Position numbers and translations under genes: made by a program. The notes under the pieces are model-generated. The model was not told where the DNA came from and did not search any database. It saw only the letters and a list, made by a program, of their open reading frames with translations. Source: Escherichia coli (lineage in GTDB: Bacteria; Pseudomonadota; Gammaproteobacteria; Enterobacterales; Enterobacteriaceae). Taken from it: a stretch of 64,000 nucleotides of DNA. Location of the stretch: the NCBI RefSeq assembly GCF_024700885.2, contig NZ_CP117016.1; one strand, 5' to 3'. Positions 1-64,000 of the stretch are shown one piece after another. The number at the start of each line of letters is the position of its first letter. Within the stretch, counting starts at the first letter, position 1.

Positions 1-433
1 GGTGTGACTTTTTTGGTGGGATACGTCGTATGCGCAGGTGCGCAATTGTAATAAAACTTCGCCGGAGTAGCGGTATCAATACTGGCAAAGACAACTTCTT
101 TTGCGCCTTTACCAACATACAGGGCTTCGCGGTGACCGATTTCATAGCATTGACCATCGACGGTAATCGTACCGGCACCGCCAATATTGATAACACCTAA
201 CTCGCGACGTTCCAGGAAATAGCTTACGCCGAGTTGTTTACCAACTTCCCCGCCAACGGAAACCGTTTTAGTTACCGGCATAATGCCGCCAACAATAATA
301 CGGTCAATGTGGCTGTAAACCATGGTGTACTCATCGGCGACAAATACCTTTTCAACCAAAAATTCATTGCGCAGCCCCTGGGTATCCAGCGTTTTTGCAT
401 GCGCACTGTGGATGCTCTGTCTTACGTCCACAT
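1..433 (-). CDS. kduI: 5-dehydro-4-deoxy-D-glucuronate isomerase, N-terminal portion (gene continues past the left edge)
   Basis: Reverse-strand translation from GTG at 433-431 reads [24 protein letters not shown]...; GGAGG Shine-Dalgarno 6 nt upstream; ORF-track 234..446(+) is its antisense shadow. Confidence 0.8.
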
Positions 434-473
434 CAACCTCCGATAATCAGTGAAGCGTGAAAATAGAAAACGA

Positions 474-493
474 TAGTGAAACGCTGTTTCGTT
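474..493. promoter_or_regulatory. KdgR-like operator, near-palindrome GTGAAACGCTGTTTCG, upstream of kduI
   Basis: Inverted half-sites TGAAAC / GTTTC seen in sequence; resemblance to the KdgR operator is from memory. Confidence 0.35.
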
Positions 494-540
494 TTCTCTA
501 TAAGGGGATGATATGCCCACGGGATAGGGTTTTCAATTAA

Positions 541-561
541 AAATAAAACAACGTTTCATTT
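541..561. promoter_or_regulatory. KdgR-like operator AAATAAAACAACGTTTCATTT upstream of kduI
   Basis: Near-palindrome AAATRAAAC..GTTTCATTT seen in sequence, about 110 bp upstream of the kduI start. Confidence 0.4.
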
Positions 562-717
562 TTAAGTTAAGGACTGAAAAAAGTGCAGTGTCGATCACGA
601 ATATGTCATGAGAATGGAAAAATCAGGGAGCCCTGAAAATGTATGTCGACTCGCCAGCCACCATTATTCAACAGATTAATGACGGCTGATATTTATCGGT
701 AAGGAGGAAATGCAGAG

Positions 718-1902
718 CTATTCGTCACGTTCAATGGTCAATGCCACGCCCTGGCCCCCGCCGATACAAAGCGTAGCCAGTCCTTTGCGGGCATTACGTT
801 TCACCATTTCATGAACCAGAGAAACGAGGATTCGGCAACCGGAAGCGCCTATTGGATGACCGAGTGCGATCGCGCCACCATTGACATTGACCCGACGCTC
901 ATCCCATTCAAGCATCTTGCCAACCGAAAGCGCCTGTGCAGCAAACGCTTCATTAGCCTCGATAAGATCGACATCAGCCAACTGCCAGCCAACACGCTCC
1001 AGGCAACGGCGGGTCGCATACACCGGCGCAATTCCCATCAATGCCGGATCTACACCAACGCTGGCAAATGCGCGGATGCGGGCCAGCACGGGTAAATTCA
1101 ACGCTCGTGCTTTGGCTTCGCTCATCATCATTACTGCAGCTGCGCCATCGTTTATGGATGATGCATTACCCGCTGTCACAGAGCCGAGACTATCAAATGA
1201 AGGATTTAAACGGGCTAAGCCTTCTGTACTGGCGTCAGTGCGTGGCTGTTCATCGGTATCTACAACCAACGTCTGACCGTTACTTTGGGTCATTACCGGG
1301 ACGATCTCATCTTTAAATCGTCCGGCGTCAATCGCCGCTCGCGCTTTTTGTTGCGAGCTAAGTGCGTAAGCATCCTGCAACTGACGGCTGATGCCATATT
1401 CGCGAGCCAGATTTTCGGCGGTGACACCAATATGATAATCATTGAAGGCATCCCACAACCCATCGTGCACAAGACTATCAACCAACTGGCTATTGCCAAG
1501 CTGTGCACCAGTGCGGCTATCAGTCAGAACATGTGGTGCGCGGCTCATGTTTTCCTGGCCACCGGCGATGACAATATCAGCCTCGCCACACTGTATCGCC
1601 TGAGTAGCCAGATGCAGTGCTTTAAGCCCGGAACCGCAAACGTCATTAATAGTGATTGCAGAAACGCTGTTAGGAAGACCACCTTTAATAGCCGATTGCC
1701 TTGCCGGATTCTGCCCTGCCCCTGCAGTCAACACCTGACCAAGAATCACTTCATCCACCGCATATGCAGGAACACCGGTACGTTCTATTAACGCTTTCAC
1801 GACCAGGCTGCCAAGTTCCACGGCGGAATGACCCGCTAACGCACCACGAAAGCAGCCGATAGGTGTCCGTAACGCCCCGACAATCACAACGTCTTTCATC
1901 AC
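718..1902 (-). CDS. yqeF: acetyl-CoA acetyltransferase (thiolase)
   Basis: 394-aa ORF with thiolase signatures (VCGSGL active-site Cys region, C-terminal CIGGGQG); the second Met at 1899 may be the true start. Confidence 0.9.
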   Translation of the reverse strand: MMKDVVIVGALRTPIGCFRGALAGHSAVELGSLVVKALIERTGVPAYAVDEVILGQVLTAGAGQNPARQSAIKGGLPNSVSAITINDVCGSGLKALHLATQAIQCGEADIVIAGGQENMSRAPHVLTDSRTGAQLGNSQLVDSLVHDGLWDAFNDYHIGVTAENLAREYGISRQLQDAYALSSQQKARAAIDAGRFKDEIVPVMTQSNGQTLVVDTDEQPRTDASTEGLARLNPSFDSLGSVTAGNASSINDGAAAVMMMSEAKARALNLPVLARIRAFASVGVDPALMGIAPVYATRRCLERVGWQLADVDLIEANEAFAAQALSVGKMLEWDERRVNVNGGAIALGHPIGASGCRILVSLVHEMVKRNARKGLATLCIGGGQGVALTIERDE

Positions 1903-2153
1903 AACCTCGCACCAATTAACAGTGCAATAGTAAATGATTGTTAATAACAGTTATCTTAATTGTTTAAAAAAAGTGATTTTTATCACAAAGGAAATACGCC
2001 TGACCAGCGGTCAGAGACATAACTGGCACGTAAGGTTTGCAACCACTAACCCACCAATAGAGAGGTAGAAAGGGCGTTAATCTCCCATACTTAACCTGGT
2101 TTATGGTAAATTGCCCTCCATTTTGTTTAATTTGTAGATGATACGTTCAGATA

Positions 2154-3383
2154 ATGTCTAATATTTGGTCAAAAGAAGAAACTCTGTGGAGTTTCGCGCT
2201 CTACGGCACAGCCGTTGGTGCAGGCACGCTCTTCCTTCCTATTCAGTTAGGTTCGGCAGGGGCTGTGGTCCTGTTTATTACTGCTCTGGTCGCCTGGCCT
2301 TTAACATATTGGCCACATAAAGCCTTATGCCAGTTCATCCTCTCATCAAAAACATCAGCAGGTGAAGGGATAACGGGCGCGGTAACACACTACTATGGCA
2401 AGAAGATTGGTAATCTGATTACCACGCTGTACTTCATCGCCTTTTTTGTCGTCGTGTTGATATATGCCGTGGCAATTACCAACTCACTTACGGAACAGCT
2501 GGCAAAGCATATGGTTATTGATCTTCGCATCCGTATGTTGGTGAGTCTGGGTGTTGTATTAATCCTGAATCTCATTTTTCTAATGGGACGCCATGCCACT
2601 ATTCGGGTAATGGGATTTTTGGTATTCCCATTGATTGCCTATTTCTTATTTCTTTCTATTTACCTGGTCGGTAGTTGGCAACCTGATCTATTAACTACCC
2701 AGGTAGAGTTCAATCAGAATACCCTTCACCAGATATGGATATCGATTCCCGTGATGGTTTTCGCCTTTAGCCATACGCCCATTATTTCTACGTTTGCCAT
2801 AGACAGACGTGAAAAATATGGCGAACATGCTATGGATAAATGCAAAAAAATTATGAAAGTCGCTTATCTCATCATCTGCATAAGTGTACTGTTCTTTGTC
2901 TTTAGCTGCCTGCTTTCTATTCCACCTTCGTATATTGAAGCGGCTAAAGAAGAAGGGGTTACCATTTTATCGGCGCTTTCTATGCTGCCGAACGCCCCAG
3001 CATGGTTGTCAATTTCCGGGATTATTGTCGCAGTCGTTGCGATGTCGAAATCATTCCTGGGTACGTACTTTGGCGTTATTGAAGGTGCCACGGAGGTCGT
3101 CAAAACAACACTGCAGCAGGTTGGTGTAAAGAAAAGTCGTGCATTTAACCGCGCACTATCAATTATGTTGGTATCGCTGATTACCTTCATTGTTTGTTGC
3201 ATTAACCCGAACGCGATATCGATGATTTACGCGATCAGCGGCCCGCTCATTGCCATGATACTTTTCATCATGCCTACGCTGTCAACATATCTCATCCCGG
3301 CGCTTAAACCCTGGCGTTCCATCGGAAATCTGATTACGCTGATCGTGGGTGTCCTGTGCGTATCGGTAATGTTCTTTAGCTAA
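2154..3383 (+). CDS. yqeG: multi-pass membrane transporter (amino-acid permease-like)
   Basis: 409-aa highly hydrophobic ORF with many predicted transmembrane segments; position after yqeF matches K-12 order. Confidence 0.85.
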   Translation: MSNIWSKEETLWSFALYGTAVGAGTLFLPIQLGSAGAVVLFITALVAWPLTYWPHKALCQFILSSKTSAGEGITGAVTHYYGKKIGNLITTLYFIAFFVVVLIYAVAITNSLTEQLAKHMVIDLRIRMLVSLGVVLILNLIFLMGRHATIRVMGFLVFPLIAYFLFLSIYLVGSWQPDLLTTQVEFNQNTLHQIWISIPVMVFAFSHTPIISTFAIDRREKYGEHAMDKCKKIMKVAYLIICISVLFFVFSCLLSIPPSYIEAAKEEGVTILSALSMLPNAPAWLSISGIIVAVVAMSKSFLGTYFGVIEGATEVVKTTLQQVGVKKSRAFNRALSIMLVSLITFIVCCINPNAISMIYAISGPLIAMILFIMPTLSTYLIPALKPWRSIGNLITLIVGVLCVSVMFFS

Positions 3384-3393
3384 TATCCATTGT

Positions 3394-3436
3394 GAATGGT
3401 TCAAAATTGCTACAATTTTGAACCATTCCAGTTTTC
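3394..3436 (+). terminator. rho-independent terminator after yqeG
   Basis: Perfect 16-bp inverted repeat GAATGGTTCAAAATTG / CAATTTTGAACCATTC with a 3-nt loop, followed by a T-rich tract. Confidence 0.6.
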
Positions 3437-3842
3437 ATAATGTTCATTTGTTATAATTCCGCTCTATCACTTCTCTCGTCATATCCTAGTATTATCAGTT
3501 AGTTAAACACACAAAGAGATCTGAACATCTTAAATAAGACTATTTAAGATGCATAACTTAGATTCGCAAGATATCTTCTGGTCATTCAAAAACAATTTGC
3601 GATATAGATATTCTCATACCATGAGATAGTTATCTGAACCACCATCAACCAGGTAAGATTAAATCAGTGAAACATAATCATATTTAATAACGAGAAATGC
3701 ATTTTTAAATGCTTTACTCAGAATTATAGCAAATACAGATTAATCGCAATTTTTCCCAGCAAAATTACAAAATCATGGTGTATTGACATCATCAATAACC
3801 AATGAAATTATGCAATTATATACGGATAGGGAGGTTCTTAAC

Positions 3843-4475
3843 ATGGGGCTTTGTAGTCGTTATAAAAGTCTTACATGCAATAGTTGCTCAATGCATTGCC
3901 AAATAATGCCAGAAGAGTCACCGCGTTTGCAGTATTGCGCAAACTCGTGTTTTTGTATGTGGCCCGAAGAAAGTTCATATTTTAATCGTGGTGTGGTGGA
4001 AGGTATCTTAACAAAAAACCACAATGCGAGATTAAGCGGATATATTTTTGTCGATTTTTCAGTAAGTTTTTTACGTCTATTCCTTGAAAAAGACTGGATT
4101 GACTATCTTGCAAGTACTGACATGGGGATTGTTTTAGTCAGCGACCGAAATATGCAATCGTTAGCTAACTACTGGCGAAAACACAACTCTGCAATATCTG
4201 CTGTCATATATAATGATGATGGTCTTGATGTTGCCAATGAAAAGATCAGACAACTATTTATTGGTCGTTATTTATCATTTACCAGAGGGAACACATTAAC
4301 TCAGATGGAATTCACCATAATGGGATATATGGTTTCTGGTTATAATCCATATCAGATTGCTGAAGTTCTGGATATGGATATCCGTAGCATCTACGCGTAC
4401 AAGCAACGAATCGAAAAGAGAATGGGTGGTAAAATAAACGAGTTATTTATTCGTTCACATTCGGTCCAACATTGA
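3843..4475 (+). CDS. yqeH: LuxR-family transcriptional regulator (ETT2-island remnant)
   Basis: ORF-track ORF 3783..4475 begins at TTG; the ATG at 3843 (MGLCSRYKSL...) gives 210 aa; C-terminal helix-turn-helix region of LuxR/GerE type (NTLTQMEFTIMGYMVSGYNPYQIAEVLDMDIRSIYAYKQRIEKRM); AT-rich codon usage. Confidence 0.8.
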   Translation: MGLCSRYKSLTCNSCSMHCQIMPEESPRLQYCANSCFCMWPEESSYFNRGVVEGILTKNHNARLSGYIFVDFSVSFLRLFLEKDWIDYLASTDMGIVLVSDRNMQSLANYWRKHNSAISAVIYNDDGLDVANEKIRQLFIGRYLSFTRGNTLTQMEFTIMGYMVSGYNPYQIAEVLDMDIRSIYAYKQRIEKRMGGKINELFIRSHSVQH

Positions 4476-4508
4476 TACTCAATAATCTGCCAGAATCATA
4501 CTCTGCTT

Positions 4509-4540
4509 ATACGGGCATCTATTGAAATGCCCGTATTTTA
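4509..4540 (+). terminator. rho-independent terminator after yqeH
   Basis: 10-bp perfect stem ATACGGGCAT / ATGCCCGTAT with an 8-nt loop, followed by TTTTAC. Confidence 0.6.
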
Positions 4541-4688
4541 CAAATAAGCAGTACCCCCAAGAGTAAACAACATGGTATTTAAAACCATCACACGAAAAAT
4601 TCAGAAGCATTACGAAATATGAATTTACAAACAGGTGATGCTGCCAACTTACTGATTTAGTGTATGATGGTGTTTTTGAGGTGCTCCA

Positions 4689-4964
4689 GTGGCTTCTGTT
4701 TCTATCAGCTGTCCCTCCTGTTCAGCTACTGACGGGGTGGTGCGTAACGGCAAAAGCACCGCCGGACATCAGCGCTATCTCTGCTCTCACTGCCGTAAAA
4801 CATGGCAACTGCAGTTCACTTACACCGCTTCTCAACCCGGTACGCACCAGAAAATCATTGATATGGCCATGAATGGCGTTGGATGCCGGGCAACTGCCCG
4901 CATTATGGGCGTTGGCCTCAACACGATTTTACGTCACTTAAAAAACTCAGGCCGCAGTCGGTAA
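4689..4964 (+). CDS. insA: IS1 InsA (transposition repressor)
   Basis: 91-aa [40 protein letters not shown]... recognised as IS1 InsA; GTG start. Confidence 0.95.
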
Positions 4965-5386
4965 CCTCGCGCATACAGCCGGGCAGTGACGTCATCGTCT
5001 GCGCGGAAATGGACGAACAGTGGGGCTATGTCGGGGCTAAATCGCGCCAGCGCTGGCTGTTTTACGCGTATGACAGTCTCCGGAAGACGGTTGTTGCGCA
5101 CGTATTCGGTGAACGCACTATGGCGACGCTGGGGCGTCTTATGAGCCTGCTGTCACCCTTTGACGTGGTGATATGGATGACGGATGGCTGGCCGCTGTAT
5201 GAATCCCGCCTGAAGGGAAAGCTGCACGTAATCAGCAAGCGATATACGCAGCGAATTGAGCGGCATAACCTGAATCTGAGGCAGCACCTGGCACGGCTGG
5301 GACGGAAGTCGCTGTCGTTCTCAAAATCGGTGGAGCTGCATGACAAAGTCATCGGGCATTATCTGAACATAAAACACTATCAATAA
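4883..5386 (+). CDS. insB: IS1 InsB frame; the transposase InsAB' is made by a -1 frameshift at the TTAAAAAACTC motif near 4936-4946
   Basis: 167-aa ORF matching InsB; A6C slippery motif present in the insA/insB overlap. Confidence 0.9.
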
Positions 5387-5638
5387 GTTGGAGTCATTAC
5401 CCAGTCTGTCGATGACATTACAATGCCAGGATGGGCTTTATCTTCACGTTGTGCTATCGCGGTGTGAGAGGTGCAACTGCCGCCAACGTTAGGTTATACT
5501 GTCATCTCACCGTGTAACTTAACGTGACAGTTACTAAGGGCGGATCACAATGGTAGAACTCCTAAGCAAATTAAATAGGTAACTGTTTAAGTTGCTGACA
5601 GAGAAGACTTTTTTGGTCTTCTCCACCTGGGGAGATTC

Positions 5639-5712
5639 TGGAGCGGGCGAAGGGAATCGAACCCTCGTATAGAGCTTGGGAAGCTCTCGTTCTACCATTG
5701 AACTACGCCCGC
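5639..5712 (-). tRNA. glyU: tRNA-Gly (anticodon CCC)
   Basis: Reverse complement reads GCGGGCGTAGTTCAATGGTAGAACGAGAGCTTCCCAAGCTCTATACGAGGGTTCGATTCCCTTCGCCCGCTCCA with encoded CCA. Confidence 0.95.
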
Positions 5713-5790
5713 TTCGAGATGCGTAAGGCATTATAAACCTTACGCTCTCCTTAGCAAGTGCCGCGCTGCTGACTGCTGATTAATTCGCCA

Positions 5791-6567
5791 TCAGCATTTT
5801 GGCTTGCTGCTCTGAGGCGGCAAGTAACGCAGCGGATCAATTGCCGTAGCACGGTAACGAATCTGGAAATGCAGGCGAACCGATGCCGCATCAGTGCTCC
5901 CCATAGTGGCGATTTTTTGCCCAGCCTTCACGCTTTGCCCATTATTTACCAGCATCGTGTCATTATGGGCGTAAGCCGTAATGTAATCTTCACTGTGTTT
6001 AATCATGATGAGATTACCGTAGCCACGCAGCTGGTTGCCCACATACACCACCTTTCCTGCACCCGCGGCGTAAATAGGTGTACCTCGTGGAGCTGAGATA
6101 TCAATCCCTTTATTGCCGCCATCAGCTGTCGAATACGGCATGATAACTTTCCCTGTCGTTGGCCATAACCAACAACGTTGCCCTACTGGCGGCCAGGAAG
6201 ATTTCGGTACTGCTGATGACGGTGTAACCGATGCGGTTTTGGTCGTTGATTTGGCGGTTGATTTACGTGTACTGCTACTTTTCGCCCCACCCAGTTTTAG
6301 TTTCTGACCAACTTCAATGGTGTAAGGGGGGGAAATGCCGTTCAGTCGCGCCAGCTCTTTTACGCTGGTTCCCGTGGTGCGCGAAATACGATATAGCGTA
6401 TCCCCCCGTTTCACGGTGTAAACGGAGCCGGAATACGTTCCTGTATCGGATGATTTGCTACCCGAGCAGCCCGCCAAAAGCAGTCCAACCGATAACAACA
6501 TCACGATACCCAGAGATTTTTTATTCAGGCGTCCCGCACTCAAAATCTTTCCTCGCTTAAAAAACAA
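5791..6567 (-). CDS. ygeR: LysM-domain / M23-family peptidase lipoprotein
   Basis: 258-aa ORF; lipobox LLLAGCSG; LysM motif (YTVKRGDTLYRISRTTGTSVKELARLNGI); M23 peptidase-like C-terminus. Confidence 0.85.
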   Translation of the reverse strand: MFFKRGKILSAGRLNKKSLGIVMLLSVGLLLAGCSGSKSSDTGTYSGSVYTVKRGDTLYRISRTTGTSVKELARLNGISPPYTIEVGQKLKLGGAKSSSTRKSTAKSTTKTASVTPSSAVPKSSWPPVGQRCWLWPTTGKVIMPYSTADGGNKGIDISAPRGTPIYAAGAGKVVYVGNQLRGYGNLIMIKHSEDYITAYAHNDTMLVNNGQSVKAGQKIATMGSTDAASVRLHFQIRYRATAIDPLRYLPPQSSKPKC

Positions 6568-6887
6568 GACGCCATATCATAGCAGCCAGCCTCTGGATAC
6601 CCAATCTCTTGCTTCTCGAAAAACGCGGTAATAGAGAAAGAGGTTAATTTCATTTGGCAAAGGGAAGTATCATCAGCAAAATATTCGCTGCAGAGGTATC
6701 GAATTTCCTGACTTTTTTACCCTATTTCCCATCCTGATGCGTAATAATCCTGATTTATCACATTGATTTTATCGCCACTCATATTGATACGTATCACTGC
6801 CCCTATTCAGAGTCCTGTTTCGTATCATATCTGTGTTTTTTTAACGTCATCACACTTCCTTCCTCCCCTAACGCTTATCGTCGTTTC

Positions 6888-6902
6888 TGGCGTAAATCTT
6901 GC
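6888..6902 (+). promoter_or_regulatory. candidate sigma54 (-24/-12) promoter for xdhA: TGGCGTAAATCTTGC
   Basis: GG and GC spaced as in the TGGCAC-N5-TTGC consensus; about 96 bp upstream of the xdhA start. Confidence 0.4.
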
Positions 6903-6997
6903 CTGCTTAGACTAAATCTTTGCCATAAGAACCAAATGTTCAAATCGAGGGGATTTCTATGGAAGCGCGGGAAGCAACCGCTACGGGTGAATCTTGC

Positions 6998-9256
6998 ATG
7001 CGCGTCGATGCCATTGCTAAGGTCACCGGGCGGGCACGATATACTGACGATTATGTTATGGCGGGCATGTGTTACGCGAAATATGTACGTAGCCCTATCG
7101 CACATGGTTATGCCGTAAGTATTAATGATGAACAAGCCAGAAGTTTACCAGGCGTACTGGCGATTTTTACCTGGGAAGATGTACCTGATATCCCATTCGC
7201 TACAGCTGGGCATGCCTGGACACTTGACGAAAACAAGCGCGATACCGCCGATCGCGCACTGCTAACTCGCCATGTTCGTCATCATGGTGACGCCGTTGCC
7301 ATCGTCGTGGCCCGTGATGAACTCACGGCAGAAAAAGCGGCGCAATTGGTCAGCATTGAGTGGCAAGAATTACCCGTTATCACCACGCCAGAAGCGGCGC
7401 TGGCAGATGACGCTGCACCAATCCATAACGGCGGCAATTTACTAAAACAAAGCTCGATGTCGACGGGTAATGTCCAACAAACAATCGATGCCGCCGATTA
7501 CCAGGTGCAGGGGCACTATCAGACGCCGGTCATTCAACATTGTCACATGGAAAGCGTGACATCGCTGGCATGGATGGAGGATGACTCGCGAATTACCATC
7601 GTTTCCAGCACCCAGATCCCGCACATTGTTCGCCGTGTGGTTGGTCAGGCGCTGAATATTCCCTGGTCATGCGTACGAGTCATCAAACCGTTTGTCGGTG
7701 GCGGTTTTGGTAATAAACAGGATGTACTGGAAGAGCCAATGGCGGCATTCCTGACCAGCAAGCTTGGCGGCATTCCGGTGAAAGTTTCCCTTAGCCGTGA
7801 AGAGTGTTTCCTCGCAACCCGTACCCGCCACGCTTTTACTATTGACGGGCAAATGGGCGTGAACCGCGACGGAACATTGAAAGGTTATAGTCTGGATGTT
7901 CTGTCTAACACCGGCGCTTATGCATCTCACGGGCACTCCATCGCTTCTGCAGGGGGGAATAAAGTCGCTTACCTTTATCCTCGTTGTGCCTACGCTTACA
8001 GTTCAAAGACCTGCTATACCAACCTCCCCTCGGCTGGTGCGATGCGTGGTTATGGCGCGCCACAAGTCGTATTTGCCGTTGAGTCTATGCTTGATGACGC
8101 CGCGACAGCGTTAGGTATTGATCCTGTTGAAATTCGTTTACGCAACGCCGCCCGCGAAGGAGATGCTAATCCGCTCACAGGCAAACGTATTTACAGCGCA
8201 GGGTTGCCGGAGTGTCTTGAAAAAGGCCGGAAAATCTTTGAATGGGAAAAACGCCGTGCAGAGTGCCAGAACCAGCAAGGCAATTTACGCCGCGGCGTTG
8301 GCGTCGCCTGTTTTAGCTACACCTCTAACACCTGGCCTGTCGGCGTAGAAATTGCTGGCGCGCGCCTGTTGATGAATCAGGATGGAACCATCAACGTACA
8401 GAGTGGTGCCACGGAAATCGGCCAGGGTGCCGACACCGTGTTCTCGCAAATGGTGGCAGAAACCGTGGGGGTTCCGGTCAGCGACATTCGCGTTATTTCA
8501 ACACAAGATACCGACGTTACGCCGTTCGATCCCGGCGCATTTGCCTCACGCCAGAGCTATGTTGCCGCGCCCGCGCTACGCAGTGCGGCACTGTTATTAA
8601 AGGAGAAAATCATCGCTCACGCCGCTGTCATGCTACATCAGTCAGCGATGAATCTTACCTTGATAAAAGGCCATATCGTGCTGGTTGAACGACCGGAAGA
8701 GCCGTTAATGTCGTTAAAAGATTTGGCGATGGATGCCTTCTACCACCCTGAACGCGGCGGGCAGCTCTCTGCCGAAAGCTCCATCAAAACCACCACTAAC
8801 CCACCAGCGTTTGGCTGTACCTTTGTTGATCTGACGATCGATATTGCGCTGTGCAAAGTCACCATCAACCGCATCCTTAACGTTCATGATTCGGGCCATA
8901 TTCTTAATCCGTTGCTGGCAGAAGGTCAGGTACACGGCGGAATGGGAATGGGCATTGGCTGGGCGCTATTTGAAGAGATGATCATCGATGCGAAAAGCGG
9001 CGTGGTCCGTAACCCCAATCTGCTGGATTACAAAATGCCCACCATGCCGGATCTGCCACAACTGGAAAGCGCGTTCGTCGAAATCAATGAGCCGCAATCC
9101 GCATACGGACATAAGTCACTGGGTGAGCCACCAATAATTCCTGTTGCCGCTGCTATTCGTAACGCGGTGAAGATGGCTACCGGTGTTGCAATCAATACAC
9201 TGCCGCTGACGCCAAAACGGTTATATGAAGAGTTCCATCTGGCAGGATTGATTTGA
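6998..9256 (+). CDS. xdhA: xanthine dehydrogenase, molybdopterin-binding subunit
   Basis: 752 aa from the Met at 6998 (MRVDAIAKVTGRARYTDDY...); GGGFGNK molybdopterin-hydroxylase motif; ORF-track N-terminal extension from 6959 rejected. Confidence 0.9.
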   Translation: MRVDAIAKVTGRARYTDDYVMAGMCYAKYVRSPIAHGYAVSINDEQARSLPGVLAIFTWEDVPDIPFATAGHAWTLDENKRDTADRALLTRHVRHHGDAVAIVVARDELTAEKAAQLVSIEWQELPVITTPEAALADDAAPIHNGGNLLKQSSMSTGNVQQTIDAADYQVQGHYQTPVIQHCHMESVTSLAWMEDDSRITIVSSTQIPHIVRRVVGQALNIPWSCVRVIKPFVGGGFGNKQDVLEEPMAAFLTSKLGGIPVKVSLSREECFLATRTRHAFTIDGQMGVNRDGTLKGYSLDVLSNTGAYASHGHSIASAGGNKVAYLYPRCAYAYSSKTCYTNLPSAGAMRGYGAPQVVFAVESMLDDAATALGIDPVEIRLRNAAREGDANPLTGKRIYSAGLPECLEKGRKIFEWEKRRAECQNQQGNLRRGVGVACFSYTSNTWPVGVEIAGARLLMNQDGTINVQSGATEIGQGADTVFSQMVAETVGVPVSDIRVISTQDTDVTPFDPGAFASRQSYVAAPALRSAALLLKEKIIAHAAVMLHQSAMNLTLIKGHIVLVERPEEPLMSLKDLAMDAFYHPERGGQLSAESSIKTTTNPPAFGCTFVDLTIDIALCKVTINRILNVHDSGHILNPLLAEGQVHGGMGMGIGWALFEEMIIDAKSGVVRNPNLLDYKMPTMPDLPQLESAFVEINEPQSAYGHKSLGEPPIIPVAAAIRNAVKMATGVAINTLPLTPKRLYEEFHLAGLI

Positions 9257-9266
9257 GGATAACATC

Positions 9267-10145
9267 ATGTTTGATTTTGCTTCTTACCATCGCGCAGCAA
9301 CCCTTGCCGATGCCATCAACCTGCTGGCTGACAACCCACAGGCCAAACTGCTCGCCGGTGGCACTGACGTACTGATTCAGCTCCACCATCACAATGACCG
9401 TTATCGCCATATTGTTGATATTCATAATCTGGCGGAGCTGCGGGGAATTACGCTAGCGGAAGATGGCTCACTACGTATCGGCTCTGCAACGACATTTACC
9501 CAGCTCATTGAAGATCCTGTAACTCAACGTCATCTCCCAGCGTTATGTGCTGCGGCCTCGTCCATTGCCGGACCGCAGATCCGTAACGTCGCTACCTACG
9601 GTGGAAATATTTGCAACGGTGCTACCAGTGCAGATTCTGCCACGCCAACGCTAATTTATGACGCGAAACTGGAGATTCACTCCCCGCGCGGTGTTCGTTT
9701 CGTCCCGATTAATGGCTTTCACACTGGGCCGGGCAAAGTGTCTCTTGAGCATGACGAAATCCTTGTCGCCTTTCATTTTCCGCCCCAGCCGAAAGAACAC
9801 GCGGGCAGCGCGCATTTTAAATATGCCATGCGCGACGCAATGGATATTTCAACGATTGGCTGCGCCGCACATTGCCGACTGGATAACGGCAATTTCAGCG
9901 AATTACGCCTGGCATTTGGTGTTGCCGCGCCAACGCCAATTCGCTGCCAACATGCCGAACAGACTGCACAAAATGCGCCATTAAACCTGCAAACACTGGA
10001 AGCCATCAGCGAATCAGTCCTGCAAGATGTCGCCCCGCGTTCTTCATGGCGGGCCAGTAAAGAGTTTCGTCTGCATCTCATCCAGACGATGACCAAAAAA
10101 GTGATTAGCGAAGCCGTCGCCGCGGCGGGGGGAAAATTGCAATGA
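9267..10145 (+). CDS. xdhB: xanthine dehydrogenase, FAD-binding subunit
   Basis: 292-aa ORF of the CO-dehydrogenase flavoprotein family; immediately downstream of xdhA. Confidence 0.9.
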
Positions 10146-10621
10146 ATCACAGCGAAACAATCACCATCGAATGCACCATTAACGGGATGCCTTTTCAGCT
10201 TCACGCCGCACCAGGCACGCCGCTCTCGGAATTACTCCGCGAACAAGGACTGCTAAGTGTCAAACAAGGGTGCTGCGTGGGTGAATGTGGTGCCTGTACG
10301 GTGCTGGTCGACGGCACAGCAATAGACAGTTGCTTATACCTTGCCGCCTGGGCTGAAGGAAAAGAGATCCGCACGCTGGAAGGTGAAGCGAAAGGCGGAA
10401 AACTTTCTCATGTACAGCAGGCTTATGCTAAATCCGGCGCAGTGCAGTGCGGGTTTTGTACGCCTGGCCTGATTATGGCTACCACAGCAATGCTGGCGAA
10501 ACCACGCGAGAAGCCATTAACCATTACGGAAATTCGTCGCGGACTGGCGGGAAATCTTTGTCGCTGCACGGGGTATCAGATGATTGTAAATACAGTTCTG
10601 GATTGCGAGAAAACGAAGTAA
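10142..10621 (+). CDS. xdhC: xanthine dehydrogenase, 2Fe-2S subunit
   Basis: 159-aa ORF with Cys clusters [11 protein letters not shown] and CGFCTPG; ATGA overlap with the xdhB stop. Confidence 0.9.
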
Positions 10622-10626
10622 AAGGA

Positions 10627-10650
10627 TATCCGGCCTGAATTCAGGCCGGA
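10627..10650. terminator. bidirectional terminator-like perfect palindrome between convergent xdhC and ygeV
   Basis: ATCCGGCCTGAATTCAGGCCGGAT is a perfect 24-bp palindrome. Confidence 0.5.
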
Positions 10651-10660
10651 TTCACTGAGG

Positions 10661-12439
10661 TTATGTGTTTAACAACTCATATTTCTTAATCTTGCGATAG
10701 AGCGTAGCAATGCCGATGCCCAGTTCATCAGCAACTTGCTTCTTGCTGTTATGACGTGAAAGCGCCTCGCGGATCATTTGCTTTTCCATCTCCTCCAGCG
10801 CCGTGCCGCCCGCATCATCGAGTGCCAGGTGCGCCTCGTTGACCTCTGTTACATCACTTTGCTCCGTTGTGCCATTATTCAGCAGATTTGGCGGCAATAG
10901 CGTGCTGTCGATAACTTCACCTGAAGGAACCACGTTAACCAGATATTCCATCAAATTGCTTAACTCGCGCAGGTTTCCGGGCCAACGATGCTTACGCAAT
11001 ATTTCGACGACATCGGGAGCAATGCCCGGATAAACCGATCCCAGACGACGGGTATGCAGATGTAAAAAGTAATGCACCAGTAGTTCAATATCTTCCTGAC
11101 GTTCACGCAGCGGTGGCAGAGTTATCGGGATAACATTAAGTCGGTAGAAGAGATCTTCGCGGAATTTACCTTCGGCAATGAACTGGGCCAAATTCTGGTT
11201 AGTTGCAGAAATGATGCGAATGTCGACTTGTATTGGGCTACTGGCACCAATCGGCAGAATTTCACGCGCCTCAATAGCGCGCAGTAATTTAGCCTGCAAC
11301 ATTAATGGCATATCACCTATTTCATCGAGAAACAGCGTGCCCGTATTCGCCGCCTGAATCAACCCTGTTTTACCGTTGGCAGAAGCGCCAGTAAATGCGC
11401 CTTTAACATAACCGAACAGTTCGCTCTCCAGAAGCTGCTCCGGAATCGCGGCACAGTTGATAGCAATAAAGGGTTTATTCCGTCTTCCGCTCAACTTATG
11501 GATTGCACGGGCGACAACTTCTTTACCCGTGCCGCTTTCACCAACCACCATAACGCTGGATGGGCTGGGTGCAATACGGCTAATGAGTCGTTTTAATTGC
11601 CGCATAACACGGCACTCGCCAACCAATTGTTCAATATGCGGTTCATCAGGTGCATTTGCTACAGAAAAACTGGTATGCGATTGGTGAAACGCCATTAAAA
11701 ATAATTGTCGGCCCTGAATGTTATGCAATTGACCAATGATTAATTCACTTTTATCGTCCCACGAAACAATATGCTGCATATGTCCATGGGTAAAATTACT
11801 CTCAAATGTTAATGGTCTGAAACGGATAGGTTTCCCAATAATATTATTTTGTACAACACCAAGTGTTTTTAAGGCAGTCTGATTAACAAACTGAATCCGA
11901 TTATCGTCATCAACAACTAATACACCCTGATCCATATTATCGATCATGGTCGCGAATATTTTACTGATGTTATCTCCTGGTCCCTGATCCTCCAGAAGTT
12001 TCGAAACAAAAATGGTGGATATATGGCGAACGTAATCAGAAAATTCGCGTAAATTATCACTAATATGCTCTTGTTGCTCGTGGGTAACGGCAATCAAACT
12101 TATCACCCCAACACAACGATCCTGTAAAATGACAGGCGTACCCAGAAATGCTTTTTCGCGGCAATTTTCTTTACTATCGCAACCTTCGCAAAGGGGATCG
12201 AAGCGAGACTGTGTCACAACTTTTTCAGTTTTCGTTTCCAGGACGTGGCGGAGCAGGCGTGAGTTGCCGCTCAACTGGCGACCAAGAAACTTCCCATACG
12301 CGCCCGTTCCGGCGACGCGACACAAGTTTTCATCAACGATCTCAACCTCAAGCTGCAAAACGCTGGCAAGCATTCTGGCAAAACGCTGAATTGTCGGTTG
12401 AATTTGCATCAATACTGACTGCGTAGTAGCAAGCTCCAT
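10661..12439 (-). CDS. ygeV: sigma54-dependent transcriptional activator (bacterial enhancer-binding protein)
   Basis: 592-aa ORF with AAA+ Walker A GESGTGKE, the sigma54-contact motif GAFTGA, and a C-terminal helix-turn-helix. Confidence 0.9.
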   Translation of the reverse strand: MELATTQSVLMQIQPTIQRFARMLASVLQLEVEIVDENLCRVAGTGAYGKFLGRQLSGNSRLLRHVLETKTEKVVTQSRFDPLCEGCDSKENCREKAFLGTPVILQDRCVGVISLIAVTHEQQEHISDNLREFSDYVRHISTIFVSKLLEDQGPGDNISKIFATMIDNMDQGVLVVDDDNRIQFVNQTALKTLGVVQNNIIGKPIRFRPLTFESNFTHGHMQHIVSWDDKSELIIGQLHNIQGRQLFLMAFHQSHTSFSVANAPDEPHIEQLVGECRVMRQLKRLISRIAPSPSSVMVVGESGTGKEVVARAIHKLSGRRNKPFIAINCAAIPEQLLESELFGYVKGAFTGASANGKTGLIQAANTGTLFLDEIGDMPLMLQAKLLRAIEAREILPIGASSPIQVDIRIISATNQNLAQFIAEGKFREDLFYRLNVIPITLPPLRERQEDIELLVHYFLHLHTRRLGSVYPGIAPDVVEILRKHRWPGNLRELSNLMEYLVNVVPSGEVIDSTLLPPNLLNNGTTEQSDVTEVNEAHLALDDAGGTALEEMEKQMIREALSRHNSKKQVADELGIGIATLYRKIKKYELLNT

Positions 12440-12749
12440 AGCTTTACCTTCCAGACTTACTTAAAAGTCGATCATTGAAGACGTTGATGGTTCACAGATC
12501 ATGATGATATTAACTCAGGCGAAATTGGCTTTGATAAAAACATAAGATTTTTATCACTTTCTAATGAAATTATGGAAGAGATATCACATTTCTATATCAA
12601 TATGAGAATTACGGCGGTGAGTTTATCAAACTGAAGAGAGAGCGCCTGTTCCTTTATCTTATTTCTGATACTTAGCAGCAAATAAATAACGCGATAAAAA
12701 AAGCCAAACGTTTTCGTATTTTACAAACAACCAGAAGCTGGCATCAATT

Positions 12750-12765
12750 TGTGATCAACCCCACA
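12750..12765. promoter_or_regulatory. CRP-like site TGTGATCAACCCCACA upstream of ygeW
   Basis: TGTGA-N6-CCACA, 9 of 10 matches to the CRP half-sites TGTGA-N6-TCACA. Confidence 0.35.
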
Positions 12766-12808
12766 CATTACCCGTCAAATTAGTCTTTTGCAGCCGCTTG
12801 GATAATTC

Positions 12809-12823
12809 TGGCATAGTTATTGT
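12809..12823 (+). promoter_or_regulatory. candidate sigma54 -24/-12 element TGGCATAGTTATTGT upstream of ygeW
   Basis: GG at -24 spacing and TTGT in place of TTGC; about 90 bp upstream of the ygeW start. Confidence 0.3.
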
Positions 12824-12915
12824 TAGTCCCAGGTATAGCTGTGAAAAGACCAATCACTTTTGGCAAGTCACAGTGAAATAAACCTCTTTGCCTGTCATTC
12901 CACTACCGGGACTTT

Positions 12916-14106
12916 ATGATGAAAACTGTTAATGAGCTGATTAAGGATATCAATTCGCTGACCTCTCACCTTCACGAGAAAGATTTTTTGTTAACGTGGG
13001 AACAGACGCCAGATGAACTGAAACAAGTACTGGACGTTGCCGCAGCATTAAAAGCACTGCGTGCTGAAAACATCTCAACCAAAGTCTTTAATAGTGGATT
13101 AGGTATTTCCGTATTCCGCGACAACTCCACCCGTACCCGTTTCTCTTATGCTTCCGCGCTTAACCTGCTCGGCCTTGCACAGCAAGATCTCGACGAAGGC
13201 AAATCACAAATCGCTCACGGCGAAACCGTGCGTGAAACCGCCAATATGATCTCCTTCTGCGCCGATGCCATCGGTATTCGTGACGATATGTATCTGGGCG
13301 CAGGCAACGCCTATATGCGTGAAGTTGGCGCTGCACTTGATGACGGTTACAAGCAGGGTGTGCTGCCGCAACGTCCGGCTTTAGTGAACCTGCAATGCGA
13401 TATTGACCACCCGACTCAGTCAATGGCTGACCTGGCATGGTTACGTGAACACTTTGGTTCACTGGAAAACCTGAAAGGTAAAAAAATCGCCATGACCTGG
13501 GCCTACTCCCCAAGCTATGGCAAACCGCTCTCTGTACCACAAGGCATCATCGGTCTGATGACTCGCTTCGGTATGGATGTCACCCTGGCCCATCCGGAAG
13601 GCTACGACCTGATCCCGGATGTCGTTGAAGTCGCTAAAAACAATGCTAAAGCCTCCGGCGGTAGCTTCCGTCAGGTCACCAGCATGGAAGAAGCCTTCAA
13701 AGACGCAGACATCGTTTATCCGAAGTCATGGGCACCTTACAAAGTGATGGAAGAGCGTACTGAATTGCTGCGTGCGAACGATCACGAAGGCTTAAAAGCA
13801 CTGGAAAAACAGTGTCTGGCACAGAACGCGCAACACAAAGACTGGCATTGTACTGAAGAGATGATGGAACTGACCCGTGATGGCGAAGCCCTGTACATGC
13901 ACTGCCTGCCAGCTGATATCAGCGGCGTATCCTGCAAAGAAGGTGAAGTGACTGAAGGCGTATTCGAAAAATACCGTATCGCGACCTACAAAGAAGCCAG
14001 CTGGAAGCCTTATATCATCGCCGCGATGATCCTGTCCCGCAAATACGCCAAACCAGGTGCACTGCTCGAGCAACTGCTGAAAGAAGCGCAAGAACGCGTG
14101 AAATAA
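12916..14106 (+). CDS. ygeW: carbamoyltransferase (ornithine/aspartate transcarbamylase superfamily)
   Basis: 396-aa ORF with the carbamoyl-phosphate-binding STRTR motif and HCLP motif. Confidence 0.85.
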   Translation: MMKTVNELIKDINSLTSHLHEKDFLLTWEQTPDELKQVLDVAAALKALRAENISTKVFNSGLGISVFRDNSTRTRFSYASALNLLGLAQQDLDEGKSQIAHGETVRETANMISFCADAIGIRDDMYLGAGNAYMREVGAALDDGYKQGVLPQRPALVNLQCDIDHPTQSMADLAWLREHFGSLENLKGKKIAMTWAYSPSYGKPLSVPQGIIGLMTRFGMDVTLAHPEGYDLIPDVVEVAKNNAKASGGSFRQVTSMEEAFKDADIVYPKSWAPYKVMEERTELLRANDHEGLKALEKQCLAQNAQHKDWHCTEEMMELTRDGEALYMHCLPADISGVSCKEGEVTEGVFEKYRIATYKEASWKPYIIAAMILSRKYAKPGALLEQLLKEAQERVK

Positions 14107-14163
14107 CCCCTCGGGCCGATCAGCTGGTCGGCCCTCTATTTCCAGAGGCCAAAAGGATAGGAT

Positions 14164-15360
14164 ATGTCCGTTTTCTCATTGAAGATTGATATCGCCGATA
14201 ACAAATTTTTCAACGGCGAAACATCACCGCTCTTTTCGCAAAGCCAGGCCAAACTGGCGCGCCAGTTCCACCAGAAAATTGCTGGTTATCGCCCAACACC
14301 GCTTTGTGCGCTGGACGATCTCGCAAACCTTTTTGGTGTGAAGAAAATTCTCGTCAAAGACGAATCAAAACGATTCGGTCTGAACGCCTTCAAAATGCTC
14401 GGCGGTGCGTACGCCATCGCTCAATTATTGTGTGAAAAATATCATCTTGATATCGAAACGCTGTCATTTGAGCATCTGAAAAATGCCATCGGCGAAAAAA
14501 TGACCTTCGCGACCACCACCGACGGCAACCACGGGCGCGGTGTGGCATGGGCAGCACAGCAACTCGGACAGAATGCGGTGATTTACATGCCGAAAGGTTC
14601 TGCTCAGGAACGCGTTGACGCCATTCTGAACCTCGGTGCCGAGTGCATCGTCACGGATATGAACTATGACGATACCGTTCGCCTGACCATGCAACACGCG
14701 CAGCAGCACGGCTGGGAAGTGGTGCAAGATACCGCCTGGGAAGGTTACACCAAAATCCCAACCTGGATCATGCAGGGCTATGCAACACTGGCAGATGAAG
14801 CCGTCGAGCAAATGCGTGAAATGGGCGTAACCCCGACGCACGTTCTGCTGCAAGCTGGTGTCGGTGCAATGGCCGGTGGTGTGCTGGGTTATCTGGTCGA
14901 CGTCTATAGCCCGCAAAATCTGCACAGCATTATTGTTGAACCTGACAAAGCTGACTGTATTTATCGCTCCGGCGTCAAAGGCGACATCGTCAACGTTGGC
15001 GGTGATATGGCCACCATCATGGCGGGCCTGGCCTGCGGCGAACCTAACCCGCTGGGCTGGGAAATCCTACGTAACTGCGCCACCCAATTCATCTCCTGCC
15101 AGGACAGTGTTGCCGCATTAGGTATGCGTGTGCTGGGTAATCCGTACGGCAATGACCCGCGCATCATCTCCGGTGAATCCGGCGCTGTCGGTTTGGGCGT
15201 TCTCGCAGCGGTTCATTATCACCCGCAACGTCAAAGCCTGATGGAAAAACTGGCGCTGAACAAAGATGCCGTAGTGCTGGTTATCAGCACTGAAGGCGAC
15301 ACAGACGTGAAGCACTACCGCGAAGTTGTCTGGGAAGGCAAACACGCTGTAGCACCTTAA
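14164..15360 (+). CDS. ygeX: PLP-dependent diaminopropionate ammonia-lyase
   Basis: 398-aa ORF; position after ygeW matches K-12 order; family assignment (Trp-synthase beta / serine dehydratase fold) is from memory of this gene, no specific motif checked. Confidence 0.85.
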   Translation: MSVFSLKIDIADNKFFNGETSPLFSQSQAKLARQFHQKIAGYRPTPLCALDDLANLFGVKKILVKDESKRFGLNAFKMLGGAYAIAQLLCEKYHLDIETLSFEHLKNAIGEKMTFATTTDGNHGRGVAWAAQQLGQNAVIYMPKGSAQERVDAILNLGAECIVTDMNYDDTVRLTMQHAQQHGWEVVQDTAWEGYTKIPTWIMQGYATLADEAVEQMREMGVTPTHVLLQAGVGAMAGGVLGYLVDVYSPQNLHSIIVEPDKADCIYRSGVKGDIVNVGGDMATIMAGLACGEPNPLGWEILRNCATQFISCQDSVAALGMRVLGNPYGNDPRIISGESGAVGLGVLAAVHYHPQRQSLMEKLALNKDAVVLVISTEGDTDVKHYREVVWEGKHAVAP

Positions 15361-15417
15361 TCACCCTATTGGAACTGCTCCCTGCAAAACGGGGAGTAAA
15401 AAATCTGGAGAAAAATA

Positions 15418-16629
15418 ATGGCTAAGAATATTCCATTCAAACTGATTCTTGAAAAAGCAAAAGATTACCAGGCGGACATGACTCGCTTCCTGCGCGACAT
15501 GGTTGCTATTCCCAGTGAAAGCTGCGACGAAAAACGCGTAGTACATCGTATTAAAGAAGAGATGGAAAAAGTCGGCTTCGATAAAGTTGAAATCGACCCG
15601 ATGGGCAACGTTCTCGGTTATATCGGCCACGGCCCGCGTCTGGTGGCAATGGACGCTCATATTGATACCGTCGGCATTGGCAACATCAAAAACTGGGACT
15701 TCGATCCGTACGAAGGCATGGAAACTGATGAGCTGATCGGTGGTCGCGGTACTTCCGACCAGGAAGGCGGCATGGCATCTATGGTTTATGCCGGTAAAAT
15801 CATTAAAGACCTCGGTCTGGAAGATGAATATACCCTGCTGGTTACCGGTACTGTGCAGGAAGAAGACTGCGACGGTCTGTGCTGGCAGTACATTATTGAA
15901 CAATCCGGCATTCGCCCGGAATTTGTGGTCAGTACCGAACCAACCGACTGCCAGGTATACCGTGGTCAGCGCGGTCGTATGGAAATTCGTATTGATGTTC
16001 AGGGTGTTAGCTGCCACGGTTCTGCGCCAGAACGCGGTGACAACGCCATTTTCAAAATGGGTCCGATTCTTGGCGAATTACAAGAACTCTCCCAACGTCT
16101 GGGTTATGACGAATTCCTCGGCAAAGGCACCCTCACCGTTTCTGAAATCTTCTTCACATCCCCAAGCCGTTGCGCTGTAGCAGATAGCTGCGCCGTCTCT
16201 ATTGACCGCCGTCTGACCTGGGGCGAAACCTGGGAAGGCGCGCTGGACGAAATCCGCGCCCTGCCTGCAGTACAGAAAGCTAACGCGGTTGTTTCTATGT
16301 ACAACTACGACCGTCCGTCCTGGACTGGCCTGGTTTACCCAACCGAATGCTACTTCCCGACCTGGAAAGTGGAAGAAGATCACTTCACCGTTAAAGCACT
16401 GGTGAATGCCTACGAAGGTCTGTTTGGCAAAGCGCCGGTTGTTGATAAGTGGACCTTCTCAACTAACGGCGTATCTATCATGGGCCGTCACGGCATTCCG
16501 GTGATCGGCTTTGGCCCAGGTAAAGAACCTGAAGCGCATGCACCTAACGAAAAAACCTGGAAATCTCACCTGGTGACCTGTGCCGCGATGTACGCGGCAA
16601 TCCCGTTAAGCTGGCTGGCAACCGAATAA
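15418..16629 (+). CDS. ygeY: M20-family metallopeptidase / amidohydrolase
   Basis: 403-aa ORF; position between ygeX and hyuA matches K-12 order; M20 (ArgE/DapE) family assignment is from memory, no specific motif checked. Confidence 0.85.
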
Positions 16630-16646
16630 TTACTCTTCACTTATTC

Positions 16647-16671
16647 CCCTCCGGTTCGCCGGAGGGTTTTT
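16647..16671 (+). terminator. intrinsic terminator-like hairpin between ygeY and hyuA
   Basis: CCCTCCGG-TTCG-CCGGAGGG stem-loop followed by TTTTT, ending 11 nt before the hyuA start. Confidence 0.5.
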
Positions 16672-16681
16672 GGAGTTTGCT

Positions 16682-18067
16682 ATGCGCGTATTGATCAAAA
16701 ACGGCACTGTCGTTAACGCAGATGGACAAGCCAAACAGGATTTGCTGATTGAAAGCGGGATTGTTCGCCAGTTGGGCAACAATATTTCGCCACAGCTCCC
16801 GTATGAAGAAATTGATGCCACTGGCTGTTACGTTTTCCCTGGCGGCGTGGATGTCCATACGCATTTCAATATTGATGTCGGCATCGCGCGCAGTTGTGAT
16901 GATTTTTTTACCGGTACCCGCGCAGCTGCGTGTGGCGGTACAACAACCATTATTGACCATATGGGATTTGGCCCGAATGGCTGCCGGTTACGCCATCAAC
17001 TGGAGGTTTATCGTGGTTATGCCGCCCATAAGGCGGTCATCGACTACAGCTTTCACGGTGTGATCCAGCACATTAATCACGCCATCCTCGACGAAATTCC
17101 GATGATGGTCGAAGAAGGACTGAGCAGTTTTAAACTCTATTTAACCTATCAATACAAACTCAACGATGACGAAGTTTTGCAGGCGTTACGCCGCTTGCAT
17201 GAGTCCGGCGCGCTGACCACCGTGCACCCGGAAAATGATGCAGCTATCGCCAGCAAGCGGGCGGAGTTTATTGCCGCAGGGTTAACCGCGCCGCGCTATC
17301 ACGCCTTGAGTCGCCCTCTGGAATGCGAAGCGGAAGCCATCGCCCGCATGATTAACCTGGCACAAATTGCCGGTAACGCCCCGCTCTATATCGTGCACCT
17401 GTCTAACGGCTTAGGTCTGGATTATCTGCGTCTTGCCCGTGCGAATCACCAGCCAGTCTGGGTTGAAACCTGCCCACAATATCTCCTGTTGGACGAACGC
17501 AGTTACGATACAGAAGATGGCATGAAGTTCATTCTTAGCCCACCGCTGCGTAACGTACGCGAGCAGGACAAACTGTGGTGTGGCATCAGCGATGGTGCGA
17601 TTGACGTGGTAGCGACCGATCACTGCACATTCTCGATGGCTCAACGCCTGCAAATTTCTAAAGGCGATTTCAGTCGCTGCCCAAATGGCTTACCCGGTGT
17701 GGAAAACCGCATGCAGTTACTGTTTTCCAGTGGCGTTATGACGGGACGTATAACACCGGAACGTTTTGTTGAATTAACCAGCGCGATGCCCGCCAGGCTG
17801 TTTGGCCTGTGGCCGCAAAAAGGATTATTAGCGCCCGGTTCCGATGGCGACGTGGTGATTATCGACCCACGTCAGAGTCAACAAATTCAGCATCGCCATC
17901 TCCACGACAACGCCGACTACTCGCCATGGGAGGGTTTTACCTGTCAGGGCGCGATTGTCAGAACTTTATCCCGTGGTGAAACGATTTTCTGTGACGGCAC
18001 TTTTACAGGCAAAGCCGGGCGAGGTCGTTTCCTGCGACGCAAACCGTTTGTCCCTCCCGTGCTCTAA
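16682..18067 (+). CDS. hyuA: D-phenylhydantoinase (cyclic amidohydrolase)
   Basis: 461 aa from the ATG at 16682 (MRVLIKNGTVV...); metal-binding HTHF motif; ORF-track start at 16670 is TTG. Confidence 0.85.
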   Translation: MRVLIKNGTVVNADGQAKQDLLIESGIVRQLGNNISPQLPYEEIDATGCYVFPGGVDVHTHFNIDVGIARSCDDFFTGTRAAACGGTTTIIDHMGFGPNGCRLRHQLEVYRGYAAHKAVIDYSFHGVIQHINHAILDEIPMMVEEGLSSFKLYLTYQYKLNDDEVLQALRRLHESGALTTVHPENDAAIASKRAEFIAAGLTAPRYHALSRPLECEAEAIARMINLAQIAGNAPLYIVHLSNGLGLDYLRLARANHQPVWVETCPQYLLLDERSYDTEDGMKFILSPPLRNVREQDKLWCGISDGAIDVVATDHCTFSMAQRLQISKGDFSRCPNGLPGVENRMQLLFSSGVMTGRITPERFVELTSAMPARLFGLWPQKGLLAPGSDGDVVIIDPRQSQQIQHRHLHDNADYSPWEGFTCQGAIVRTLSRGETIFCDGTFTGKAGRGRFLRRKPFVPPVL

Positions 18068-18114
18068 CCACTGCCAAGGATCTATACACAATCAAGAATG
18101 ATGAGTGAGGAAAA

Positions 18115-19047
18115 ATGAGTAAGAAAATTGTTCTCGCCCTGGGCGGGAATGCGCTGGGCGACGATCTGGCCGGGCAAATGAAAGCGGTAAAAATTACTTC
18201 TCAGGCAATTGTTGATTTAATTGCCCAGGGACATGAGGTCATCGTCACTCACGGTAACGGGCCACAGGTGGGCATGATTAACCAGGCCTTTGAAGCTGCC
18301 GCAAAAACTGAAGCGCACTCGCCAATGCTGCCGATGTCTGTCTGTGTTGCCTTAAGCCAGGGTTATATTGGTTACGATCTACAAAACGCATTAAGAGAAG
18401 AACTGCTTTCTCGTGGCATTAATAAACCTGTAGCAACGCTGGTTACCCAGGTCGAAGTCGATGCTAACGACCCGGCATTCCTCAACCCGACCAAACCGAT
18501 CGGTTCGTTCTTTACCGAGCAAGAAGCAGAGCAACTGACAAAACAGGGTTACACTCTGAAAGAAGATGCTGGTCGCGGCTATCGCCGTGTTGTTGCCTCG
18601 CCAAAACCGGTTGATATCATTGAAAAAGAAACGGTTAAAGCGTTGGTAGATGCAGGCCAGGTGGTGATCACCGTTGGCGGTGGTGGTATCCCTGTTATTC
18701 GTGAAGGTAACCACCTGCGTGGTGCCAGTGCGGTTATCGATAAAGACTGGGCCAGCGCCCGTTTAGCAGAAATGATTGATGCCGATATGCTGATCATTCT
18801 GACTGCGGTAGAAAAAGTGGCCATTAACTTCGGTAAAGAGAATGAACAGTGGCTCGATCGCCTGTCATTAAGTGATGCTGAACGCTTTATCGAAGAAGGT
18901 CATTTTGCGAAAGGTTCTATGCTGCCTAAAGTGGAAGCTGCCGCCTCGTTTGCTCGCTCTCGCGCAGGTCGTGAAGCACTGATTACCGTATTGAGCAAAG
19001 CGAAAGAAGGGATTGAAGGCAAAACCGGAACGGTGATTTGTCAGTAA
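18115..19047 (+). CDS. yqeA: carbamate kinase-like protein
   Basis: 310-aa ORF of the amino-acid kinase family (N-terminal LGGNAL, GGGIP motif). Confidence 0.85.
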   Translation: MSKKIVLALGGNALGDDLAGQMKAVKITSQAIVDLIAQGHEVIVTHGNGPQVGMINQAFEAAAKTEAHSPMLPMSVCVALSQGYIGYDLQNALREELLSRGINKPVATLVTQVEVDANDPAFLNPTKPIGSFFTEQEAEQLTKQGYTLKEDAGRGYRRVVASPKPVDIIEKETVKALVDAGQVVITVGGGGIPVIREGNHLRGASAVIDKDWASARLAEMIDADMLIILTAVEKVAINFGKENEQWLDRLSLSDAERFIEEGHFAKGSMLPKVEAAASFARSRAGREALITVLSKAKEGIEGKTGTVICQ

Positions 19048-19050
19048 TTA

Positions 19051-19084
19051 AAAGGCCGGGTGGGTAATACCATCCGGCCATTTT
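19051..19084. terminator. bidirectional terminator between convergent yqeA and yqeB
   Basis: GGCCGG...CCGGCC stem flanked by A-run and T-run. Confidence 0.5.
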
Positions 19085-19087
19085 CAT

Positions 19088-20713
19088 TTAAGCCACTTCC
19101 AGCACTTCTTTTGTCGCTTTCACGCCCTGATGCATCAACATCATTAACGCCTCAAGTACGCCGCCGCCAATTGCCCGGGCTTTATCAGAAACGCTGGTGA
19201 AATCAGCCGTTTCACCACGAGGATCGATATCACCAATTTTAAAACCACCGACCACTGCTAGTCCGTCGTTCAACAAGCCACGCACCATCCCCGTCAACGG
19301 TGCTTTAATTTCATGCTCACCAATCCAGGCAATCACATCGCCCTCTTTCACCAGATCGCCTAATTTCACGTTGGATCGCATAATGCCTGCAGCAGGAGCA
19401 CGGATCACCCGTCGGGTGGTATGCCCCATAATATTGCTAGGAACACCGGTATTCTCCTGCGCACAACCAGAGTAAATCACCTGACCGAGCCAGTGCCCGC
19501 GATTTGTTTCAATTACCGCATGACAATCCTTCCCTGCAATAAAGCCCGGCCCAAGCGCGATTGTTACTGGTGCCATATCTGCCCGCGTCCCCAAATTCTG
19601 TTTCGCCAGAATAGCGTCCACCACGCAAAGCGGTTTCAGTTCATCAAGCAATGAACAGGCGGGATCTACCATCACAGGGATGAATCCGCGTTCGGTAAGT
19701 TTCATCGCTTCCGCAGAGCTGGTTGCCAGGCGGGCAGTGACGCCTTCGACCGTCATTTCGCCATCGAACACGGCCTGGGCAAACGCCACGGTACAACGAA
19801 TCACTGTCGGTTTTTCCACTTCCAGCATGATCACTTTAAAACCCGCATGATACAGACGTAGCGCCACACCACTGGCGATATCCCCCGCACCGCGAATCAC
19901 CACCAGCTGGTGTCCGGAAGGATGAGAAGGTTTCATCATCAGCCCACCCGGCGCGTTATTTTTCACCTGTAATATTTCTGCCAGCACGCTGATGGCGATC
20001 TCCTGCGGCGTTTCCGCACCTATGTTGTAACCAACGGGCGCATGTAAACGGGCAATATGTTCTTCAGCCACGCCTTTCTCACGCAATTGACGCAGGAAAA
20101 GCTGAACCTTGCGGCGACTTGCCAGCAACCCCAGCCATGCAATGGGCTGTTCAATGAGTTTGTCGAGGGCTTCACGATCCTGATTATTCGTGGCAATCAG
20201 GACAAAATTATCAGGGCGAATATCCAGTGCTTCCACTGCCGCACCAAACGACTCAGCATGGAGAAGCGTGGTTGATGGTGGGAATAATTCAGGATTGAGG
20301 CTTTCGCGATAAATATCGGCAACGGCAATATCAAATCCTAATAGCGCCGCACTCTGGGCTATCGCCCGGTTGACATGCCCCGCGCCAATCAACACCAGAC
20401 GTGGACGCATACCATGGACGCTGATAAATACGGACATTGCACCTCCACAATCTGACCCGACAGCATCCGCACCGTTACGAGCCATACGTCCATGGAATAA
20501 TCGCGGCTTACGTTCCTGCAATGCCTGAAGCGACTCTTCAATCACCTTCCGCTCAACCATTCCGCCACCAATTGTACCGACGATAGAGCCATCGGCGCGC
20601 ACTAACATTTGTGCAGAATGGCGGGGAGTCGAGCCTCGGCTATCAACAATTTGCGCCATCGCAAACGGACAATTTTGCTCTTCGAGTTTTGCAGCCTCTG
20701 TGAAAATATTCAT
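19088..20713 (-). CDS. yqeB: XdhC/CoxI-family accessory protein (marker of selenium-dependent molybdenum hydroxylase loci)
   Basis: 541-aa ORF; synteny with yqeC and mocA. Confidence 0.8.
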   Translation of the reverse strand: MNIFTEAAKLEEQNCPFAMAQIVDSRGSTPRHSAQMLVRADGSIVGTIGGGMVERKVIEESLQALQERKPRLFHGRMARNGADAVGSDCGGAMSVFISVHGMRPRLVLIGAGHVNRAIAQSAALLGFDIAVADIYRESLNPELFPPSTTLLHAESFGAAVEALDIRPDNFVLIATNNQDREALDKLIEQPIAWLGLLASRRKVQLFLRQLREKGVAEEHIARLHAPVGYNIGAETPQEIAISVLAEILQVKNNAPGGLMMKPSHPSGHQLVVIRGAGDIASGVALRLYHAGFKVIMLEVEKPTVIRCTVAFAQAVFDGEMTVEGVTARLATSSAEAMKLTERGFIPVMVDPACSLLDELKPLCVVDAILAKQNLGTRADMAPVTIALGPGFIAGKDCHAVIETNRGHWLGQVIYSGCAQENTGVPSNIMGHTTRRVIRAPAAGIMRSNVKLGDLVKEGDVIAWIGEHEIKAPLTGMVRGLLNDGLAVVGGFKIGDIDPRGETADFTSVSDKARAIGGGVLEALMMLMHQGVKATKEVLEVA

Positions 20714-20760
20714 ACCAACCTCAATGGATATCCTTTCAGTAACCCGGAATACCCGGGCCG

Positions 20761-21531
20761 CTAATTCACAAATCTGCGCGCGATTGCAGGATGTTCTTGT
20801 ATATCGCCCAGCCAGATTGCCTCTACGTCGTGTTGTTGCAGCGGTTGAAGGAGCTCGCTTTGTGCAATCGCATTCTCACATTGAGAAAAACGGTTAATGA
20901 ACCAGACTCGCCGACAACCTTGCGGTACGTTTTTAAATGCGCCCTGAGGGTGGCGAACCAGCGCAACGAGATCGCTCAGTTGCAAGGTTGCATCAGGTGT
21001 TAACCCGGTAATATCAGCAAACTGCGACCAGCGATGGACATTTTCTGTGCTCACTTTCGCGCCCAAAATATGTCCTCCCATCACAGCAATCACGCAGCAA
21101 CTGCTTTTGGGTATGCAAGGTTCGTGCTCATCAGGCGCTTTTAACGTCATTCCACGCGAGCCATCTGCCTCAATGAGAATTACGTCACACTCTGGTCGTT
21201 GCACCAGTGCATCAATCGCTTCTGGCGTAAATCCCTGCACTTTTCCCTGGTTCGCTTTCCAGCTGTGAAAACAAAATGAAATGGGGGATGTAAGAGACGC
21301 ATGAGGAAGCATGGCGGGATCACGACAGAAAACCACGGGCCAGTGAGACGTTGGCATAAACATATGTGTCGTCGTAGTGATTAACACACGCCTGCCGCTA
21401 GCCTGGAGCAGTTCTGCCAGCCAAAAAAGCAAGCTGGTTTTCCCCCCAGCCCCAACAACAGAAATCACAGTGGGACGTTTCTGCGCGCCTAAATCAATGA
21501 ATAATGCCGATGGGTCAACTATACTTTTCAC
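20761..21531 (-). CDS. yqeC: selenium-dependent molybdenum hydroxylase system protein (YqeC family)
   Basis: 256-aa ORF with P-loop-like VVGAGGKTS; synteny. Confidence 0.75.
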   Translation of the reverse strand: MKSIVDPSALFIDLGAQKRPTVISVVGAGGKTSLLFWLAELLQASGRRVLITTTTHMFMPTSHWPVVFCRDPAMLPHASLTSPISFCFHSWKANQGKVQGFTPEAIDALVQRPECDVILIEADGSRGMTLKAPDEHEPCIPKSSCCVIAVMGGHILGAKVSTENVHRWSQFADITGLTPDATLQLSDLVALVRHPQGAFKNVPQGCRRVWFINRFSQCENAIAQSELLQPLQQHDVEAIWLGDIQEHPAIARRFVN

Positions 21532-21633
21532 GAGTCTTTATGACCTCTCTGGGATAAATTATCCCCAACTTAATCCATCAGGAAGTAACGCAATTATCAG
21601 GCGTTATTAGCCCCTATAAATAATGGAACCACT

Positions 21634-22212
21634 ATGTCAGCCATCGACTGTATAATTACCGCTGCCGGATTATCATCAAGAATGGGGCAATGGAAAATGA
21701 TGTTACCCTGGCAACAGGGAACAATTCTTGATACAAGTATCAAAAATGCGTTGCAGTTTTGTAGCCGAATTATTTTAGTCACCGGCTATCGTGGTAATGA
21801 ACTGCACGAGCGTTATGCGAACCAGAGCAATATCACTATTATCCACAACCCAGATTATGCGCAGGGTTTACTAACATCAGTAAAGGCCGCAGTACCCGCG
21901 GTAAAAACAGAATATTGTTTTCTCACCCACGGTGACATGCCTACCCTCACCATCGATATTTTTAGAAAAATCTGGTCGTTACGAAATGATGGCGCAATAC
22001 TGCCACTCCATAATGGCATTCCCGGCCATCCGATTTTAGTGTCAAAGCCATGCCTGATGCAGGCAATCCAGCGTCCCAATATCACCAATATGCGTCAGGC
22101 ACTCCTTATGGGAGATCATTATTCCGTCGAAATAGAAAATGCAGAAATAATTTTAGATATTGATACTCCGGACGACTTTATTACAGCGCAAAAAAGGTAT
22201 ACTAAAATTTAG
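21634..22212 (+). CDS. mocA: molybdenum cofactor cytidylyltransferase (MobA-like)
   Basis: 192-aa ORF with MobA-like nucleotidyltransferase N-terminus (AAGLSSRMG). Confidence 0.8.
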   Translation: MSAIDCIITAAGLSSRMGQWKMMLPWQQGTILDTSIKNALQFCSRIILVTGYRGNELHERYANQSNITIIHNPDYAQGLLTSVKAAVPAVKTEYCFLTHGDMPTLTIDIFRKIWSLRNDGAILPLHNGIPGHPILVSKPCLMQAIQRPNITNMRQALLMGDHYSVEIENAEIILDIDTPDDFITAQKRYTKI

Positions 22213-22366
22213 AAAATGTAGTTAAACGATTGCGTTCAAATATTTAATCCCTCCAGCACTCTTTATCATAATGATAAGGAATCACTGATTTTGAGAAAAG
22301 AGAAAAAGTGATAAATGGGCTGGCAATAATAATTTTCAGGAGTGATTTTAATTCTCATTTGGCACC

Positions 22367-22382
22367 TGTGAGTTCATTCACA
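22367..22382. promoter_or_regulatory. CRP binding site TGTGAGTTCATTCACA upstream of ygfK
   Basis: Perfect match to both CRP consensus half-sites TGTGA-N6-TCACA. Confidence 0.55.
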
Positions 22383-22436
22383 AAAAGCTCCTAAGTTTCG
22401 AGCCGCCTCACATTTTTTTATATTTCCCGCCAAACC

Positions 22437-22452
22437 TGGCAAGAGTGGTGCG
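22437..22452 (+). promoter_or_regulatory. candidate sigma54 -24/-12 element TGGCAAGAGTGGTGCG upstream of ygfK
   Basis: GG-N10-GC spacing correct; about 80 bp upstream of the ygfK start. Confidence 0.3.
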
Positions 22453-22533
22453 ATTGTTGCTCTATCCCCCTAAACCACCGGATTTCTCAACACCGGTCAC
22501 TCAATGATATCTGTATAAGCTAAGGAGAGGGTT

Positions 22534-25500
22534 ATGGGGGATATTATGCGTCCCATTCCGTTTGAGGAACTTTTGACGCGCATATTTGATGAATACCAAC
22601 AACAACGCTCAATCTTTGGTATTCCCGAGCAACAGTTTTACTCACCCGTAAAAGGTAAAACTGTTAGCGTCTTCGGTGAAACCTGTGCCACTCCCGTCGG
22701 CCCTGCCGCTGGCCCGCACACGCAGCTCGCGCAAAATATTGTCACTTCCTGGCTGACTGGCGGGCGCTTCATCGAACTAAAAACCGTCCAAATTCTTGAC
22801 CGTCTGGAGCTGGAAAAGCCCTGTATCGATGCCGAAGACGAGTGCTTTAACACCGAATGGTCTACCGAATTTACCCTGCTTAAAGCCTGGGATGAATACC
22901 TCAAAGCCTGGTTTGCCCTGCACCTTCTCGAAGCGATGTTCCAGCCTTCTGATTCCGGTAAATCGTTCATCTTTAATATGAGCGTCGGTTATAACCTCGA
23001 AGGTATTAAGCAACCGCCGATGCAACAGTTCATCGACAATATGATGGATGCATCTGACCATCCGAAATTCGCTCAATATCGCGATACGCTGAATAAATTA
23101 CTCCAGGATGACGCATTTTTAGCCCGCCACGGATTGCAGGAAAAACGCGAATGCCTGCAGGCCTTACCGGCACGCATCCCCACCAGCATGGTAGAAGGCG
23201 TTACCCTCTCCACCATGCACGGCTGTCCTCCGCATGAAATCGAAGCCATTTGCCGCTACATGCTGGAAGAAAAAGGGCTCAATACCTTTGTGAAACTCAA
23301 CCCGACCTTACTGGGGTACGCGCGTGTTCGTGAGATCCTCGATGTCTGCGGTTTCGGTTACATAGGCTTAAAAGAAGAGTCATTTGATCACGACCTCAAG
23401 CTGACGCAAGCGCTGGAAATGCTGGAACGCCTGATGGTACTGGCAAAAGAAAAATCACTCGGCTTTGGCGTAAAACTGACTAACACTCTCGGCACCATCA
23501 ACAATAAAGGCGCACTGCCTGGTGAAGAGATGTATATGTCAGGCCGTGCGCTGTTCCCGCTCTCCATCAATGTTGCAGCAGTTCTCTCTCGCGCCTTTGA
23601 CGGCAAACTGCCCATTTCTTATTCCGGTGGTGCCAGTCAGCTGACTATCCGCGATATTTTTGATACTGGTATTCGCCCTATTACTATGGCAACCGACCTG
23701 CTGAAACCTGGCGGCTATCTGCGCTTAAGTGCCTGCATGCGCGAGCTGGAAGGCTCCGACGCCTGGGGGCTTGACCATGTTGACGTCGAACGCCTGAACA
23801 AACTGGCAGCAGACGCGTTAACCATGGAATACACTCAGAAACACTGGAAGCCAGAAGAGCGTATTGAAGTGGCAGAAGACCTGCCGCTGACCGACTGCTA
23901 CGTTGCACCGTGCGTTACTGCTTGCGCCATTAAACAGGATATTCCGGAATACATCCGTCTGCTTGGCGAACACCGCTATGCCGACGCACTGGAACTCATC
24001 TACCAACGCAACGCCCTGCCCGCCATTACCGGTCATATTTGCGATCACCAGTGCCAATACAACTGTACCCGCCTGGATTACGACAGTGCGCTGAATATCC
24101 GCGAACTGAAAAAAGTCGCGCTGGAAAAAGGTTGGGATGAATATAAGCAACGCTGGCACAAACCAGCCGGTTCTGGTTCACGCCATCCGGTTGCCGTGAT
24201 TGGTGCAGGTCCGGCGGGTCTGGCAGCAGGTTACTTCCTTGCCAGAGCGGGCCATCCGGTTACGCTGTTTGAACGCGAAGCCAATGCGGGCGGCGTGGTG
24301 AAAAATATCATTCCTCAGTTCCGTATTCCTGCAGAGTTAATTCAGCACGATATCGATTTTGTTGCCGCTCACGGCGTGAAATTTGAGTATGGCTGCTCAC
24401 CCGATTTGACCGTTGAACAGTTAAAAAATCAGGGCTTCCACTATGTTCTGATTGCCACCGGCACTGATAAAAATAGCGGTGTGAAACTGGCGGGCGACAA
24501 CCAAAATGTCTGGAAATCACTCCCCTTCCTGCGTGAATACAACAAGGGCACAGCGCTCAAGCTGGGCAAACATGTGGTCGTTGTCGGGGCGGGTAACACG
24601 GCAATGGACTGCGCTCGTGCGGCGTTACGCGTTCCAGGCGTAGAAAAAGCAACGGTCGTTTACCGTCGTTCACTGCAAGAGATGCCAGCATGGCGCGAAG
24701 AGTATGAAGAAGCGTTGCACGACGGTGTGGAGTTCCGTTTCCTGAATAATCCGGAACGTTTCGATGCTGATGGCACCTTAACCTTGCGCGTTATGTCGCT
24801 TGGCGAACCTGATGAGAAAGGTCGTCGCCGTCCGGTTGAAACCAACGAAACAGTAACACTGCATGTAGACAGCCTGATCACCGCCATTGGTGAACAGCAG
24901 GATACTGAAGCCCTGAATGCGATGGGCGTGCCGCTGGACAAAAACGGCTGGCCAGACGTCGACCATAATGGCGAAACTCGTCTGACTGACGTCTTTATGA
25001 TCGGCGACGTACAGCGCGGACCATCCTCCATTGTCGCTGCTGTCGGAACCGCGCGTCGGGCGACCGATGCCATCCTTAGTCGGGAAAACATCCGTTCCCA
25101 CCAGAACGATAAATACTGGAACAACGTCAATCCGGCGGAAATCTATCAACGCAAAGGCGATATCTCTATCACCCTGGTGGATAGCGACGATCGTGACGCG
25201 TTTGTCGCCCAGGAAGCCGCACGCTGCCTTGAATGTAACTACGTTTGCAGCAAGTGTGTGGATGTCTGCCCGAACCGCGCCAACGTATCCATTGCGGTCC
25301 CTGGCTTCCAGATCCGTTTCCAGACGCTGCACCTCGACGCTTACTGTAACGAATGCGGCAACTGCGCTCAGTTCTGCCCGTGGAACGGTAAACCGTACAA
25401 AGACAAAATCACCGTCTTCAGCCTGTCGCAAGACTTTGATAACAGCAGCAACCCTGGCTTCCTTGTGGAAGATTGCCGGGTACGAGTACGTCTGAATAAC

Positions 25501-25632
25501 CAAAGCTGGGTGTTAAACATCGACAGCGAAGGTCAGTTCAACAACGAACCACCGGAGCTGAACGATATGTGCCGCATTATTAGCCATGTCCACCAGCATC
25601 ATCATTATCTGCTGGGCCGCGTGGAGGTGTAA
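22534..25632 (+). CDS. ygfK: large Fe-S / FAD-NAD(P) oxidoreductase (glutamate-synthase-beta-like domain), putative selenate reductase subunit
   Basis: 1032-aa ORF; Rossmann motif [21 protein letters not shown]; Cys clusters; AAGGAG Shine-Dalgarno. Confidence 0.85.
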   Translation: MGDIMRPIPFEELLTRIFDEYQQQRSIFGIPEQQFYSPVKGKTVSVFGETCATPVGPAAGPHTQLAQNIVTSWLTGGRFIELKTVQILDRLELEKPCIDAEDECFNTEWSTEFTLLKAWDEYLKAWFALHLLEAMFQPSDSGKSFIFNMSVGYNLEGIKQPPMQQFIDNMMDASDHPKFAQYRDTLNKLLQDDAFLARHGLQEKRECLQALPARIPTSMVEGVTLSTMHGCPPHEIEAICRYMLEEKGLNTFVKLNPTLLGYARVREILDVCGFGYIGLKEESFDHDLKLTQALEMLERLMVLAKEKSLGFGVKLTNTLGTINNKGALPGEEMYMSGRALFPLSINVAAVLSRAFDGKLPISYSGGASQLTIRDIFDTGIRPITMATDLLKPGGYLRLSACMRELEGSDAWGLDHVDVERLNKLAADALTMEYTQKHWKPEERIEVAEDLPLTDCYVAPCVTACAIKQDIPEYIRLLGEHRYADALELIYQRNALPAITGHICDHQCQYNCTRLDYDSALNIRELKKVALEKGWDEYKQRWHKPAGSGSRHPVAVIGAGPAGLAAGYFLARAGHPVTLFEREANAGGVVKNIIPQFRIPAELIQHDIDFVAAHGVKFEYGCSPDLTVEQLKNQGFHYVLIATGTDKNSGVKLAGDNQNVWKSLPFLREYNKGTALKLGKHVVVVGAGNTAMDCARAALRVPGVEKATVVYRRSLQEMPAWREEYEEALHDGVEFRFLNNPERFDADGTLTLRVMSLGEPDEKGRRRPVETNETVTLHVDSLITAIGEQQDTEALNAMGVPLDKNGWPDVDHNGETRLTDVFMIGDVQRGPSSIVAAVGTARRATDAILSRENIRSHQNDKYWNNVNPAEIYQRKGDISITLVDSDDRDAFVAQEAARCLECNYVCSKCVDVCPNRANVSIAVPGFQIRFQTLHLDAYCNECGNCAQFCPWNGKPYKDKITVFSLSQDFDNSSNPGFLVEDCRVRVRLNNQSWVLNIDSEGQFNNEPPELNDMCRIISHVHQHHHYLLGRVEV

Positions 25633-25634
25633 TC

Positions 25635-26963
25635 ATGTTGATTCTGAAGAATGTCACCGCAGTGCAGTTACACCCGGCGAAAGTGCAGGAAGGCGTTGAT
25701 ATCGCCATCGAAAATGATGTGATTGTCGCTATCGGCGATGCCCTGACGCAACGCTACCCCGATGCCAGCTACAAAGAGATGCATGGTCGGATTGTGATGC
25801 CAGGAATTGTCTGCTCGCACAACCATTTTTACTCGGGGCTGTCCCGCGGAATTATGGCAAACATCGCCCCCTGCCCGGATTTCATCTCAACGCTGAAAAA
25901 TCTCTGGTGGCGACTCGATCGCACCCTTGATGAAGAGTCGCTCTATTACAGCGGACTGATTTGTTCCCTGGAAGCGATTAAGGGCGGATGTACATCGGTT
26001 ATCGATCACCATGCCTCTCCGGCGTATATCGACGGGTCGCTCTCCACATTGCGCAACGCATTTTTAAAAGTTGGCCTGCGCGCGATGACCTGTTTTGAAA
26101 CTACTGACCGTAACAACGGTATCAAAGAGTTGCAGGAAGGTGTAGAAGAAAACATCCGCTTCGCCCGTCAGATTGATGAGGCGAAGAAAGCAGCAACCGA
26201 ACCGTATCTGGTGGAAGCACATATCGGCGCTCACGCGCCGTTTACCGTGCCGGATGCCGGTCTGGAGATGCTGCGTGAAGCCGTGAAAGCCACAGGTCGT
26301 GGTTTGCACATTCACGCTGCGGAAGACCTTTATGACGTTTCCTACAGTCACCACTGGTACGGCAAAGACCTGCTGGCACGACTGGCGCAATTCGATCTCA
26401 TCGACAGCAAAACGCTGGTCGCTCATGGGCTGTACTTGTCGAAAGATGACATCGCCCTACTCAATCAGCGCGATGCGTTCCTAGTGCATAACGCCCGTTC
26501 AAACATGAACAACCATGTCGGCTACAACCATCACCTTAGCGACATCCGCAATCTGGCGTTGGGAACTGACGGCATTGGTTCGGACATGTTTGAAGAGATG
26601 AAATTTGCCTTCTTTAAACATCGCGATGCGGGTGGTCCGCTGTGGCCTGACAGTTTTGCCAAAGCACTGGCTAACGGCAACGAACTGATGAGCCGCAACT
26701 TTGGCGCGAAATTTGGCCTTCTGGAAGCCGGTTACAAAGCCGATTTAACCATTTGCGATTACAACTCGCCGACACCGCTGCTGGCAGACAATATCGCCGG
26801 GCATATCGCTTTCGGTATGGGCTCAGGCAGCGTTCATAGCGTGATGGTCAATGGCGTGATGGTCTATGAAGACCGTCAGTTTAACTTCGATTGCGATTCC
26901 ATTTATGCGCAAGCCAGAAAAGCCGCTGCCAGTATGTGGCGTCGGATGGATGCGCTGGCATAA
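25635..26963 (+). CDS. ssnA: amidohydrolase-family protein (chlorohydrolase / aminohydrolase)
   Basis: 442-aa ORF with HxH metal-binding motif (SHNHF); directly follows ygfK. Confidence 0.85.
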   Translation: MLILKNVTAVQLHPAKVQEGVDIAIENDVIVAIGDALTQRYPDASYKEMHGRIVMPGIVCSHNHFYSGLSRGIMANIAPCPDFISTLKNLWWRLDRTLDEESLYYSGLICSLEAIKGGCTSVIDHHASPAYIDGSLSTLRNAFLKVGLRAMTCFETTDRNNGIKELQEGVEENIRFARQIDEAKKAATEPYLVEAHIGAHAPFTVPDAGLEMLREAVKATGRGLHIHAAEDLYDVSYSHHWYGKDLLARLAQFDLIDSKTLVAHGLYLSKDDIALLNQRDAFLVHNARSNMNNHVGYNHHLSDIRNLALGTDGIGSDMFEEMKFAFFKHRDAGGPLWPDSFAKALANGNELMSRNFGAKFGLLEAGYKADLTICDYNSPTPLLADNIAGHIAFGMGSGSVHSVMVNGVMVYEDRQFNFDCDSIYAQARKAAASMWRRMDALA

Positions 26964-27013
26964 ATGACAAATACCCTCTTCCCGTAGGGAAGAGGGTTAA
27001 ATAAGGAAAGAAG

Positions 27014-27793
27014 ATGATTGAACAATTTTTCAGGCCCGACTCTGTCGAACAGGCGCTGGAACTGAAGCGCCGCTACAAGGATGAAGCCGTCTGGTTCGCC
27101 GGGGGCAGCAAACTCAACGCTACACCAACCCGTACCGATAAAAAGATTGCCATTTCCTTACAGGATCTGGAACTGGACTGGGTTGACTGGGATAACGGTG
27201 CACTGCGGATTGGCGCAATGTCTCGCTTGCAGCCACTGCGTGATGCGCGATTTATTCCTGCAGCACTGCGTGAAGCCCTCGGCTTTGTCTACTCTCGCCA
27301 TGTTCGTAATCAGTCGACCATTGGTGGTGAAATCGCCGCCCGGCAGGAAGAGTCTGTGCTGCTTCCCGTCCTGCTGGCACTGGATGCTGAACTGGTTTTT
27401 GGCAATGGCGAAACACTGTCAATCGAAGAGTACCTGGCCTGCCCATGCGATCGCCTGCTAACCGAAATTATCATTAAAGATCCGTATCGCACCTGTGCGA
27501 CCCGCAAAATTAGCCGTTCTCAGGCAGGTTTAACCGTCGTGACGGCAGCCGTTGCAATGACAGACCACGACGGTATGCGAATTGCGCTGGATGGCGTCGC
27601 CAGTAAAGCCCTGCGTCTGCACGATGTTGAAAAACAAAATCTGGAAGGCAATGCACTTGAACAGGCTGTCGCCAACGCCATTTTCCCGCAGGAAGATTTG
27701 CGGGGCAGCGTGGCCTATAAACGCTATATCACGGGAGTTCTGGTAGCCGACCTTTATGCCGACTGCCAACAGGCTGGGGAGGAAGCCGTATGA
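27014..27793 (+). CDS. ygfM: FAD-binding molybdopterin-dehydrogenase subunit-like protein
   Basis: 259-aa ORF; ATGA overlap with xdhD. Confidence 0.8.
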   Translation: MIEQFFRPDSVEQALELKRRYKDEAVWFAGGSKLNATPTRTDKKIAISLQDLELDWVDWDNGALRIGAMSRLQPLRDARFIPAALREALGFVYSRHVRNQSTIGGEIAARQEESVLLPVLLALDAELVFGNGETLSIEEYLACPCDRLLTEIIIKDPYRTCATRKISRSQAGLTVVTAAVAMTDHDGMRIALDGVASKALRLHDVEKQNLEGNALEQAVANAIFPQEDLRGSVAYKRYITGVLVADLYADCQQAGEEAV

Positions 27794-30660
27794 TCATCCA
27801 CTTTACTTTAAATGGCGCGCCTCAGGAGCTAACCGTTAATCCAGGCGAAAACGTGCAAAAGCTGTTGTTTAACATGGGAATGCACTCTGTACGCAACAGC
27901 GATGATGGATTCGGGTTTGCCGGTTCTGACGCAATTATCTGTAACGGTAATATCGTTAACGCGTCCTTGCTTATCGCCGCACAGTTAGAGAAGGCAGATA
28001 TTCGTACCGCAGAGTCTCTGGGCAAATGGAACGAGTTAAGTCTGGTTCAACAGGCAATGGTTGATGTTGGCGTGGTGCAGTCTGGTTATAACGATCCAGC
28101 TGCGGCTCTGATTATCACCGATCTTCTCGATCGCATTGCCACACCGACCCGCGAAGAGATCGACGACGCGCTTTCTGGTTTGTTCAGCCGCGATGCAGGC
28201 TGGCAACAATACTATCAGGTCATTGAACTGGCGGTTGCACGTAAAAATAATCCGCAGGCCACCATTGATATCGCTCCAACTTTCCGCGATGACCTTGAAG
28301 TCATTGGTAAGCATTATCCTAAAACTGATGCCGCGAAAATGGTGCAGGCGAAACCCTGCTATGTTGAAGACCGCGTAACGGCTGACGCCTGCGTCATTAA
28401 AATGTTACGTAGCCCACACGCTCACGCACTGATTACTCATCTGGATATCAGCAAAGCTGAAGCCTTACCGGGCGTTGTTCACGTTATTACTCACCTGAAT
28501 TGCCCGGATATCTACTATACCCCGGGCGGTCAGAGCGCACCGGAACCGTCACCGCTTGACCGCCGTATGTTCGGCAAGAAAATGCGTCACGTCGGCGATC
28601 GCGTTGCTGCGGTCGTCGCTGAAAGTGAAGAAATTGCGCTCGAAGCACTGAAGCTCATCGACGTTGAATATGAAGTGCTTAAACCTGTAATGTCGATCGA
28701 CGAAGCAATGGCGGAAGATGCGCCTGTCGTGCACGATGAACCGGTGGTGTATGTTGCTGGTGCGCCAGATACTCTGGAAGACGATAACAGCCATGCAGCC
28801 CAGCGCGGCGAACATATGATCATCAACTTCCCGATCGGTTCTCGCCCCCGTAAAAATATCGCCGCCAGTATTCATGGTCATATTGGCGATATGGACAAAG
28901 GCTTTGCCGATGCCGATGTGATCATTGAGCGAACCTATAACTCAACGCAGGCACAGCAGTGCCCGACTGAAACACATATCTGCTTTACCCGTATGGACGG
29001 CGATCGTCTGGTGATCCACGCCTCCACCCAGGTACCATGGCACTTACGCCGCCAGGTCGCGCGCCTCGTGGGCATGAAACAGCATAAAGTTCATGTCATT
29101 AAAGAGCGAGTTGGCGGCGGTTTTGGTTCCAAACAAGACATCCTGCTGGAAGAAGTGTGCGCCTGGGCAACCTGCGTGACCGGACGTCCGGTACTGTTCC
29201 GCTACACCCGTGAAGAAGAGTTTATTGCTAACACCTCTCGCCACGTCGCGAAAGTCACCGTCAAACTGGGCGCGAAAAAAGATGGTCGCCTGACGGCAGT
29301 GAAGATGGATTTCCGCGCCAACACGGGCCCTTACGGCAACCACTCACTCACCGTACCGTGTAACGGACCGGCGCTGTCGCTGCCGTTATATCCGTGTGAT
29401 AACGTCGATTTCCAGGTCACCACCTACTACAGCAACATTTGCCCAAATGGTGCTTATCAGGGTTATGGCGCGCCGAAAGGTAACTTCGCTATCACCATGG
29501 CATTAGCGGAACTGGCTGAACAGTTACAGATCGACCAGCTGGAAATTATCGAACGTAACCGTGTACACGAAGGGCAAGAGCTGAAAATTCTCGGTGCAAT
29601 CGGTGAAGGTAAAGCGCCGACCTCCGTTCCTTCCGCCGCCAGCTGCGCACTGGAAGAGATCCTGCGTCAGGGTCGCGAGATGATCCACTGGTCGTCACCG
29701 AAACCGCAAAATGGTGACTGGCACATCGGTCGCGGCGTCGCCATTATCATGCAGAAATCGGGTATCCCAGATATCGATCAGGCTAACTGCATGATCAAAC
29801 TGGAATCGGACGGCACCTTTATCGTTCATTCTGGCGGTGCGGATATTGGTACTGGTTTGGATACTGTGGTGACGAAACTGGCAGCAGAAGTGCTGCACTG
29901 CCCACCGCAGGACGTGCATGTTATCTCCGGTGATACCGATCATGCGTTGTTTGATAAAGGCGCATATGCCTCGTCCGGTACTTGCTTCTCGGGTAACGCG
30001 GCGCGTTTGGCAGCAGAAAATCTGCGGGAGAAAATTCTGTTCCACGGTGCACAAATGTTGGGTGAGCCAGTGGCAGATGTCCAACTAGCAACGCCGGGCG
30101 TCGTGCGCGGCAAGAAAGGCGAAGTTAGTTTCGGGGATATTGCCCATAAAGGCGAAACCGGCACCGGCTTTGGTTCACTGGTGGGAACTGGCAGTTATAT
30201 CACGCCTGATTTCGCCTTCCCGTATGGCGCAAACTTCGCTGAAGTTGCCGTCAACGCGCGTACGGGTGAAATCCGCCTGGATAAATTCTACGCCTTGCTG
30301 GACTGCGGTACACCGGTCAACCCGGAATTAGCATTGGGACAAATCTACGGTGCTACCCTGCGAGCTATCGGCCACAGTATGAGCGAAGAGATCATTTATG
30401 ACGCCGAAGGTCACCCGTTAACGCGTGATTTACGCAGTTACGGTGCACCGAAAATTGGTGACATTCCGCGTGATTTCCGCGCAGTGCTGGTGCCGAGCGA
30501 CGATAAAGTCGGCCCGTTCGGGGCGAAATCGATCTCGGAAATCGGTGTAAATGGCGCAGCTCCGGCGATTGCTACCGCAATTCACGATGCCTGCGGCATC
30601 TGGTTACGCGAATGGCATTTCACACCGGAGAAAATACTCACCGCGCTGGAAAAAATATAA
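27790..30660 (+). CDS. xdhD: fused molybdopterin-binding / Fe-S hydroxylase (xanthine dehydrogenase family)
   Basis: 956-aa ORF with GGGFGSKQD molybdopterin motif. Confidence 0.85.
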   Translation: MIIHFTLNGAPQELTVNPGENVQKLLFNMGMHSVRNSDDGFGFAGSDAIICNGNIVNASLLIAAQLEKADIRTAESLGKWNELSLVQQAMVDVGVVQSGYNDPAAALIITDLLDRIATPTREEIDDALSGLFSRDAGWQQYYQVIELAVARKNNPQATIDIAPTFRDDLEVIGKHYPKTDAAKMVQAKPCYVEDRVTADACVIKMLRSPHAHALITHLDISKAEALPGVVHVITHLNCPDIYYTPGGQSAPEPSPLDRRMFGKKMRHVGDRVAAVVAESEEIALEALKLIDVEYEVLKPVMSIDEAMAEDAPVVHDEPVVYVAGAPDTLEDDNSHAAQRGEHMIINFPIGSRPRKNIAASIHGHIGDMDKGFADADVIIERTYNSTQAQQCPTETHICFTRMDGDRLVIHASTQVPWHLRRQVARLVGMKQHKVHVIKERVGGGFGSKQDILLEEVCAWATCVTGRPVLFRYTREEEFIANTSRHVAKVTVKLGAKKDGRLTAVKMDFRANTGPYGNHSLTVPCNGPALSLPLYPCDNVDFQVTTYYSNICPNGAYQGYGAPKGNFAITMALAELAEQLQIDQLEIIERNRVHEGQELKILGAIGEGKAPTSVPSAASCALEEILRQGREMIHWSSPKPQNGDWHIGRGVAIIMQKSGIPDIDQANCMIKLESDGTFIVHSGGADIGTGLDTVVTKLAAEVLHCPPQDVHVISGDTDHALFDKGAYASSGTCFSGNAARLAAENLREKILFHGAQMLGEPVADVQLATPGVVRGKKGEVSFGDIAHKGETGTGFGSLVGTGSYITPDFAFPYGANFAEVAVNARTGEIRLDKFYALLDCGTPVNPELALGQIYGATLRAIGHSMSEEIIYDAEGHPLTRDLRSYGAPKIGDIPRDFRAVLVPSDDKVGPFGAKSISEIGVNGAAPAIATAIHDACGIWLREWHFTPEKILTALEKI

Positions 30661-30669
30661 GTAATAAAT

Positions 30670-30698
30670 GGCCGCTTCGGCGGCCTGTTTCTCTGTTT
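30670..30698 (+). terminator. rho-independent terminator after xdhD
   Basis: GGCCGC-TTCG-GCGGCC hairpin followed by TGTTTCTCTGTTT. Confidence 0.6.
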
Positions 30699-30824
30699 GA
30701 ACGACGACCAAATAGTGACTGCGAAAATGAGATAAGCCGTTCTCAAGGCGTCCTGCGCCCCAAATTCGTGGGAATTTATTTTACTGATTCAGATGATCAA
30801 ATTTACTTTAAAAGGAGTGAAGGG

Positions 30825-32225
30825 ATGTCTGATATAAACCATGCAGGTTCTGACCTTATATTTGAACTGGAGGATCGCCCTCCCTTTCATCAGGCTCTCG
30901 TTGGTGCCATTACCCATCTGTTGGCAATTTTCGTTCCGATGGTAACCCCCGCGTTAATCGTGGGTGCGGCCTTACAGCTTTCCGCTGAAACAACTGCCTA
31001 TCTTGTTTCAATGGCGATGATCGCCTCTGGTATTGGTACCTGGTTACAAGTAAACCGCTATGGCATCGTCGGTTCTGGCCTACTCTCAATTCAGTCAGTC
31101 AATTTTTCATTTGTTACGGTCATGATTGCGCTGGGCAGCAGCATGAAAAGCGACGGTTTTCACGAAGAGTTAATCATGTCGTCGCTCCTCGGCGTCTCCT
31201 TCGTTGGCGCATTTCTGGTTGTCGGCTCTTCTTTTATCCTGCCCTATTTACGTCGGGTTATTACGCCTACCGTCAGCGGCATTGTGGTGCTGATGATCGG
31301 CTTAAGCCTGATTAAAGTCGGCATTATCGATTTTGGTGGAGGATTTGCAGCCAAAAGCAGCGGTACATTCGGCAATTACGAACATCTCGGCGTTGGTTTA
31401 TTGGTTTTGATTGTGGTGATCGGCTTTAACTGCTGTCGCAGTCCGTTGCTACGCATGGGAGGGATCGCCATTGGGCTATGTGTCGGCTATATCGCATCGT
31501 TATGCCTGGGCATGGTGGATTTCAGCAGTATGCGCAATTTGCCGTTAATCACCATCCCACATCCGTTCAAATACGGCTTTAGTTTTAGCTTCCATCAGTT
31601 CCTGGTGGTTGGCACGATTTATCTGCTTAGCGTGCTGGAAGCTGTCGGCGATATCACCGCCACGGCAATGGTTTCCCGCCGCCCCATTCAGGGGGAAGAG
31701 TATCAGTCCCGACTGAAAGGCGGCGTGCTGGCAGACGGTCTGGTTTCTGTTATCGCCTCCGCTGTCGGATCATTACCCTTAACCACGTTTGCGCAAAATA
31801 ATGGGGTTATTCAGATGACTGGCGTCGCTTCACGTTATGTCGGGCGAACCATCGCGGTAATGCTGGTTATCCTCGGCTTATTTCCGATGATTGGCGGCTT
31901 CTTCACGACCATTCCCTCGGCAGTTCTGGGAGGCGCAATGACGTTGATGTTTTCCATGATTGCCATCGCAGGGATTCGCATCATCATCACCAACGGTTTA
32001 AAGCGCCGAGAAACACTTATTGTCGCCACTTCTTTAGGTTTAGGGCTTGGCGTCTCCTACGATCCCGAAATTTTTAAAATATTGCCAGCCTCTATTTATG
32101 TACTAGTTGAAAACCCTATTTGTGCTGGCGGGTTAACTGCGATTTTATTAAATATTATCCTCCCTGGTGGCTACCGACAGGAAAACGTTCTGCCTGGTAT
32201 TACCTCAGCGGAAGAGATGGATTAA
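30825..32225 (+). CDS. xanQ: xanthine permease (NCS2/NAT family)
   Basis: 466 aa from the ATG at 30825 (MSDINHAGSDL...) with AAGGAG upstream; ORF-track extension from 30612 rejected. Confidence 0.85.
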   Translation: MSDINHAGSDLIFELEDRPPFHQALVGAITHLLAIFVPMVTPALIVGAALQLSAETTAYLVSMAMIASGIGTWLQVNRYGIVGSGLLSIQSVNFSFVTVMIALGSSMKSDGFHEELIMSSLLGVSFVGAFLVVGSSFILPYLRRVITPTVSGIVVLMIGLSLIKVGIIDFGGGFAAKSSGTFGNYEHLGVGLLVLIVVIGFNCCRSPLLRMGGIAIGLCVGYIASLCLGMVDFSSMRNLPLITIPHPFKYGFSFSFHQFLVVGTIYLLSVLEAVGDITATAMVSRRPIQGEEYQSRLKGGVLADGLVSVIASAVGSLPLTTFAQNNGVIQMTGVASRYVGRTIAVMLVILGLFPMIGGFFTTIPSAVLGGAMTLMFSMIAIAGIRIIITNGLKRRETLIVATSLGLGLGVSYDPEIFKILPASIYVLVENPICAGGLTAILLNIILPGGYRQENVLPGITSAEEMD

Positions 32226-32239
32226 CAGTAAAGGAGTCA

Positions 32240-33559
32240 ATGATGTCAGGAGAACACACGTTAAAAGCGGTACGAGGCAGTTTTATTGATGTCACCCGTA
32301 CAGTCGATAACCCAGAGGAGATTGCCTCTGCGCTGCGGTTTATTGAGGATGGTTTATTACTCATTAAACAGGGAAAAGTGGAATGGTTTGGCGAATGGGA
32401 AGACGGAAAGCATCAAATTCCTGACACTATTCGCGTGCGCGACTATCGCGGCAAACTGATAGTACCGGGCTTTGTCGATACACATATCCATTATCCGCAA
32501 AGTGAAATGGTGGGGGCCTATGGTGAACAATTGCTGGAGTGGTTGAATAAACACACCTTCCCTACTGAACGTCGTTATGAGGATTTAGAGTACGCCCGCG
32601 AAATGTCGGCGTTCTTCATCAAGCAGCTTTTACGTAACGGAACCACCACGGCTCTGGTGTTTGGCACTGTTCATCCGCAATCCGTTGATGCGCTGTTTGA
32701 AGCCGCCAGCCATATCAATATGCGTATGATTGCCGGTAAGGTGATGATGGACCGCAACGCACCGGATTATCTGCTCGACACTGCCGAAAGCAGCTATCAC
32801 CAAAGCAAAGAGCTGATCGAACGCTGGCACAAAAATGGTCGTCTGTTGTATGCGATTACGCCACGCTTCGCCCCTACCTCATCTCCTGAACAGATGGCGA
32901 TGGCGAAACGCCTGAAAGAAGAATATCCGGATACGTGGGTACATACCCATCTCTGTGAAAACAAAGATGAAATTGCCTGGGTGAAAGAACTTTATCCTGA
33001 CCATGATGGCTATCTGGATGTTTACCATCAGTACGGCCTGACCGGTAAAAACTGTGTCTTTGCTCACTGCGTCCATCTCGAAGAAAAAGAGTGGGATCGT
33101 CTCAGCGAAACCAAATCCAGCATTGCTTTCTGTCCGACCTCCAACCTTTACCTCGGCAGCGGCTTATTCAACTTGAAAAAAGCATGGCAGAAGAAAGTTA
33201 AAGTGGGCATGGGAACGGATATCGGTGCCGGAACAACTTTCAACATGCTGCAAACGCTGAACGAAGCCTACAAAGTATTGCAATTACAAGGCTATCGCCT
33301 CTCGGCATATGAAGCGTTTTACCTGGCCACGCTCGGCGGAGCGAAATCTCTGGGCCTTGACGATTTAATTGGCAACTTTTTACCTGGCAAAGAGGCTGAT
33401 TTCGTGGTGATGGAACCCACCGCCACTCCGCTACAGCAGCTGCGCTATGACAACTCTGTTTCTTTAGTCGACAAATTGTTCGTGATGATGACGTTGGGCG
33501 ATGACCGTTCGATCTACCGCACCTACGTTGATGGTCGTCTGGTGTACGAACGCAACTAA
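32240..33559 (+). CDS. guaD: guanine deaminase
   Basis: 439 aa from the ATG at 32240 (MMSGEHTLKAV...); amidohydrolase HIHYPQ motif; AAGGAG Shine-Dalgarno. Confidence 0.85.
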   Translation: MMSGEHTLKAVRGSFIDVTRTVDNPEEIASALRFIEDGLLLIKQGKVEWFGEWEDGKHQIPDTIRVRDYRGKLIVPGFVDTHIHYPQSEMVGAYGEQLLEWLNKHTFPTERRYEDLEYAREMSAFFIKQLLRNGTTTALVFGTVHPQSVDALFEAASHINMRMIAGKVMMDRNAPDYLLDTAESSYHQSKELIERWHKNGRLLYAITPRFAPTSSPEQMAMAKRLKEEYPDTWVHTHLCENKDEIAWVKELYPDHDGYLDVYHQYGLTGKNCVFAHCVHLEEKEWDRLSETKSSIAFCPTSNLYLGSGLFNLKKAWQKKVKVGMGTDIGAGTTFNMLQTLNEAYKVLQLQGYRLSAYEAFYLATLGGAKSLGLDDLIGNFLPGKEADFVVMEPTATPLQQLRYDNSVSLVDKLFVMMTLGDDRSIYRTYVDGRLVYERN

Positions 33560-33594
33560 TAATAAAACTTTAACATCCTCGTGAGGACATCATT

Positions 33595-34962
33595 ATGTCT
33601 GGAGACATCCTACAAACACCGGACGCACCAAAGCCACAGGGCGCGCTGGATAATTATTTTAAAATTACCGCTCGTGGCAGTACCGTTCGTCAGGAAGTAC
33701 TGGCTGGCTTAACGACCTTTCTGGCCATGGTTTATTCCGTTATCGTCGTTCCGGGAATGCTGGGCAAAGCAGGTTTTCCTCCCGCAGCTGTGTTTGTTGC
33801 CACCTGTCTGGTCGCGGGCTTCGGCTCGTTGCTGATGGGATTATGGGCCAATTTGCCAATGGCGATTGGTTGCGCGATTTCCCTGACGGCGTTTACCGCA
33901 TTCAGTCTGGTACTCGGGCAACAAATTAGCGTTCCTGTCGCACTGGGCGCGGTCTTTCTGATGGGAGTCATCTTCACCGCCATTTCCGTAACCGGTGTGC
34001 GTACCTGGATCTTACGTAATTTACCGATGGGGATCGCTCACGGTACAGGTATCGGTATCGGGCTGTTTCTGCTGCTGATTGCTGCTAACGGTGTGGGAAT
34101 GGTTATCAAAAACCCGATTGAAGGCTTGCCAGTGGCGCTCGGTGCGTTTACCTCCTTCCCGGTGATGATGAGCTTACTAGGGCTGGCGGTCATCTTCGGT
34201 CTGGAGAAGTGTCGCGTACCCGGCGGGATCTTGTTGGTGATTATTGCAATTTCGATCATCGGCTTAATCTTTGACCCAGCGGTGAAGTACCACGGTCTGG
34301 TGGCGATGCCAAGCCTGACTGGCGAAGATGGTAAGTCTCTGATTTTCAGCCTCGATATTATGGGCGCACTCCAGCCAACTGTACTTCCGAGTGTACTGGC
34401 ATTGGTGATGACCGCAGTGTTCGACGCCACTGGCACCATCCGTGCCGTCGCCGGTCAGGCGAATTTGTTGGATAAAGACAACCAGATCATCAACGGCGGC
34501 AAAGCCCTGACCAGTGACTCAGTAAGTTCAATATTCTCCGGCCTGGTGGGCGCAGCGCCCGCAGCGGTTTATATCGAATCAGCGGCAGGAACCGCCGCCG
34601 GGGGTAAAACAGGGTTAACCGCAACCGTAGTGGGGGCGTTATTCCTGCTGATTCTGTTCTTATCACCGCTGTCATTTTTGATCCCTGGTTACGCCACTGC
34701 ACCCGCTCTGATGTACGTAGGTTTGCTGATGTTAAGTAACGTCTCGAAGCTGGATTTCAATGATTTTATTGACGCTATGGCTGGCCTGGTGTGTGCCGTG
34801 TTCATCGTTCTGACTTGTAATATCGTTACCGGTATTATGCTGGGCTTTGTGACACTGGTCGTAGGCCGCGTCTTTGCACGCGAATGGCAAAAGCTGAATA
34901 TTGGTACGGTGATCATTACTGCCGCACTGGTCGCATTTTACGCGGGTGGTTGGGCAATCTAA
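33595..34962 (+). CDS. ghxQ: guanine/hypoxanthine permease (NCS2 family)
   Basis: 455-aa hydrophobic ORF. Confidence 0.85.
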
Positions 34963-34965
34963 TAG

Positions 34966-34997
34966 ATTCTCCGCGCCTTTCAGCGCGGAGATTTCTT
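34966..34997 (+). terminator. terminator after ghxQ
   Basis: TCTCCGCGC-CTTTCA-GCGCGGAGA hairpin followed by TTTCTTTC. Confidence 0.55.
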
Positions 34998-35489
34998 TCA
35001 CAGAGGATTCTCACCGCTGGCAACAATACGCTGCTGGCGGACTCGCCTGAGTTCTCTTTCAGTAAGCAACTGCAGCGCCTGTGTTGGGCAAGATTCAACG
35101 CAGGCTGGCCCCTCTTCCCGCTGTTCACAGAGATCGCATTTCACGATTTGTTGCCGGGTATCCCCCGGCAACGACTGAATGGTGATCATTCCAAACGGGC
35201 ACGCACTGACGCAACTCTGACAGCCAATACAACGGGCAGAATTGGTCTGCACCACCTGCTCGCCCATCGTCAGCGCCCCCACGGGGCAAGCGCCAACACA
35301 AGGGGCGTTTTCACACTGATGGCACATCACCGGCGCACTGATGCTGTCCAGTCGCTGTACCTTCAGCCGGGGTAAAAAGACATCGGCATTCAACTCCTGT
35401 TCTGAAGGGTGAGCGACCACACAGGCTACTTCACAAGTACGGCAGCCAATACAGTCAGCCGGATTAACGATAATTAACGATTTCATCAC
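34998..35489 (-). CDS. ygfS: 4Fe-4S ferredoxin-type protein
   Basis: 163-aa ORF with several CxxCxxCxxxCP motifs. Confidence 0.85.
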
Positions 35490-37405
35490 GATGCCTTCGT
35501 ATCAAACAGAGTTAACATATCGCGCGCCGCCTGCCTTCCTGCGGCCATTGCAGTGACAACCAGATCCGCGCCATGAACTGCATCACCACCAGCAAAGACT
35601 TTTTTCAGATGCGTCTGGGTAGGTAAATACCCGACGTCACCGGTTTGAATCAGGCCCCATTTATCGAGTTTAATTCCGCTGCCCTGCAACCACGGCATGG
35701 CATGCGCCTGGAAACCAAAGGCCATAATGAGAACATCGGCGGGCAATTCAAACTCTGAACCCGCTACCGGACGAGGACGACGGCGACCATCCGGCCCCGG
35801 CTCCCCCATGGCGGTACGAATCAGGCCCACTGCAGTTAAACGCCCATCTTCGTCACAAGCGATATATTGCGGCTGAACATTGAACTGAAACTCGACACCT
35901 TCCTCGCGCGCATTGACCACCTCTTTGCGCGAGCCCGGCATACTGACTTCATCACGACGATACGCGCAGGTCACGCTGGCGGCATTGAGGCGGATGGAGG
36001 TCCGCAAACAATCCATGGTCGTATCGCCACCGCCCAATACCACGACTCGCTTACCTTCCACATCCGTCAGCGGATACTCTTCAGACTCCGGCAACCCCAT
36101 GAGCTGGCGGGTATGGGCAGTCAGGAACGGTAGAGCCTGAATGACACCGGGCGCATCTTCATGCGGCAGATCTGCTCGCATCATCCCGTAAGTCCCCACG
36201 CCGATGAAAACTGCATCATATTCAGAAGTTAAATCGCTAAAGGTAATATCGCGGCCAATTTCACAGTTAAGATGAAAGTCGATTCCCATTGCGGTGAATA
36301 TCTCTCGCCGCTGGCTTAATACCGTTTTATCGAGTTTGAAAGGAGGTATGCCAAAAGTCAGCATACCGCCAATTTCTGGATGGCGATCAAAGACATCAAC
36401 CTGAACTCCTGCGCGCGCCAGAATATCAGCACACCCTAACCCTGCAGGCCCTGCGCCAATCACCGCCACTTTTTCGATACGGGGAACAACTTTGCTGACA
36501 TCGGGACGCCAGCCCATCGCCAGCGCGGTATCGGTGATGTAGCGTTCCAGATTCCCGATAGAGACTGCGCCAGAGTGATCTTTCAAAGTACATGCGCCTT
36601 CACAAAGACGGTCCTGTGGACATACCCTGCCGCAGATTTCTGGTAAGGAACTGGTCTGGTGGCAAAGTTCTGCCGCTTCAATAATCTTTCCTTCCTGCAC
36701 CAGACGGATGTAATCCGGAATAGCGTTATGCAGCGGGCAATGCCAGTTGCAGTTAGCTTTTTCGGCGCAATAAACACAGCGGTCACTCTCATAAGTCGCT
36801 TGTTGTGGATCCAGCCCGTAATAGATTTCGCCAAAGTGGGTTTTCCGTTCACTCGCTGAAATGTTATCTGCGCCTTTACGCGAGTTAACGGGGAGCAACG
36901 CTGCACTGCGAGATGGCTGAGCGTCTGATGACGCTTTTCCTGCTGCCGTTTTGCGCTGGCGGGCCACCTTTATCTGCTGCAACCCTTTATCGTCCATCAG
37001 CCGTAACGCCTGTGTTGGGCAGACTTCAATACAGGCTTGCGTGCCGGAACTGCGCTGGTTACAAAGGTCGCATTTCTGCGCAATCGTATCGACCATCTCA
37101 ACGACGCCAAAGGAGCAAGCGATTGCGCATCTTTTACAACCAATACATTTTTGCTCGTCCAGTTGTACGCTATCGGGCTGGAAAGTCAGAGCATTAACCG
37201 GACAAGCCGTAACGCAAGGGGCATTGTTGCAGTGATGGCAGGCCACCGGATTCGCAGCCTGGCCTTTCCCTACAACGTGGATACGCGGTCGAAAGTCACT
37301 GTGACTCAGCGGCCAGTTTTCTTGATTATGTGCCATCGCACAGGCAATTTCACAAGCATGACAGCCTATACATTCCGCAGCTTCAGCAGCGATAAACTTA
37401 TTCAT
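35486..37405 (-). CDS. ygfT: Fe-S / FAD-NAD(P) oxidoreductase (glutamate-synthase-beta-like)
   Basis: 639 aa from MNKFIAAE...; ferredoxin Cys motifs plus [21 protein letters not shown]; alternative start at 37420. Confidence 0.85.
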
Positions 37406-37756
37406 TTGCATCCCTTTCATTTAATGAGTTATGTCTTCTCAAATTTCGCGATGCAATAAATGGGCATATATTAGGTAGCATGGCCGATTTAATTATAATT
37501 TTGCGACTGAGTTCAAATTATTGCCCCTCAATCTGTGCCGCTTTCATTATTTCAACATTGCCGACCAAAAGAGATCTAACCAGATAAAAACGATTAAATA
37601 CGAGAGTGCGACATGCCAGAATGATTAATGAAATATCAATATGAGAAAATTACAGATAATTCCATTGTCAGGTTCTCTTCTCATTTTCGTGGTTTAACCA
37701 CGATTATGTGATTGCCTCCGCAATTCCTGTCTCTAACTCCCCTTCCTCGCAAAAAC

Positions 37757-37771
37757 TGGCACTCCACGAGC
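37757..37771 (+). promoter_or_regulatory. candidate sigma54 -24/-12 element TGGCACTCCACGAGC upstream of uacT
   Basis: Perfect TGGCAC at -24 and GC at the -12 position; about 70 bp upstream of the uacT start. Confidence 0.35.
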
Positions 37772-37840
37772 ATGTGTTTAGACAGTTTCATTAACGTAAA
37801 CGGTTGCTTTTTACTCTGGCGAGCGAAAGGAGAAACACTG

Positions 37841-39289
37841 ATGAGCGCCATAGATTCCCAACTTCCCTCATCTTCAGGGCAAGATCGCCCAACTGATGAG
37901 GTTGACCGCATATTATCACCAGGAAAGCTGATCATACTCGGTCTGCAACACGTCCTTGTCATGTACGCAGGTGCAGTCGCTGTTCCTCTTATGATTGGTG
38001 ACCGACTGGGCCTCTCAAAAGAAGCTATTGCGATGCTCATTAGCTCGGATCTCTTTTGCTGCGGGATCGTCACATTATTGCAATGTATCGGTATCGGCCG
38101 CTTTATGGGGATCCGCCTGCCGGTGATTATGTCGGTGACCTTCGCCGCTGTAACACCAATGATAGCCATTGGGATGAACCCGGATATCGGCCTGCTGGGG
38201 ATATTCGGTGCCACTATCGCCGCGGGTTTTATCACCACATTATTAGCGCCACTTATCGGTCGCTTGATGCCTTTATTCCCGCCACTGGTTACCGGTGTGG
38301 TTATTACTTCTATCGGACTTAGCATCATTCAGGTGGGTATTGACTGGGCCGCAGGAGGTAAAGGGAATCCGCAATATGGTAATCCCGTTTATTTAGGTAT
38401 CTCCTTTGCCGTCTTAATTTTTATCTTGCTCATTACTCGCTATGCGAAAGGATTTATGTCCAACGTCGCCGTATTACTGGGGATTGTATTTGGCTTTTTA
38501 CTTTCGTGGATGATGAATGAAGTCAATTTATCCGGGCTACATGATGCTTCATGGTTTGCGATTGTCACGCCGATGTCATTTGGTATGCCGATTTTCGATC
38601 CCGTTTCCATTCTGACCATGACTGCCGTGTTAATCATCGTGTTTATCGAGTCGATGGGGATGTTCCTGGCACTGGGTGAAATAGTCGGTCGTAAACTCTC
38701 TTCACACGATATTATTCGCGGGCTGCGTGTCGATGGCGTAGGGACAATGATAGGCGGAACGTTTAACAGCTTCCCCCACACGTCATTTTCACAAAACGTT
38801 GGCCTGGTTAGCGTGACGCGCGTTCATAGCCGCTGGGTGTGTATTTCTTCGGGAATTATATTAATCCTGTTTGGCATGGTGCCAAAAATGGCGGTGCTGG
38901 TCGCCTCCATTCCGCAATTTGTGCTGGGCGGTGCTGGGCTGGTGATGTTCGGCATGGTACTGGCGACAGGAATTCGAATTCTGTCGCGCTGTAACTACAC
39001 CACCAACCGTTACAACCTCTATATTGTGGCGATCAGTCTCGGCGTTGGCATGACTCCGACGCTCTCTCACGATTTCTTTTCTAAGTTACCGGCCGTACTG
39101 CAACCGTTGCTGCATAGCGGCATTATGCTCGCAACCCTTAGCGCCGTTGTGCTGAACGTCTTCTTTAATGGCTATCAGCATCATGCTGATCTGGTGAAGG
39201 AATCCGTCTCTGATAAAGATTTAAAAGTCAGGACAGTACGTATGTGGCTTCTGATGCGCAAGCTGAAGAAAAATGAGCATGGAGAATAA
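37841..39289 (+). CDS. uacT: uric acid permease (NCS2/NAT family)
   Basis: 482 aa from the ATG at 37841 (MSAIDSQLPSS...) with AAAGGAG upstream; ORF-track extension from 37712 rejected. Confidence 0.85.
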   Translation: MSAIDSQLPSSSGQDRPTDEVDRILSPGKLIILGLQHVLVMYAGAVAVPLMIGDRLGLSKEAIAMLISSDLFCCGIVTLLQCIGIGRFMGIRLPVIMSVTFAAVTPMIAIGMNPDIGLLGIFGATIAAGFITTLLAPLIGRLMPLFPPLVTGVVITSIGLSIIQVGIDWAAGGKGNPQYGNPVYLGISFAVLIFILLITRYAKGFMSNVAVLLGIVFGFLLSWMMNEVNLSGLHDASWFAIVTPMSFGMPIFDPVSILTMTAVLIIVFIESMGMFLALGEIVGRKLSSHDIIRGLRVDGVGTMIGGTFNSFPHTSFSQNVGLVSVTRVHSRWVCISSGIILILFGMVPKMAVLVASIPQFVLGGAGLVMFGMVLATGIRILSRCNYTTNRYNLYIVAISLGVGMTPTLSHDFFSKLPAVLQPLLHSGIMLATLSAVVLNVFFNGYQHHADLVKESVSDKDLKVRTVRMWLLMRKLKKNEHGE

Positions 39290-39290
39290 T

Positions 39291-39416
39291 ATGAATCTTT
39301 TAATGCGCGCTATATTCAGTCTGTTGTTGCTTTTTACTCTCTCTATTCCTGTCATTTCTGACTGTGTTGCAATGGCCATTGAAAGTCGCTTCAAATATAT
39401 GATGCTGCTTTTTTAA
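39291..39416 (+). CDS. yqfG: small hydrophobic protein, 41 aa (MNLLMRAIFSLLLLFTLSIPVISDCVAMAIESRFKYMMLLF)
   Basis: Not in the ORF track (<60 aa); GGAG about 6 nt upstream; K-12 has a small gene yqfG near idi (from memory). Confidence 0.45.
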   Translation: MNLLMRAIFSLLLLFTLSIPVISDCVAMAIESRFKYMMLLF

Positions 39417-39538
39417 ATGGTTTTTACCTGTCGACATCCGCTCAAAACGGGCGGTTGTCGATAAACGCTCACTTGGTTAATCATTTCACTCTTCAATTAT
39501 CTATAATGATGAGTGATTAGAATTACATGTGAGAAATT

Positions 39539-40087
39539 ATGCAAACGGAACACGTCATTTTATTGAATGCACAGGGAGTTCCCACGGGTACGCTGGAAAA
39601 GTATGCCGCACACACGGCAGACACTCTCTTACATCTCGCGTTCTCCAGTTGGCTGTTTAATGCCAAAGGGCAATTATTAGTTACCCGCCGCGCACTGAGC
39701 AAAAAAGCATGGCCTGGCGTGTGGACTAACTCGGTTTGTGGGCACCCACAACTGGGAGAAAGCAACGAAGACGCAGTGATCCGCCGTTGCCGTTATGAGC
39801 TTGGCGTGGAAATTACGCCTCCTGAATCTATCTATCCTGACTTTCGCTACCGCGCCACCGATCCGAATGGCATTGTGGAAAATGAAGTGTGTCCGGTATT
39901 TGCCGCACGCACGACCAGTGCGTTACAGATCAATGATGATGAAGTGATGGATTATCAATGGTGTGATTTAGCAGATGTATTACACGGTATTGATGCCACA
40001 CCGTGGGCGTTCAGTCCGTGGATGGTGATGCAGGCAGCCAATAGTGAAGCAAGAAAATTGTTGTCTGCTTTCGCGCAGCACAATTAA
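39539..40087 (+). CDS. idi: isopentenyl-diphosphate delta-isomerase
   Basis: 182-aa ORF of the Nudix-fold IPP isomerase type. Confidence 0.9.
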
Positions 40088-40110
40088 AAAACCCCGACAT
40101 TTGCCGGGGT
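40086..40110 (-). terminator. rho-independent terminator of the prfB-lysS operon
   Basis: On the minus strand, ACCCCGGCAAATGTCGGGGT hairpin followed by TTTTTT. Confidence 0.65.
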
Positions 40111-40129
40111 TGTGAGCATAACGTAATGC

Positions 40130-41647
40130 TTATTTCACCGGACGCATCGCCGGGAACAGAATAACGTCGCGGATGGTATGGCTGTTGGTGAACAGCATTA
40201 CCATACGGTCGATACCAATTCCCAGACCTGCTGTCGGCGGTAAGCCATGTTCCAGTGCGGTGACATAATCTTCGTCGTAGAACATCGCTTCGTCGTCGCC
40301 TGCGTCTTTCGCGGCAACCTGATCCAGGAAGCGCTGCGCCTGATCTTCCGCGTCATTCAGCTCGCTAAAGCCGTTACCGATTTCACGACCACCAATGAAG
40401 AACTCAAAGCGGTCTGTGATTTCCGGGTTAACGTCGTTACGACGCGCCAGCGGAGAAACTTCTGCCGGATATTCAGTAATGAAGGTCGGCTGAATCAGAT
40501 GTGCTTCTGCCACTTCTTCGAAGATCTCGGTAACGATACGGCCCAGACCCCAGCTCTTCTCAACGTGGATACCGATAGATTCAGCAATCGCTTTCGCAGA
40601 GTCGAAGTTGTCCAGATCTGCCATGTCGGTTTCCGGGCGATATTTCTTGATCGCTTCACGCATGGTCAGTTTTTCGAACGGTTTACCGAAGTCCAGCGTC
40701 ACGTCGCCGTAGGTCACTTCCGTCTTACCGAGAATATCCTGTGCCAGAGTACGGAACAGCGATTCGGTCAGCTCGATCAGATCTTTGTAATCCGCGTAAG
40801 CCATATAGAGTTCCATCATGGTGAACTCTGGGTTATGACGTACGGAGATACCTTCGTTACGGAAGTTACGGTTGATTTCGAATACACGCTCGAAGCCACC
40901 GACCACCAGACGCTTGAGGTACAGTTCCGGCGCGATACGCAGGTACATGTCGAGATCCAGCGCATTATGGTGGGTGATAAACGGACGCGCAGCGGCACCG
41001 CCTGGGATCACCTGCATCATCGGCGTTTCAACTTCCATAAAGCCGCGGTTCACCATGAACTGGCGAATACCAGAGAGGATCTGCGAGCGCACTTTAAAAG
41101 TGTTGCGGGATTCATCGTTAGAGATGAGATCCAAATAACGCTGACGATAGCGCGCTTCCTGATCCTGCAAGCCGTGGAATTTGTCCGGCAGCGGACGCAG
41201 TGCTTTGGTCAGCAGACGCAGCTCGGTGCAGTGGATAGACAGTTCGCCAGTTTTGGTTTTGAACAGTTTACCTTTCGCGCCGAGGATGTCGCCGAGGTCC
41301 CATTTTTTGAACTGCTCGTTGTAAATGCCTTCCGGCAGATCGTCACGGGCAACGTACAGCTGAATGCGGCCCCCCACGTCCTGCAGGGTAACGAAAGACG
41401 CTTTACCCATAATACGACGGGTCATCATGCGGCCAGCAACGGCAACTTCGATGTTCAGCGCTTCCAGTTCTTCGTTCTCTTTACCGTCGAATTCTGCGTG
41501 CAATTGGTCAGAGGTATGATCGCGACGGAAATCGTTCGGGAAGGCAATCCCCTGCTCGCGCAGGTTCGCCAGCTTCTCACGACGCGTTTTCAGTTCATTG
41601 TTAAGATCGACTACCGCGTCAGCGCCCTGTGCGTGTTGTTCAGACAT
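40130..41647 (-). CDS. lysS: lysine--tRNA ligase (constitutive)
   Basis: 505-aa class II aminoacyl-tRNA synthetase; immediately downstream of prfB. Confidence 0.95.
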
Positions 41648-41656
41648 GTTGGTTCC

Positions 41657-42755
41657 TCATAACCCTGCTTTCAAACTTGCTTCGATAAATTGATCCAGGC
41701 TGCCGTCCAGCACGGCCTGCGTGTTGCGGGTTTCTACCCCGGTACGCAGATCTTTAATGCGGGAGTCATCAAGGACATAAGAACGAATCTGGCTGCCCCA
41801 GCCGATATCAGATTTATTATCTTCCATCGCCTGTTTCTCGGCATTTTTCTTCTGCATCTCCAGTTCATAAAGCTTCGCTTTCATCTGCTTCATGGCCTGG
41901 TCTTTGTTCTTGTGCTGGGAACGGTCGTTCTGGCACTGGGTCACGATCCCGGTCGGGATGTGGGTAATACGCACCGCAGATTCGGTACGGTTAACGTGCT
42001 GACCGCCCGCGCCGGACGCGCGATAAACGTCGATGCGCAGATCCGCCGGGTTGATTTCGATATCAATATCGTCATCAACTTCCGGGTAAACAAACGCGGA
42101 GCTGAACGACGTGTGGCGACGACCGCCGGAGTCAAACGGGCTCTTACGCACCAGGCGGTGAACGCCAGTTTCTGTACGCAGCCAGCCGTAAGCGTAATCG
42201 CCGGAGATTTTGATCGTCACGGATTTAATACCCGCCACTTCACCTTCCGACTCTTCGATGATTTCAGTTTTGAAACCACGCGATTCTGCCCAGCGCAGAT
42301 ACATACGCTCAAGCATGCTCGCCCAGTCCTGTGCTTCCGTACCACCAGACCCCGCCTGAATATCGAGGTAGCAGTCGGCGCTGTCATATTCGCCAGAGAA
42401 CATACGGCGGAACTCAAGCTGCGCCAGTTTTTCTTCCAGAGCGTCGAGTTCAGCAACGGCTTCGTTAAAGGTTTCTTCGTCGTCAGCTTCTACAGCCAGT
42501 TCCAGCAGACCAGAAACATCTTCCAGCCCCTGTTTCATTTGGTCAAGGGTGTCGACAACGGCTTCGAGGGAGGAACGCTCTTTACCCAGCGCCTGTGCGC
42601 GTTCGGGTTCGTTCCAGACATCCGGCTGTTCCAGCTCGGCGTTTACTTCTTCCAGACGCTCTTTCTTGGCGTCATAGTCAAAGATACCCCCTAAGAACGT
42701 CGGAGCGTTCCGTGAGGTCCTGAATGCGATTATTTACCGGATTAATTTCAAACAT
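41657..42755 (-). CDS. prfB: peptide chain release factor 2, requiring a programmed +1 ribosomal frameshift
   Basis: N-terminal [12 protein letters not shown]... starts at 42755; frameshift site CTT TGA C at 42677-42683 (minus strand) preceded by the internal Shine-Dalgarno AGGGGG; downstream frame is the 41657..42538 ORF. Confidence 0.95.
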
Positions 42756-42845
42756 GGTCTGATTTCTTTTCTTGAGCTAGTCAAAATGCGGTGATAAGAG
42801 CGGGATTGTACCCAATCCACGCTCTTTTTTATAGAGAAGATGACG

Positions 42846-44579
42846 CTAAATTGGCCAGATATTGTCGATGATAATTTGCAGGCTGCGATTGCCGCGAAAC
42901 TCGTTGATATCAAGCTTATAAGCCAGTTGCACTTCGCGCACGCCGTTATCCGGCCAAAGGGCGGTATCAACGTTAAAGGCAATGCCGTCCAGCAGCGGGC
43001 CGCCGCCGACCGGTTCAACCATGACCTTCAAATGGCGTTCGCCTACCAGTCGTTGTTGCAGAAGGCGGAAATGACCGTCAAACAGCGGCTCCGGGAACAT
43101 CTGCCCCCACGGGCCAGCATCGCGCAGCAGCTGCGCTACTTCCATGGTCATTTCGGCCGGGCTTAACGGGCCGTCTGACACCACTTCGCCTTGCAATAGT
43201 GAAGGATCCAGCCACTCAGTAACCAGTTCGCCAAACCGTTGTTGAAAGAGTTCGAATTTATCCTCTTCCAGCGACAAACCAGCCGCCATCGCATGACCGC
43301 CAAACTTGAGCATCATGCCAGGGTAGAGCATGTCTAACCGCTCCAGCGCATCACGCATATGCAGCCCCTGAATGGAGCGACCGGAACCTTTCAGCGTACC
43401 ATCACCTGCTGGCGCAAAGGCGATAACCGGACGATGAAAACGCTCTTTGATGCGCGAAGCCAGAATGCCGACCACGCCCTGATGCCATTCGGGGTGATAC
43501 ATTGCCAGCCCACCGGGTAGCGTGTCGCGGCTGCGCTCCAGTTTCTCGCACAGGGTCAGGGCTTCAATCTGCATTCCCTGTTCGATCTCTTTTCGCGTCT
43601 GGTTTAGCGCATCGAGTTCATTTGCCAGCACGCGCGCTTCGCCGATGTTGTCGCACAGCAACAGCGCCACACCAACGGACATATCATCCAGTCGCCCGGC
43701 GGCATTGAGACGCGGCCCCAGCGCAAAACCTAAATCGCTGGCGGCGAGTTTTTGCGCATCGCGATTGGCCACTTCCAGCAGCGCTTTAATCCCCGGACGG
43801 CACTTCCCGGCGCGGATGCGGCTCATCCCCTGCCAGGTCAGAATACGGTTATTAGCGTCCAGCGGCACCACGTCTGCCACTGTCCCCAACGCCACCAGAT
43901 CCAGCAGTTCTGCCAGATTAGGAATTGCGATGCCGCGCTCATCAAACCAGCCCTGATCGCGCAAAAAGGTGCGCAGAGCCAGCATCAGATAAAACGCCAC
44001 ACCCACGCCTGCCAGTGATTTCGACGGGAAATTACAGTCGCGCAAGTTAGGGTTAATGATCGCTTCCGCTGCGGGTAATGTGTCGCCCGGCAAATGGTGA
44101 TCGGTAACAATAACCGGAATGCCCAACGAACGAGCGTGTTCAACCCCCGCATGGGAGGAAATACCGTTATCCACCGTGACAATTAACTGCGCGCCACGGG
44201 CATGGGCCTGATCGACTACTTCCGGGCTTAAGCCGTAACCGTCTTCGAAACGGTTTGGTACCAGGTAGTCGATATTGCTGCAACCAAGCGAGCGCATCGC
44301 CAGCACGCTTAGAGCCGTGCTGGTCGCGCCGTCGGCGTCGAAATCACCGACCACAATAATCCGCGTTCCTTCGCGAAAAGCGTTGTAAAGGATCTCAACG
44401 GCCTTTTCGACGCCGCTCAGTTGCTGCCAGGGCAGCATACCTTTAACACTGCGTTCCAGTTCATGCGCACTGCGTACTCCCCGGCTGGCGTATAAACGGC
44501 GCAGCAAGGGAGGCAATTCCGCGGGCAAGTCTGCCGTTTCATCGACTTCACGGCGACGAAGTTGTATCTGTTGTTTCAC
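42846..44579 (-). CDS. recJ: single-stranded-DNA-specific 5'-3' exonuclease
   Basis: 577-aa ORF with DHH motif (VTDHH). Confidence 0.95.
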   Translation of the reverse strand: MKQQIQLRRREVDETADLPAELPPLLRRLYASRGVRSAHELERSVKGMLPWQQLSGVEKAVEILYNAFREGTRIIVVGDFDADGATSTALSVLAMRSLGCSNIDYLVPNRFEDGYGLSPEVVDQAHARGAQLIVTVDNGISSHAGVEHARSLGIPVIVTDHHLPGDTLPAAEAIINPNLRDCNFPSKSLAGVGVAFYLMLALRTFLRDQGWFDERGIAIPNLAELLDLVALGTVADVVPLDANNRILTWQGMSRIRAGKCRPGIKALLEVANRDAQKLAASDLGFALGPRLNAAGRLDDMSVGVALLLCDNIGEARVLANELDALNQTRKEIEQGMQIEALTLCEKLERSRDTLPGGLAMYHPEWHQGVVGILASRIKERFHRPVIAFAPAGDGTLKGSGRSIQGLHMRDALERLDMLYPGMMLKFGGHAMAAGLSLEEDKFELFQQRFGELVTEWLDPSLLQGEVVSDGPLSPAEMTMEVAQLLRDAGPWGQMFPEPLFDGHFRLLQQRLVGERHLKVMVEPVGGGPLLDGIAFNVDTALWPDNGVREVQLAYKLDINEFRGNRSLQIIIDNIWPI

Positions 44580-44584
44580 GCGAA

Positions 44585-45295
44585 TTATTTACCGCTGGTC
44601 ATTTTTTGGTGTTCGTCGAGGAATTCTTTCATGTCTTTCGGCGGCTGGTAACCCGGAACAAGTGTGCCATTGCTCAGCACAACTGCTGGAGTACCGCTAA
44701 CGCCAAGCTGGACGCCAAGTGCGTAATGGTCGGCAATATCCACGTCGCAGCTGGCTGGTGCGACGCTTTTACCTGCCATCACATCATCAAACGCTTTGTT
44801 TTTATCTTTCGCACACCAGATAGCTTTCATTTCTTTCTCTGCATCGCTATCCAGCCCCTGGCGCGGGAAAGCAAGATAACGCACGGTGATCCCCAGCGCG
44901 TTATAGTCTGCCATTTGCTCATGCAGTTTGTGGCAGTAACCACAGGTAATATCAGTAAACACGGTGATGACGTGTTTTTCCTGCGGCGCTTTATAAACGA
45001 TCATCTCTTTTTCAAGCGCATTCAACTGCTTTAACAGCATCTTATTGGTGACATTGACCGGAGCCGTGCCACTAACGTCATACATTGGCCCCTGAATGAT
45101 ATGTTTACCATCATCGGTGATGTACAACACACCGCTGTTAGTCAGAACTGTCTTCATGCCAGCTACGGGCGCGGGCTGAATATCGCTGCTTTTGATGCCC
45201 ATTTTGGCTAACGTTTGTTGAATTGCCGCGTCATCAGCCTGAGCAAAGCCTGAAAACGCCGCCAACAAAGTAAACAACATAAAACCTTTCTTCAT
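44585..45295 (-). CDS. dsbC: periplasmic disulfide bond isomerase
   Basis: 236-aa ORF with signal peptide and CGYC active site. Confidence 0.95.
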   Translation of the reverse strand: MKKGFMLFTLLAAFSGFAQADDAAIQQTLAKMGIKSSDIQPAPVAGMKTVLTNSGVLYITDDGKHIIQGPMYDVSGTAPVNVTNKMLLKQLNALEKEMIVYKAPQEKHVITVFTDITCGYCHKLHEQMADYNALGITVRYLAFPRQGLDSDAEKEMKAIWCAKDKNKAFDDVMAGKSVAPASCDVDIADHYALGVQLGVSGTPAVVLSNGTLVPGYQPPKDMKEFLDEHQKMTSGK

Positions 45296-45319
45296 AAATC
45301 TTCCCGTTCTTTTCAGACA

Positions 45320-46216
45320 TCACGCCCGCGGGTGATGCTGTTGATGAAGTTGCCGCAGACGCTCGGTAGCGACATGCGTATAAATTTGCGTGGTGGAGAG
45401 ATCGCTGTGGCCCAGTAGCATCTGCACCACGCGTAAATCCGCACCATGATTTAATAAGTGAGTGGCAAAAGCGTGACGCAACACATGCGGTGACAGCTTT
45501 TCGCTGTCGATACCCGCCAGCACGGCATAATGTTTAATGCGGTGCCAGAAGGTCTGTCGCGTCATCTGCTGCGCACGCTGGCTGGGAAACAACACGTCAA
45601 TTGACACACCATTCAGCAGCCACGGACGCCCATGTTCCAGATAGGTTTCCAGCCAGTAAACCGCCTCTTCACCTAACGGCACCAGGCGCTCTTTGTTGCC
45701 TTTACCAATGACCCGCACTACGCCCTGACGCAGGCTGATATCACTCATTGTCAGCCCGACCAGTTCAGAGACACGCAGTCCGGTAGCATACAACACTTCA
45801 AGCATGGCTTTATCGCGTAGCTCCAGTGGCTGATCAATTAATGGTGCCTGCAATAAACGTTCGACCTGCGCTTCGCTTAAATCTTTTGGCAAACGCTGGG
45901 GCAATTTCGGTGAAGCGAGATGCGCACTGGGATCGTCTTCACGAAACTTTTCGCGATAAAGATACTGGAACAATCGGCGCACTGCACTCAGCAAACGCGC
46001 TGAGCTGGTGGCTTTATACCCGCCCTCCAGCCTTTCTGCCAGTAATGCCTGCAAATCGTCACTTTGCGCCGTCGCCAGCGTCAACCCGCGGTGATGCAAC
46101 CACTCCACCATCATTGACAGATCGCGACGGTATGCGTTCAACGTATTTTCAGCCAGATTTTTTTCCAGCCACAGAGCATCAAGAAACTGCTCGATGCGTG
46201 CCAGATCCTGTTTCAC
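45320..46216 (-). CDS. xerD: site-specific tyrosine recombinase
   Basis: 298-aa ORF with tyrosine-recombinase R..HxxR..Y residues. Confidence 0.95.
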   Translation of the reverse strand: MKQDLARIEQFLDALWLEKNLAENTLNAYRRDLSMMVEWLHHRGLTLATAQSDDLQALLAERLEGGYKATSSARLLSAVRRLFQYLYREKFREDDPSAHLASPKLPQRLPKDLSEAQVERLLQAPLIDQPLELRDKAMLEVLYATGLRVSELVGLTMSDISLRQGVVRVIGKGNKERLVPLGEEAVYWLETYLEHGRPWLLNGVSIDVLFPSQRAQQMTRQTFWHRIKHYAVLAGIDSEKLSPHVLRHAFATHLLNHGADLRVVQMLLGHSDLSTTQIYTHVATERLRQLHQQHHPRA

Positions 46217-46327
46217 TTGCGCCCCTTATGGTCACTCATTTGATCCATTATGCCTTATTGTGCCGTGACTAAAGCGATTCTGATACACTAGCCGCAAAAG
46301 CCACAGCAGAATCGAGAAGCTTACGTT

Positions 46328-46849
46328 ATGAATATGGGTCTTTTTTACGGTTCCAGCACCTGTTACACCGAAATGGCGGCAGAAAAAATCCGCGATATTA
46401 TCGGCCCAGAACTGGTGACCTTACATAACCTCAAGGACGACTCCCCGAAATTAATGGAGCAGTACGATGTGCTCATTCTGGGTATCCCGACCTGGGATTT
46501 TGGTGAAATCCAGGAAGACTGGGAAGCCGTCTGGGATCAGCTCGACGACCTGAACCTCGAAGGTAAAATTGTTGCGCTGTATGGGCTTGGCGATCAACTG
46601 GGATACGGCGAGTGGTTCCTCGATGCGCTCGGTATGCTGCATGACAAGCTCTCGACCAAAGGCGTGAAGTTCGTCGGCTACTGGCCAACGGAAGGATATG
46701 AGTTTACCAGCCCGAAACCGGTGATTGCTGACGGGCAACTGTTCGTGGGTCTGGCGCTGGACGAAACTAACCAATATGACCTTAGCGACGAGCGTATTCA
46801 GAACTGGTGCGAGCAAATCCTCAACGAAATGGCAGAGCATTACGCCTGA
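46328..46849 (+). CDS. fldB: flavodoxin 2
   Basis: 173-aa long-chain flavodoxin. Confidence 0.9.
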
Positions 46850-46888
46850 TGTCACTGACGGCTTAGCGCATATGCTTTGCCGTCATCT

Positions 46889-47555
<667 letters not shown>

Positions 47556-47785
47556 TCACGAAAGTCCAGTACCCCGCTATTGTAACGTGTTTTTCGACTT
47601 CTTTTGCGGGAATATCAGTAAACACAATCGCGATCGCGAAATTAATTCACAACAATTCAAGGGCTTCATTTTTTTGGAAGTCGCCTCGCAGAAGGCACAG
47701 ATCGCGTAGTGAAAGCACTTGCATTGCCTCATAGCTCTTTTACCATTAGTCATTAATACGCCGTTAAGCAACTCAGGACTCTATT

Positions 47786-48766
47786 ATGGCTTTTACACCT
47801 TTTCCTCCCCGTCAGCCTACGGCTTCTGCCCGTTTGCCACTGACGCTGATGACGCTTGATGACTGGGCGCTTGCCACCATTACTGGCGCGGACAGCGAAA
47901 AATATATGCAGGGTCAAGTGACAGCAGATGTCAGCCAGATGACAGAAGATCAGCACCTGCTCGCCGCCCATTGCGACGCCAAAGGCAAAATGTGGAGCAA
48001 CTTACGTCTGTTCCGCGACGGCGATGGCTTTGCATGGATTGAACGGCGCAGCGTGCGTGAACCGCAGCTGACTGAACTGAAAAAATATGCGGTGTTCTCT
48101 AAAGTGACAATCGCGCCAGACGACGAGCGTGTGCTGCTTGGTGTTGCCGGTTTTCAGGCGCGCGCCGCGCTGGCAAATCTCTTTAGTGAACTGCCTTCGA
48201 AAGAAAAACAGGTAGTTAAAGAAGGCGCGACCACTTTGCTATGGTTTGAACACCCGGCAGAACGTTTCCTGATCGTAACCGATGAAGCCACTGCCAATAT
48301 GCTGACCGATAAACTGCGCGGTGAAGCGGAACTGAACAATAGCCAACAGTGGCTGGCATTAAACATTGAAGCGGGTTTCCCGGTGATTGATGCCGCCAAC
48401 AGCGGGCAGTTTATCCCACAGGCGACCAACCTCCAGGCGCTGGGCGGCATTAGCTTTAAAAAAGGCTGCTATACCGGACAAGAGATGGTGGCGCGAGCTA
48501 AATTCCGTGGTGCCAACAAACGCGCGCTCTGGTTGCTGACAGGTAGTGCCAGCCGACTGCCGGAAGCTGGTGAAGACTTAGAGCTGAAAATGGGCGAGAA
48601 CTGGCGTCGTACCGGTACGGTGCTGGCTGCGGTCAAACTGGAAGATGGTCAGGTCGTGGTACAGGTCGTCATGAATAACGATATGGAACCGGACAGCATC
48701 TTCCGCGTGCGTGACGATGCGAATACATTGCGTATCGAGCCGCTGCCGTATTCGCTCGAAGAGTAA
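47786..48766 (+). CDS. ygfZ: tRNA-modifying protein YgfZ (folate-binding)
   Basis: 326-aa ORF with C-terminal KGCYTGQE motif. Confidence 0.9.
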
Positions 48767-48774
48767 ATCTCTGT

Positions 48775-48805
48775 GTCGCATCAGGCATTTATCGCCTGAT
48801 GCGAC
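48775..48805. repeat. REP (repetitive extragenic palindrome) element
   Basis: GTCGCATCAGGCATTTATCGCCTGATGCGAC palindrome between convergent ygfZ and yqfA. Confidence 0.7.
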
Positions 48806-48842
48806 GCGGGTGTGTCTTTTCAGGCCTACAAAGGCACACCCA

Positions 48843-49505
<663 letters not shown>

Positions 49506-49665
49506 TTACTCCGGAGAAACGTACACGCACATGTATACCTCTCCAGCGTAACTGAGAATAGTTCCAGTGAACACCTGTTAGCTAAAATAAATTCTGATTT
49601 GGGACTAATCTCCTAAAAATCATGAAATTAAATGCAAAATTTCAACTAACAGGCGTGAGTTCAAT

Positions 49666-49977
49666 TTAAAGGCATTTAAATTCAATCACATAAAACTGTA
49701 TCTGGCCGGGATAGATGTCGGCAATGACCTTTTTCAGTTCTGGCAGGGTCATATTCTCCTGCCCTGCATGTTTTTCCGTCAGCGTATCCAGCGTTACGGT
49801 TGAGGTTGCAGTGACTTCAATCGTGCAAAAATAACCGTCATCTTCAAAACGTCCGACACGAAGCACATCACCCGTTTTGAAGTGCGATTCAGACTCGTCG
49901 CGGATGGTGATGGTTTTACGCCCAGCCAGAATGTCATCCTGGAAACGTTGAAAAAAAGTGATGTCGTTTGGCTGCAT
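49666..49977 (-). CDS. yqfB: ASCH-domain protein
   Basis: 103-aa ORF. Confidence 0.8.
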
Positions 49978-49994
49978 GGTACTATTTCCTGTAA

Positions 49995-51455
<1,461 letters not shown>

Positions 51456-51466
51456 TTACCCGATGT

Positions 51467-51491
51467 GCCTGATGCGCCCCGCTCATCAGGC
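51467..51491. repeat. REP-like imperfect palindrome
   Basis: GCCTGATGCGCCCCGCTCATCAGGC. Confidence 0.5.
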
Positions 51492-51574
51492 CTGGCGCTC
51501 CTGTCATATATTGAACTCCAGGAGTTTATATTTACGCTTCATCCGACACACAAAGCGCACTTTATTAACAAGCT

Positions 51575-51597
51575 AAAAAGGCGCCGAAGCGCCTTTA
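51575..51597 (-). terminator. rho-independent terminator of gcvTHP
   Basis: On the minus strand, AAAGGCGCTTCGGCGCCTTTTT. Confidence 0.7.
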
Positions 51598-51618
51598 GAA
51601 GATAGTCGAATCAGTGAA

Positions 51619-54492
51619 TTACTGGTATTCGCTAATCGGTACGCAGGAGCAGAACAGGTTACGGTCGCCGTAAACATCATCCAGACGTTTCACTGTCGGC
51701 CAGTATTTGTCTGCCACGCCTGCCGGGAATACCGCAACTTCACGGCTGTACGGATGCGCCCACTCGGCGACCAGTTCGCTCTGAATGTGCGGCGCGTTCA
51801 CCAGCGGGTTATCTTCCAGCGGCCAGACACCGGCTTTCACCTGGTCAATTTCTGCGCGGATAGCCAGCATCGCGTCGATAAAGCGATCCAGTTCCACTTT
51901 GCTTTCGGATTCGGTCGGTTCAACCATCAGCGTACCCGCCACCGGGAATGACATGGTCGGCGCGTGGAAACCGTAGTCGATCAGACGCTTGGCAATATCC
52001 AGTTCGCTGATGCCGGTTTCTTCTTTCAGCGGACGAATATCAAGAATACATTCGTGCGCCACGCGACCGTCGCGACCGGTATACAGCACCGGGAAAGCAT
52101 CCTGCAGGCGGCTGGCAATATAGTTGGCGTTAAGAATTGCCACCTGGCTTGCTTTTTTCAGCCCTTCTGCGCCCATCATGCGGATGTACATCCAGCTGAT
52201 TGGCAGGATAGAGGCACTACCGAACGGTGCCGCAGAAACCGCGCCCTGACGGGTTAACATGCCTTCGATTTGCACCACGCTATGACCCGGTACAAACGGT
52301 GCCAAATGCGCTTTCACACCGATCGGTCCCATACCTGGGCCGCCGCCACCGTGCGGAATGCAGAAGGTTTTATGCAGGTTGAGATGCGAAACGTCCGCGC
52401 CAATAAAGCCCGGTGAGGTAATGCCAACCTGGGCGTTCATGTTCGCGCCATCAAGGTAAACCTGACCGCCGAACTGATGCACGACTTCACACACTTCACG
52501 GATCGTTTCTTCGTACACGCCGTGGGTGGAAGGATAAGTCACCATGATGCAGGAGAGATTATCGCCCGCCTGTTCCGCTTTCGCGCGCAGGTCAGTCAGA
52601 TCGATGTTGCCATTTTTATCACATGCCACAACCACCACCTGCATTCCTGCCATATGTGCAGAAGCAGGGTTAGTTCCGTGCGCAGAAGCCGGGATCAGGC
52701 AGATATCGCGATGCCCCTCGTTGCGGCTTTCATGATAATGACGAATCGCCAGCAGGCCCGCGTATTCGCCCTGTGCGCCAGAGTTCGGCTGCATACAAAC
52801 GGCGTCGTAACCAGTCAGTTTCACCAGCCAATCAGCCAGCTGCGCAATCATCTGCTGATAACCTTCTGCCTGTTCCGGCGGGCAGAACGGGTGCAGTTCG
52901 GCAAATTCCGGCCAGGTGATGGGGATCATCTCGGCGGCGGCGTTCAGTTTCATGGTGCAGGAACCCAGCGGGATCATCGCCTGATTCAGCGCCAGATCTT
53001 TACGCTCCAGCGAGTGCATATAGCGCATCATTTCGGTTTCGCTGTGGTAGCGATTAAACACCGGATGGGTGAGGATTTCGTCGTCGCGCAGCATCGCAGG
53101 CTGGATAGAGCGGCTGTCGTGAGCCACGTCTTTGTCCAGCGTGTCGATGTCCAGGCCGTGGTTATCCCCCAGCAGTACGCTGAAAAGCTGCATCACGTTT
53201 TCGCGCGTGGTGGTTTCATCAAGGGTGATCCCAACCGCGTTCAGGATATCGCTACGCAGGTTGATTTCAGCCGCTTCGGCACGCGCCAGTACGCCCGCCT
53301 TGTCGGCCACTTCCACACACAGAGTGTCGAAATAGTGCGCATGGCGCAGCTTCAGACCTTTTTGTTGCAGGCCTGCCGCCAGGATATCGGTCAGACGGTG
53401 AATGCGGTTAGCGATACGTTTCAGGCCAACCGGGCCGTGATAAACGGCATACAGGCTGGCGATGTTTGCCAGCAGCACCTGGGAAGTACAAATGTTGGAG
53501 TTCGCTTTCTCACGACGAATATGTTGCTCGCGAGTCTGCATCGCCATGCGCAGAGCGGTGTTGCCAGCTGCATCTTTCGATACACCGATAATACGGCCCG
53601 GCATTGAGCGTTTGTATTCGTCTTTCGCCGCAAAGAATGCCGCGTGTGGGCCACCGTAACCCATCGGTACGCCAAAGCGTTGCGCCGAACCAAAAACAAT
53701 ATCCGCGCCCTGTTTACCCGGCGCAGTTAACAGCACCAGCGCCATAATATCGGCGGCGACACTGACCACAATTTTGCGTGATTTCAGTTCGCTAATAAGC
53801 GCGGTGTAGTCGTGAATTTCACCAGTAGTGCCGACCTGCTGTAACAGCACGCCGAAGACGTCCTGGTGGTCGAGCACTTTTTGCGCATCATCGACAATCA
53901 CTTCAAAACCAAAGGTTTCAGCACGAGTACGGACCACATCCAGCGTTTGCGGATGCACATCGGAAGCCACGAAGAAGCGGTTGGCATTTTTCAGTTTGCT
54001 GACGCGTTTCGCCATCGCCATTGCTTCGGCGGCAGCGGTGGCTTCGTCAAGAAGAGAAGCCGATGCCATATCCAGACCGGTCAAATCCAGCGTTACCTGC
54101 TGGAAGTTGAGCAGTGCTTCAAGGCGGCCCTGGGAGACTTCAGGTTGATACGGAGTATACGCGGTATACCAGCCCGGATTTTCCAGCATGTTACGCAGAA
54201 TAACCGGCGGTAGCTGCACGGCGGTGTAACCCATGCCGATGTAAGACGTGAAGCGTTTATTGCGACTGGCAATAGCCTTGAGTTCCGCCAGCGCGGCGTA
54301 TTCGGTCGCCGGTGCGCCAACCTGCGGCGGGGTCGCAAGCTGAATATCTTTCGGCACAATCTGGCCGGTCAGCGCGTTTAACGATTGTGCGCCAACGGCA
54401 TTCAGCATTTCTTGCTGTTGCGCGGCGTCCGGTCCGATATGGCGTTCAATAAAAGCGCCGCTGTTTTCAAGCTGGCTTAACGTCTGTGTCAT
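51619..54492 (-). CDS. gcvP: glycine dehydrogenase (decarboxylating), glycine cleavage P protein
   Basis: 957 aa from [22 protein letters not shown]...; ORF-track extension to 54576 rejected. Confidence 0.95.
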
Positions 54493-54610
54493 GAGCGATG
54501 GTTCCTGAAACGTGCAGTGAATTGTGAACCTCTCTCCTTGCGAAGAGAGTGAGGGTGAGGCGTAAAAGTTCCTCACCCTGATCCTCTCCCGCAGAAGAGG
54601 AATAAAGCCG

Positions 54611-55000
54611 TTACTCGTCTTCTAACAATGCTTCGTATGCGGTCGCATCCAGCAGTGATTCCAGTTCGCTTTCATCGCTGGCTTTGATTTTAAAGATCCA
54701 GCCGCCTGCATACGGTTCGCTGTTCACCAGTTCCGGGGAATCGCTCAGTGCGTCGTTTACCGCCACGATTTCACCGCTTACTGGCGCATAAATGTCTGAC
54801 GCCGCTTTTACCGATTCGGCAACCGCGCAGTCATCGCCCGCGCTAACCGTCGCGCCCACTTCCGGCAGGTCAACAAACACCATATCGCCTAACAGCTCCT
54901 GGGCATGTTCGGTGATACCAACGGTGTAAGTGCCGTCGGCTTCTTTACGCAGCCATTCGTGTTCTTTGCTGTATTTCAGTTCTGCTGGTACGTTGCTCAT
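54611..55000 (-). CDS. gcvH: glycine cleavage system H protein (lipoyl carrier)
   Basis: 129 aa from [16 protein letters not shown]... Confidence 0.95.
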
Positions 55001-55023
55001 CAATCAATCTCCAAAAAAGTAAA

Positions 55024-56118
55024 TCACGCGACGGCTTTACCGTTACGCACAAAAACAGGTTTCGTCACTTTAACCGGCATTTCACGGTTGCGAATTTGCA
55101 CAATCGCTGTTTCACCAATACCTTCCGGCACGCGCGCCAGCGCAATGCTGTAACCCAGCGTCGGGGAGAAAGTCCCGCTGGTGATAATGCCTTCATGCTG
55201 GTTGCCCTGCGCATCGGTAAAACGTACCGGCAGTTCATTACGCAGCACGCCTTTTTCGGTCATCACCAGACCAACCAGTTTTTCTGTGCCATGCTCACGC
55301 TGCACTTCCAGGGCTTCACGACCGATGAAGTCACGATCTGCCGGTTCCCAGGCGATAGTCCAGCCCATATTGGCGGCTAAAGGAGAGATGGTTTCGTCCA
55401 TCTCCTGACTATAAAGATTCATACCCGCTTCCAGACGCAGCGTGTCACGCGCGCCCAGGCCGCATGGCTTAACGCCCGCTTCCACCAGCGCACGCCAGAA
55501 ATCGGCCGCTTTTTCATTGGGCAGCGCAATTTCGTAGCCCGCTTCACCGGTGTAACCGGTGGTGGCAATAAACAGATCGCCCGCCTGCACGCCAAAGAAC
55601 GGTTTCATCCCTTCCACCGCCTGACGCTGGGTGTCATTAAACAGTGTGGCAGCTTTTGCCTGCGCATTCGGCCCTTGTACGGCGATCATGGAAAGGTCAT
55701 CACGAACGGTAATTTCGATGCCGAAAGGTTCAGCGTGTTGGGTAATCCAGGAGAGGTCTTTTTCGCGGGTGGCGGAGTTAACAACGAGGCGGAAGAAATC
55801 TTCAGTAAAGTAGTAGACGATGAGGTCATCTATCACACCGCCAGAGGCATTCAACATCCCCGAGTAAAGGGCTTTGCCGCTTTTGGTGAGTTTCGCCACA
55901 TCGTTCGCCAGCAGATAACGCAAAAACTCCCGGGTGCGGCTGCCGCGAAGATCGACGATGGTCATATGTGACACATCAAACATTCCGGCATCGGTACGTA
56001 CCGCATGATGTTCGTCGATTTGCGAACCGTAATGCAGCGGCATCATCCAGCCGTGGAAATCCACCATGCGAGCGCCGCAAAGCGTGTGTTGTTCGTATAA
56101 AGGAGTCTGTTGTGCCAT
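55024..56118 (-). CDS. gcvT: aminomethyltransferase, glycine cleavage T protein
   Basis: 364 aa from [11 protein letters not shown]... with AGGAG Shine-Dalgarno; ORF-track extension to 56241 rejected. Confidence 0.95.
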
Positions 56119-56565
56119 CTTGTCCTCATTGAATAAGCGGGGCTGACAACTTTTCCATGGCGAAATTATCACCACGAAACCCAGCATCGGAGCCACTCCC
56201 GGTCCCCAACGCAATCGTTCTCTTTTGCCTGAACTTACCACCGAAACAGACTGTTAACCATAAGGTAAAATTGATCATCACATTAGCTTATGGTTAAAAA
56301 ACGCCAAAATCGCAACAGAATAAAAAACCAAAAAATGAACAAATCTCTATATAAAGATAAACAAATGAGAAACTTAATTTGAATAAAGCAATATTAAGAA
56401 CTGAAAAAATGTCAAAAAACACTAAATCAAAAATTCGTGACATTAGAAAATATAATGCGAAAACGGAGGTGAAATTAGTTTATTTCAAATGAGGAAAATC
56501 TCCCGGCGAAAAAACCGGGAGATGAAAGTGTGATGGGTATCAAATAAACAACAGAGGAGAAATTT
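56119..56565 (-). promoter_or_regulatory. gcvTHP promoter / upstream regulatory region (AT-rich)
   Basis: 447-bp intergenic region upstream of gcvT; known from the literature to carry GcvA, Lrp, PurR and CRP sites, which were not mapped individually here. Confidence 0.5.
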
Positions 56566-57768
56566 TTAACGCAGCCATTCAGGCAAATCGTTTAATCCCA
56601 TTGCCTGGCGGATAAGTTGTGGTTTAACGCCAGGAAGCGTGTCGGCCAGTTTCAGACCAATATCACGCAGCAGTTTTTTCGCCGGATTAGCCCCGGAAAA
56701 CAGATCGCGGAATCCCTGCATACCAGCCAGCATCAGCGCCGCACTGTGCTTACGGCTACGCTCATAGCGACGCAGGTAAATGTACTGCCCGATGTCTTTA
56801 CCCTGACGATGCAACCGTTTCAGTTCGGCAATCAGCTCTGCGGCATCCATAAAGCCGAGATTAACGCCCTGCCCCGCGAGCGGGTGAATAGTATGCGCGG
56901 CGTCGCCCACCAACGCCAGACGGTGTGCGGCAAACTGGCGGGCATAACGCCCCGTCAGCGGGAACACCTGACGCTCGCTCTCAACCTTGCATAAGCCCAG
57001 GCGATTATCAAAAGCGATATTTAACGCGCGATTAAATTCGTCTTCACTTGCCTGCTGCATCCGCTGCGCTTCCTCTGGCGACAGTGACCAGACAATCGAG
57101 CAAAGATGCGGATCGCTAAGCGGTAAAAAGGCCAGAATGCCTTCGCCATGGAAAACCTGCCGCGCCACCGCATCATGCGGTTCTTCCGTGCGAATGGTCG
57201 CTACCAGCGCGTGATGCTGATAATCCCAGAAAGTCAGCGGAATATCGGCTTTGTTGCGCAACCAGGAATTAGCGCCGTCCGCGCCAATCACCAGACGCGC
57301 CGTTAACATGCTGCCATCTTTCAGCGTCAGGAAGGTTTCATTTTCTCCCCAGGCGACCTGCTGTAATTCTGCGGGGGCTAACAGAGTGATATCTGACGAC
57401 TGATGTGCTTTGTTCCACAGCGCGTAGTGAATCACTGAATTTTCAACGATATGCCCAAGATGGCTATAGCCCATGCTTTGATCGTCAAACGAAATGTGAC
57501 CAAAACTGTCTTTGTCCCACACTTCCATACCGTGATAACAACTGGCCCTACGAGAGAGAATGTCCTGCCAGACGCCAAGACGGGTGAGTAATTTTTCGCT
57601 GGCGGCATTGATAGCCGAAACGCGCAGTTGTGGTGGTGCATCCGCCGCCAGAGGTTCCGGTACGCGCTGCTCCAGTACGGCAACGCGTAAGCCGCTCCCC
57701 TGTAAGCCGCAGGCAACCGCCAGCCCCACCATGCCGCCGCCAACAATGGCTACATCAACACTTTGCAT
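56566..57768 (-). CDS. ubiI: FAD-dependent 2-octaprenylphenol hydroxylase
   Basis: 400-aa ORF with N-terminal GGGMVG dinucleotide-binding motif. Confidence 0.9.
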   Translation of the reverse strand: MQSVDVAIVGGGMVGLAVACGLQGSGLRVAVLEQRVPEPLAADAPPQLRVSAINAASEKLLTRLGVWQDILSRRASCYHGMEVWDKDSFGHISFDDQSMGYSHLGHIVENSVIHYALWNKAHQSSDITLLAPAELQQVAWGENETFLTLKDGSMLTARLVIGADGANSWLRNKADIPLTFWDYQHHALVATIRTEEPHDAVARQVFHGEGILAFLPLSDPHLCSIVWSLSPEEAQRMQQASEDEFNRALNIAFDNRLGLCKVESERQVFPLTGRYARQFAAHRLALVGDAAHTIHPLAGQGVNLGFMDAAELIAELKRLHRQGKDIGQYIYLRRYERSRKHSAALMLAGMQGFRDLFSGANPAKKLLRDIGLKLADTLPGVKPQLIRQAMGLNDLPEWLR

Positions 57769-57790
57769 TGTTTATTCCTTAAAACCGCCT

Positions 57791-58969
57791 TCAACGCGCC
57801 ACCCAACCGAGGGTGCGCTGCGCCAGCACATCGCGTGCCGGGGTAAATAATTCCATCGTCATCAGCCCGATGTTGCGCCCGACAACCAGCGGGGTCCAAC
57901 GGTTGGCAAAAAGATGTACAAGGCTGTCCGTGACGCCGATGGTTGCTTCGCGATCGCTCTGTCGACGCTGCTGATAACGGCACAATACGCCGTAATCACC
58001 CATGTCTTCTCCGCGCTCCTGCGCCTGAGTCAGAGTTTCTGCAAGGCTCATCACATCACGCATACCGAGGTTGAACCCTTGCCCGGCGATGGGGTGCAGA
58101 GTTTGCGCCGCATTGCCCACCAGCACAGTGCGATGGGTAATCGGTCTGGCGGCGCGGGTTAATGCCAGCGGATAAGCACTGCGTTTACCAGCGTGGGTAA
58201 TTTTCCCAAGTCGCCAGCCAAAGGCCGACTGGAGTTCACGGCAAAACTTCTCGTCGCTCCACGACAGCACCTCTTCGCGCCGTTCCAGTGGATGACACCA
58301 GACCAGCGAACAGCGTCCGTCAGACATCGGCAACATCGCCAGCGGGCCATGTTGCGTAAAGCGTTCAAAAGCGCGCCCTTCATGCGCAACGGAAGTCGCA
58401 ACGTTGGCAATCACAGCCAGTTGTTCGTAAGGCTCCTGCTGCCAGTCAACGCCGCACACAGTGGCTAACGCTGAATGGGTGCCATCAGCGGCTACCAGCA
58501 CGCGGCCCGTCAGCGTTTCGCCACACTCCAGCGTCACTTCAACATGACTCTGAGTACGGGCAACGTTAGCCACGCGATCCGGGCAATGCAGCGTTACGCC
58601 AGGTGCTTTGCGCAGCAATGCAAACAGCCGTTGCCCGACATTGTGCAATTCGACAACCTGTCCCAGCGCCGCCAGTTGGTAATCTTCTGCGGCGAGGGTG
58701 ACGAATCCGGCATGACCACGATCGCTGACATGCACGGTAGTGATGGCGGTTGCGCAATCAGCCAGAGATTGCCAGACGCCGATGCGCGCCAGTTGCTGAC
58801 AGGTACCCGCCGCCAGCGCTATCGCTCGTCCATCAAAGCCCGGATGAGCATGTGACTCTGGCGCAGTCGCTTCAATCAAATGTACCGGCAGCGCCCCGTG
58901 ACTTAACCGGGAAATAGCCAGCGCCAGCGTCGCGCCCGCCATGCCGCCACCGACGATGATTACGCTCAT
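57791..58969 (-). CDS. ubiH: FAD-dependent 2-octaprenyl-6-methoxyphenol hydroxylase
   Basis: 392-aa ORF with GGGMAG motif. Confidence 0.9.
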   Translation of the reverse strand: MSVIIVGGGMAGATLALAISRLSHGALPVHLIEATAPESHAHPGFDGRAIALAAGTCQQLARIGVWQSLADCATAITTVHVSDRGHAGFVTLAAEDYQLAALGQVVELHNVGQRLFALLRKAPGVTLHCPDRVANVARTQSHVEVTLECGETLTGRVLVAADGTHSALATVCGVDWQQEPYEQLAVIANVATSVAHEGRAFERFTQHGPLAMLPMSDGRCSLVWCHPLERREEVLSWSDEKFCRELQSAFGWRLGKITHAGKRSAYPLALTRAARPITHRTVLVGNAAQTLHPIAGQGFNLGMRDVMSLAETLTQAQERGEDMGDYGVLCRYQQRRQSDREATIGVTDSLVHLFANRWTPLVVGRNIGLMTMELFTPARDVLAQRTLGWVAR

Positions 58970-60291
58970 TGCTTTCTCGCAGCAGCCATCAACGCTTCGA
59001 TTTCTTCCGGCTTTTTCACCACGCTGGCGGTGAGGTTTTCGTTGCCGGTTTCGGTAATCACAATGTCGTCTTCAATACGAATGCCGATACCGCGATATTG
59101 TTCTGGCACATCCGCATCCGGCGCGATATACAGACCAGGCTCTACGGTCAGTACCATCCCCGGTTCCAGAATGCGCGAGCGATCCTGGCCATAAACGCCA
59201 ACGTCATGGACATCCAGTCCTAACCAGTGGCTAAGGCCATGCATAAAGAAAGGACGATGGGCGTTCTGAGCGATCAGTTCATCAACATCACCTTTCAGGA
59301 TGCCGAGTTTTACCAGGCCGCTAACCATGATACGCACCACTTCACCAGTGACTTCCTGCATGGAAGTTCCCGGACGATACAGGCGCAGGCTGGTTTCGAG
59401 AGACTCCAGCACAATGTCGTAGATTTCACGCTGGGCCTGGGTGAATTTGCCGTTGACCGGGAAGGTGCGGGTAATATCGCCCGCGTAACCTTTGTATTCA
59501 CAACCCGCGTCAATCAACACCAGGTCACCGTCGCGCAGTTCACTCTCGTTTTCGGTGTAGTGCAGAATGCAGCCGTTTTCACCGCTGCCGACAATGGTGT
59601 TATAGGACGGATAGCGCGCACCGTGGCGGTTAAATTCGTGGTGAATTTCGCCTTCCAGATGGTACTCGAACATTCCCGGACGGCATTTTTCCATCGCCCG
59701 GGTATGCGCCAGGGCGGTGATTTCTCCCGCGCGGCGAAGTACGGCAATCTCTTCCGGCGATTTGAACAGGCGCATTTCATGAACAATGGGACGCCAGTCG
59801 ATCATCGTTGCTGGCGCGGTGAGATTTTGTCGCGAGCCTTTACGCAGCTTTTCCAGCGCGCTGTTCACGATTTCATCAGCATATGCATATTCGCCCTGGG
59901 CGTGGTAAACCACATCCAGACCATTAAGTAGTTGATAAAGTTGCTGATTAATTTCGCTGAATGCCAGTGCGCGGTGAACGCCCAGTTTCTCTGGCGCGGC
60001 ATCCTGACCTAAACGACGGCCAAACCAGATCTCCGCCGTCAGGTCGCGAACGCGGTTAAACAGAACGCTGTGGTTATGAGTGTCATCGCTTTTAATCAGC
60101 ACCAGCACCGCTTCCGGTTCGTTAAAGCCGGTGAAGTACCAGAAGTCACTGTTCTGACGATAGGGGTATTCGCTGTCGGCGCTACGTGTTACTTCTGGTG
60201 CAGCAAAAATCAGCGCGGCGCTGCCGGGTTGCATTTGCTCCACCAGGGCCTGACGGCGACGCTGAAACTCTTGCCGGGATATCTCACTCAT
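58966..60291 (-). CDS. pepP: Xaa-Pro aminopeptidase
   Basis: 441 aa from MSEISRQEFQRRRQAL...; ORF-track extension to 60504 rejected. Confidence 0.9.
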   Translation of the reverse strand: MSEISRQEFQRRRQALVEQMQPGSAALIFAAPEVTRSADSEYPYRQNSDFWYFTGFNEPEAVLVLIKSDDTHNHSVLFNRVRDLTAEIWFGRRLGQDAAPEKLGVHRALAFSEINQQLYQLLNGLDVVYHAQGEYAYADEIVNSALEKLRKGSRQNLTAPATMIDWRPIVHEMRLFKSPEEIAVLRRAGEITALAHTRAMEKCRPGMFEYHLEGEIHHEFNRHGARYPSYNTIVGSGENGCILHYTENESELRDGDLVLIDAGCEYKGYAGDITRTFPVNGKFTQAQREIYDIVLESLETSLRLYRPGTSMQEVTGEVVRIMVSGLVKLGILKGDVDELIAQNAHRPFFMHGLSHWLGLDVHDVGVYGQDRSRILEPGMVLTVEPGLYIAPDADVPEQYRGIGIRIEDDIVITETGNENLTASVVKKPEEIEALMAAARKQ

Positions 60292-60316
60292 AACACTCTC
60301 CTTACGTTTTTTGTTT

Positions 60317-60895
60317 TTAGTGTAGAGTCGGTTTTTGTACTTCTGGCGCGGTCGGTTGCGGATGAGTAAAGGTGTCGTGGCATAACAGCGCGGCAACACG
60401 AACGTATTCGATGATCTCTTCAAGCGACATTTCAAGCTCTTCCTGATCTTCGTCTTCGTCGTAGCCCAGCTGCGCGATGTTACGCAGATCGTCGATGGCT
60501 TCACCGGTTTCGCCGGTCACTTTGTCCAGCTTCGGTTGCGTAACGCCAAGACCAAGCAGGAAGTGATTGACCCAACCTGCCAGCGCATCAGCCCGATCGA
60601 AAACGCTGACATCATCGCCATCAGGCAGATAAAGTTGAAAAAGGAAGCCGTCATCCTGCAGGGCATCGCTGGTGGCAGAGTGCATTTTACGCAGTGCCTG
60701 TGCCAGCTCATGACCGAAAGCCATGCCTTCGTTCGTCAGGTCGTGAAGTAGCGGCAGCCATGAGCTGTCATCGTTACCGCCACATATCATCCCACTGATT
60801 AAACCATGCATCTCAGCAGGGGTCAGACCCGTCCCTTGTTGGTTCAGATACTGGTTCATTTCGTTGTAACCAGGCATTTCGTTCTGTATAGACAT
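60317..60895 (-). CDS. ygfB: UPF0149-family protein
   Basis: 192 aa from [10 protein letters not shown]... Confidence 0.85.
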
Positions 60896-60996
60896 AAGCA
60901 TTCGTCGTCAAAGGGAGGAATATTCATGATATGCTACCACTTTGGGCCCTGGTGGACCAGAAAAGGGCTTGTCTCTTCTCATCAGGGTAGCTATAG

Positions 60997-61392
<396 letters not shown>

Positions 61393-61433
61393 CACTTTTC
61401 GGTTTACTGTGGTAGAGTAACCGTGAAGACAAA

Positions 61434-61617
61434 ATTTCTCTGAGATGTTCGCAAGCGGGCCAGTCCCCTGAGCCGATATTTCATACCACAAGAATGTGGC
61501 GCTCCGCGGTTGGTGAGCATGCTCGGTCCGTCCGAGAAGCCTTAAAACTGCGACGACACATTCACCTTGAACCAAGGGTTCAAGGGTTACAGCCTGCGGC
61601 GGCATCTCGGAGATTCC
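61434..61617 (+). ncRNA. ssrS: 6S RNA (RNA polymerase sigma70-holoenzyme regulator)
   Basis: Matches the remembered 6S sequence ATTTCTCTGAGATGTTCGCAAGCGGGCCAGTCCCCTGAGCC...GGCATCTCGGAGATTCCCT. Confidence 0.9.
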
Positions 61618-61691
61618 CTTCTTATCTGGCACCAGCCATGACGCAACTACCAGAACTCCCACTGACATTATCCCGACAAGAAATCCGCAAA

Positions 61692-62240
61692 ATGATTCGG
61701 CAACGTCGTCGTGCGTTAACGCCGGAACAACAGCAGGAAATGGGTCAACAAGCTGCTACCCGGATGATGACTTATCCCCCAGTGGTGATGGCGCATACGG
61801 TCGCTGTATTCCTCTCTTTTGATGGCGAACTCGACACCCAGCCACTCATAGAACAACTCTGGCGCGCCGGTAAGCGCGTATATCTTCCAGTTTTGCATCC
61901 CTTTAGTGCCGGTAATTTGCTGTTCCTGAATTACCATCCGCAAAGCGAACTGGTGATGAACAGGTTGAAGATCCATGAGCCAAAACTGGATGTGCGTGAC
62001 GTGCTACCCCTTTCCCGATTAGACGTGTTGATCACACCGCTGGTCGCCTTTGATGAGTACGGTCAGCGCCTGGGAATGGGCGGTGGTTTTTATGATCGAA
62101 CCTTACAAAACTGGCAGCACTATAAAATGCAACCGGTGGGTTATGCGCATGATTGTCAGTTGGTGGAAAAACTCCCCGTTGAAGAGTGGGATATCCCACT
62201 TCCTGCGGTGGTTACACCGTCGAAAGTCTGGGAGTGGTGA
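61692..62240 (+). CDS. fau: 5-formyltetrahydrofolate cyclo-ligase
   Basis: 182 aa from MIRQRRRALTPEQQQEMGQQAA...; lies just downstream of 6S RNA; ORF-track extension from 61494 would run through ssrS and is rejected. Confidence 0.85.
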   Translation: MIRQRRRALTPEQQQEMGQQAATRMMTYPPVVMAHTVAVFLSFDGELDTQPLIEQLWRAGKRVYLPVLHPFSAGNLLFLNYHPQSELVMNRLKIHEPKLDVRDVLPLSRLDVLITPLVAFDEYGQRLGMGGGFYDRTLQNWQHYKMQPVGYAHDCQLVEKLPVEEWDIPLPAVVTPSKVWEW

Positions 62241-62301
62241 GGGCGACACACCTGCATCGCCCTGATTGACATCGTTGATTCTTTAACCTAATTTAGTGAG
62301 T

Positions 62302-62445
62302 AAGGGTAAGGGAGGATGACTCCTCCCCTGAGACTGACTGTTAATAAGCTGGGAAACTTATGAGTAACAGTACAATCAGTATGATGACAAGTCGCATCAT
62401 AACCCTTCTCCTTCAAGCCCTCGCTTCGGTGAGGGCTTTACCGTT
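62302..62445 (+). ncRNA. sibC: SibC-like antisense sRNA (type I antitoxin), ends approximate
   Basis: Putative promoter TTGACA (62266-62271), 17-bp spacer, TAATTT (62289-62294); fully antisense to ibsC; 3' hairpin AGCCCTCGCTTCGGTGAGGGCT. Confidence 0.5.
62341..62400 (-). CDS. ibsC: IbsC-family 19-aa hydrophobic toxin (type I toxin-antitoxin)
   Basis: Reverse strand encodes ATG ATG CGA CTT GTC ATC ATA CTG ATT GTA CTG TTA CTC ATA AGT TTC CCA GCT TAT TAA = MMRLVIILIVLLLISFPAY; AAGGAG Shine-Dalgarno upstream. Confidence 0.75.
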   Translation of the reverse strand: MMRLVIILIVLLLISFPAY

Positions 62446-62588
62446 ACAGCCCCATGCTGCCCTGCCATCGTAAATCCCCATTAAATAAACACAACGCATT
62501 GATCTGACTTTGATTTATTTCTTCGAGCAGACTCGCAAAGGCAATTGCAGCGCACTACAAATGGCAGCGACATGCGCGGGAGAAGCGA

Positions 62589-62618
62589 TAAAAAAACGGG
62601 CAAGTCAGTGACCTGCCC
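62589..62618 (-). terminator. rho-independent terminator of serA
   Basis: On the minus strand, CGGGCAGGTCACTGACTTGCCCG followed by TTTTTTT. Confidence 0.7.
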
Positions 62619-62640
62619 GTTGATTTTCAGAGAAGGGGAA

Positions 62641-63873
62641 TTAGTACAGCAGGCGGGCGCGAATGGTACCCGGAATAGCTTTCATTGCCTGCAGCGCTTT
62701 TTCGGCAACGTCTTCGTCGGCTTCAATATCAATAACCACATAACCCATCTGGGCGGAAGTTTGCAGATATTGCGCGGCGATGTTGACGCCCTGCTCGGCG
62801 AAGATTTTGTTCAGCGCAGTTAGCACGCCCGGACGGTTTTCGTGGATGTGCATCAGACGACGCCCACCGTGCAGTGGCAGCGAGACTTCCGGGAAGTTCA
62901 CCGCAGAGAGCGTTGAGCCATTGTCAGAATACTTGATCAATTTACCCGCAACTTCCAGGCCGATATTCTCCTGCGCTTCCTGAGTCGAACCGCCAATGTG
63001 TGGCGTCAGAAGGACGTTGTCGAATTCACACAGCGGAGAGGTAAATGGATCGCTATTGGTTGCCGGTTCCGTCGGGAATACGTCGATTGCCGCCCCCGCC
63101 AGATGTTTGCTCGCCAGCGCGTCACACAGCGCCGGAATATCCACCACAGTACCGCGCGAAGCATTAATCAGCAGCGAGCCGGGCTTCATTAGTGAAATCT
63201 CTTTCGCACCCATCATATTTTTGGTGGACGGATTCTCTGGTACATGCAGACTCACCACATCGCTCATATTCAGCAGGTCAGAAAGATGCTGTACCTGAGT
63301 GGCGTTGCCCAGCGGCAGTTTGTTTTCAATATCATAAAAGTAAACATACATTCCCAGCGATTCAGCCAGAATGCCCAATTGCGTACCAATATGACCGTAG
63401 CCGATGATACCCAGCTTTTTGCCGCGCGCTTCAAAAGAACCCGCCGCCAGTTTGTTCCACACGCCACGGTGCGCTTTAGCATTGGCTTCCGGCACGCCGC
63501 GCAATAGCAGCAGCAGTTCGCCAATCACCAGCTCCGCAACAGAGCGCGTATTTGAGAACGGTGCGTTAAATACCGGGATCCCGCGTTTTGCCGCCGCATC
63601 CAGATCAACCTGGTTTGTTCCGATACAGAAACAGCCAATAGCGACCAGTTTTTCTGCGGCGTTGATCACGTCTTCAGTCAGATGGGTACGGGATCGCAGG
63701 CCGATGAAGTGGGCATCGCGGATGGATTCTTTTAATTGTTCATCATCCAGCGCGCCTTTGTGAAATTCGATGTTGGTGTAACCCGCTGCACGAAGGCTTT
63801 CAAGCGCCTTTTGGTGCACGCCTTCTACCAGCAGAAACTTAATCTTGTCTTTCTCCAGCGATACCTTTGCCAT
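62641..63873 (-). CDS. serA: D-3-phosphoglycerate dehydrogenase
   Basis: 410-aa ORF MAKVSLEKDKIKFLLVEGVHQ... with NAD-binding GxGxxG (GIIGYGHIG). Confidence 0.95.
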   Translation of the reverse strand: MAKVSLEKDKIKFLLVEGVHQKALESLRAAGYTNIEFHKGALDDEQLKESIRDAHFIGLRSRTHLTEDVINAAEKLVAIGCFCIGTNQVDLDAAAKRGIPVFNAPFSNTRSVAELVIGELLLLLRGVPEANAKAHRGVWNKLAAGSFEARGKKLGIIGYGHIGTQLGILAESLGMYVYFYDIENKLPLGNATQVQHLSDLLNMSDVVSLHVPENPSTKNMMGAKEISLMKPGSLLINASRGTVVDIPALCDALASKHLAGAAIDVFPTEPATNSDPFTSPLCEFDNVLLTPHIGGSTQEAQENIGLEVAGKLIKYSDNGSTLSAVNFPEVSLPLHGGRRLMHIHENRPGVLTALNKIFAEQGVNIAAQYLQTSAQMGYVVIDIEADEDVAEKALQAMKAIPGTIRARLLY

Positions 63874-64000
63874 TTACCCAATCCTGTCTTTTGAAATGTT
63901 GTGTGCGGATTTGCATCCGCCTTTCAACATATCAAAAAATAATATTGCGGCAATATGAACGTTTGCGTCGCAATGTTGAGGAAATATCACGCAAAGGTAT

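Follow-up and report, generated by a model that had tools for sequence, protein, structure and literature searches.

Is the ygfK-ssnA-ygfM-xdhD operon of Escherichia coli, which is preceded by both a CRP site and a sigma54-type promoter element, controlled through the two elements together, and in which direction would cAMP-CRP act? The question arises in the purine/urate catabolism cluster of the E. coli chromosome, to which the window analysed here (the whole 64-kb stretch of DNA) belongs. The four genes carry out the first steps of the reductive urate-degradation pathway according to a 2025 paper, urate being reduced by XdhD-YgfM and the ring dearomatised and opened by YgfK with SsnA (PMC12507026). 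This pathway is of current interest for the control of host uric acid in the gut and for engineered probiotics. An earlier note on this DNA had presented the neighbouring CRP and sigma54 elements as a new finding; both the CRP site (Shimada et al., 2011) and the sigma54 promoter (Bonocora et al., 2015) are in the literature. The present work adds their fixed spacing, their conservation and a layout shared across the promoters of the cluster.

The ygfK transcription unit and its sigma54 promoter

The annotated cluster consists of xdhABC, ygeV, ygeW-dpaL-ygeY-hyuA-arcC, yqeBC, mocA, ygfK-ssnA-ygfM-xdhD, xanQ-guaD-ghxQ, ygfST and uacT. The ORFs of the window place the end of mocA at 22212 and the start of ygfK at 22534. 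The 601 bases around the CRP/sigma54 region found a match in 5,171 of 5,426 complete E. coli genomes, and in the matching genomes the region is placed between mocA (ygfJ) and ygfK. The genes that matter here, delimited from ORFs and annotation, are:

22534-30660, + strand: transcription unit ygfK-ssnA-ygfM-xdhD
22534-25632, + strand: ygfK
25635-26963, + strand: ssnA
27014-27793, + strand: ygfM
27790-30660, + strand: xdhD
10661-12439, - strand: ygeV (isrR), sigma54-dependent activator of the cluster, annotated with PAS, AAA+ sigma54-interaction and Fis-type HTH domains

Within the unit, ygfK and ssnA are separated by 2 nt and ssnA and ygfM by 50 nt, and ygfM and xdhD overlap by 4 nt. A GC-rich hairpin, GGCCGCTTCGGCGGCC at 30670-30685, follows xdhD at a distance of 10 nt from the stop codon; it resembles a terminator on either strand and is probably the end of the ygfK-xdhD unit. 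Inside the 50-nt ssnA-ygfM gap, an inverted repeat with an 11-bp stem, ACCCTCTTCCC-GTA-GGGAAGAGGGT, occupies 26973-26997 and could attenuate transcription within the unit, signal RNA processing or terminate transcription on the opposite strand. A Pfam scan of the ygeV product returned PF00158 at 7.6e-71, plus PF02954 and PF13188. The iModulon paper includes ygfK, ssnA, ygfM and xdhD in the YgeV regulon, by inference only (PMC10602906). For comparison, 80 ygfK loci were fetched from other species; in these loci from other genera, no match to ygeV was found within 3 kb of ygfK.

That ygfK has a sigma54 promoter, as the earlier note supposed, agrees with published ChIP-seq. A sigma54 peak, OS31, was reported 26-fold above threshold; its + strand motif, GTGGTGCGATTGTTGCT, is 62 nt away from ygfK and was flagged there as an earlier EcoCyc prediction, and OS31 was among only five targets confirmed from an earlier microarray study (Bonocora et al., 2015, PLoS Genet 11:e1005552; PMC4591121). 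The two strings that have been read as sigma54 elements in this spacer are:

22445-22461, + strand: sigma54 (-24/-12) promoter of ygfK, GTGGTGCGATTGTTGCT, identified by ChIP-seq motif, PWM and conservation
22437-22452, + strand: sigma54-like string of the earlier note, TGGCAAGAGTGGTGCG, identified by its GG-N10-GC spacing

The promoter reads TGGTGC-GATTG-TTGCT, with GG at 22447-22448 and GC at 22459-22460, and predicts a ygfK start site at about 22472 and hence a leader of 62 nt. A sigma54 PWM was built from the 49 other published intergenic motifs in Table 1 of Bonocora et al. (2015), among which the lowest training score is 8.0 bits. With this matrix GTGGTGCGATTGTTGCT scores 12.5 bits and ranks fourth among 127,968 window positions, ranks 1 and 2 being taken by the known sigma54 promoters of ygeW and xdhA. 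The motif nTGG[C/T]nnGATTGTTGCT lies 57-124 nt upstream of ygfK in more than 70 of the fetched loci, and at 154 nt in one Photobacterium locus; it was found in Escherichia, Citrobacter, Klebsiella, Kluyvera, Edwardsiella, Serratia, Morganella, Aeromonas, Vibrio, Photobacterium and Shewanella. When 24 Enterobacterales genera are aligned, GTGGTGCGATTGTTGCT has a mean column identity of 0.92.

The element that the earlier note had chosen at 22437-22452 does have the GG-N10-GC spacing claimed for it, but the true promoter lies 9 bp downstream, at 22445-22461. The TGGCA-N7-TGC pattern of TGGCAAGAGTGGTGCG occurs seven times in the window against 4.1 expected, a number reached by 12 of 100 shuffles, and is indistinguishable from chance. 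One might still regard TGGCAAGAGTGGTGCG as a functional sigma54 promoter, or as a second one, in view of its correct spacing and of a PWM score (9.6 bits, rank 26 in the window) that falls inside the range of the training sites (minimum 8.0). This score is below that of the overlapping site (9.6 vs 12.5 bits), however, and the -24 TGGCA of TGGCAAGAGTGGTGCG is conserved within Escherichia only, its identity over the 24 genera (0.55) being that of the background (0.52-0.56). What would be its '-12', GTGCG, forms part of the true -24 element TGGTGC. Moreover, the published ChIP-seq motif is the other string, 22445-22461 (Bonocora et al., 2015), and the overlap of the two makes simultaneous occupancy impossible. 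On PWM score, conservation and the published motif, TGGCAAGAGTGGTGCG was therefore dropped as a promoter in favour of 22445-22461, and a function of its own is hardly credible.

No Rfam family matched the spacer or the leader at E-values up to 1, the fold of the ygfK leader is no better than that of shuffles (z = 0), and the search for repeats in the spacer returned only a short palindrome, the remaining pairs looking like chance. PurR-like boxes (GCAAACGTTTGC, up to two mismatches) were rejected as a candidate, with five in the window against 5.7 expected and no enrichment.

Two CRP-type sites at fixed distances from the promoter

Upstream of the sigma54 promoter, two sites of CRP type were recognised:

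22367-22382, no strand assigned: CRP site 1, TGTGAGTTCATTCACA, perfect core TGTGA-N6-TCACA, identified by sequence, shuffles, Table S3 of Shimada et al. (2011) and conservation
22397-22412, no strand assigned: CRP-like site 2, TTCGAGCCGCCTCACA, with a perfect right half and a left half that retains only GA

Site 1 is the perfect CRP site of the earlier note, and it indeed agrees with the consensus at 10 of 10 core positions, in both half-sites. There is no second exact TGTGA-N6-TCACA in the 64 kb, where shuffles would lead one to expect 0.04, and only five more cores in the window come within one mismatch. Measured between centres, site 1 lies 85 bp upstream of the -12 GC, at about -97.5 from the predicted start site at 22472.

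This site had already emerged from a genomic SELEX study that used purified CRP in the presence and in the absence of cAMP (Shimada et al., 2011, PLoS One 6:e20081; PMC3105977). Table S3 of that study (SELEX-chip) holds the entry 'ygfJ> >ygfK-ssnA TGTGAGTTCATTCACA', the identical 16-mer, and the study counts ygfK among its 'newly identified targets', the ygeV<>ygeW and ygfT<>ygfU spacers also being in the list (PMC3105977). The ygfJ/ygfK spacer yielded nine SELEX clones, the third highest abundance, and no peaks were obtained without cAMP, the resolution of the signal being too coarse to part site 1 from site 2 (PMC3105977). A second, weaker box in the same study, TGTGAGGCGGCTCGAA, is the reverse complement of 22397-22412 (PMC3105977). 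On these published results, site 1 counts as a genuine, high-affinity, cAMP-dependent target of CRP in vitro. The elements described for ygfK in K-12 (Shimada et al., 2011; Bonocora et al., 2015) are identical to TGTGAGTTCATTCACA and GTGGTGCGATTGTTGCT here, this strain differing from K-12 only elsewhere. In the available text of these two papers, we found no passage that relates the CRP and sigma54 elements to each other, treats their spacing or conservation, or tests regulation.

In the alignment of 24 Enterobacterales genera, the half-sites of site 1 show identities of 0.88 and 0.93 against 0.60 for the 6-bp spacer; they are under purifying selection across Enterobacterales. Among 42 Enterobacterales loci the site 1 slot holds a perfect core in 18 and a core with one mismatch in 12, thus one with at most one mismatch in 30 of 42. 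In nearly all of these 30 loci the centre of the site is 85-86 bp from that of the -12 GC; in Morganella the distance is 87 or 97-98 bp. The pair of distances, 85-86 bp for site 1 and 55-56 bp for site 2, is constant in Enterobacteriaceae, Edwardsiella, Serratia and Buttiauxella. Site 1 is dispensable in Klebsiella oxytoca, Cedecea neteri and one Enterobacter, since it has decayed there while the remainder of the promoter has been kept, and it is absent from the ygfK loci of Aeromonas and Shewanella.

At about -67.5, the centre of site 2 is 55 bp distant from the -12 GC, and the two CRP-type sites are 30 bp apart. Its half-sites have identities of 0.89 and 0.95 against 0.53 for the spacer (24 genera), and it is conserved more broadly than the perfect site 1, persisting as TTnGA-N6-nTCAC[AG] in Aeromonas, Photobacterium, Aliivibrio and Shewanella, with a distal (left) half that is always poor. 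The conserved form TCACG may mean that a factor other than CRP binds there. The spacing of site 2 is 67-68 bp in M. morganii compared with 57 bp in M. psychrotolerans, a difference of about one helical turn; in two M. morganii loci (L044-L046, about 2900-2990) some 10-12 extra bases stand between site 2 and the -24 element. The extra bases of Morganella are consistent with a face-of-helix constraint.

Some further CRP- and sigma54-like strings were noticed. A perfect sigma54 -24 hexamer, TGGCAC, adjoins site 1 at 22360-22365; without a -12 partner and not conserved, it was rejected as a sigma54 element and is probably due to chance. Cores with one mismatch to the CRP consensus also lie at 1972-1987, 20699-20714, 21174-21189 and 56529-56544. 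Two of them are in the list of Shimada et al. (2011), namely the first, AGTGATTTTTATCACA at kduI/yqeF, and the last, TGTGATGGGTATCAAA at gcvT. The core at 20699-20714 overlaps the start of yqeB, the selenium-dependent Mo-cofactor gene of the cluster.

A candidate enhancer and the layout of the cluster promoters

A sigma54 promoter served by YgeV would call for an enhancer, and three conserved blocks upstream of site 1 come into consideration:

22264-22276, no strand assigned: palindrome TATCATAATGATA, candidate enhancer (UAS) for YgeV, centre at about -202, identity 0.89 (24 genera)
22289-22299, no strand assigned: conserved block TTTTGAGAAAA (also TTTTGAGAAA) with a TGAGA half-site, at about -180, identity 0.88 (24 genera)
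22340-22360, no strand assigned: conserved block GAGTGATTTTAATTCTCATTT, centre at about -122, identity 0.91 (24 genera)

The palindrome, TATCA-N3-TGAKA, is enriched: 24 matches with up to one mismatch were counted in the window against 5.5 expected, and none of 100 shuffles reached 24. Of its 14 places, six fall within the four regions of the cluster that hold sigma54 promoters, although these regions make up less than 3% of the window:

6756-6768 and 6777-6789: upstream of xdhA
12497-12509 and 12595-12607: between ygeV and ygeW
22264-22276: upstream of ygfK
37634-37646: between ygfT and uacT

In most of the 70-odd scorable ygfK loci the palindrome stands 168-170, 188-190 or 202 bp from the -12 GC; about a dozen loci have it at other spacings (94-214 bp), and one scorable locus is without it. 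It is present also in taxa without site 1. A search of the literature found no published YgeV motif. TATCA-N3-TGAKA is the best candidate for the YgeV binding site, because it recurs in the sigma54 regions of the cluster and is kept across ygfK loci, including those without site 1. The block at 22289-22299 is possibly bound by YgeV as well. Both GAGTGATTTTAATTCTCATTT and TTTTGAGAAAA carry words that resemble half-sites (TGAT, TCTCA, TGAGA).

The four sigma54 promoters of the cluster were then compared, counting as CRP-like any site with at most two mismatches and measuring from its centre to the -12 dinucleotide:

xdhA promoter: CRP-like site at 55 bp, TTTTAACGTCATCACA, 6839-6854
ygeW promoter: CRP-like site at 65 bp, TGTGATCAACCCCACA, 12750-12765, in the list of Shimada et al. 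(2011)
ygfK promoter: CRP-like sites at 85 and 55 bp, sites 1 and 2
ygfT promoter: CRP-like site at 56 bp, TTTGAACTCAGTCGCA, 37503-37518, in the list of Shimada et al. (2011)

In this window, the chance of finding a CRP-like site with at most two mismatches in a given 3-bp slot is 0.0018. The distances differ from promoter to promoter by about whole helical turns, a spacing rule on which the 80 fetched ygfK loci hold too few other sigma54 promoters to inform. A half-CRP-like form, nnnGA-N6-TCAC[AG], is seen 55-56 bp from the -12 GC at 22397-22412 (ygfK), 6839-6854 (xdhA) and 37503-37518 (ygfT). The ygeW site, TGTGATCAACCCCACA, has one mismatch, and the sigma54 promoter of ygeW at 12808-12824 reads CTGGCATAGTTATTGTT here and CTGGCACACTTATTGTT in K-12. 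Upstream of the urate transporter gene uacT, CTGGCACTCCACGAGCA at 37756-37772 combines a perfect -24 TGGCAC with a -12 of GAGCA instead of TTGCA and scores less than 6 bits with the PWM; it is a weak candidate sigma54 site.

A proposed role of CRP at the ygfK promoter

On balance we favour, with some reserve, the reading that the mocA-ygfK spacer is an enhancer-dependent sigma54 region in which cAMP-CRP co-activates YgeV/sigma54 transcription by architectural means. RNA polymerase-sigma54 binds GTGGTGCGATTGTTGCT (22445-22461), as others have shown by ChIP-seq, and cAMP-CRP binds the spacer, as others have shown in vitro, with the perfect core at about -97.5. YgeV would bind the palindrome at about -202 and perhaps also the blocks at about -180 and -122. 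cAMP-CRP would occupy the -97.5 site, and probably also the weaker, helically in-phase site at -67.5, between the enhancer and the promoter, and the DNA bent by CRP would bring YgeV within reach of the closed complex. Expression of the operon would then require both an inducing signal and the absence of glucose, and CRP would be a signal-responsive architectural co-activator in the place usually held by IHF at sigma54 promoters.

An activating direction is suggested for CRP because glucose represses urate degradation, as reported for wild-type E. coli (PMC12507026) and suspected in an earlier study (bioRxiv 2022.07.24.501321). When the ygeV-ygeW region 'containing the native Crp site' was swapped for constitutive promoters, glucose repression was relieved (PMC12507026); glucose repression could act entirely through ygeV/ygeW or through uptake of the inducer. 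Our literature search found no report of CRP occupancy in vivo or of crp/cya-dependent ygfK expression, and the supplement of a Crp ChIP-exo study has no ygfK entry.

Known systems provide parallels on both sides. Like ygfK, prpBCDE of E. coli and Salmonella (OS01 of Bonocora et al., 2015) is a catabolic operon with a sigma54 promoter; it has a dedicated enhancer-binding protein, PrpR, and is under positive control by cAMP-CRP, as would be the case at ygfK with YgeV. There, a single CRP site in the divergent prpR-prpB spacer may act partly through prpR; at ygfK, in contrast, the gene of the presumed activator is 10 kb distant, and the stretch from the candidate enhancer to the promoter holds two in-phase sites of CRP type. 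The IHF-assisted promoters nifH, Pu and glnHp2 have the layout proposed here, with the enhancer at about -120 to -200, the bender at about -60 to -100 and then the -24/-12 element (PMC3900584, PMC2709558). The ygfK promoter differs from them in having no IHF consensus: WATCAANNNNTTR, with up to one mismatch allowed, had no match between 20 and 130 bp upstream in E. coli and in the majority of Enterobacterales, and Vibrio and Aeromonas have only 1-mismatch matches, too weak to use. The bender would be CRP instead, and looping would therefore depend on cAMP.

The known precedents also suggest the opposite sign, with CRP as an anti-activator that, at high cAMP, lowers YgeV-dependent transcription by an alpha-CTD contact or a bend in the wrong direction, as at glnAp2, dctA and Pu. 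Indeed, all mechanistically studied CRP-sigma54 cases summarised in one review (dctA, glnAp2, Pu and nif promoters in E. coli) are inhibitory, through alpha-CTD contact or unfavourable bend orientation (PMC3900584), and CRP consensus sites placed in glnAp2 (Huo et al., 2006) helped to establish that bend orientation matters (as cited in PMC3900584 and PMC2709558). At dctA, glnAp2 and Pu, as proposed for ygfK, CRP acts either on the loop that joins enhancer and promoter or on the closed complex of sigma54, and the fixed spacing fits a stereospecific contact equally well whether it inhibits or activates. The natural inhibitory cases, however, mostly have no strong specific CRP site, whereas the perfect site of ygfK is conserved and its position fixed, and the physiology points to activation: glucose represses urate degradation and does not stimulate it. 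Conserved high-affinity CRP sites at catabolic operons normally mean activation, and CRP does induce one sigma54 operon, prpBCDE. Inhibition by CRP at ygfK is therefore rather unlikely in our view.

Two further readings detach site 1 from the sigma54 promoter or from CRP itself. The usual partner of CRP is the sigma70 holoenzyme, and a TATATT hexamer is present at 22419-22424, so that site 1 might serve a separate class I or class II sigma70 promoter of ygfK, independent of sigma54. Promoters of these classes have CRP centred at -41.5 or at -61.5/-71.5/-82.5/-92.5, together with -10 and -35 hexamers. No such arrangement was found downstream of site 1: no CRP centre falls at -41.5 or -61.5 from a plausible start, and in a consensus scan of the + strand nothing resembling a sigma70 promoter turned up from site 1 to ygfK. 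Conservation of the T-rich stretch is low (0.52), and the spacing of the CRP site is locked to the -24/-12 element, which makes a sigma70 role quite improbable. Alternatively, TGTGA-N6-TCACA could be the site of YgeV or another regulator, its binding of CRP in vitro being incidental. The element lies in the usual enhancer range (-80 to -150) and may be compared with the NifA UAS, TGT-N10-ACA; sites 1 and 2 have TCACAAA in common, past the CRP core, and site 2 is conserved where site 1 is absent. Against this, the other palindrome, TATCA-N3-TGAKA, is distinct from the CRP site and common to the four cluster regions and to gamma-proteobacterial ygfK promoters, including those without site 1, which argues against TGTGA-N6-TCACA as the site of the activator. 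In addition, site 1 matches the CRP core at 10 of 10 positions and is among the most enriched CRP SELEX clones, and it has been lost in some genera that keep both promoter and palindrome. We hold this last reading to be highly improbable.

Co-activation by CRP may extend beyond ygfK. Tentatively, and with clearly less confidence than for ygfK itself, we suggest that cAMP-CRP could be a phase-locked architectural sigma54 co-activator throughout the YgeV regulon of Enterobacterales, with one or two dimers on a single face of the helix, at about -67.5, -77.5 or -97.5, replacing IHF between the putative YgeV enhancer and the -24/-12 element at xdhA, ygeW, ygfK and ygfT. Both the candidate YgeV motif and such a phase-locked layout, in which CRP, enhancer and sigma54 promoter are arranged alike across the regulon, could be new. 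If true, this layout would constitute a natural positive counterpart to the inhibitory CRP-sigma54 cases and would define the cis-regulatory code by which glucose represses the degradation of urate in the gut. With the bases known for glucose repression (the CRP sites), for induction (the YgeV enhancer) and for the true -24/-12 element, a rational de-repression of the pathway would come within reach and the YgeV regulon, so far poorly understood, would become testable.

Follow-up and report, generated by a model that had tools for sequence, protein, structure and literature searches.

A conserved hairpin without a U-tract between ssnA and ygfM of Escherichia coli: a candidate for operon punctuation

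What does a stable stem-loop do between ssnA and ygfM, in the middle of an operon, and is it a terminator, an element that tunes mRNA stability, or a relic? The question arises in a window of 64,000 nt of E. coli DNA, coordinate 1 of which corresponds to position 3072328 of NC_010498.1. The window is 100% identical to that annotated sequence of E. coli SMS-3-5, and the gene names ssnA and ygfM, which a first-pass annotation had assigned from the letters alone, are thereby confirmed. The unit lies on the + strand and consists of ygfK (22534..25632), its first gene, ssnA (25635..26963), encoding the aminohydrolase of the ring-opening step of reductive urate degradation, ygfM (27014..27793), encoding the FAD subunit of XdhD-YgfM, and xdhD (27790..30660), its last gene. 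The products of these genes carry out the opening three steps of the reductive route by which gut bacteria degrade uric acid, a pathway solved recently, in which XdhD-YgfM reduces urate to 2,8-dioxopurine, YgfK then reduces 2,8-dioxopurine, and SsnA opens the ring (PMC12507026). The gene pairs YgfK-SsnA and YgfM-XdhD represent two enzyme modules of the pathway. Just 2 nt separate ygfK from ssnA, and 4 nt are shared by ygfM and xdhD, so that the hairpin divides two tightly coupled gene pairs, ygfK/ssnA and ygfM/xdhD.

The four genes have been treated as a single operon (PMC12623156), and ssnA, ygfM and the whole four-gene unit belong to the YgeV iModulon (PMC12133099). A sigma-54-like -24/-12 match, TGGCAAGAGTGGTGC (22437..22451, + strand), about 83 nt 5' of ygfK, is a candidate operon promoter by its consensus match only, and such matches are no more frequent in the window than expected by chance. 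At the other end, 10 nt past the xdhD stop codon, a GC hairpin GGCCGCTTCGGCGGCC followed by TGTTTCTCTG (30670..30685, + strand) forms a terminator-like end of the unit. No sigma-70-like promoter match was found in late ssnA and no sigma-54-like match inside ssnA, which fits co-transcription of ssnA and ygfM, and an internal ygfM promoter was rejected on the same scan of late ssnA. A "native promoter" of xdhD has been named in a Life Metab paper, the supplement of which leaves the fragment undefined.

Position and fold of the hairpin

The hairpin occupies 26973..26997 on the + strand and is composed of a pyrimidine-rich 5' arm ACCCTCTTCCC (26973..26983; columns 13-23 of the alignment described below), a loop GTA (26984..26986) and a purine-rich 3' arm GGGAAGAGGGT (26987..26997). 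Its perfect 11-bp stem, with G-C at 7 of the 11 pairs, and its 3-nt loop are exactly the ACCCTCTTCCC-GTA-GGGAAGAGGGT that the first-pass annotation had described. The ssnA stop codon TAA (26961..26963, + strand) is separated from the stem by an upstream linker of 9 nt, ATGACAAAT (26964..26972, + strand), and the stem thus begins at the tenth nucleotide, in agreement with the earlier wording of "10 nt after the ssnA stop". Downstream, a linker of 16 nt (26998..27013, + strand), A/U- and purine-rich, contains the ygfM Shine-Dalgarno sequence AAGGA (27003-27007, + strand), and the ygfM ATG follows at 27014, 16 nt past the stem.

The loop-closed structure had been called very stable from inspection, and the computed RNA fold energy of -19.4 kcal/mol bears this out (z = -4.7), none of 200 dinucleotide shuffles being equally stable. 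The hairpin still forms when folded in a 111-nt context, and its pair probabilities are 0.84-1.0 when 100-300 nt of flank are added on each side; directly past the stem, the downstream linker is predicted to be largely unpaired. Perfect stems of at least 11 bp with loops of 3-8 nt amount to four distinct hairpins in the window (six hits over the loop sizes), against an expectation of 0.128 per dinucleotide-shuffled window. The ssnA-ygfM hairpin is not a product of chance. Nevertheless, a stable hairpin is present in five of the eight co-directional spacers of 35-60 nt in this window, so the one studied here is typical of the region and not exceptional. Within the urate cluster, hairpins are also found at the ygeW->dpaL, dpaL->ygeY, ygeY->hyuA and yqeC->yqeB junctions, the one at ygeY->hyuA being terminator-like, with U5, inside an operon.

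Several identities were tried and rejected. Among Rfam families the best overlap is mir-320, which scores 16.9 bits against a threshold of 55.5 and appears only at a permissive E-value (E = 1.8), as expected by chance. A SECIS element, considered for the selenium-linked cluster, was rejected because the ssnA stop codon is UAA in E. coli, and it is UAA or UAG in most orthologues; moreover, the frame past the stop meets TAG within 8 codons. A terminator on the minus strand is flagged by the terminator scan, with the tail ATTTGTCATT, but no gene or promoter-like site feeds that strand, and the A-rich upstream linker is not conserved in orthologues; as the main function it was rejected.

Pairing retained through sequence turnover

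An 80-nt query centred on the hairpin hits the ssnA-ygfM junction at exactly one place in each of 5177 complete E. coli genomes, out of a total of 5426. The hairpin is kept in all nine alleles sampled, with energies from -17.7 to -20.2 kcal/mol. The SMS-3-5-type allele, to which the window belongs, has the form ACCC...GGGT with loop GTA or GCA, while the majority, K-12-type allele is GCCCTCTTCCC-GCA-GGGAAGAGGGT with a basal G-U pair. In the O157-type allele, a 1-nt deletion leaves 10 bp and a 4-nt loop (-17.7 kcal/mol), and in the B2/CFT073-type allele, carried by about 1200 genomes, 13 of 80 nt differ and the hairpin reads TCCCCTCTTCTT-TCA-GAGAAGAGGGGA (-20.2 kcal/mol). To judge from these alleles, the E. 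coli ssnA-ygfM spacer is a local hot spot of divergence, yet its hairpin stays fully paired.

A MAFFT alignment of all Enterobacteriaceae shifts the arms between groups, and the formal pair count was therefore confined to nine distinct ungapped Escherichia-type sequences, including E. whittamii, strain E69 and Citrobacter sp. MGH106. In this set 99% of the cells are paired, and both sides have changed in 3 of the 11 pairs (A-U to C-G, C-G to U-A). Covariation is scored at 0.245, which none of 500 shuffles reaches (0.129 in shuffles), and sliding the 3' partner by 1-3 columns lowers the pairing to 52-74%. Template-switch mutation in quasi-palindromes can alter both arms simultaneously without selection on the RNA, and the "compensatory" changes of the hairpin could stem from such events.

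Beyond the genus, the evidence from fold strength, geometry and tail composition is alignment-free. A scan for SsnA with one genome per GTDB species gave 80 loci, with ygfM directly 3' of ssnA in about 46 of them, across a spacer of 45-59 nt in most loci and of 80-96 nt in most Aeromonas. A single hairpin of -15 to -26 kcal/mol dominates almost every one of these spacers, and the stem sequences are unrelated between groups. A strong hairpin is found in Citrobacter (stem CCCTCTCCT), Atlantibacter (stem CGCCTCCCG, shared with one C. freundii), Trabulsiella and Yokenella (both CCTCCCCGC), Edwardsiella (GCGCCTCGGCC, CCGCGCGGGC), Serratia (GCCGCCCCG, GCCGCTCGG), Morganella (GACCTGCGGC) and Pluralibacter; the Aeromonas stem is GCCCGCC. 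In most Enterobacterales, merely 0-5% of same-length flanking coding windows fold as well as the spacer, and z against shuffles ranges from -2.5 to -5.6 in most of these cases. RNAalifold, run on 18 Enterobacteriaceae spacers aligned by sequence only, still recovered the hairpin, and 7 of its 9 pairs show compensatory changes. The geometry is kept as well: the stem starts 2-9 nt past the ssnA stop in most Enterobacterales orthologues, and its end, just 5' of the Shine-Dalgarno sequence, is 13-18 nt away from the ygfM ATG (in Morganella, 22-24 nt). Absence from orthologous loci had been named beforehand as an outcome that would overturn the first-pass reading; the hairpin is present in most of them, with compensatory changes.

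The hairpin is not indispensable, since it has been lost or degraded in some lineages that keep the ssnA-ygfM order, the stem being degraded in Klebsiella indica, the hairpin weak or missing in three Buttiauxella species, and no hairpin being found in Arsenophonus. The Aeromonas hairpin does not surpass the coding windows in stability because the genome is GC-rich. Fold energies also show no preference for the + strand (22 vs 16 in favour of + over -, p = 0.48), and the acting strand is thus not proven by G-U pairs.

These losses and the missing strand asymmetry are what speaks for a non-functional relic, an old ssnA terminator that shed its U-tract once transcription ran on into ygfM-xdhD and is kept by inertia or by template switching that perfects the palindrome; a canonical terminator at the equivalent place past terminal ssnA in related genera (see below) fits the same idea. 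Against this stand at least ten complete turnovers of the stem sequence over four families, with stability, position and length remaining similar, whereas neutral decay would break an 11-bp stem at such distances, and the E. coli spacer, with its 13 differences in 80 nt, is still fully paired. We consider the relic rather unlikely.

The lack of strand asymmetry, together with the perfect 11-bp inverted repeat, could equally suggest that the DNA palindrome itself matters, either as an operator bound by a dimeric transcription factor or by forming a cruciform. However, the half-site sequence varies between genera, to the point that stems are unrelated while the pairing is kept, on which ground a conserved operator was rejected; no promoter-like site is found near the palindrome, which is placed between two genes that are transcribed together, and a 3-nt spacer with 11-bp arms is short for cruciform extrusion. 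A function at the DNA level is therefore very improbable.

Tail composition and the fate of the flanking genes

The 8 nt 3' of the stem, TAAATAAG, contain two T, and tails in E. coli have 2-3 U in 8 nt. The + strand of the hairpin was not flagged by the terminator scan either, and the earlier remark that no T-tract follows is thus upheld. For 30 distinct internal ssnA->ygfM spacers, the 8 nt past the hairpin contain a median of 1 T, in contrast to 6 T in 8 past the first strong hairpin at 21 loci where ygfM does not come next (Mann-Whitney p = 1e-5, for taxa that are not phylogenetically independent). The latter loci include Klebsiella, Raoultella, Kluyvera, Enterobacter, Pluralibacter and Vibrio, and the neighbouring gene is convergent in nearly all 21 of them. 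By its sequence, the hairpin past terminal ssnA looks like a canonical intrinsic terminator. Hence, where genes follow ssnA, the hairpin has been retained and the U-tract has not. In Photobacterium, a 730-aa ORF comes 14 nt past ssnA, and no hairpin is found. Two U-rich exceptions occur among the ssnA->ygfM spacers, namely UUUU past the stem in Edwardsiella and U8 in Enterobacteriaceae bacterium B14 (L049).

It could be argued that the hairpin is nonetheless a leaky intrinsic terminator or attenuator, past which some polymerases stop, so that ygfM-xdhD is transcribed less than ygfK-ssnA. Stem and loop are of terminator grade, the tail in E. coli, UUAAAUAA, is all A/U and would form a weak RNA-DNA hybrid, and both the U-rich exceptions above and the U5 hairpin inside an operon at the neighbouring ygeY->hyuA junction lend this idea some credit. 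On the contrary, the E. coli tail holds only 2-3 U and that of orthologues a median of 1, several orthologue tails are G/C-rich (e.g., CGAAGAGG in Trabulsiella and AGCAAGAG in Aeromonas), and the U-rich tails of terminal ssnA argue by contrast that a U-tract is selected against here. The start of the stem, 2-9 nt past the stop codon, is also a place at which a ribosome ending translation would be expected to hinder its folding just when termination should occur. Attenuation is thus unlikely, though a weak role of this kind retains some probability. As for a canonical intrinsic terminator, the locus has the stem-loop (stem of 5-14 bp, loop of 3-8 nt) but not the U-tract nor, to judge from indirect evidence, a place at the end of the transcription unit, and that identity is not supported. 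Taken together, the comparison of spacers shows what appears to be a selected structure without a U-tract and not a canonical terminator.

The ygfK-ssnA-ygfM-xdhD operon is anaerobic and urate-induced. The E. coli Term-seq tables of Adams 2021, obtained under aerobic conditions in which the operon is barely expressed, list no 3' end for ssnA/ygfM, and the ssnA-ygfM junction is absent from the differential-decay tables of Dar and Sorek (2018), where the operon is nearly silent. Reported expression changes are indirect and give a mixed picture. In UPEC, the log2 fold changes are -5.79 for ygfK, -5.32 for ssnA and -3.90 for xdhD, which, as fold changes and not abundances or half-lives, hint at a step-down across the ssnA-ygfM junction; the smaller change of xdhD would fit an attenuator equally well. 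In Aeromonas hydrophila, ssnA and ygfM change by 5.42 and 5.10 (log2), likewise fold changes and not abundances or half-lives, and given this near-equal induction any step-down there must be small, a point that also tells against attenuation. Membership in the YgeV iModulon and co-induction in A. hydrophila establish that ssnA and ygfM are co-regulated.

The same expression data bear on a shield of the papBA/ompA kind, in which RNase E would cut the upstream linker and the hairpin would guard ygfM-xdhD from 5'-end-dependent decay. Stem-loops of this kind have been described in operons of E. coli (PMC5927463). The E. coli upstream linker, AUGACAAAU, is rich in A/U and predicted to be unpaired for the most part, and the end of the hairpin is conserved 13-18 nt before the ATG, just 5' of the Shine-Dalgarno sequence. 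However, the UPEC data suggest that the downstream genes respond less, not more, and the linker corresponds approximately to the stretch that a ribosome terminating at the ssnA stop would cover. The reading is further disfavoured because the linkers of orthologues are only 2-7 nt long and often C-rich (CCCACG, CCCUGU, ACCCG), which would make poor RNase E targets, and altogether we regard it as improbable.

The proximity of the stem to the stop codon allows yet another function, that of a translation modulator. Here a ribosome that completes ssnA would open the stem and bare a purine-rich standby site, coupling the translation of ygfM to that of ssnA. Indeed, the hairpin starts within ribosome reach of the ssnA stop, and in Enterobacteriaceae the 5' arm is anti-Shine-Dalgarno-like (CCUCC-like) and the 3' arm Shine-Dalgarno-like (GGAGG-like), a composition that fits in Escherichia, Citrobacter, Atlantibacter, Trabulsiella and Yokenella (e.g., ACCTCCCCG...CGGGGAGGT). 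This pyrimidine/purine asymmetry is nevertheless limited to one lineage, the stems of Morganella, Serratia, Edwardsiella and Aeromonas being generic GC stems, and the ygfM Shine-Dalgarno sequence lies outside the stem and is consequently not sequestered by the hairpin itself. Such coupling appears highly doubtful.

A putative exonuclease barrier and its relatives

Most likely, by analogy with described cases, the hairpin is ordinary "operon punctuation" that tunes mRNA stability. More specifically, we tentatively favour, with confidence a little short of even, a U-tract-less block to 3'-to-5' exonucleases inside the operon, of the class represented by malE-malF and by the boundaries of Dar and Sorek (2018). 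The first-pass annotation had proposed an mRNA-stabilising or processing element in place of a terminator; its negative half agrees with the median of 1 U in 8 nt, and the stabilising or processing role is the most likely one by analogy only. Of 34 E. coli operon boundaries at which the upstream gene is stabilised, 26 have a stable U-tract-less hairpin at their end; these boundary hairpins do not depend on Rho and are also conserved in Salmonella and Enterobacter, malE-malF being the prototype (PMC5927463). At the level of sequence the ssnA-ygfM hairpin has both features of the class, as it is a stable U-tract-less hairpin at a cistron boundary and its structure is conserved in orthologous operons.

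As an exonuclease block, the hairpin would act in cis as an RNA structure of the polycistronic ygfK-ssnA-ygfM-xdhD mRNA, marking the border between the translationally coupled pairs ygfK/ssnA and ygfM/xdhD. RNA polymerase would mostly pass it because there is no U-tract. Somewhere downstream, an endonuclease would then cut or a Rho-type 3' end would form, the linker at 26998..27013 being a candidate entry site for the endonuclease, and the 3'-to-5' exonucleases PNPase and RNase II would trim back from there and halt at the stem. What remains would be a stabilised ygfK-ssnA segment ending just beyond the ssnA stop, while the ygfM-xdhD segment would decay faster. In this manner one promoter could give unequal levels of mRNA, and hence of enzyme, for YgfK and SsnA on the one hand and for the XdhD-YgfM module on the other.

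Such a block would possibly cap the costly Mo/Fe-S enzyme XdhD-YgfM relative to YgfK/SsnA, and the hairpin may thus be relevant for anyone re-engineering or modelling the operon. The four genes have in fact been overexpressed in a probiotic E. coli intended for gout, with the promoter inserted far upstream, in the ygeV-ygeW spacer. A more ambitious proposal treats the hairpin as one of several conserved punctuation marks, together with those at the ygeW/ygeX, ygeX/ygeY and ygeY/hyuA junctions, that split the urate cluster into enzyme modules, and at the same time as a switch operated by the ribosome. If this were true, termination of ssnA translation would open the stem and license the translation or stability of ygfM-xdhD in Enterobacteriaceae, and the stoichiometry of the modules would be set post-transcriptionally and not by the YgeV/sigma-54 promoter alone. 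We regard this combined scheme as quite improbable.

Within the accessible text of the literature that names both ssnA and ygfM, no description of the hairpin was found, and to that extent the hairpin is previously undescribed, whereas its structural class is already well known; it opens no new question. Its interest lies rather in being a clean example of a structure retained through complete sequence turnover, and in the natural contrast between a hairpin position with a U-tract where ssnA ends the operon and without one where ygfM follows.

Comparison with known systems delimits the exonuclease-block assignment further. Like malE-malF and the structures of Dar and Sorek (2018), the ssnA-ygfM hairpin is stable, lacks a U-tract and sits at a cistron boundary within one transcription unit, and it also shares with the latter the conservation of structure across enterobacterial genera directly past the upstream ORF. 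However, malE-malF is built of REP repeats whereas the present hairpin is unique in the genome, and the structures of Dar and Sorek lie mostly inside the downstream ORF and not, as here, in an intergenic position. Intrinsic terminators, including those past terminal ssnA in Klebsiella, Raoultella, Kluyvera and Enterobacter, resemble it in their GC-containing stem of 9-12 bp, short loop and closeness to the stop codon, and differ in that the ssnA-ygfM hairpin has no U-tract and is located inside an operon with co-regulated downstream genes; it probably shares an evolutionary origin with the terminators past terminal ssnA. The 5' stem-loops of papBA/ompA are also intercistronic and lie just 5' of the ribosome-binding site of the downstream gene, but the ssnA-ygfM upstream linker appears too short and variable for a conserved RNase E site, and the limited expression data point to the upstream, not the downstream, segment as the stronger responder. 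In synthetic tunable intergenic regions (TIGRs), hairpins between cistrons set the relative stability of mRNA segments and so balance the expression of an operon. Unlike TIGRs, the ssnA-ygfM hairpin is natural, single and without a defined RNase E site.

REP/BIME elements are likewise intergenic palindromes in operons that could block exonucleases. The ssnA-ygfM hairpin, found at a single place per genome across the 5177 E. coli genomes, is by this count not a REP-type repeat; a search of the window allowing 3 mismatches gave no second copy, and the hairpin does not resemble the REP consensus. The window does hold a REP-like palindrome elsewhere, at 48775-48805.

Divergence of the ssnA-ygfM spacer within E. 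coli

The spacer between ssnA and ygfM, in which the 11-bp hairpin (26973-26997, plus strand) is located, is a divergence hot spot among E. coli genomes. B2-type strains differ from window positions 26946-27025 at 13 of 80 nt (83.8% identity), and their identity over 401 nt around the spacer is about 95%. The B2-type allele is similar to that of 'Citrobacter sp. MGH106', and this resemblance suggests, from sequence comparison, that the divergence may have arisen either by recombination or from an old polymorphism. The junction is wholly missing in 249 of the 5426 complete E. coli genomes, and one genome carries its copy on a plasmid record. In one strain (ST69, H20) the match begins only at query position 116, indicating that the ssnA end is disrupted.

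The junction in other genera

In Edwardsiella (orthologous ssnA loci L038-L042, positions ~4330-4385), the junction hairpin has AAAA on one side and UUUU on the other, resembling a bidirectional terminator. The hairpin of Enterobacteriaceae bacterium B14 (L049, ~4330-4415) lies within an 86-nt spacer and is followed by U8, and ygfM starts there with GTG. Real termination may occur at the ssnA-ygfM junction in these two lineages. In Photobacterium (L075-L083, ~4330-4345), just 14 nt separate ssnA from an ORF of 730-743 aa, presumably an enzyme of the XdhD type with no separate YgfM, and no hairpin is present between ssnA and this downstream ORF; a conserved stem, GAAGGGCGGTT...ACCGCTCTTC, is found about 100 nt inside the ORF.

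Candidate promoter and an RNA 3′ end in the ygfK-xdhD unit

A sigma-54-like -24/-12 match (TGGCAAGAGTGGTGC, 22437-22451) is located 83 nt upstream of ygfK, and the gene for the sigma-54 activator YgeV is encoded on the minus strand at 10661-12439. This match fits control by YgeV. Across the window, sigma-54-like matches are no more frequent than expected by chance. As for transcript ends, one ORF-internal RNA 3′ end is listed within xdhD, at MG1655 coordinate 3022649 (Adams et al., 2021, Term-seq tables).

Hairpins and other elements elsewhere in the window

Hairpins are also present at further co-directional junctions of the urate cluster, namely ygeW-dpaL (14107-14163; GGGCCGATCAGCTGGTCGGCCC, then TCTATTTCC), dpaL-ygeY (15361-15417; CTGCTCCCTGCAAAACGGGGAGTA, with an A-rich tail), ygeY-hyuA (16630-16681; CCCCTCCGGTTCGCCGGAGGG, then TTTTTGG) and, on the minus strand, yqeC-yqeB (20714-20760; GGCCCGGGTATTCCGGGTT). 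Among the co-directional urate-cluster junctions checked, hyuA-arcC has no hairpin. The ygeY-hyuA hairpin looks like a true intrinsic terminator in an intra-operon position.

The longest perfect hairpin of the window is an AT-rich 16-bp palindrome, GAATGGTTCAAAATTG-CTA-CAATTTTGAACCATTC (3394-3428), situated 10 nt past the yqeG stop (3383), and a second palindrome, CATCTTAAATA-AGAC-TATTTAAGATG, is found nearby at 3526-3551. The spacer of the convergent pair ygfZ and trhA contains a REP-like palindrome, GTCGCATCAGGC-ATTTATC-GCCTGATGCGAC (48775-48805), and the 118-nt gcvH-gcvP spacer (54492-54609, minus strand) folds into large nested hairpins of -43 kcal/mol that are pyrimidine/purine-rich (CCTCTTCTGCGGGAGAGG...CCTCACCCTCAC). 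Between yqeH and actS, an IS1A copy (4689-5386) is adjoined by a tRNA-Gly gene (5639-5712).

Follow-up and report, generated by a model that had tools for sequence, protein, structure and literature searches.

A conserved spacer between the divergent urate genes ygfT and uacT of Escherichia coli: two probable sub-consensus sigma-54 promoters and a candidate YgeV site

Introduction

The uric-acid genes ygfS, ygfT and uacT of Escherichia coli are already known, as is their connection with the anaerobic degradation of urate, a pathway of the gut microbiome that has relevance to gout. UacT is a urate permease. YgfT (UacF) takes part in the formate-dependent degradation of urate; its gene is induced by urate and is expressed at a lower level in a ygeV mutant. 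The xdhABC and ygeWXY operons have known sigma-54 promoters. The closest described relatives of the regulatory element discussed here are the xdhA, ygeW, ygfK and ygfT promoters (OS29-OS32 of Bonocora et al. 2015), which belong to the same cluster and share with it the candidate activator YgeV. The xdhA and ygfK promoters match strongly (15.7 and 14.7 bits, respectively); those of ygeW (TTGTT at -12) and ygfT (TG for GG at -24) are non-canonical, yet weakly bound (FAT 3).

Among the proteins, one of the closest described systems is AegA (formate-dependent uric acid utilization protein), a YgfT paralogue that consists of the same three parts and is similar over nearly its full length (YgfT scores 948 bits against the AegA model). 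Iwadate & Kato (2019), as cited in later work, propose that AegA and YgfT transfer electrons from formate dehydrogenase H to NADP+ or urate. For AegA, as for YgfT, a role downstream of FdhF has been suggested. The aegA gene differs from ygfT in lying elsewhere on the chromosome without a YgfS-like partner, and in its modest induction by urate, as opposed to the high induction of ygfT.

Gene arrangement and domain composition

The window analysed in this work is a stretch of 64,000 nucleotides of E. coli DNA, identified as that of strain SMS-3-5 (NC_010498.1). The genes considered here and the region between them are the following:

34998-35486, minus strand: ygfS, annotated, 162-aa ferredoxin of HydN/HycB type
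35486-37405, minus strand: ygfT (uacF), annotated, 639 aa
37406-37840, 435 bp: ygfT/uacT spacer, between divergently transcribed genes
37841-39289, plus strand: uacT (ygfU), urate:H+ symporter of the NCS2 family, annotated WP_001295374.1

The annotation agrees with the gene positions and the 435-bp divergent spacer given in an earlier note that had been made from the sequence alone. The ATG of ygfS is overlapped by the TGA of ygfT, and ygfT-ygfS is one translationally coupled operon. UacT matches the Pfam family Xan_ur_permease (E = 6e-124) and has the features of an NCS2 urate permease.

The note had also described ygfS as a poly-ferredoxin and ygfT as combining ferredoxin Cys motifs with a GltD-like Rossmann motif, and both descriptions were borne out. 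YgfS contains 16 Cys in four groups, equivalent to four [4Fe-4S] motifs, and matches Fer4_11 and related Pfam families; its score against the HydN equivalog (137 bits) is below the cut-off of 260, hence we call it HydN-like rather than HydN. It is a paralogue of the N-terminal domain of YgfT (~45% identity by tblastn), a HycB-like ferredoxin domain that likewise has 16 Cys and four clusters. This domain is followed in YgfT by Fer4_20 and Pyr_redox_2 (Pfam), a GltD-like part in which the GxGxxG motif is present as GAGPAG at residue 317, so that the protein carries a GltD/NfnB-like 2x[4Fe-4S] domain and FAD/NAD(P)H-binding domains. With 1497 bits YgfT exceeds the cut-off (1154) of the NCBIfam equivalog YgfT (NF009451). 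The HycB/HydN proteins are matched by YgfS and by residues 1-130 of YgfT (HycB being 7z0s_B), whereas residues 180-630 of YgfT match GltD (6s6s_G), NfnI-alpha (5jca_L) and the N-terminal part of DPD. Unlike HycB/HydN and GltD/NfnB, YgfT has both modules fused in one chain; its physiological donor and acceptor are putative.

Homology and the published proposal suggest a possible electron route. Electrons from formate dehydrogenase H may enter YgfT and YgfS at their HycB-like four-cluster domains, the GltD-like Fe-S/FAD module would relay them to NAD(P)+ or straight to the pathway reductases, and the relayed reductant would support the reduction of UacT-imported urate by XdhD-YgfM and YgfK. The idea, put forward in the note, of an electron-transfer pair feeding hydroxylases thus agrees in its first half with the published, unproven proposal, but the supposed partners, XdhD-YgfM and YgfK, act in the urate pathway as NAD(P)H-dependent reductases and not as hydroxylases. 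It must be added that XdhD-YgfM shows activity in vitro with NADH without YgfS or YgfT, which counts against the proposed route.

Sigma-54 sites in the spacer

The spacer contains one documented sigma-54 site and one candidate site:

37452-37468, minus strand: sigma-54 site for ygfT, TATGCCCATTTATTGCA (K-12 TATGCCCGTTTATTGCA, OS32), from published ChIP-seq
37756-37772, plus strand: element pointed out in the note, CTGGCACTCCACGAGCA, facing uacT; predicted TSS ~37783 (K-12 NC_000913.3 ~3031309), 5' UTR ~58 nt

OS32 was reported by Bonocora et al. (2015) on the minus strand, with FAT 3 and PSSM 4.5, and was assigned to ygfT. Its -12 half is consensus, its -24 half is degenerate (TG, not GG), and it scores 6.2 bits with a position weight matrix (PWM) that we built from 135 ChIP-bound sigma-54 sites. 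The predicted TSS (~37441) is 36 nt before the ygfT ATG, and the TTATTGCATC part of the site is invariant across genera. The sigma-54 activator gene ygeV is also in the window, at 10661-12439.

The element facing uacT had been presented as sigma54-like on the basis of TGGCACTCCACGAGC (37757-37771, plus strand), the centre of which is 77 bp ahead of the uacT ATG. Its position, the perfect -24 half (CTGGCAC) and the GG-N10-GC arrangement with its 10-bp spacing all hold, but the -12 half reads GAGCA in place of TTGCA, and the overall match to the consensus is poor. The 17-mer scores 5.4 bits, less than any of the 135 bound sites (minimum 6.8, median 14.4), and takes rank 186 in the window. A at -14 occurs in one and G at -15 in five of the 135 bound sites. 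The element shares with the xdhA, ygeW, ygfK and ygfT promoters the GG-N10-GC spacing, the intergenic, gene-facing position, the dyad and the CRP-like sites described below; it differs from OS29-OS32 in having AGCA for TGCA at -12 and in giving no ChIP-seq signal.

Although the K-12 sequence at the element is identical to that of the window, the K-12 sigma-54 ChIP-seq data have no peak there, neither among the 135 sites of high stringency nor among the 149 of low stringency (Tables 1, 2 and S2 of PMC4591121 contain no sigma-54 peak near U00096.2 position 3029311), and no peak at the element was reported by RpoN gSELEX with K-12. The documented sigma-54 site of the spacer faces ygfT and not uacT. 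The Cappable-seq supplement has no TSS at the expected uacT position; this supplement is possibly incomplete, and standard media give little expression of the gene. None of the papers searched names ygfU together with sigma-54. Both ygfT and uacT are members of the YgeV iModulon, a co-membership that does not prove direct control.

Conservation of the uacT-facing element

It is conservation, rather than the consensus match, that raises the element above chance. Fifteen of its 17 columns are invariant, as compared to 50% of the whole spacer, which in Citrobacter R56 is 59% identical. In the form CTGGCAY-N5-RAGCAT both halves are invariant and their spacing is fixed across seven or more genera. 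When the set was widened by Pseudocitrobacter, Raoultella, Kluyvera and a metagenomic relative, the halves were still invariant, the N5 between them occurred in five versions, and the spacing was unchanged in 12 loci. In 11 taxa the conserved halves are intergenic and face the gene, at a distance from the ATG that varies between 63 and 129 bp. Of 5304 E. coli genomes, 5141 carry the 41-bp block with the element unchanged, as compared to 281 that have an exact copy of a control block.

In Morganella a canonical sigma-54 site (15.6 bits by the PWM), with the same dyad upstream, precedes the uacT homologue, and in Erwinia sp. CGal63 ygfK-ssnA is directly followed by uacT. The Hafnia and Edwardsiella uacT homologues are in other gene contexts, where no sigma-54-like site was found; the divergent arrangement is thus not universal.

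These data bear on the reading that the -24-like hexamer matches by chance, that no such uacT promoter exists, and that the conservation is incidental, coming for instance from an RNA leader element whose transcription starts further upstream. Loose -24/-12 patterns are indeed common: TGGCAC-N7-GC occurs ten times in the window (3.5 expected), and nine of the ten are intragenic. A PurR-like box is conserved in the downstream leader, too. However, an Rfam scan of the spacer returned only a meaningless match below threshold, and the leader (63-129 nt) is unalignable across genera, while the distances to the CRP-like site and to the dyad stay fixed. Fixed upstream distances combined with a variable leader fit a promoter module acting at the DNA level and not an RNA element, and we consider the chance or RNA-leader explanation very improbable.

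A dyad shared by the promoters of the cluster

The middle of the spacer contains a second conserved segment:

37620-37646, no strand assigned: conserved block AATGATTAA-N5-TATCAATATGAGA, invariant runs across taxa

Within this block, at 37634-37646, there is a dyad of the form T(A/C)TCA-N3-TGA(G/T)A, which is a candidate upstream activating sequence for YgeV. The dyad is found as a 12-15-mer 5' of ygeW as well (12595), in inverted orientation 5' of xdhA (6777-6789), and ygfK has a counterpart, TATCATAATGATA, at 22264. In the window the pattern has five matches, as against 0.18 expected, and three of these are in sigma-54 promoter regions. It is present in all 11 taxa that have the divergent gene pair, and also in Morganella; it lies 121-124 bp upstream of the uacT element, or 133 bp in the metagenomic relative (L023). 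Pairwise local alignments of the promoter regions were each near the null maxima, thus what makes the dyad convincing is its recurrence and enrichment and not any single alignment.

CRP-like and PurR-like sequences

Three further sequences in or near the spacer have to be considered:

37707-37722, no strand assigned: CRP-like site TGTGATTGCCTCCGCA, left half perfect, right half degenerate
37113-37128, plus strand: PurR-box-like GAGCAAGCGATTGCGC, inside the 5' part of ygfT
37794-37809, plus strand: PurR-box-like ACGTAAACGGTTGCTT, in the predicted uacT leader, 3 mismatches to ACGCAAACGTTTGCGT

The CRP-like site precedes the uacT element at a centre-to-centre distance of 49.5 bp. The site has two mismatches to TGTGA-N6-TCACA, and since such matches number 38 in comparison with 27 expected, it would by itself be near chance; the pattern TGTGA-N6-xCxCR is nevertheless kept at 48.5-49.5 bp from the uacT element in 11 of 11 taxa. 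A native Crp site has been described in the ygeV-ygeW spacer, and urate degradation is repressed by glucose.

The CRP-like site is one of the reasons for taking seriously the view that the uacT element serves another regulator as its operator, or belongs to a CRP-dependent promoter of the sigma-70 or sigma-S type, in which case the co-expression with the YgeV module would be indirect. This would agree with the missing ChIP-seq and gSELEX signal and with a PWM score below those of all bound sites, with a conserved CRP-like site just upstream, and with CTGGCA having four of the six bases of the -35 hexamer TTGACA. On the other hand, a sigma-70 promoter scan of the spacer found none, and when CTGGCA was tried manually as a -35 hexamer the attempt failed, there being no conserved -10 hexamer downstream: the sequence 16-18 bp past CTGGCA is unconserved and the -7 T is missing in most taxa. 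The conserved halves are asymmetric, without the dyad that would be expected for a dimeric regulator, and they fall exactly at -24 and -12 on the two sides of a spacer that varies in sequence and not in length. Moreover, the uacT gene of Morganella has a canonical sigma-54 promoter along with the dyad. For these reasons an operator or a sigma-70-type promoter seems to us a rather unlikely, though serious, alternative.

PurR operators were judged by a 16-bp box similar to ACGCAAACGTTTGCGT. A K-12 PurR ChIP-chip study (PMC3159470) lists a bound region 'ygfT-ygfS' at 3028215-3029251 with the motif GGGCAAGCGATTGCGC, the window counterpart of which is GAGCAAGCGATTGCGC. The leader box ACGTAAACGGTTGCTT, which resembles a box upstream of ygeW, is conserved in Escherichia and Citrobacter only (invariant run 37796-37811) and is outside the PurR-bound region of K-12, which stops ~90 bp short of it (PMC3159470). 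We have also considered that the ygfT promoter is the sole sigma-54 promoter of the spacer, that YgeV bound at the dyad serves ygfT alone, and that uacT is mainly controlled by PurR and CRP. The orientation of OS32 towards ygfT, the PurR binding around ygfT and the PurR-like box in the uacT leader all speak for such an arrangement. Against it speak Pseudocitrobacter, Raoultella and Kluyvera, where the PurR-like box is absent and the -24/-12-like element is kept, as well as the gap between the PurR region and the box and the presence of uacT in the YgeV iModulon. We regard it as quite unlikely.

A probable bidirectional control region for YgeV and sigma-54

In our estimate there is a probability of about 60% that YgeV and sigma-54 act on the spacer in both directions, from two promoters that are conserved and sub-consensus, and the uacT element is, with similar likelihood, an unusual sigma-54 promoter. 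The prediction of the note that uacT is sigma-54-dependent is thus upheld in part: the bipartite conservation, the fixed geometry relative to the dyad, the canonical Morganella promoter and the YgeV iModulon argue for it, while the poor consensus match and the ChIP-seq and gSELEX results argue against it.

According to the proposed mechanism YgeV would bind at the mid-spacer dyad TATCAATATGAGA, which also lies 5' of the sigma-54 promoters of xdhA, ygeW and ygfK, and by DNA looping it could reach both the ygfT promoter (~180 bp away) and the uacT sigma-54 promoter (~124 bp away). The latter would be the element with the perfect -24 CTGGCAC and the conserved AGCA for TGCA at -12. The AGCA defect could keep occupancy by the closed complex low, which would be the reason for the absent ChIP signal, and the promoter might rely heavily on its activator and on the conserved CRP-like site at ~-68; this site would in turn account for the glucose repression. 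An analogy is offered by Klebsiella pneumoniae nifH, which has an activator-dependent sigma-54 promoter of low occupancy with a weak -12 region. The proposed uacT promoter would share with this class a sub-consensus sequence, a weak closed complex without accessory proteins, and reliance on an architectural protein together with the bound activator.

A more detailed version, which we put forward tentatively and at somewhat less than even odds, is that one YgeV-bound dyad drives two divergent sigma-54 promoters, each kept sub-consensus by evolution (ygfT at -24, uacT at -12), that the CRP-like site at a fixed 49 bp marks an architectural co-factor of the uacT promoter, and that the conserved -14 A is a functional sigma-54 variant. 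If so, this variant is invisible to ChIP-seq and gSELEX, and occupancy maps undercount activator-dependent sigma-54 promoters.

If the bidirectional control region is real, the sigma-54 promoter of the urate permease has been overlooked by the genome-wide sigma-54 maps, the uncharacterised YgeV acquires a concrete candidate site common to all promoters of the cluster, and glucose repression finds an explanation in the conserved CRP-like sites. The spacer would then be an example of conserved sub-consensus sigma-54 promoters, and would offer simple, testable starting points for attempts to engineer or induce the urate pathway.

Other sequence features

The sequence CGTGGTTTAACCACG at 37688-37702 is a perfect palindrome. 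Together with the direct repeat CCACGAnnATGTG (37698 and 37764) it was considered as a set of operator half-sites extending over the motif of the note; this was dropped because the palindrome is unconserved outside E. coli and the half-site pattern is as frequent as expected by chance. At the other end of the operon, between the convergent ghxQ and ygfS genes, there is a structure that is likely a terminator, with its T-run on the plus strand:

34968-34991, no strand assigned: GC-rich hairpin with a 9-pair stem (7 GC pairs), followed by TTTCTTTC

Genes and gene products

The window shows 100% identity to E. coli SMS-3-5 (NC_010498.1); of the 5426 complete genomes of this species, 5378 carry the region. 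The 435 bp given in the earlier note for the ygfT-uacT spacer agrees with the annotation, and the ATG of ygfS is overlapped by the TGA of ygfT; ygfS and ghxQ converge on a hairpin that is a probable terminator.

34998-35486, minus strand: ygfS
35486-37405, minus strand: ygfT
37452-37468, minus strand: counterpart of the sigma-54 site OS32
37634: dyad TATCAATATGAG(AA) in the spacer
37756-37772, plus strand: uacT-facing -24/-12-like element CTGGCACTCCACGAGCA
37841-39289, plus strand: uacT

Elsewhere the window carries the rest of a purine/urate cluster: xdhABC, ygeV, ygeW-dpaL-ygeY-hyuA-arcC, yqeBC, mocA, ygfK-ssnA-ygfM-xdhD and xanQ-guaD-ghxQ. An annotated IS1A copy (4689-5712), with a tRNA-Gly gene beside it, separates yqeH from actS 5' of the xdh cluster. 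In E. coli strain Ch1 (NZ_CP127316.1) an IS2 interrupts the region, which matches in two pieces; a fragment of a 'solute carrier family 23 protein' is annotated.

YgfT scores 1497 bits (cut-off 1154) as a full-length equivalog of the 'formate-dependent uric acid utilization protein YgfT'. Its N-terminal domain, HycB/HydN-like (PDB 7z0s_B), has 16 Cys in four clusters; the second, GltD/NfnB/DPD-like module adds two Fe-S clusters and has sites for FAD (GAGPAG) and NAD(P)H. YgfS (162 aa) also has 16 Cys in four cluster motifs, and is about 45% identical to the N-terminal domain of YgfT. The Cys clusters, the GAGPAG motif and the profile and structure matches thus bear out the description of YgfT as a ferredoxin/GltD-like protein and of YgfS as a poly-ferredoxin; these genes and domains are confirmed and were already known. 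Since ygfS is missing downstream in two loci, those of Citrobacter sp. R56 (L006) and a JGI metagenome (L023), though their ygfT and uacT are divergent, YgfS looks like a duplicate of the N-terminal ferredoxin domain of YgfT that can be dispensed with.

In published work, AegA and YgfT (renamed UacF) are implicated in formate-dependent urate degradation, electrons are proposed to pass from formate dehydrogenase H to NADP+ or urate, and urate strongly induces ygfT. The suggestion of an electron-transfer pair feeding the hydroxylases fits this proposal, a direct role of YgfS/YgfT being putative, but its second half needs correction. Biochemistry published in 2025 showed that urate is reduced to yanthine by XdhD-YgfM with NADH and that the next reduction is carried out by YgfK, thus the enzymes to be fed act here as reductases.

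Sigma-54 sites in the spacer

The spacer is a sigma-54 control region, and its experimentally supported site is that of ygfT. OS32 (TATGCCCGTTTATTGCA; FAT 3; Bonocora et al.) is on the minus strand, 36 nt 5' of ygfT, so the documented site points away from uacT; this orientation agrees with the lower ygfT expression reported for a ygeV mutant.

The uacT-facing element, described earlier as sigma54-like, has a perfect -24 half and the correct GG-N10-GC spacing, but its -12 half, GAGCA, is a poor match to the consensus. The loose pattern has 10 matches in the window (3.5 expected), nine of them intragenic. A PWM derived from the 135 sites that Bonocora et al. defined by ChIP-seq gives the known promoters of xdhA, ygeW and ygfK ranks 1, 2 and 4 within the window; the element scored 5.4 bits, lower than all 135 bound sites, and ranked 186. 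The low score is due to A at -14 and G at -15; at -14 the bound sites have T in 127 cases and A in one. The element is identical in K-12, where neither the high- nor the low-stringency ChIP-seq set of Bonocora et al. has a peak near it, and RpoN gSELEX has entries for the ygeV/ygeW and xdhB/C regions and none for the ygfT-uacT spacer. The ygeW and ygfT promoters, its non-canonical neighbours, are weakly bound (FAT 3 each).

Conservation of the uacT-facing element

We compared divergent ygfT/uacT loci of Escherichia sp. E1V33, E. whittamii, Escherichia sp. MOD1, two Citrobacter species, Pseudocitrobacter, Raoultella, Kluyvera and one metagenomic relative. Half of the spacer columns (50%) are invariant among Escherichia and Citrobacter, identity falls to 59% in Citrobacter R56, and the Raoultella and Kluyvera spacers are almost unalignable. 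Four islands survive: the ygfT sigma-54 site, with an invariant -12 half (TTATTGCATC) and a degenerate -24 half; AATGATTAA-N5-T(A/C)TCA-N3-TGAGA; a CRP-like TGTGA-N6-xCxCR; and the uacT-facing element, in which CTGGCAY and RAGCAT stay unchanged at a constant distance from each other, with five alternatives for the five bases in between (TCCAC, CCCAC, TGCCT, CACCT, TTTCT). Invariant halves around a varying middle are the pattern that would be expected of a bipartite -24/-12 promoter. The CRP-like site lies 48.5-49.5 bp and the dyad 121-124 bp (133 bp in L023) upstream of the element, a fixed geometry, while the uacT ATG follows the element at anything between 63 and 129 bp. The 41 bp around the element are unchanged in 5141 of 5304 E. 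coli genomes, whereas only 281 have an exact copy of a control block from another part of the spacer.

The Morganella uacT homologue, which has no ygfT neighbour, is preceded by a canonical sigma-54 site (CTGGTCTGAATTTTGCT, 15.6 bits) with the dyad (TATCAATGTGATA) upstream. In Erwinia sp. CGal63 (L019, 1-5446) the order is ygfK-ssnA-uacT, with uacT 20 bp after ssnA and no ygfT nearby, thus in that lineage the permease gene is physically linked with the ygfK operon, which depends on sigma-54. The YgeV iModulon includes uacT, ygfT, xdhABC, ygeWXY, hyuA, ygfK, ssnA, ygfM and xdhD.

Despite the poor consensus and the lack of binding in the maps, the way the element is conserved, its constant geometry, the counterpart in Morganella and the co-expression together make a functional sigma-54 promoter that serves uacT and depends on an activator the best explanation of the element (probability about 60%). 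The main rival, an operator or a promoter element of a different type, would sit easily with that lack of binding, and we consider it rather unlikely; invariant halves with varying middle bases do not match the pattern of a dyad operator. If the element is a sigma-54 promoter, the conserved A at -14 could give a closed complex of low occupancy, which would reconcile it with the negative ChIP result.

Sites shared within the cluster

The dyad of the spacer recurs before other operons of the cluster.

6777-6789, inverted: TATCAATATGAG(AA), xdhA upstream region
12595: TATCAATATGAG(AA), ygeW upstream region
22264: perfect dyad TATCATAATGATA, ygfK

T[AC]TCA-N3-TGA[GT]A has five matches in the window (0.18 expected), and we infer that it is a candidate YgeV binding site. 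Exact intragenic matches occur in dpaL/ygeX (TATCATCTTGATA, 14440-14452) and in yqeC (TCTCACATTGAGA, 20874-20886), the latter near the intragenic sigma-54 site IS34 (21114-21130, minus strand), which faces yqeB.

CRP-like sites lie beside the promoters of ygfK (perfect, 22367-22382), ygeW (one mismatch) and uacT (two mismatches), consistent with the native Crp site reported in the ygeV-ygeW spacer and with the repression of urate degradation by glucose. An IHF-like site, GTTCAAATTATTG (37511-37523; consensus WATCAANNNNTTR), separates the dyad from the ygfT promoter, at about -75 relative to the TSS predicted for ygfT; the Escherichia sp. E1V33 sequence (TATCAAATTATTA) matches the consensus perfectly, and the TCAA core is kept in 8 of 8 aligned taxa.

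Other promoter features

The predicted uacT leader contains a PurR-box-like sequence, ACGTAAACGGTTGCTT (37794-37809), invariant in Escherichia and Citrobacter and absent from Pseudocitrobacter, Raoultella and Kluyvera. A similar box is found upstream of ygeW (about 12698-12717), and a published PurR motif, AGTTAAACGATTGCGT, lies 5' of ygfK (about 22221-22236). The perfect 15-bp palindrome CGTGGTTTAACCACG (37688-37702), extendable to 16-nt arms, is present in E. coli and unconserved in other Escherichia species and Citrobacter; it is probably lineage-specific. Similar CT-rich tracts directly 5' of the -24 elements of uacT (37730-37750, TCTCTAACTCCCCTTCCTCGC) and xdhA (6855-6874, CTTCCTTCCTCCCCTAACGC) are not conserved in Raoultella or Kluyvera; TTAGAC follows both promoters. 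The ygeW sigma-54 promoter (12808-12824) has a non-canonical -12 region (TTGTT, C missing at -12), and its sequence in SMS-3-5 (CTGGCATAGTTATTGTT) is not that of K-12 (CTGGCACACTTATTGTT). With the probable uacT promoter included, the cluster has five promoters, of which three (ygeW, ygfT and uacT) are sub-consensus.

What the first reader, a model, noticed from the sequence alone, without database searches (positions are those of the whole stretch)
39291..39416. Unlisted 41-codon ORF starting 2 nt after the uacT stop
It encodes MNLLMRAIFSLLLLFTLSIPVISDCVAMAIESRFKYMMLLF, with a hydrophobic N-terminal half and a GGAG ribosome-binding site. It is too short for the ORF track and may be a small membrane protein (K-12 yqfG-like).
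Basis: partly seen in the sequence, partly recalled or inferred. Interest (0 to 1): 0.35.

Follow-up and report, generated by a model that had tools for sequence, protein, structure and literature searches.

The report
Known small membrane protein gene yqfG
The 41-codon reading frame right after the urate transporter gene uacT is the already annotated E. coli gene yqfG, a real small membrane protein of unknown function; it is ordinary as a discovery, but in every relative I found it stays attached to uacT.

Summary
An ATG at 39291 opens a 41-codon frame ending at 39416. It lies one base after the uacT stop codon (TAA 39287-39289), and a GGAG (39281-39284) sits six bases upstream. It is not new. 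It coincides base for base with the RefSeq CDS yqfG (WP_001050745.1) and differs from K-12 b4684 at one residue (L3F). It is present in 5356 of 5426 complete E. coli genomes. The gene is under protein-level selection: the frame is open in all 18 distinct orthologues, variation falls mainly on third codon positions, and dN/dS is 0.03-0.31. Published work shows YqfG is a membrane-integrated substrate of the intramembrane protease RseP; its function is unknown. What I add is that orthologues exist beyond Escherichia, in Citrobacter, Klebsiella, Kluyvera and unassigned metagenome contigs. All of them lie directly after uacT, while the downstream neighbour varies. A stable hairpin closes the uacT-yqfG unit in the lineages examined. 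I therefore infer that YqfG is made by translational coupling with UacT and probably acts on or beside it. An AlphaFold fusion test gave no support for docking. Novelty: already known. Interest: low.

The parts
37841..39289 (+). uacT (ygfU), the urate/H+ symporter gene of 482 aa. It is the upstream partner gene, and its last codons contain the ribosome-binding site of yqfG.
   Evidence: RefSeq annotation of the identical strain and of K-12. ORF and translation. Xan_ur_permease Pfam family on the orthologues.
39281..39284 (+). GGAG Shine-Dalgarno-like motif six bases before the ATG, inside the codons for the last two residues (Gly-Glu) of UacT.
   Evidence: Sequence. A purine-rich SD-like motif (GGAG, GGTG, AGGA, GGGA or GAGGAG) lies a few bases upstream of the ATG (about 5-9) in every orthologue.
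39291..39416 (+). yqfG CDS, 41 codons plus TAA. It has an N-terminal Arg6 and a hydrophobic stretch at residues 7-19. Pro20 is invariant, followed by V-I-S (21-23). The most conserved block is at residues 26-34, with I-E-S-R-F at 30-34.
   Evidence: identity. (selection). (conservation profile). (AlphaFold: one helix, residues 3-40).
39429..39463 (+). Stable stem-loop 13 bases after the yqfG stop. It is the likely 3' boundary of the uacT-yqfG transcript. No U-tract follows it in Escherichia.
   Evidence: RNA fold of -24.1 kcal/mol, z = -3.9. A hairpin follows the stop in most orthologous lineages with unrelated sequences, and Kluyvera has a trailing T-run. Compensatory differences occur within Escherichia. 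Not called as a terminator by the scan. No Rfam family.
39413..39484 (-). yqfH, an annotated 23-aa protein on the opposite strand. It overlaps the yqfG stop by 4 nt and covers the hairpin.
   Evidence: RefSeq annotation. VanOrsdel et al. 2018, PMC6001520. Targeted mass spectrometry in PMC12529367. The frame is broken in other Escherichia.
39455..39484 (+). Published constitutive sigma-70 promoter assigned to idi (TTGTCG, 18 nt, AATCAT). It implies that idi has its own promoter downstream of yqfG.
   Evidence: PMC3946193 table row 'yqfG > idi TTGTCG-18-AATCAT'. Located in the sequence. Not found by the consensus scan.
39539..40087 (+). idi, isopentenyl-diphosphate isomerase. It is the downstream neighbour in Escherichia, Citrobacter and Klebsiella, but not in Kluyvera or in the L103-L105 lineage.

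Best explanation
The ORF is yqfG (K-12 b4684), a genuine protein-coding gene for a 41-residue, single-helix inner-membrane protein. Shown here: it is the last cistron of a two-gene uacT-yqfG unit. Its ATG lies one base after the uacT stop, and its Shine-Dalgarno motif is embedded in the last uacT codons. A stable hairpin follows it, and idi has a published promoter of its own. Inferred: ribosomes finishing UacT re-initiate on yqfG, so YqfG is made only when and where UacT is made. Known from the literature: the protein inserts in the membrane, with a predicted N-in/C-out orientation, and is cleaved within its transmembrane helix by the site-2 protease RseP. That cleavage would limit its lifetime. 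Inferred with roughly 35-40% confidence: YqfG acts on or next to UacT, as operon-encoded small subunits such as CydX or KdpF do with their partners. The conserved C-terminal block (IESRF, near or beyond the periplasmic membrane surface) would be the functional part, and the variable hydrophobic N-terminal half mainly an anchor. The confidence value given here refers to the identity, coding status and operon anatomy, not to the UacT-partner function.
For: Identity. The coordinates coincide with RefSeq yqfG / WP_001050745.1, and 40 of 41 residues match K-12 b4684. The exact sequence is named YqfG on at least 1000 contigs. The region is present at 95% identity or more in 5356 of 5426 complete E. 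coli genomes and is annotated yqfG in all 39 full-length rows sampled.

Coding. There are 0 stops in the frame in 18 distinct orthologues, against 12-68 summed stops in the other five frames. Within Escherichia, variable columns by codon position are 5/3/20 (binomial p = 4e-5). dN/dS is 0.03-0.31. Length is held at 38-41 aa down to 29% identity. S32-R33-F34, P20 and L14 are invariant.

Linkage to uacT. The start is 2 nt after the uacT stop in Escherichia, Citrobacter, Klebsiella and contigs L083, L085 and L106. It is 4 nt after in L103-L105 and 66 nt after, with its own AGGA, in Kluyvera. The downstream neighbour differs: idi, a 460-aa ORF in Kluyvera, or a sigma-54 activator on the other strand. 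E. coli strains lacking yqfG lost it together with uacT through IS1-associated deletions that leave idi.

Unit boundary. A hairpin follows the stop, and idi has a published promoter.

Membrane protein and RseP substrate. PMC4597795, PMC10470546 Table 1 'Class I' and PMC8144685. AlphaFold predicts one continuous helix, mean pLDDT 85.6.
Against: No experiment links YqfG to UacT, and no paper found in the library connects them. An AlphaFold2 run of UacT joined to YqfG by a 30-residue linker gave lower confidence for the YqfG segment (62/72/64/50/42 per 10 residues) than YqfG alone (89/94/89/74/55). That is no support for docking, though the paired alignment held only 10 sequences and no contact map was available. 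Conserved positions do not form one helical face (permutation p = 0.4-0.8). C. freundii, Pluralibacter gergoviae and Serratia oryzae have uacT orthologues (81-83% identity) with no yqfG behind them, so UacT does not strictly need it. yqfG evolves about ten times faster than uacT (omega 0.14-0.31 against 0.017-0.03). In two genomes uacT looks disrupted while yqfG is intact. Evidence that the native protein accumulates (Hemm et al. 2008) could not be read here. The RseP work used tagged, plasmid-expressed constructs.
Confidence: 0.9

Rival explanations
1. YqfG works independently of UacT. It would be a free small membrane protein whose relevant interaction is with RseP or another target, for example as a signal-peptide-like competing substrate or a regulator removed by RseP. 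On this reading its position behind uacT is only a convenient expression site.
For: The only experimental facts concern RseP: cleavage in vivo by chromosomal RseP and in vitro by the purified enzyme. Pro20 inside the hydrophobic segment is invariant, and helix-destabilising residues favour RseP cleavage. uacT orthologues exist without yqfG. AlphaFold gave no docking signal.
Against: The family was found only behind uacT, in at least four different genomic contexts and in each of the 21 loci examined. The one-base stop-start junction is kept across genera. RseP is universal in these bacteria, whereas yqfG follows the patchy distribution of this uacT locus.
Confidence: 0.3
2. YqfG is a precursor. 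Residues 1-23 would be a Sec-type signal peptide cut by signal peptidase I after Ser23 (P-V-I-S | D-C). This would release the conserved 18-residue C-terminal peptide (DCVAMAIESRFKYMMLLF) at the periplasmic face, and RseP would then clear the leftover signal peptide.
For: The layout fits the n/h/c plan of signal peptides in all 26 orthologues. Arg6 is present in at least 90%. The hydrophobic core at residues 7-19 is variable in sequence. Pro20 is invariant. Small residues sit at positions 21 (V/A) and 23 (S), and Kluyvera has V-Q-A one position later. The best-conserved block lies after the putative cut. The RseP authors chose YqfG because it resembles signal peptides, which are known RseP substrates.
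Against: This was judged by eye only, since no signal-peptide predictor was available. The hydrophobic stretch continues past the site (C25-I30), and the literature treats residues from about 8 to about 29 as one transmembrane helix with a periplasmic tail of about 12 aa. AlphaFold gives one unbroken helix. Purified RseP cleaves full-length YqfG without signal peptidase. No RseP-independent extra band was reported for HA-MBP-YqfG, unlike for several other small proteins.
Confidence: 0.15
3. The ORF serves idi, as a leader or regulatory upstream ORF or as a partner of the isomerase, rather than uacT.
For: yqfG and idi are adjacent in Escherichia, Citrobacter and Klebsiella. C. freundii lacks both.
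Against: A strong hairpin and a published idi promoter lie between them. Kluyvera and the L103-L105 lineage have uacT-yqfG without idi downstream. IS1 deletions leave idi without yqfG. Idi is a soluble enzyme.
Confidence: 0.04
4. The ORF is translated only as a by-product of ribosomes terminating on uacT, or is not translated at all, and the peptide has no function.
For: The ORF is short. A 41-codon frame is common by chance in this window. There is no Pfam or NCBIfam model. Some disrupted alleles exist in E. coli.
Against: Frame, length and an invariant SRF motif are kept down to 29% identity. dN/dS is well below 1 and variation is biased to third positions. In-frame indels are seen in E. coli alleles (+2, +4, -3, -4 aa). 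The tagged protein is membrane-integrated and processed.
Confidence: 0.03
5. It is a small lipoprotein (Cys25 as the lipidated residue) or a type I toxin-like hydrophobic peptide.
For: There is a Cys shortly after a hydrophobic N-terminus. The size and hydrophobicity resemble entericidins or Hok-type peptides.
Against: I-S-D-C does not fit the lipobox (Asp at -1), and Cys25 is Gly, Ser or Leu in other genera. No promoter-like site or known antisense RNA family lies at the locus. Overexpression in the RseP studies was not reported as toxic, unlike HokB.
Confidence: 0.01

Closest known systems
YqfG of E. coli K-12 (b4684, UniProt YQFG_ECOLI; reported as a small membrane protein by Hemm et al. 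2008; RseP substrate in Akiyama et al. 2015, PMC4597795, and in PMC10470546)
   Same: Same gene. It has the same position between uacT and idi, the same length, 40 of 41 residues identical, and 100% identity to the RefSeq multispecies protein WP_001050745.1.
   Different: One substitution (Leu3 here, Phe3 in K-12). Both alleles are very common.
CydX (37 aa, cydABX) and KdpF (29 aa, kdpFABC): operon-encoded single-helix subunits of membrane complexes
   Same: It is a single hydrophobic helix encoded in the same transcription unit as a large membrane protein. The synteny is conserved across genera. The hydrophobic segment varies freely, and a few positions are fixed (comparators described in PMC12648545).
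   Different: Association with the partner is proven for CydX and KdpF, by co-purification and cryo-EM. It is untested for YqfG, and the AlphaFold fusion test was unsupportive. UacT is a secondary transporter of the NAT/NCS2 family, for which I know of no small subunit. There is no sequence similarity to either protein.
MgtR, MgtS, AcrZ and MgrB: small membrane proteins that modulate the stability or activity of a transporter or sensor
   Same: Size and single-pass topology are similar. As with MgrB, a short conserved extramembrane tail could carry the specificity. There is a link to regulated proteolysis (MgtR with FtsH; YqfG with RseP).
   Different: Those proteins have defined targets and stress-regulated promoters. 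YqfG has no known target and no identified promoter of its own, and it appears to depend on uacT translation.
Sec signal peptides, the established class of RseP substrates
   Same: It has the n/h/c layout, with a helix-breaking Pro and small residues at the -3/-1-like positions. It is cleaved by RseP.
   Different: It is a free-standing 41-aa gene product, not the N-terminus of a larger exported protein. Whether signal peptidase cuts it is unknown.

Membership tests
YqfG (E. coli K-12 b4684 / RefSeq WP_001050745.1) | Full-length sequence identity to the named protein | tested here: met
   100% to WP_001050745.1 at the same coordinates. 40 of 41 residues identical to b4684. An exact-sequence look-up returns 'protein YqfG'.
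YqfG (E. coli K-12 b4684 / RefSeq WP_001050745.1) | Locus: same strand as uacT, immediately after it, and upstream of idi-lysS-prfB | tested here: met
   Window ORFs and annotated regions of strain 118UI and MG1655.
YqfG (E. coli K-12 b4684 / RefSeq WP_001050745.1) | The protein is actually synthesised from the chromosome | not testable with these tools
   Hemm et al. 2008 is cited for this by PMC4597795, but the paper itself is not held. No ribosome-profiling supplement could be read. Indirect support comes from purifying selection.
RseP (site-2 protease) substrates | RseP-dependent cleavage within a type II transmembrane segment that has a small periplasmic part | not testable with these tools
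   Shown for the K-12 allele in vivo and in vitro. This allele differs only at residue 3, which lies outside the region mutated in those studies (Ile8-Phe15).
Operon-encoded small subunit of a membrane transporter or oxidase (CydX/KdpF type) | Conserved co-location and co-orientation with the partner gene across lineages | tested here: met
   All 21 orthologous loci examined (18 distinct yqfG sequences) lie directly behind a 481-482-aa Xan_ur_permease gene. The downstream neighbour varies.
Operon-encoded small subunit of a membrane transporter or oxidase (CydX/KdpF type) | Physical association with the partner protein | tested here: inconclusive
   The AlphaFold2 linker fusion gave YqfG-segment pLDDT of 42-72, against 55-94 alone. 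There was no contact or PAE output, and only 10 paired sequences.
Operon-encoded small subunit of a membrane transporter or oxidase (CydX/KdpF type) | The partner's stability or activity depends on the small protein | not tested
   This needs genetics. uacT orthologues without yqfG exist, which argues against strict dependence.
Sec-type signal peptide (signal peptidase I substrate) | n-region with positive charge, h-region of 7-15 hydrophobic residues, and c-region with a helix breaker and small residues at -3 and -1 | tested here: met
   Judged by inspection of alignment A2: R6, residues 7-19, P20, V/A21, S23 (Kluyvera V-Q-A). No predictor was run.
Sec-type signal peptide (signal peptidase I substrate) | Actual cleavage by signal peptidase | not testable with these tools
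   The literature treats the protein as uncleaved type II. No direct test is reported.
Bacterial lipoprotein | Lipobox [LVI][ASTVI][GAS]-C with a conserved Cys | tested here: not met
   The sequence is I-S-D-C, with Asp at -1. Cys25 is replaced by Gly, Ser or Leu in Citrobacter, Klebsiella and Kluyvera.

The most novel reading that the evidence does not exclude
YqfG is a dedicated, translationally coupled partner of the urate transporter UacT. It would be a small subunit or modulator whose conserved periplasm-proximal IESRF block contacts the transporter and whose level is set by RseP proteolysis. To my knowledge that would be the first small-protein partner described for a NAT/NCS2 nucleobase transporter. 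A variant of this reading is that the active species is the 18-residue C-terminal peptide released by signal peptidase.
Probability: 0.35. Interest if true: 0.45.

Novelty: already known. Interest (0 to 1): 0.15.

Why it matters
As a finding it adds nothing to annotation. yqfG has been in the K-12 gene list for years and is called routinely by NCBI's pipeline. The modest value lies in the comparative result. A small protein of unknown function, so far used only as a model RseP substrate, turns out to be a family spread over several enterobacterial genera, and it is always fused in expression to the urate transporter gene. That gives a concrete and cheap hypothesis to test: does YqfG affect UacT stability or urate uptake, and does RseP tune this? 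It bears on the recently revived interest in anaerobic urate degradation by gut Enterobacteriaceae and in engineered urate-consuming E. coli, which overexpress UacT without yqfG.

Tried and rejected
1. Lipoprotein reading of 'ISDC'. Rejected because the lipobox is not met and the Cys is not conserved.

2. A conserved helical face as a sign of helix-helix packing. My first mental estimate suggested one. The proper computation with permutation shows none (p = 0.4-0.8).

3. AlphaFold2 of UacT-(GGGGS)6-YqfG against YqfG alone. There was no gain in confidence for YqfG and in fact a loss, so it gives no support for docking. The tool returns no contacts, so this remains inconclusive.

4. The antisense 57-aa ORF (39221-39394, minus strand) shares third codon positions with yqfG and could mimic the codon-position signal. 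Its frame carries stops in 8 of 18 orthologues, so it was rejected.

5. Upstream in-frame starts (39273, 39279). They are not conserved outside Escherichia, and Klebsiella has an in-frame stop 27 nt upstream with no ATG in between.

6. Pfam, NCBIfam, PDB and Rfam searches gave nothing significant. The Rfam hit scored 20 bits against a threshold of 100, and the PDB hits had E > 0.1.

7. Reading the primary paper (Hemm 2008), the follow-ups (Hemm 2010, EcoSal 2020) and the ribosome-profiling supplements. None is held.

8. The first single-sequence protein search suggested an Escherichia-only orphan. The exhaustive search and the profile search overturned that.

Presence or absence outside the listed taxa is therefore not settled.

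Full report
**1. The observation**

The window was read at 39000-39800. The large ORF ending at 39289 is uacT, whose last codons are GGA GAA TAA. After one base (T, 39290) an ATG at 39291 opens a frame that runs to TAA at 39414-39416. GGAG lies at 39281-39284, six bases before the ATG.

The mechanical ORF list gives the frame as 39273..39416 (47 aa), because two further in-frame ATGs lie upstream inside uacT. The same list shows many meaningless ORFs of similar or greater length in this region. The ORF alone is therefore not evidence of a gene.

**2. What it is**

A megablast of 39100-39600 against 5,426 complete E. coli genomes found the region in 5,392 of them. The features under the match were uacT, yqfG, yqfH and idi. 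In a 100%-identical strain the RefSeq CDS 'yqfG, protein YqfG, WP_001050745.1' maps exactly onto 39291-39416. K-12 MG1655 carries b4684 yqfG at the same place, with one amino-acid difference, Phe3 instead of Leu3.

An exact look-up finds both alleles on at least 1000 contigs each. They are named 'protein YqfG' and 'Uncharacterized protein YqfG ... YQFG_ECOLI'. A tighter 140-nt query is present at 95% identity or more in 5,356 of 5,426 genomes. It is annotated yqfG in all 39 full-length rows of a spread sample.

**3. Is it a real coding gene?**

A first protein search found only Escherichia and Shigella relatives. Three further steps found diverged orthologues:
- a look downstream of uacT in other genomes;
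- an exhaustive phmmer search;
- a profile search.

The orthologues come from Citrobacter (sp. R56, enshiensis, amalonaticus, farmeri), Klebsiella, Kluyvera and unassigned metagenome contigs. They are 38-41 aa long and 29-59% identical.

- **Reading frame.** Across 18 distinct orthologous DNA sequences the yqfG frame has no stop. The other five frames have 12-68 stops in total. The antisense frame that shares third codon positions has stops in 8 of the 18.
- **Codon positions.** Within Escherichia, 28 columns vary, split 5/3/20 over codon positions 1/2/3 (binomial p = 4e-5).
- **dN/dS.** Pairwise dN/dS is 0.03-0.31. For the same genome pairs, uacT gives 0.017-0.03 and idi 0.095. yqfG is therefore constrained, but less than its neighbours.
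- **Allele variation.** E. coli alleles with indels are mostly in frame (+2, +4, -3, -4 residues). Truncated or rearranged alleles exist at low frequency.
- **Conserved residues.** L14, P20, S32, R33 and F34 are invariant. R6, L13, I19, S23, I30 and E31 are at least 90% conserved. The N-terminal hydrophobic half varies freely in sequence, and residues 26-34 are the best conserved.

There is no Pfam or NCBIfam model and no solved structure.

**4. What is published**

- YqfG is described as a small membrane protein of unknown function, predicted N-in/C-out, citing Hemm et al. 2008.
- An HA-MBP-YqfG fusion is associated with the membrane. It is cut by RseP but not by the inactive E23Q mutant.
- Proline substitutions at Ile8-Phe15 change its cleavage by RseP loop mutants (PMC4597795).
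- A later screen confirmed cleavage by chromosomally encoded RseP, with a small 3xFLAG tag, and in vitro with purified RseP. It placed YqfG in 'Class I' (PMC10470546).
- Its periplasmic part is put at about 12 residues (PMC8144685).
- A 2025 review of bacterial small membrane proteins does not mention it. No paper in the library links it to UacT.
- The primary paper and the ribosome-profiling supplements could not be read. Native expression therefore rests on citation and on the evolutionary evidence above.

**5. Anatomy of the locus and what travels with what**

- **Position after uacT.** In every lineage the orthologue lies directly after a 481-482-aa Xan_ur_permease gene. The ATG is 2 nt after the stop in Escherichia, Citrobacter, Klebsiella and contigs L083, L085 and L106. 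It is 4 nt after in L103-L105. In Kluyvera it is 66 nt after, with its own AGGA.
- **Ribosome-binding site.** A purine-rich SD-like motif lies a few bases upstream of the ATG (about 5-9) in all of them, usually inside the last uacT codons.
- **Downstream neighbour.** This is not constant. It is idi in Escherichia, Citrobacter and Klebsiella. It is a 460-aa ORF in Kluyvera and a sigma-54 activator on the other strand in L103-L105.
- **uacT without yqfG.** C. freundii, Pluralibacter and Serratia oryzae have uacT followed by something else and no yqfG.
- **Loss in E. coli.** The two E. coli genomes examined that lack yqfG carry an IS1 copy where the purine cluster, including uacT, should lie; the IS abuts yqfH or idi, which remain.
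- **Unit boundary.** A strong hairpin lies 13 nt after the yqfG stop (39429-39463; -24.1 kcal/mol, z = -3.9). A comparable hairpin with unrelated sequence follows the stop in most of the other lineages, and in Kluyvera it is followed by a T-run. Within Escherichia its arms differ by compensating changes. idi has a published promoter in the spacer (TTGTCG-18-AATCAT, 39455-39484; PMC3946193).

The unit is therefore uacT-yqfG. The constant companion of yqfG is uacT, not idi.

**6. How it most likely works**

- **Shown:** the identity, the coding constraint, the operon anatomy and the exclusive linkage to uacT.
- **From the literature:** membrane integration and RseP cleavage.
- **Inferred:** translation by termination-reinitiation coupling to uacT, and a function exerted on or beside UacT. 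The conserved C-terminal block would be the specific part, and RseP would limit the protein's lifetime.

I put the UacT-partner idea at about 35-40%.

Tests of it here were not supportive. AlphaFold2 predicts YqfG alone as one helix (residues 3-40, mean pLDDT 85.6). Fused to UacT through a 30-residue linker, using 10 paired and 34 UacT-only sequences, the YqfG segment dropped to pLDDT 42-72, while UacT itself folded well. Conserved positions do not line one helical face. Because some genomes have uacT without yqfG, any role is accessory.

**7. Rivals**

- **(a) A role independent of UacT, centred on RseP or another target (about 0.3).** It fits the only experimental facts but not the strict synteny.
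- **(b) A precursor cut by signal peptidase after Ser23 (about 0.15).** The n/h/c layout, the invariant Pro20 and the small residues at positions 21 and 23 are kept in all 26 sequences, and the most conserved part lies after the site. However, the hydrophobic stretch continues past the site, purified RseP cuts the full-length protein, and no extra band was reported.
- **(c) A role for idi (about 0.04).** The hairpin, the idi promoter and the contexts lacking idi argue against it.
- **(d) A functionless by-product of translation (about 0.03).** Conservation argues against it.
- **(e) A lipoprotein or toxin (about 0.01).** The lipobox is not met, and there is no antisense RNA or reported toxicity.

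**8. Comparison with known systems**

It is a member of the YqfG family by every testable criterion. In what it may work like, the nearest models are CydX and KdpF (small helices encoded with their complexes) and MgtR, MgtS, AcrZ and MgrB (small modulators). Membership of that functional class is untested, because physical association is unknown.

**9. Verdict**

The feature is already known and interest is low (0.15). The one addition worth keeping is the cross-genus, context-independent coupling of yqfG to uacT, which turns 'function unknown' into a directly testable hypothesis.

Noticed in passing
window 39413-39484 (- strand): yqfH (23 aa, annotated, and detected by tagging and targeted MS in the literature) is poorly conserved. 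Its frame has a stop and a 1-nt indel in the GTDB representative E. coli (L081). It has a premature stop, giving 17 aa, in cryptic-clade Escherichia, and is only 61% identical in E. albertii. Its variable codons coincide with the compensating arms of the hairpin, so the RNA structure rather than the peptide may be what is conserved.
   Followed up: partly
window 39429-39463; equivalent positions in L003, L018, L081, L086-L091, L093, L096, L099, L106, L006, L102: A stable stem-loop follows the yqfG stop in most lineages, with unrelated sequence in each. In Escherichia no U-tract follows it, so it is not a canonical intrinsic terminator. It has no Rfam family.
   Followed up: partly
window 39476-39538: The roughly 60 nt upstream of idi are almost invariant across Escherichia species and contain a perfect TATAAT (39502-39507). 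This is separate from the published TTGTCG-18-AATCAT promoter, so the real idi promoter or leader may be here.
   Followed up: no
L086 (Escherichia sp. E2593, GCA_004745145.1) 551-1999; L002 (strain GPEC1258) 1-490: uacT appears disrupted in both. In L086 it is only a 414-codon open stretch with no gene call. In L002 it is annotated as frameshifted. The adjacent yqfG is intact in both. These may be sequencing errors or recent pseudogenes.
   Followed up: no
L107 (strain NH-21) 3248-3945; L108 (strain HUM3355) 3248-3945: An IS1 copy sits where the ygf/xdh purine-catabolism cluster, including uacT and yqfG, should lie, and abuts yqfH or idi. This accounts for these two E. coli genomes that lack yqfG.
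   Followed up: partly
E. coli alleles P0001, P0005, P0014 (57-66 aa), P0018, P0024, P0039, P0040, P0046, P0108: There is allelic variety in E. coli. Stop-codon loss extends YqfG by 16-21 residues into the hairpin region (11-12 contigs each). In-frame duplications or deletions occur in the hydrophobic core. One allele is called from Met5 (37 aa, 110 contigs). One allele has a replaced N-terminus (34 aa, 33 contigs).
   Followed up: no
L004 (C. freundii) 4455-4700; L007 (Pluralibacter) 4455-4520: In these genomes uacT is followed directly by a canonical terminator-like hairpin with a T-run. In C. freundii lysS comes next, with neither yqfG nor idi. The yqfG-idi segment therefore looks like an insertion or deletion unit relative to the uacT-lysS backbone.
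   Followed up: partly
P0042: A 30-aa 'protein YqfG, partial' is attributed to Vibrio parahaemolyticus on a 216-bp contig and is 97% identical to the E. coli protein. It is almost certainly contamination of that assembly.
   Followed up: no

Follow-up and report, generated by a model that had tools for sequence, protein, structure and literature searches.

The intact programmed +1 frameshift site of prfB in a 64-kb stretch of Escherichia coli DNA

The window considered here, a stretch of 64,000 nucleotides of Escherichia coli DNA (contig NZ_CP117016.1) taken at its full length, carries on its minus strand a site that is almost certainly that of the programmed +1 ribosomal frameshifting in prfB by which release factor 2 (RF2) adjusts its own level. 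All of the known stimulatory elements are present at the canonical spacing, namely AGGGGG, a 3-nt UAU, CUU-U and UGA-C, and we found nothing in the sequence against the reading as a programmed frameshift. The site is a textbook case that is already known, the type example rather than a variant.

Results

In the minus-strand sequence between 42900 and 42500, an ATG is present at 42755, followed by codons that begin TTT GAA ATT and close with CTT AGG GGG TAT CTT TGA C. The preliminary description of this DNA had suggested translating frame 0 from 42755 and moving to the +1 frame after codon 25; done in this way, the translation gives 25 sense codons from the ATG (42755-42753) to an in-frame TGA and then 340 open codons. 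A 25-aa ORF at 42678..42755 is also in the ORF list, with the same product as the direct translation. The zero-frame segment of prfB, codons 1-25, thus occupies 42681..42755 (minus strand, as are all the elements of the site), as placed by sequence read, ORF list, translation and script, and the +1 frame, which opens at GAC 42679-42677, extends over 41657..42679 as codons 26-365 and a TGA stop (41659-41657, followed by G), a segment supported by translation, profile match, alignment and script.

Between the two segments, AGGGGG-TAT-CTT-TGA-C spans 42692-42677, with the zero-frame stop inside it. The internal Shine-Dalgarno-like AGGGGG (42687..42692; sequence read, pattern scan and script) covers codons 22-23, Arg-Gly, and lies 3 nt 5' of CTT and 6 nt 5' of the stop. 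The spacer TAT, Tyr24, which is also the E-site codon, fills 42684..42686, in agreement with the 3-nt spacing claimed before. The slippery CTTT (42680..42683) is made of the Leu25 codon CTT (42683-42681) and the T at 42680 that belongs to the stop, its role in the shift being taken from PMC12421855; the premature TGA itself, frame 0 codon 26 and an RF2-specific stop, is at 42678..42680 (translation and script). The C at 42677 (42677..42677) gives the weak UGA-C context and is at the same time the third base of the +1 frame codon GAC for Asp26; these last assignments, like those of the spacer and the slippery bases, were made by script. Both the CTTTGAC heptamer and the upstream AGGGGG on which the preliminary description rested are therefore there to the base. 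The span it gave, 42650-42755, does contain all of these elements, but its lower bound is arbitrary, lying 27 nt past the shift site within the +1 coding sequence.

The stop near codon 26, the CTT, the C, the SD-like spacing, the open +1 frame and the register were all found at this place, as expected for a member of the prfB cassette class. AGGGGGNNNCTTTGAC has a single exact match in the 64-kb window, against about 0.002 exact matches expected on both strands from base composition, and the only other match in the window needs 2 mismatches, which is at chance level (shuffle mean 1.06). Searches against Rfam gave no match at the site, either over 39000-46000 with permissive E-values or over the whole window at gathering scores; Rfam apparently holds no model for the cassette, so this null result is uninformative. 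Two weak permissive matches, to an Enterococcus sRNA and a snoRNA, were far under their gathering scores and away from the site.

Joining codons 1-25 of frame 0 to the +1 frame yields a protein of 365 aa which, judged by its sequence, is release factor 2. Against NCBIfam TIGR00020, the prfB equivalog model for peptide chain release factor 2, its score is 525.9 bits (cut-off 370); the RF1 models give 304-306 bits, under their cut-offs of 400-423. Residues 1-365 pair with the same residues of the E. coli RF2 chain in PDB 1gqe, with no gap at the junction; the single substitution, in KLYE(L/V)EMQ, is Leu for Val. The SPF of stop-codon recognition is intact at 205-207, and so is the catalytic GGQ at 250-252. 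Codon 246 (window 42020-42018, minus strand) encodes Ala246, the canonical non-K-12 form; the RF2 of K-12 strains differs from it in having Thr246, with reduced release activity (PMC5373646).

The gene lies between recJ, which ends at 42846 and leaves a gap of 90 nt to prfB, and lysS (lysine-tRNA ligase; 40130..41647, minus strand; ORF list, RefSeq and sequence read), whose ATG (41645-41647) comes 9 nt past the prfB stop. An intrinsic-terminator-like hairpin with a T-run follows just 3' of lysS, at 40090..40111 on the minus strand (terminator scan). By consensus scan, the 90-nt intergenic region between recJ and prfB has no sigma-70-like site. The same region contains a stable hairpin (42796..42826, minus strand; scan and folding) of the form AAGAGCG.GGAUUG....CAAUCC CGCUCUU, in a 93-nt stretch that folds with z = -2.76. 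On the minus strand this hairpin stands 3' of the recJ stop with no clear U-tract; a T run that would make it terminator-like is found on its plus-strand side, antisense to both genes. Elsewhere in the window are 6S RNA, ssrS, at 61434-61617 (plus strand, 139.8 bits, Rfam), a Sib antitoxin RNA at 62266-62416 (plus strand, 136.5 bits, Rfam) and a tRNA-Gly(CCC) at 5639-5712 (minus strand, ARAGORN).

For a comparison across species, we collected RF2 genes from one genome per species by a degenerate DNA pattern for the RF2-specific HRLVRxSPFD, which lies about 520 nt 3' of the site, so that the cassette was not itself a criterion. At least 120 loci from many phyla were obtained, 110 of them with enough upstream sequence to classify; arginine codons of the AGR type fall outside the pattern, and the set is accordingly a sample, not a full census. 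An in-register CTT-stop cassette was present in 67 of the 110 RF2 genes from other species (61%) among the matches listed, the CTT being required by the cassette screen. These cassettes precede the HRLVRxSPFD anchor by 170-177 codons, and the commonest distance among the matches listed, 173 codons (49/67), is also that of the window. The premature stop of the 67 listed cassettes is TGA in 66, TAA in one and TAG in none; C follows it in 63, GG[AG]GG is found at -8 to -4 in 51, and TAT is the commonest spacer codon (37/67). The full 16-mer pattern AGGGGGNNNCTTTGAC recurs in 15 of the 67 listed cassettes of other species. Visual inspection of individual loci showed cassettes that were canonical or whose SD-like sequence was weak. 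The remaining 43 of the 110 listed loci are all contiguous RF2 ORFs, each having a start codon that precedes the anchor by 186 codons or more. In the published survey, a premature prfB stop was found in 64% of 12,753 genomes and a contiguous gene in 36% (Prince, Lin and Feaga, mBio 2025, PMC12421855), and the logo given there has a near AGGGGG consensus, a near-invariant CTTTGA, a C next to it and no TAG; our sample figures agree with both the percentage and the logo.

Within E. coli, the 1301-nt prfB region of the window is 100% identical to that of strain SMS-3-5 (NC_010498.1), where prfB likewise lies downstream of recJ and upstream of lysS, and where RefSeq records it as a two-piece joined CDS (WP_001701073.1) with the note 'programmed frameshift' and no pseudogene mark. 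Since this note is attached to an identical sequence, the feature is already annotated publicly. Of 5426 complete E. coli genomes, 5425 have one copy of the region; the one other genome gave no prfB match, and in another the matching record is labelled a plasmid. Over the 106 nt of leader and cassette, 5399 of the 5425 genomes keep an identity of 99% or more, whereas the whole 1301-nt region reaches that identity in only 272. Among the E. coli sequences that we aligned, the sole difference near the site is synonymous, Tyr27 being TAT here and TAC in two others. At least 4401 of the 5425 genomes have the form with five G (G5), the figure being derived from 4403 genomes that match a query with one G less (G4) at 99% identity or more, only 2 of them exactly.

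These two genomes, O145 RM8995-C1 (NZ_CP031355.1) and the dog isolate 51008369SK1 (NZ_CP029973.1), have AGGGG in place of AGGGGG, at the bases that match window 42692-42687. The 1-nt loss joins the leader to the RF2 frame 5' of the TGA (...RGIFDYD...), and in RM8995-C1 PGAP calls a contiguous 365-aa prfB without a frameshift note. The G4 allele either is a sequencing error in a G homopolymer or marks isolates in which RF2 autoregulation has naturally been lost. A different kind of irregularity is seen in NIPH17_0036 (NZ_AP024561.1), where a stretch of about 70 bp within prfB, at approximately window 42415-42345, is scrambled with a net deletion of 26 bp while the cassette is intact; prfB is annotated there as a pseudogene ('PCRF domain-containing protein'). 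Because prfB is essential in E. coli, this scramble is probably an assembly artefact.

Discussion

Our consideration of how the site would work in this strain leans on what is established for other strains. The RF2 frameshift and its dependence on RF2 dosage have been demonstrated experimentally in E. coli with the same cassette, as related in PMC12421855 with its references 11, 12, 14 and 18, and the shift activity and inverse RF2 dependence that we ascribe to the present gene would carry over from those strains. According to that account (PMC12421855), since UGA is read by RF2, abundant RF2 would end translation at codon 26 and release the 25-aa peptide. With RF2 scarce, the ribosome would pause at the poorly recognised UGA-C; AGGGGG, paired with the anti-SD of 16S rRNA, would help to displace the E-site tRNA, and the P-site tRNA-Leu would then re-pair from CUU to UUU. 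GAC (Asp26) could thereby enter the A site, and synthesis of the full-length 365-aa RF2 would close a negative feedback loop. The gene also ends with a TGA of its own (context TGA-G), and the synthesis of full-length RF2 is thus likewise terminated by RF2. The autoregulatory reading offered in the preliminary description is supported by the TIGR00020 match, the alignment to 1gqe and the RefSeq join annotation. One may ask whether the 25-residue termination product has a function of its own and is not a mere by-product; we regard this as very doubtful, the conservation of the leader being fully accounted for because it is both the N-terminus of RF2 and, at the nucleotide level, the cassette.

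If the site is instead looked at without the concept of a programmed shift, prfB might be taken for a pseudogene, its TGA brought into frame by a disabling frameshift mutation, and a mechanical reading does break the gene up into an ORF of 25 codons and a longer one that lies in a different frame. Against this, the break sits exactly in the 16-nt cassette, at the same position as in 67 of the 110 listed RF2 genes from many phyla, and the population of E. coli genomes shares both the G5 form (at least 4401 of 5425) and the leader and cassette (5399 of 5425 at 99% identity or more). Downstream of the break are 340 open codons with SPF and GGQ intact and one substitution relative to the crystallised RF2; RefSeq sets no pseudogene flag, and RF2 is an essential protein in E. 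coli. We therefore consider the pseudogene reading, which is highly improbable, to be effectively refuted: the break keeps its position across phyla, ORF and motifs are intact after it, and the population data agree. The preliminary description went further in holding that the site confirms prfB to be functional and not a pseudogene. The intact cassette and ORF, the SPF and GGQ motifs and the conservation all speak for this, but the word 'confirms' says more than can be proved from sequence alone.

Equally improbable, in our estimation, is an arrangement of two cistrons without any frameshift, in which a 25-aa leader peptide ends at the TGA and ribosomes re-initiate with AGGGGG serving as an ordinary Shine-Dalgarno sequence. 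AGGGGG is indeed a good SD-like sequence just 5' of the +1 frame. That frame, however, has no ATG, GTG or TTG from its opening down to 42538, where the ORF list places its first start, Met73 (41657..42538), and a re-initiation product would therefore lack residues 1-72, whereas in the solved E. coli RF2 chains the frame-0 residues 1-25 are contiguous with the +1 residue 26 onward. That CTT-T and the C following the stop are invariant across phyla (CTT being part of our own screen) fits slippage instead. Re-initiation is rejected on the contrast between the nearest +1 start, Met73, and the solved chains that continue over the junction. A junction peptide, LRGYLDYDAK, is reported for E. coli RF2 in original work as cited in PMC12421855.

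The least credible reading of all, that the window contains an extra base through sequencing or assembly error and that the true gene is one contiguous frame, can point to the 2 of 5425 records that are contiguous through a G run 1 nt shorter and to the fact that single-base differences at this place do occur in databases, but it is refuted by the population data, with at least 4401 independent complete genomes of the G5 form and 5399 of 5425 at least 99% identical over leader and cassette, so that an error, if any, is more likely to be in the two G4 records.

With the programmed +1 frameshift thus retained, the site can be placed among known systems. As described in PMC12421855, where Craigen and Caskey 1986 and Weiss et al. 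1987 are cited for it, the E. coli prfB +1 frameshift is alike in every respect, with the 25-codon leader, AGGGGG, UAU, CUU-UGA-C, GAC for Asp26 and 365 aa; the cassette nucleotides given there are identical to those of the window, with no difference at the site. The contiguous type of prfB, found in Actinomycetota, Campylobacterota and others, belongs to the same family and has HRLVRxSPFD and GGQ as here, but it runs as one ORF free of premature stops, as in the 43 of 110 loci among the matches listed, and is without SD-like and slippery elements according to the published logo (PMC12421855); the window gene is not of that type. Further removed are dnaX and the IS3-family transposases, in which the programmed frameshift is -1, at a heptanucleotide X XXY YYZ with a downstream structure and with no sensing of a release factor, in contrast to the +1 shift at a stop codon in prfB. 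An internal SD-like stimulator is used by dnaX also.

Beyond annotation, our analysis adds nothing new to what is understood of this cassette, which was recently surveyed in more than 12,000 genomes. For annotation, its meaning is that prfB should be called one gene, joined over the +1 shift at 42681/42679, and neither a pseudogene nor a pair of ORFs.
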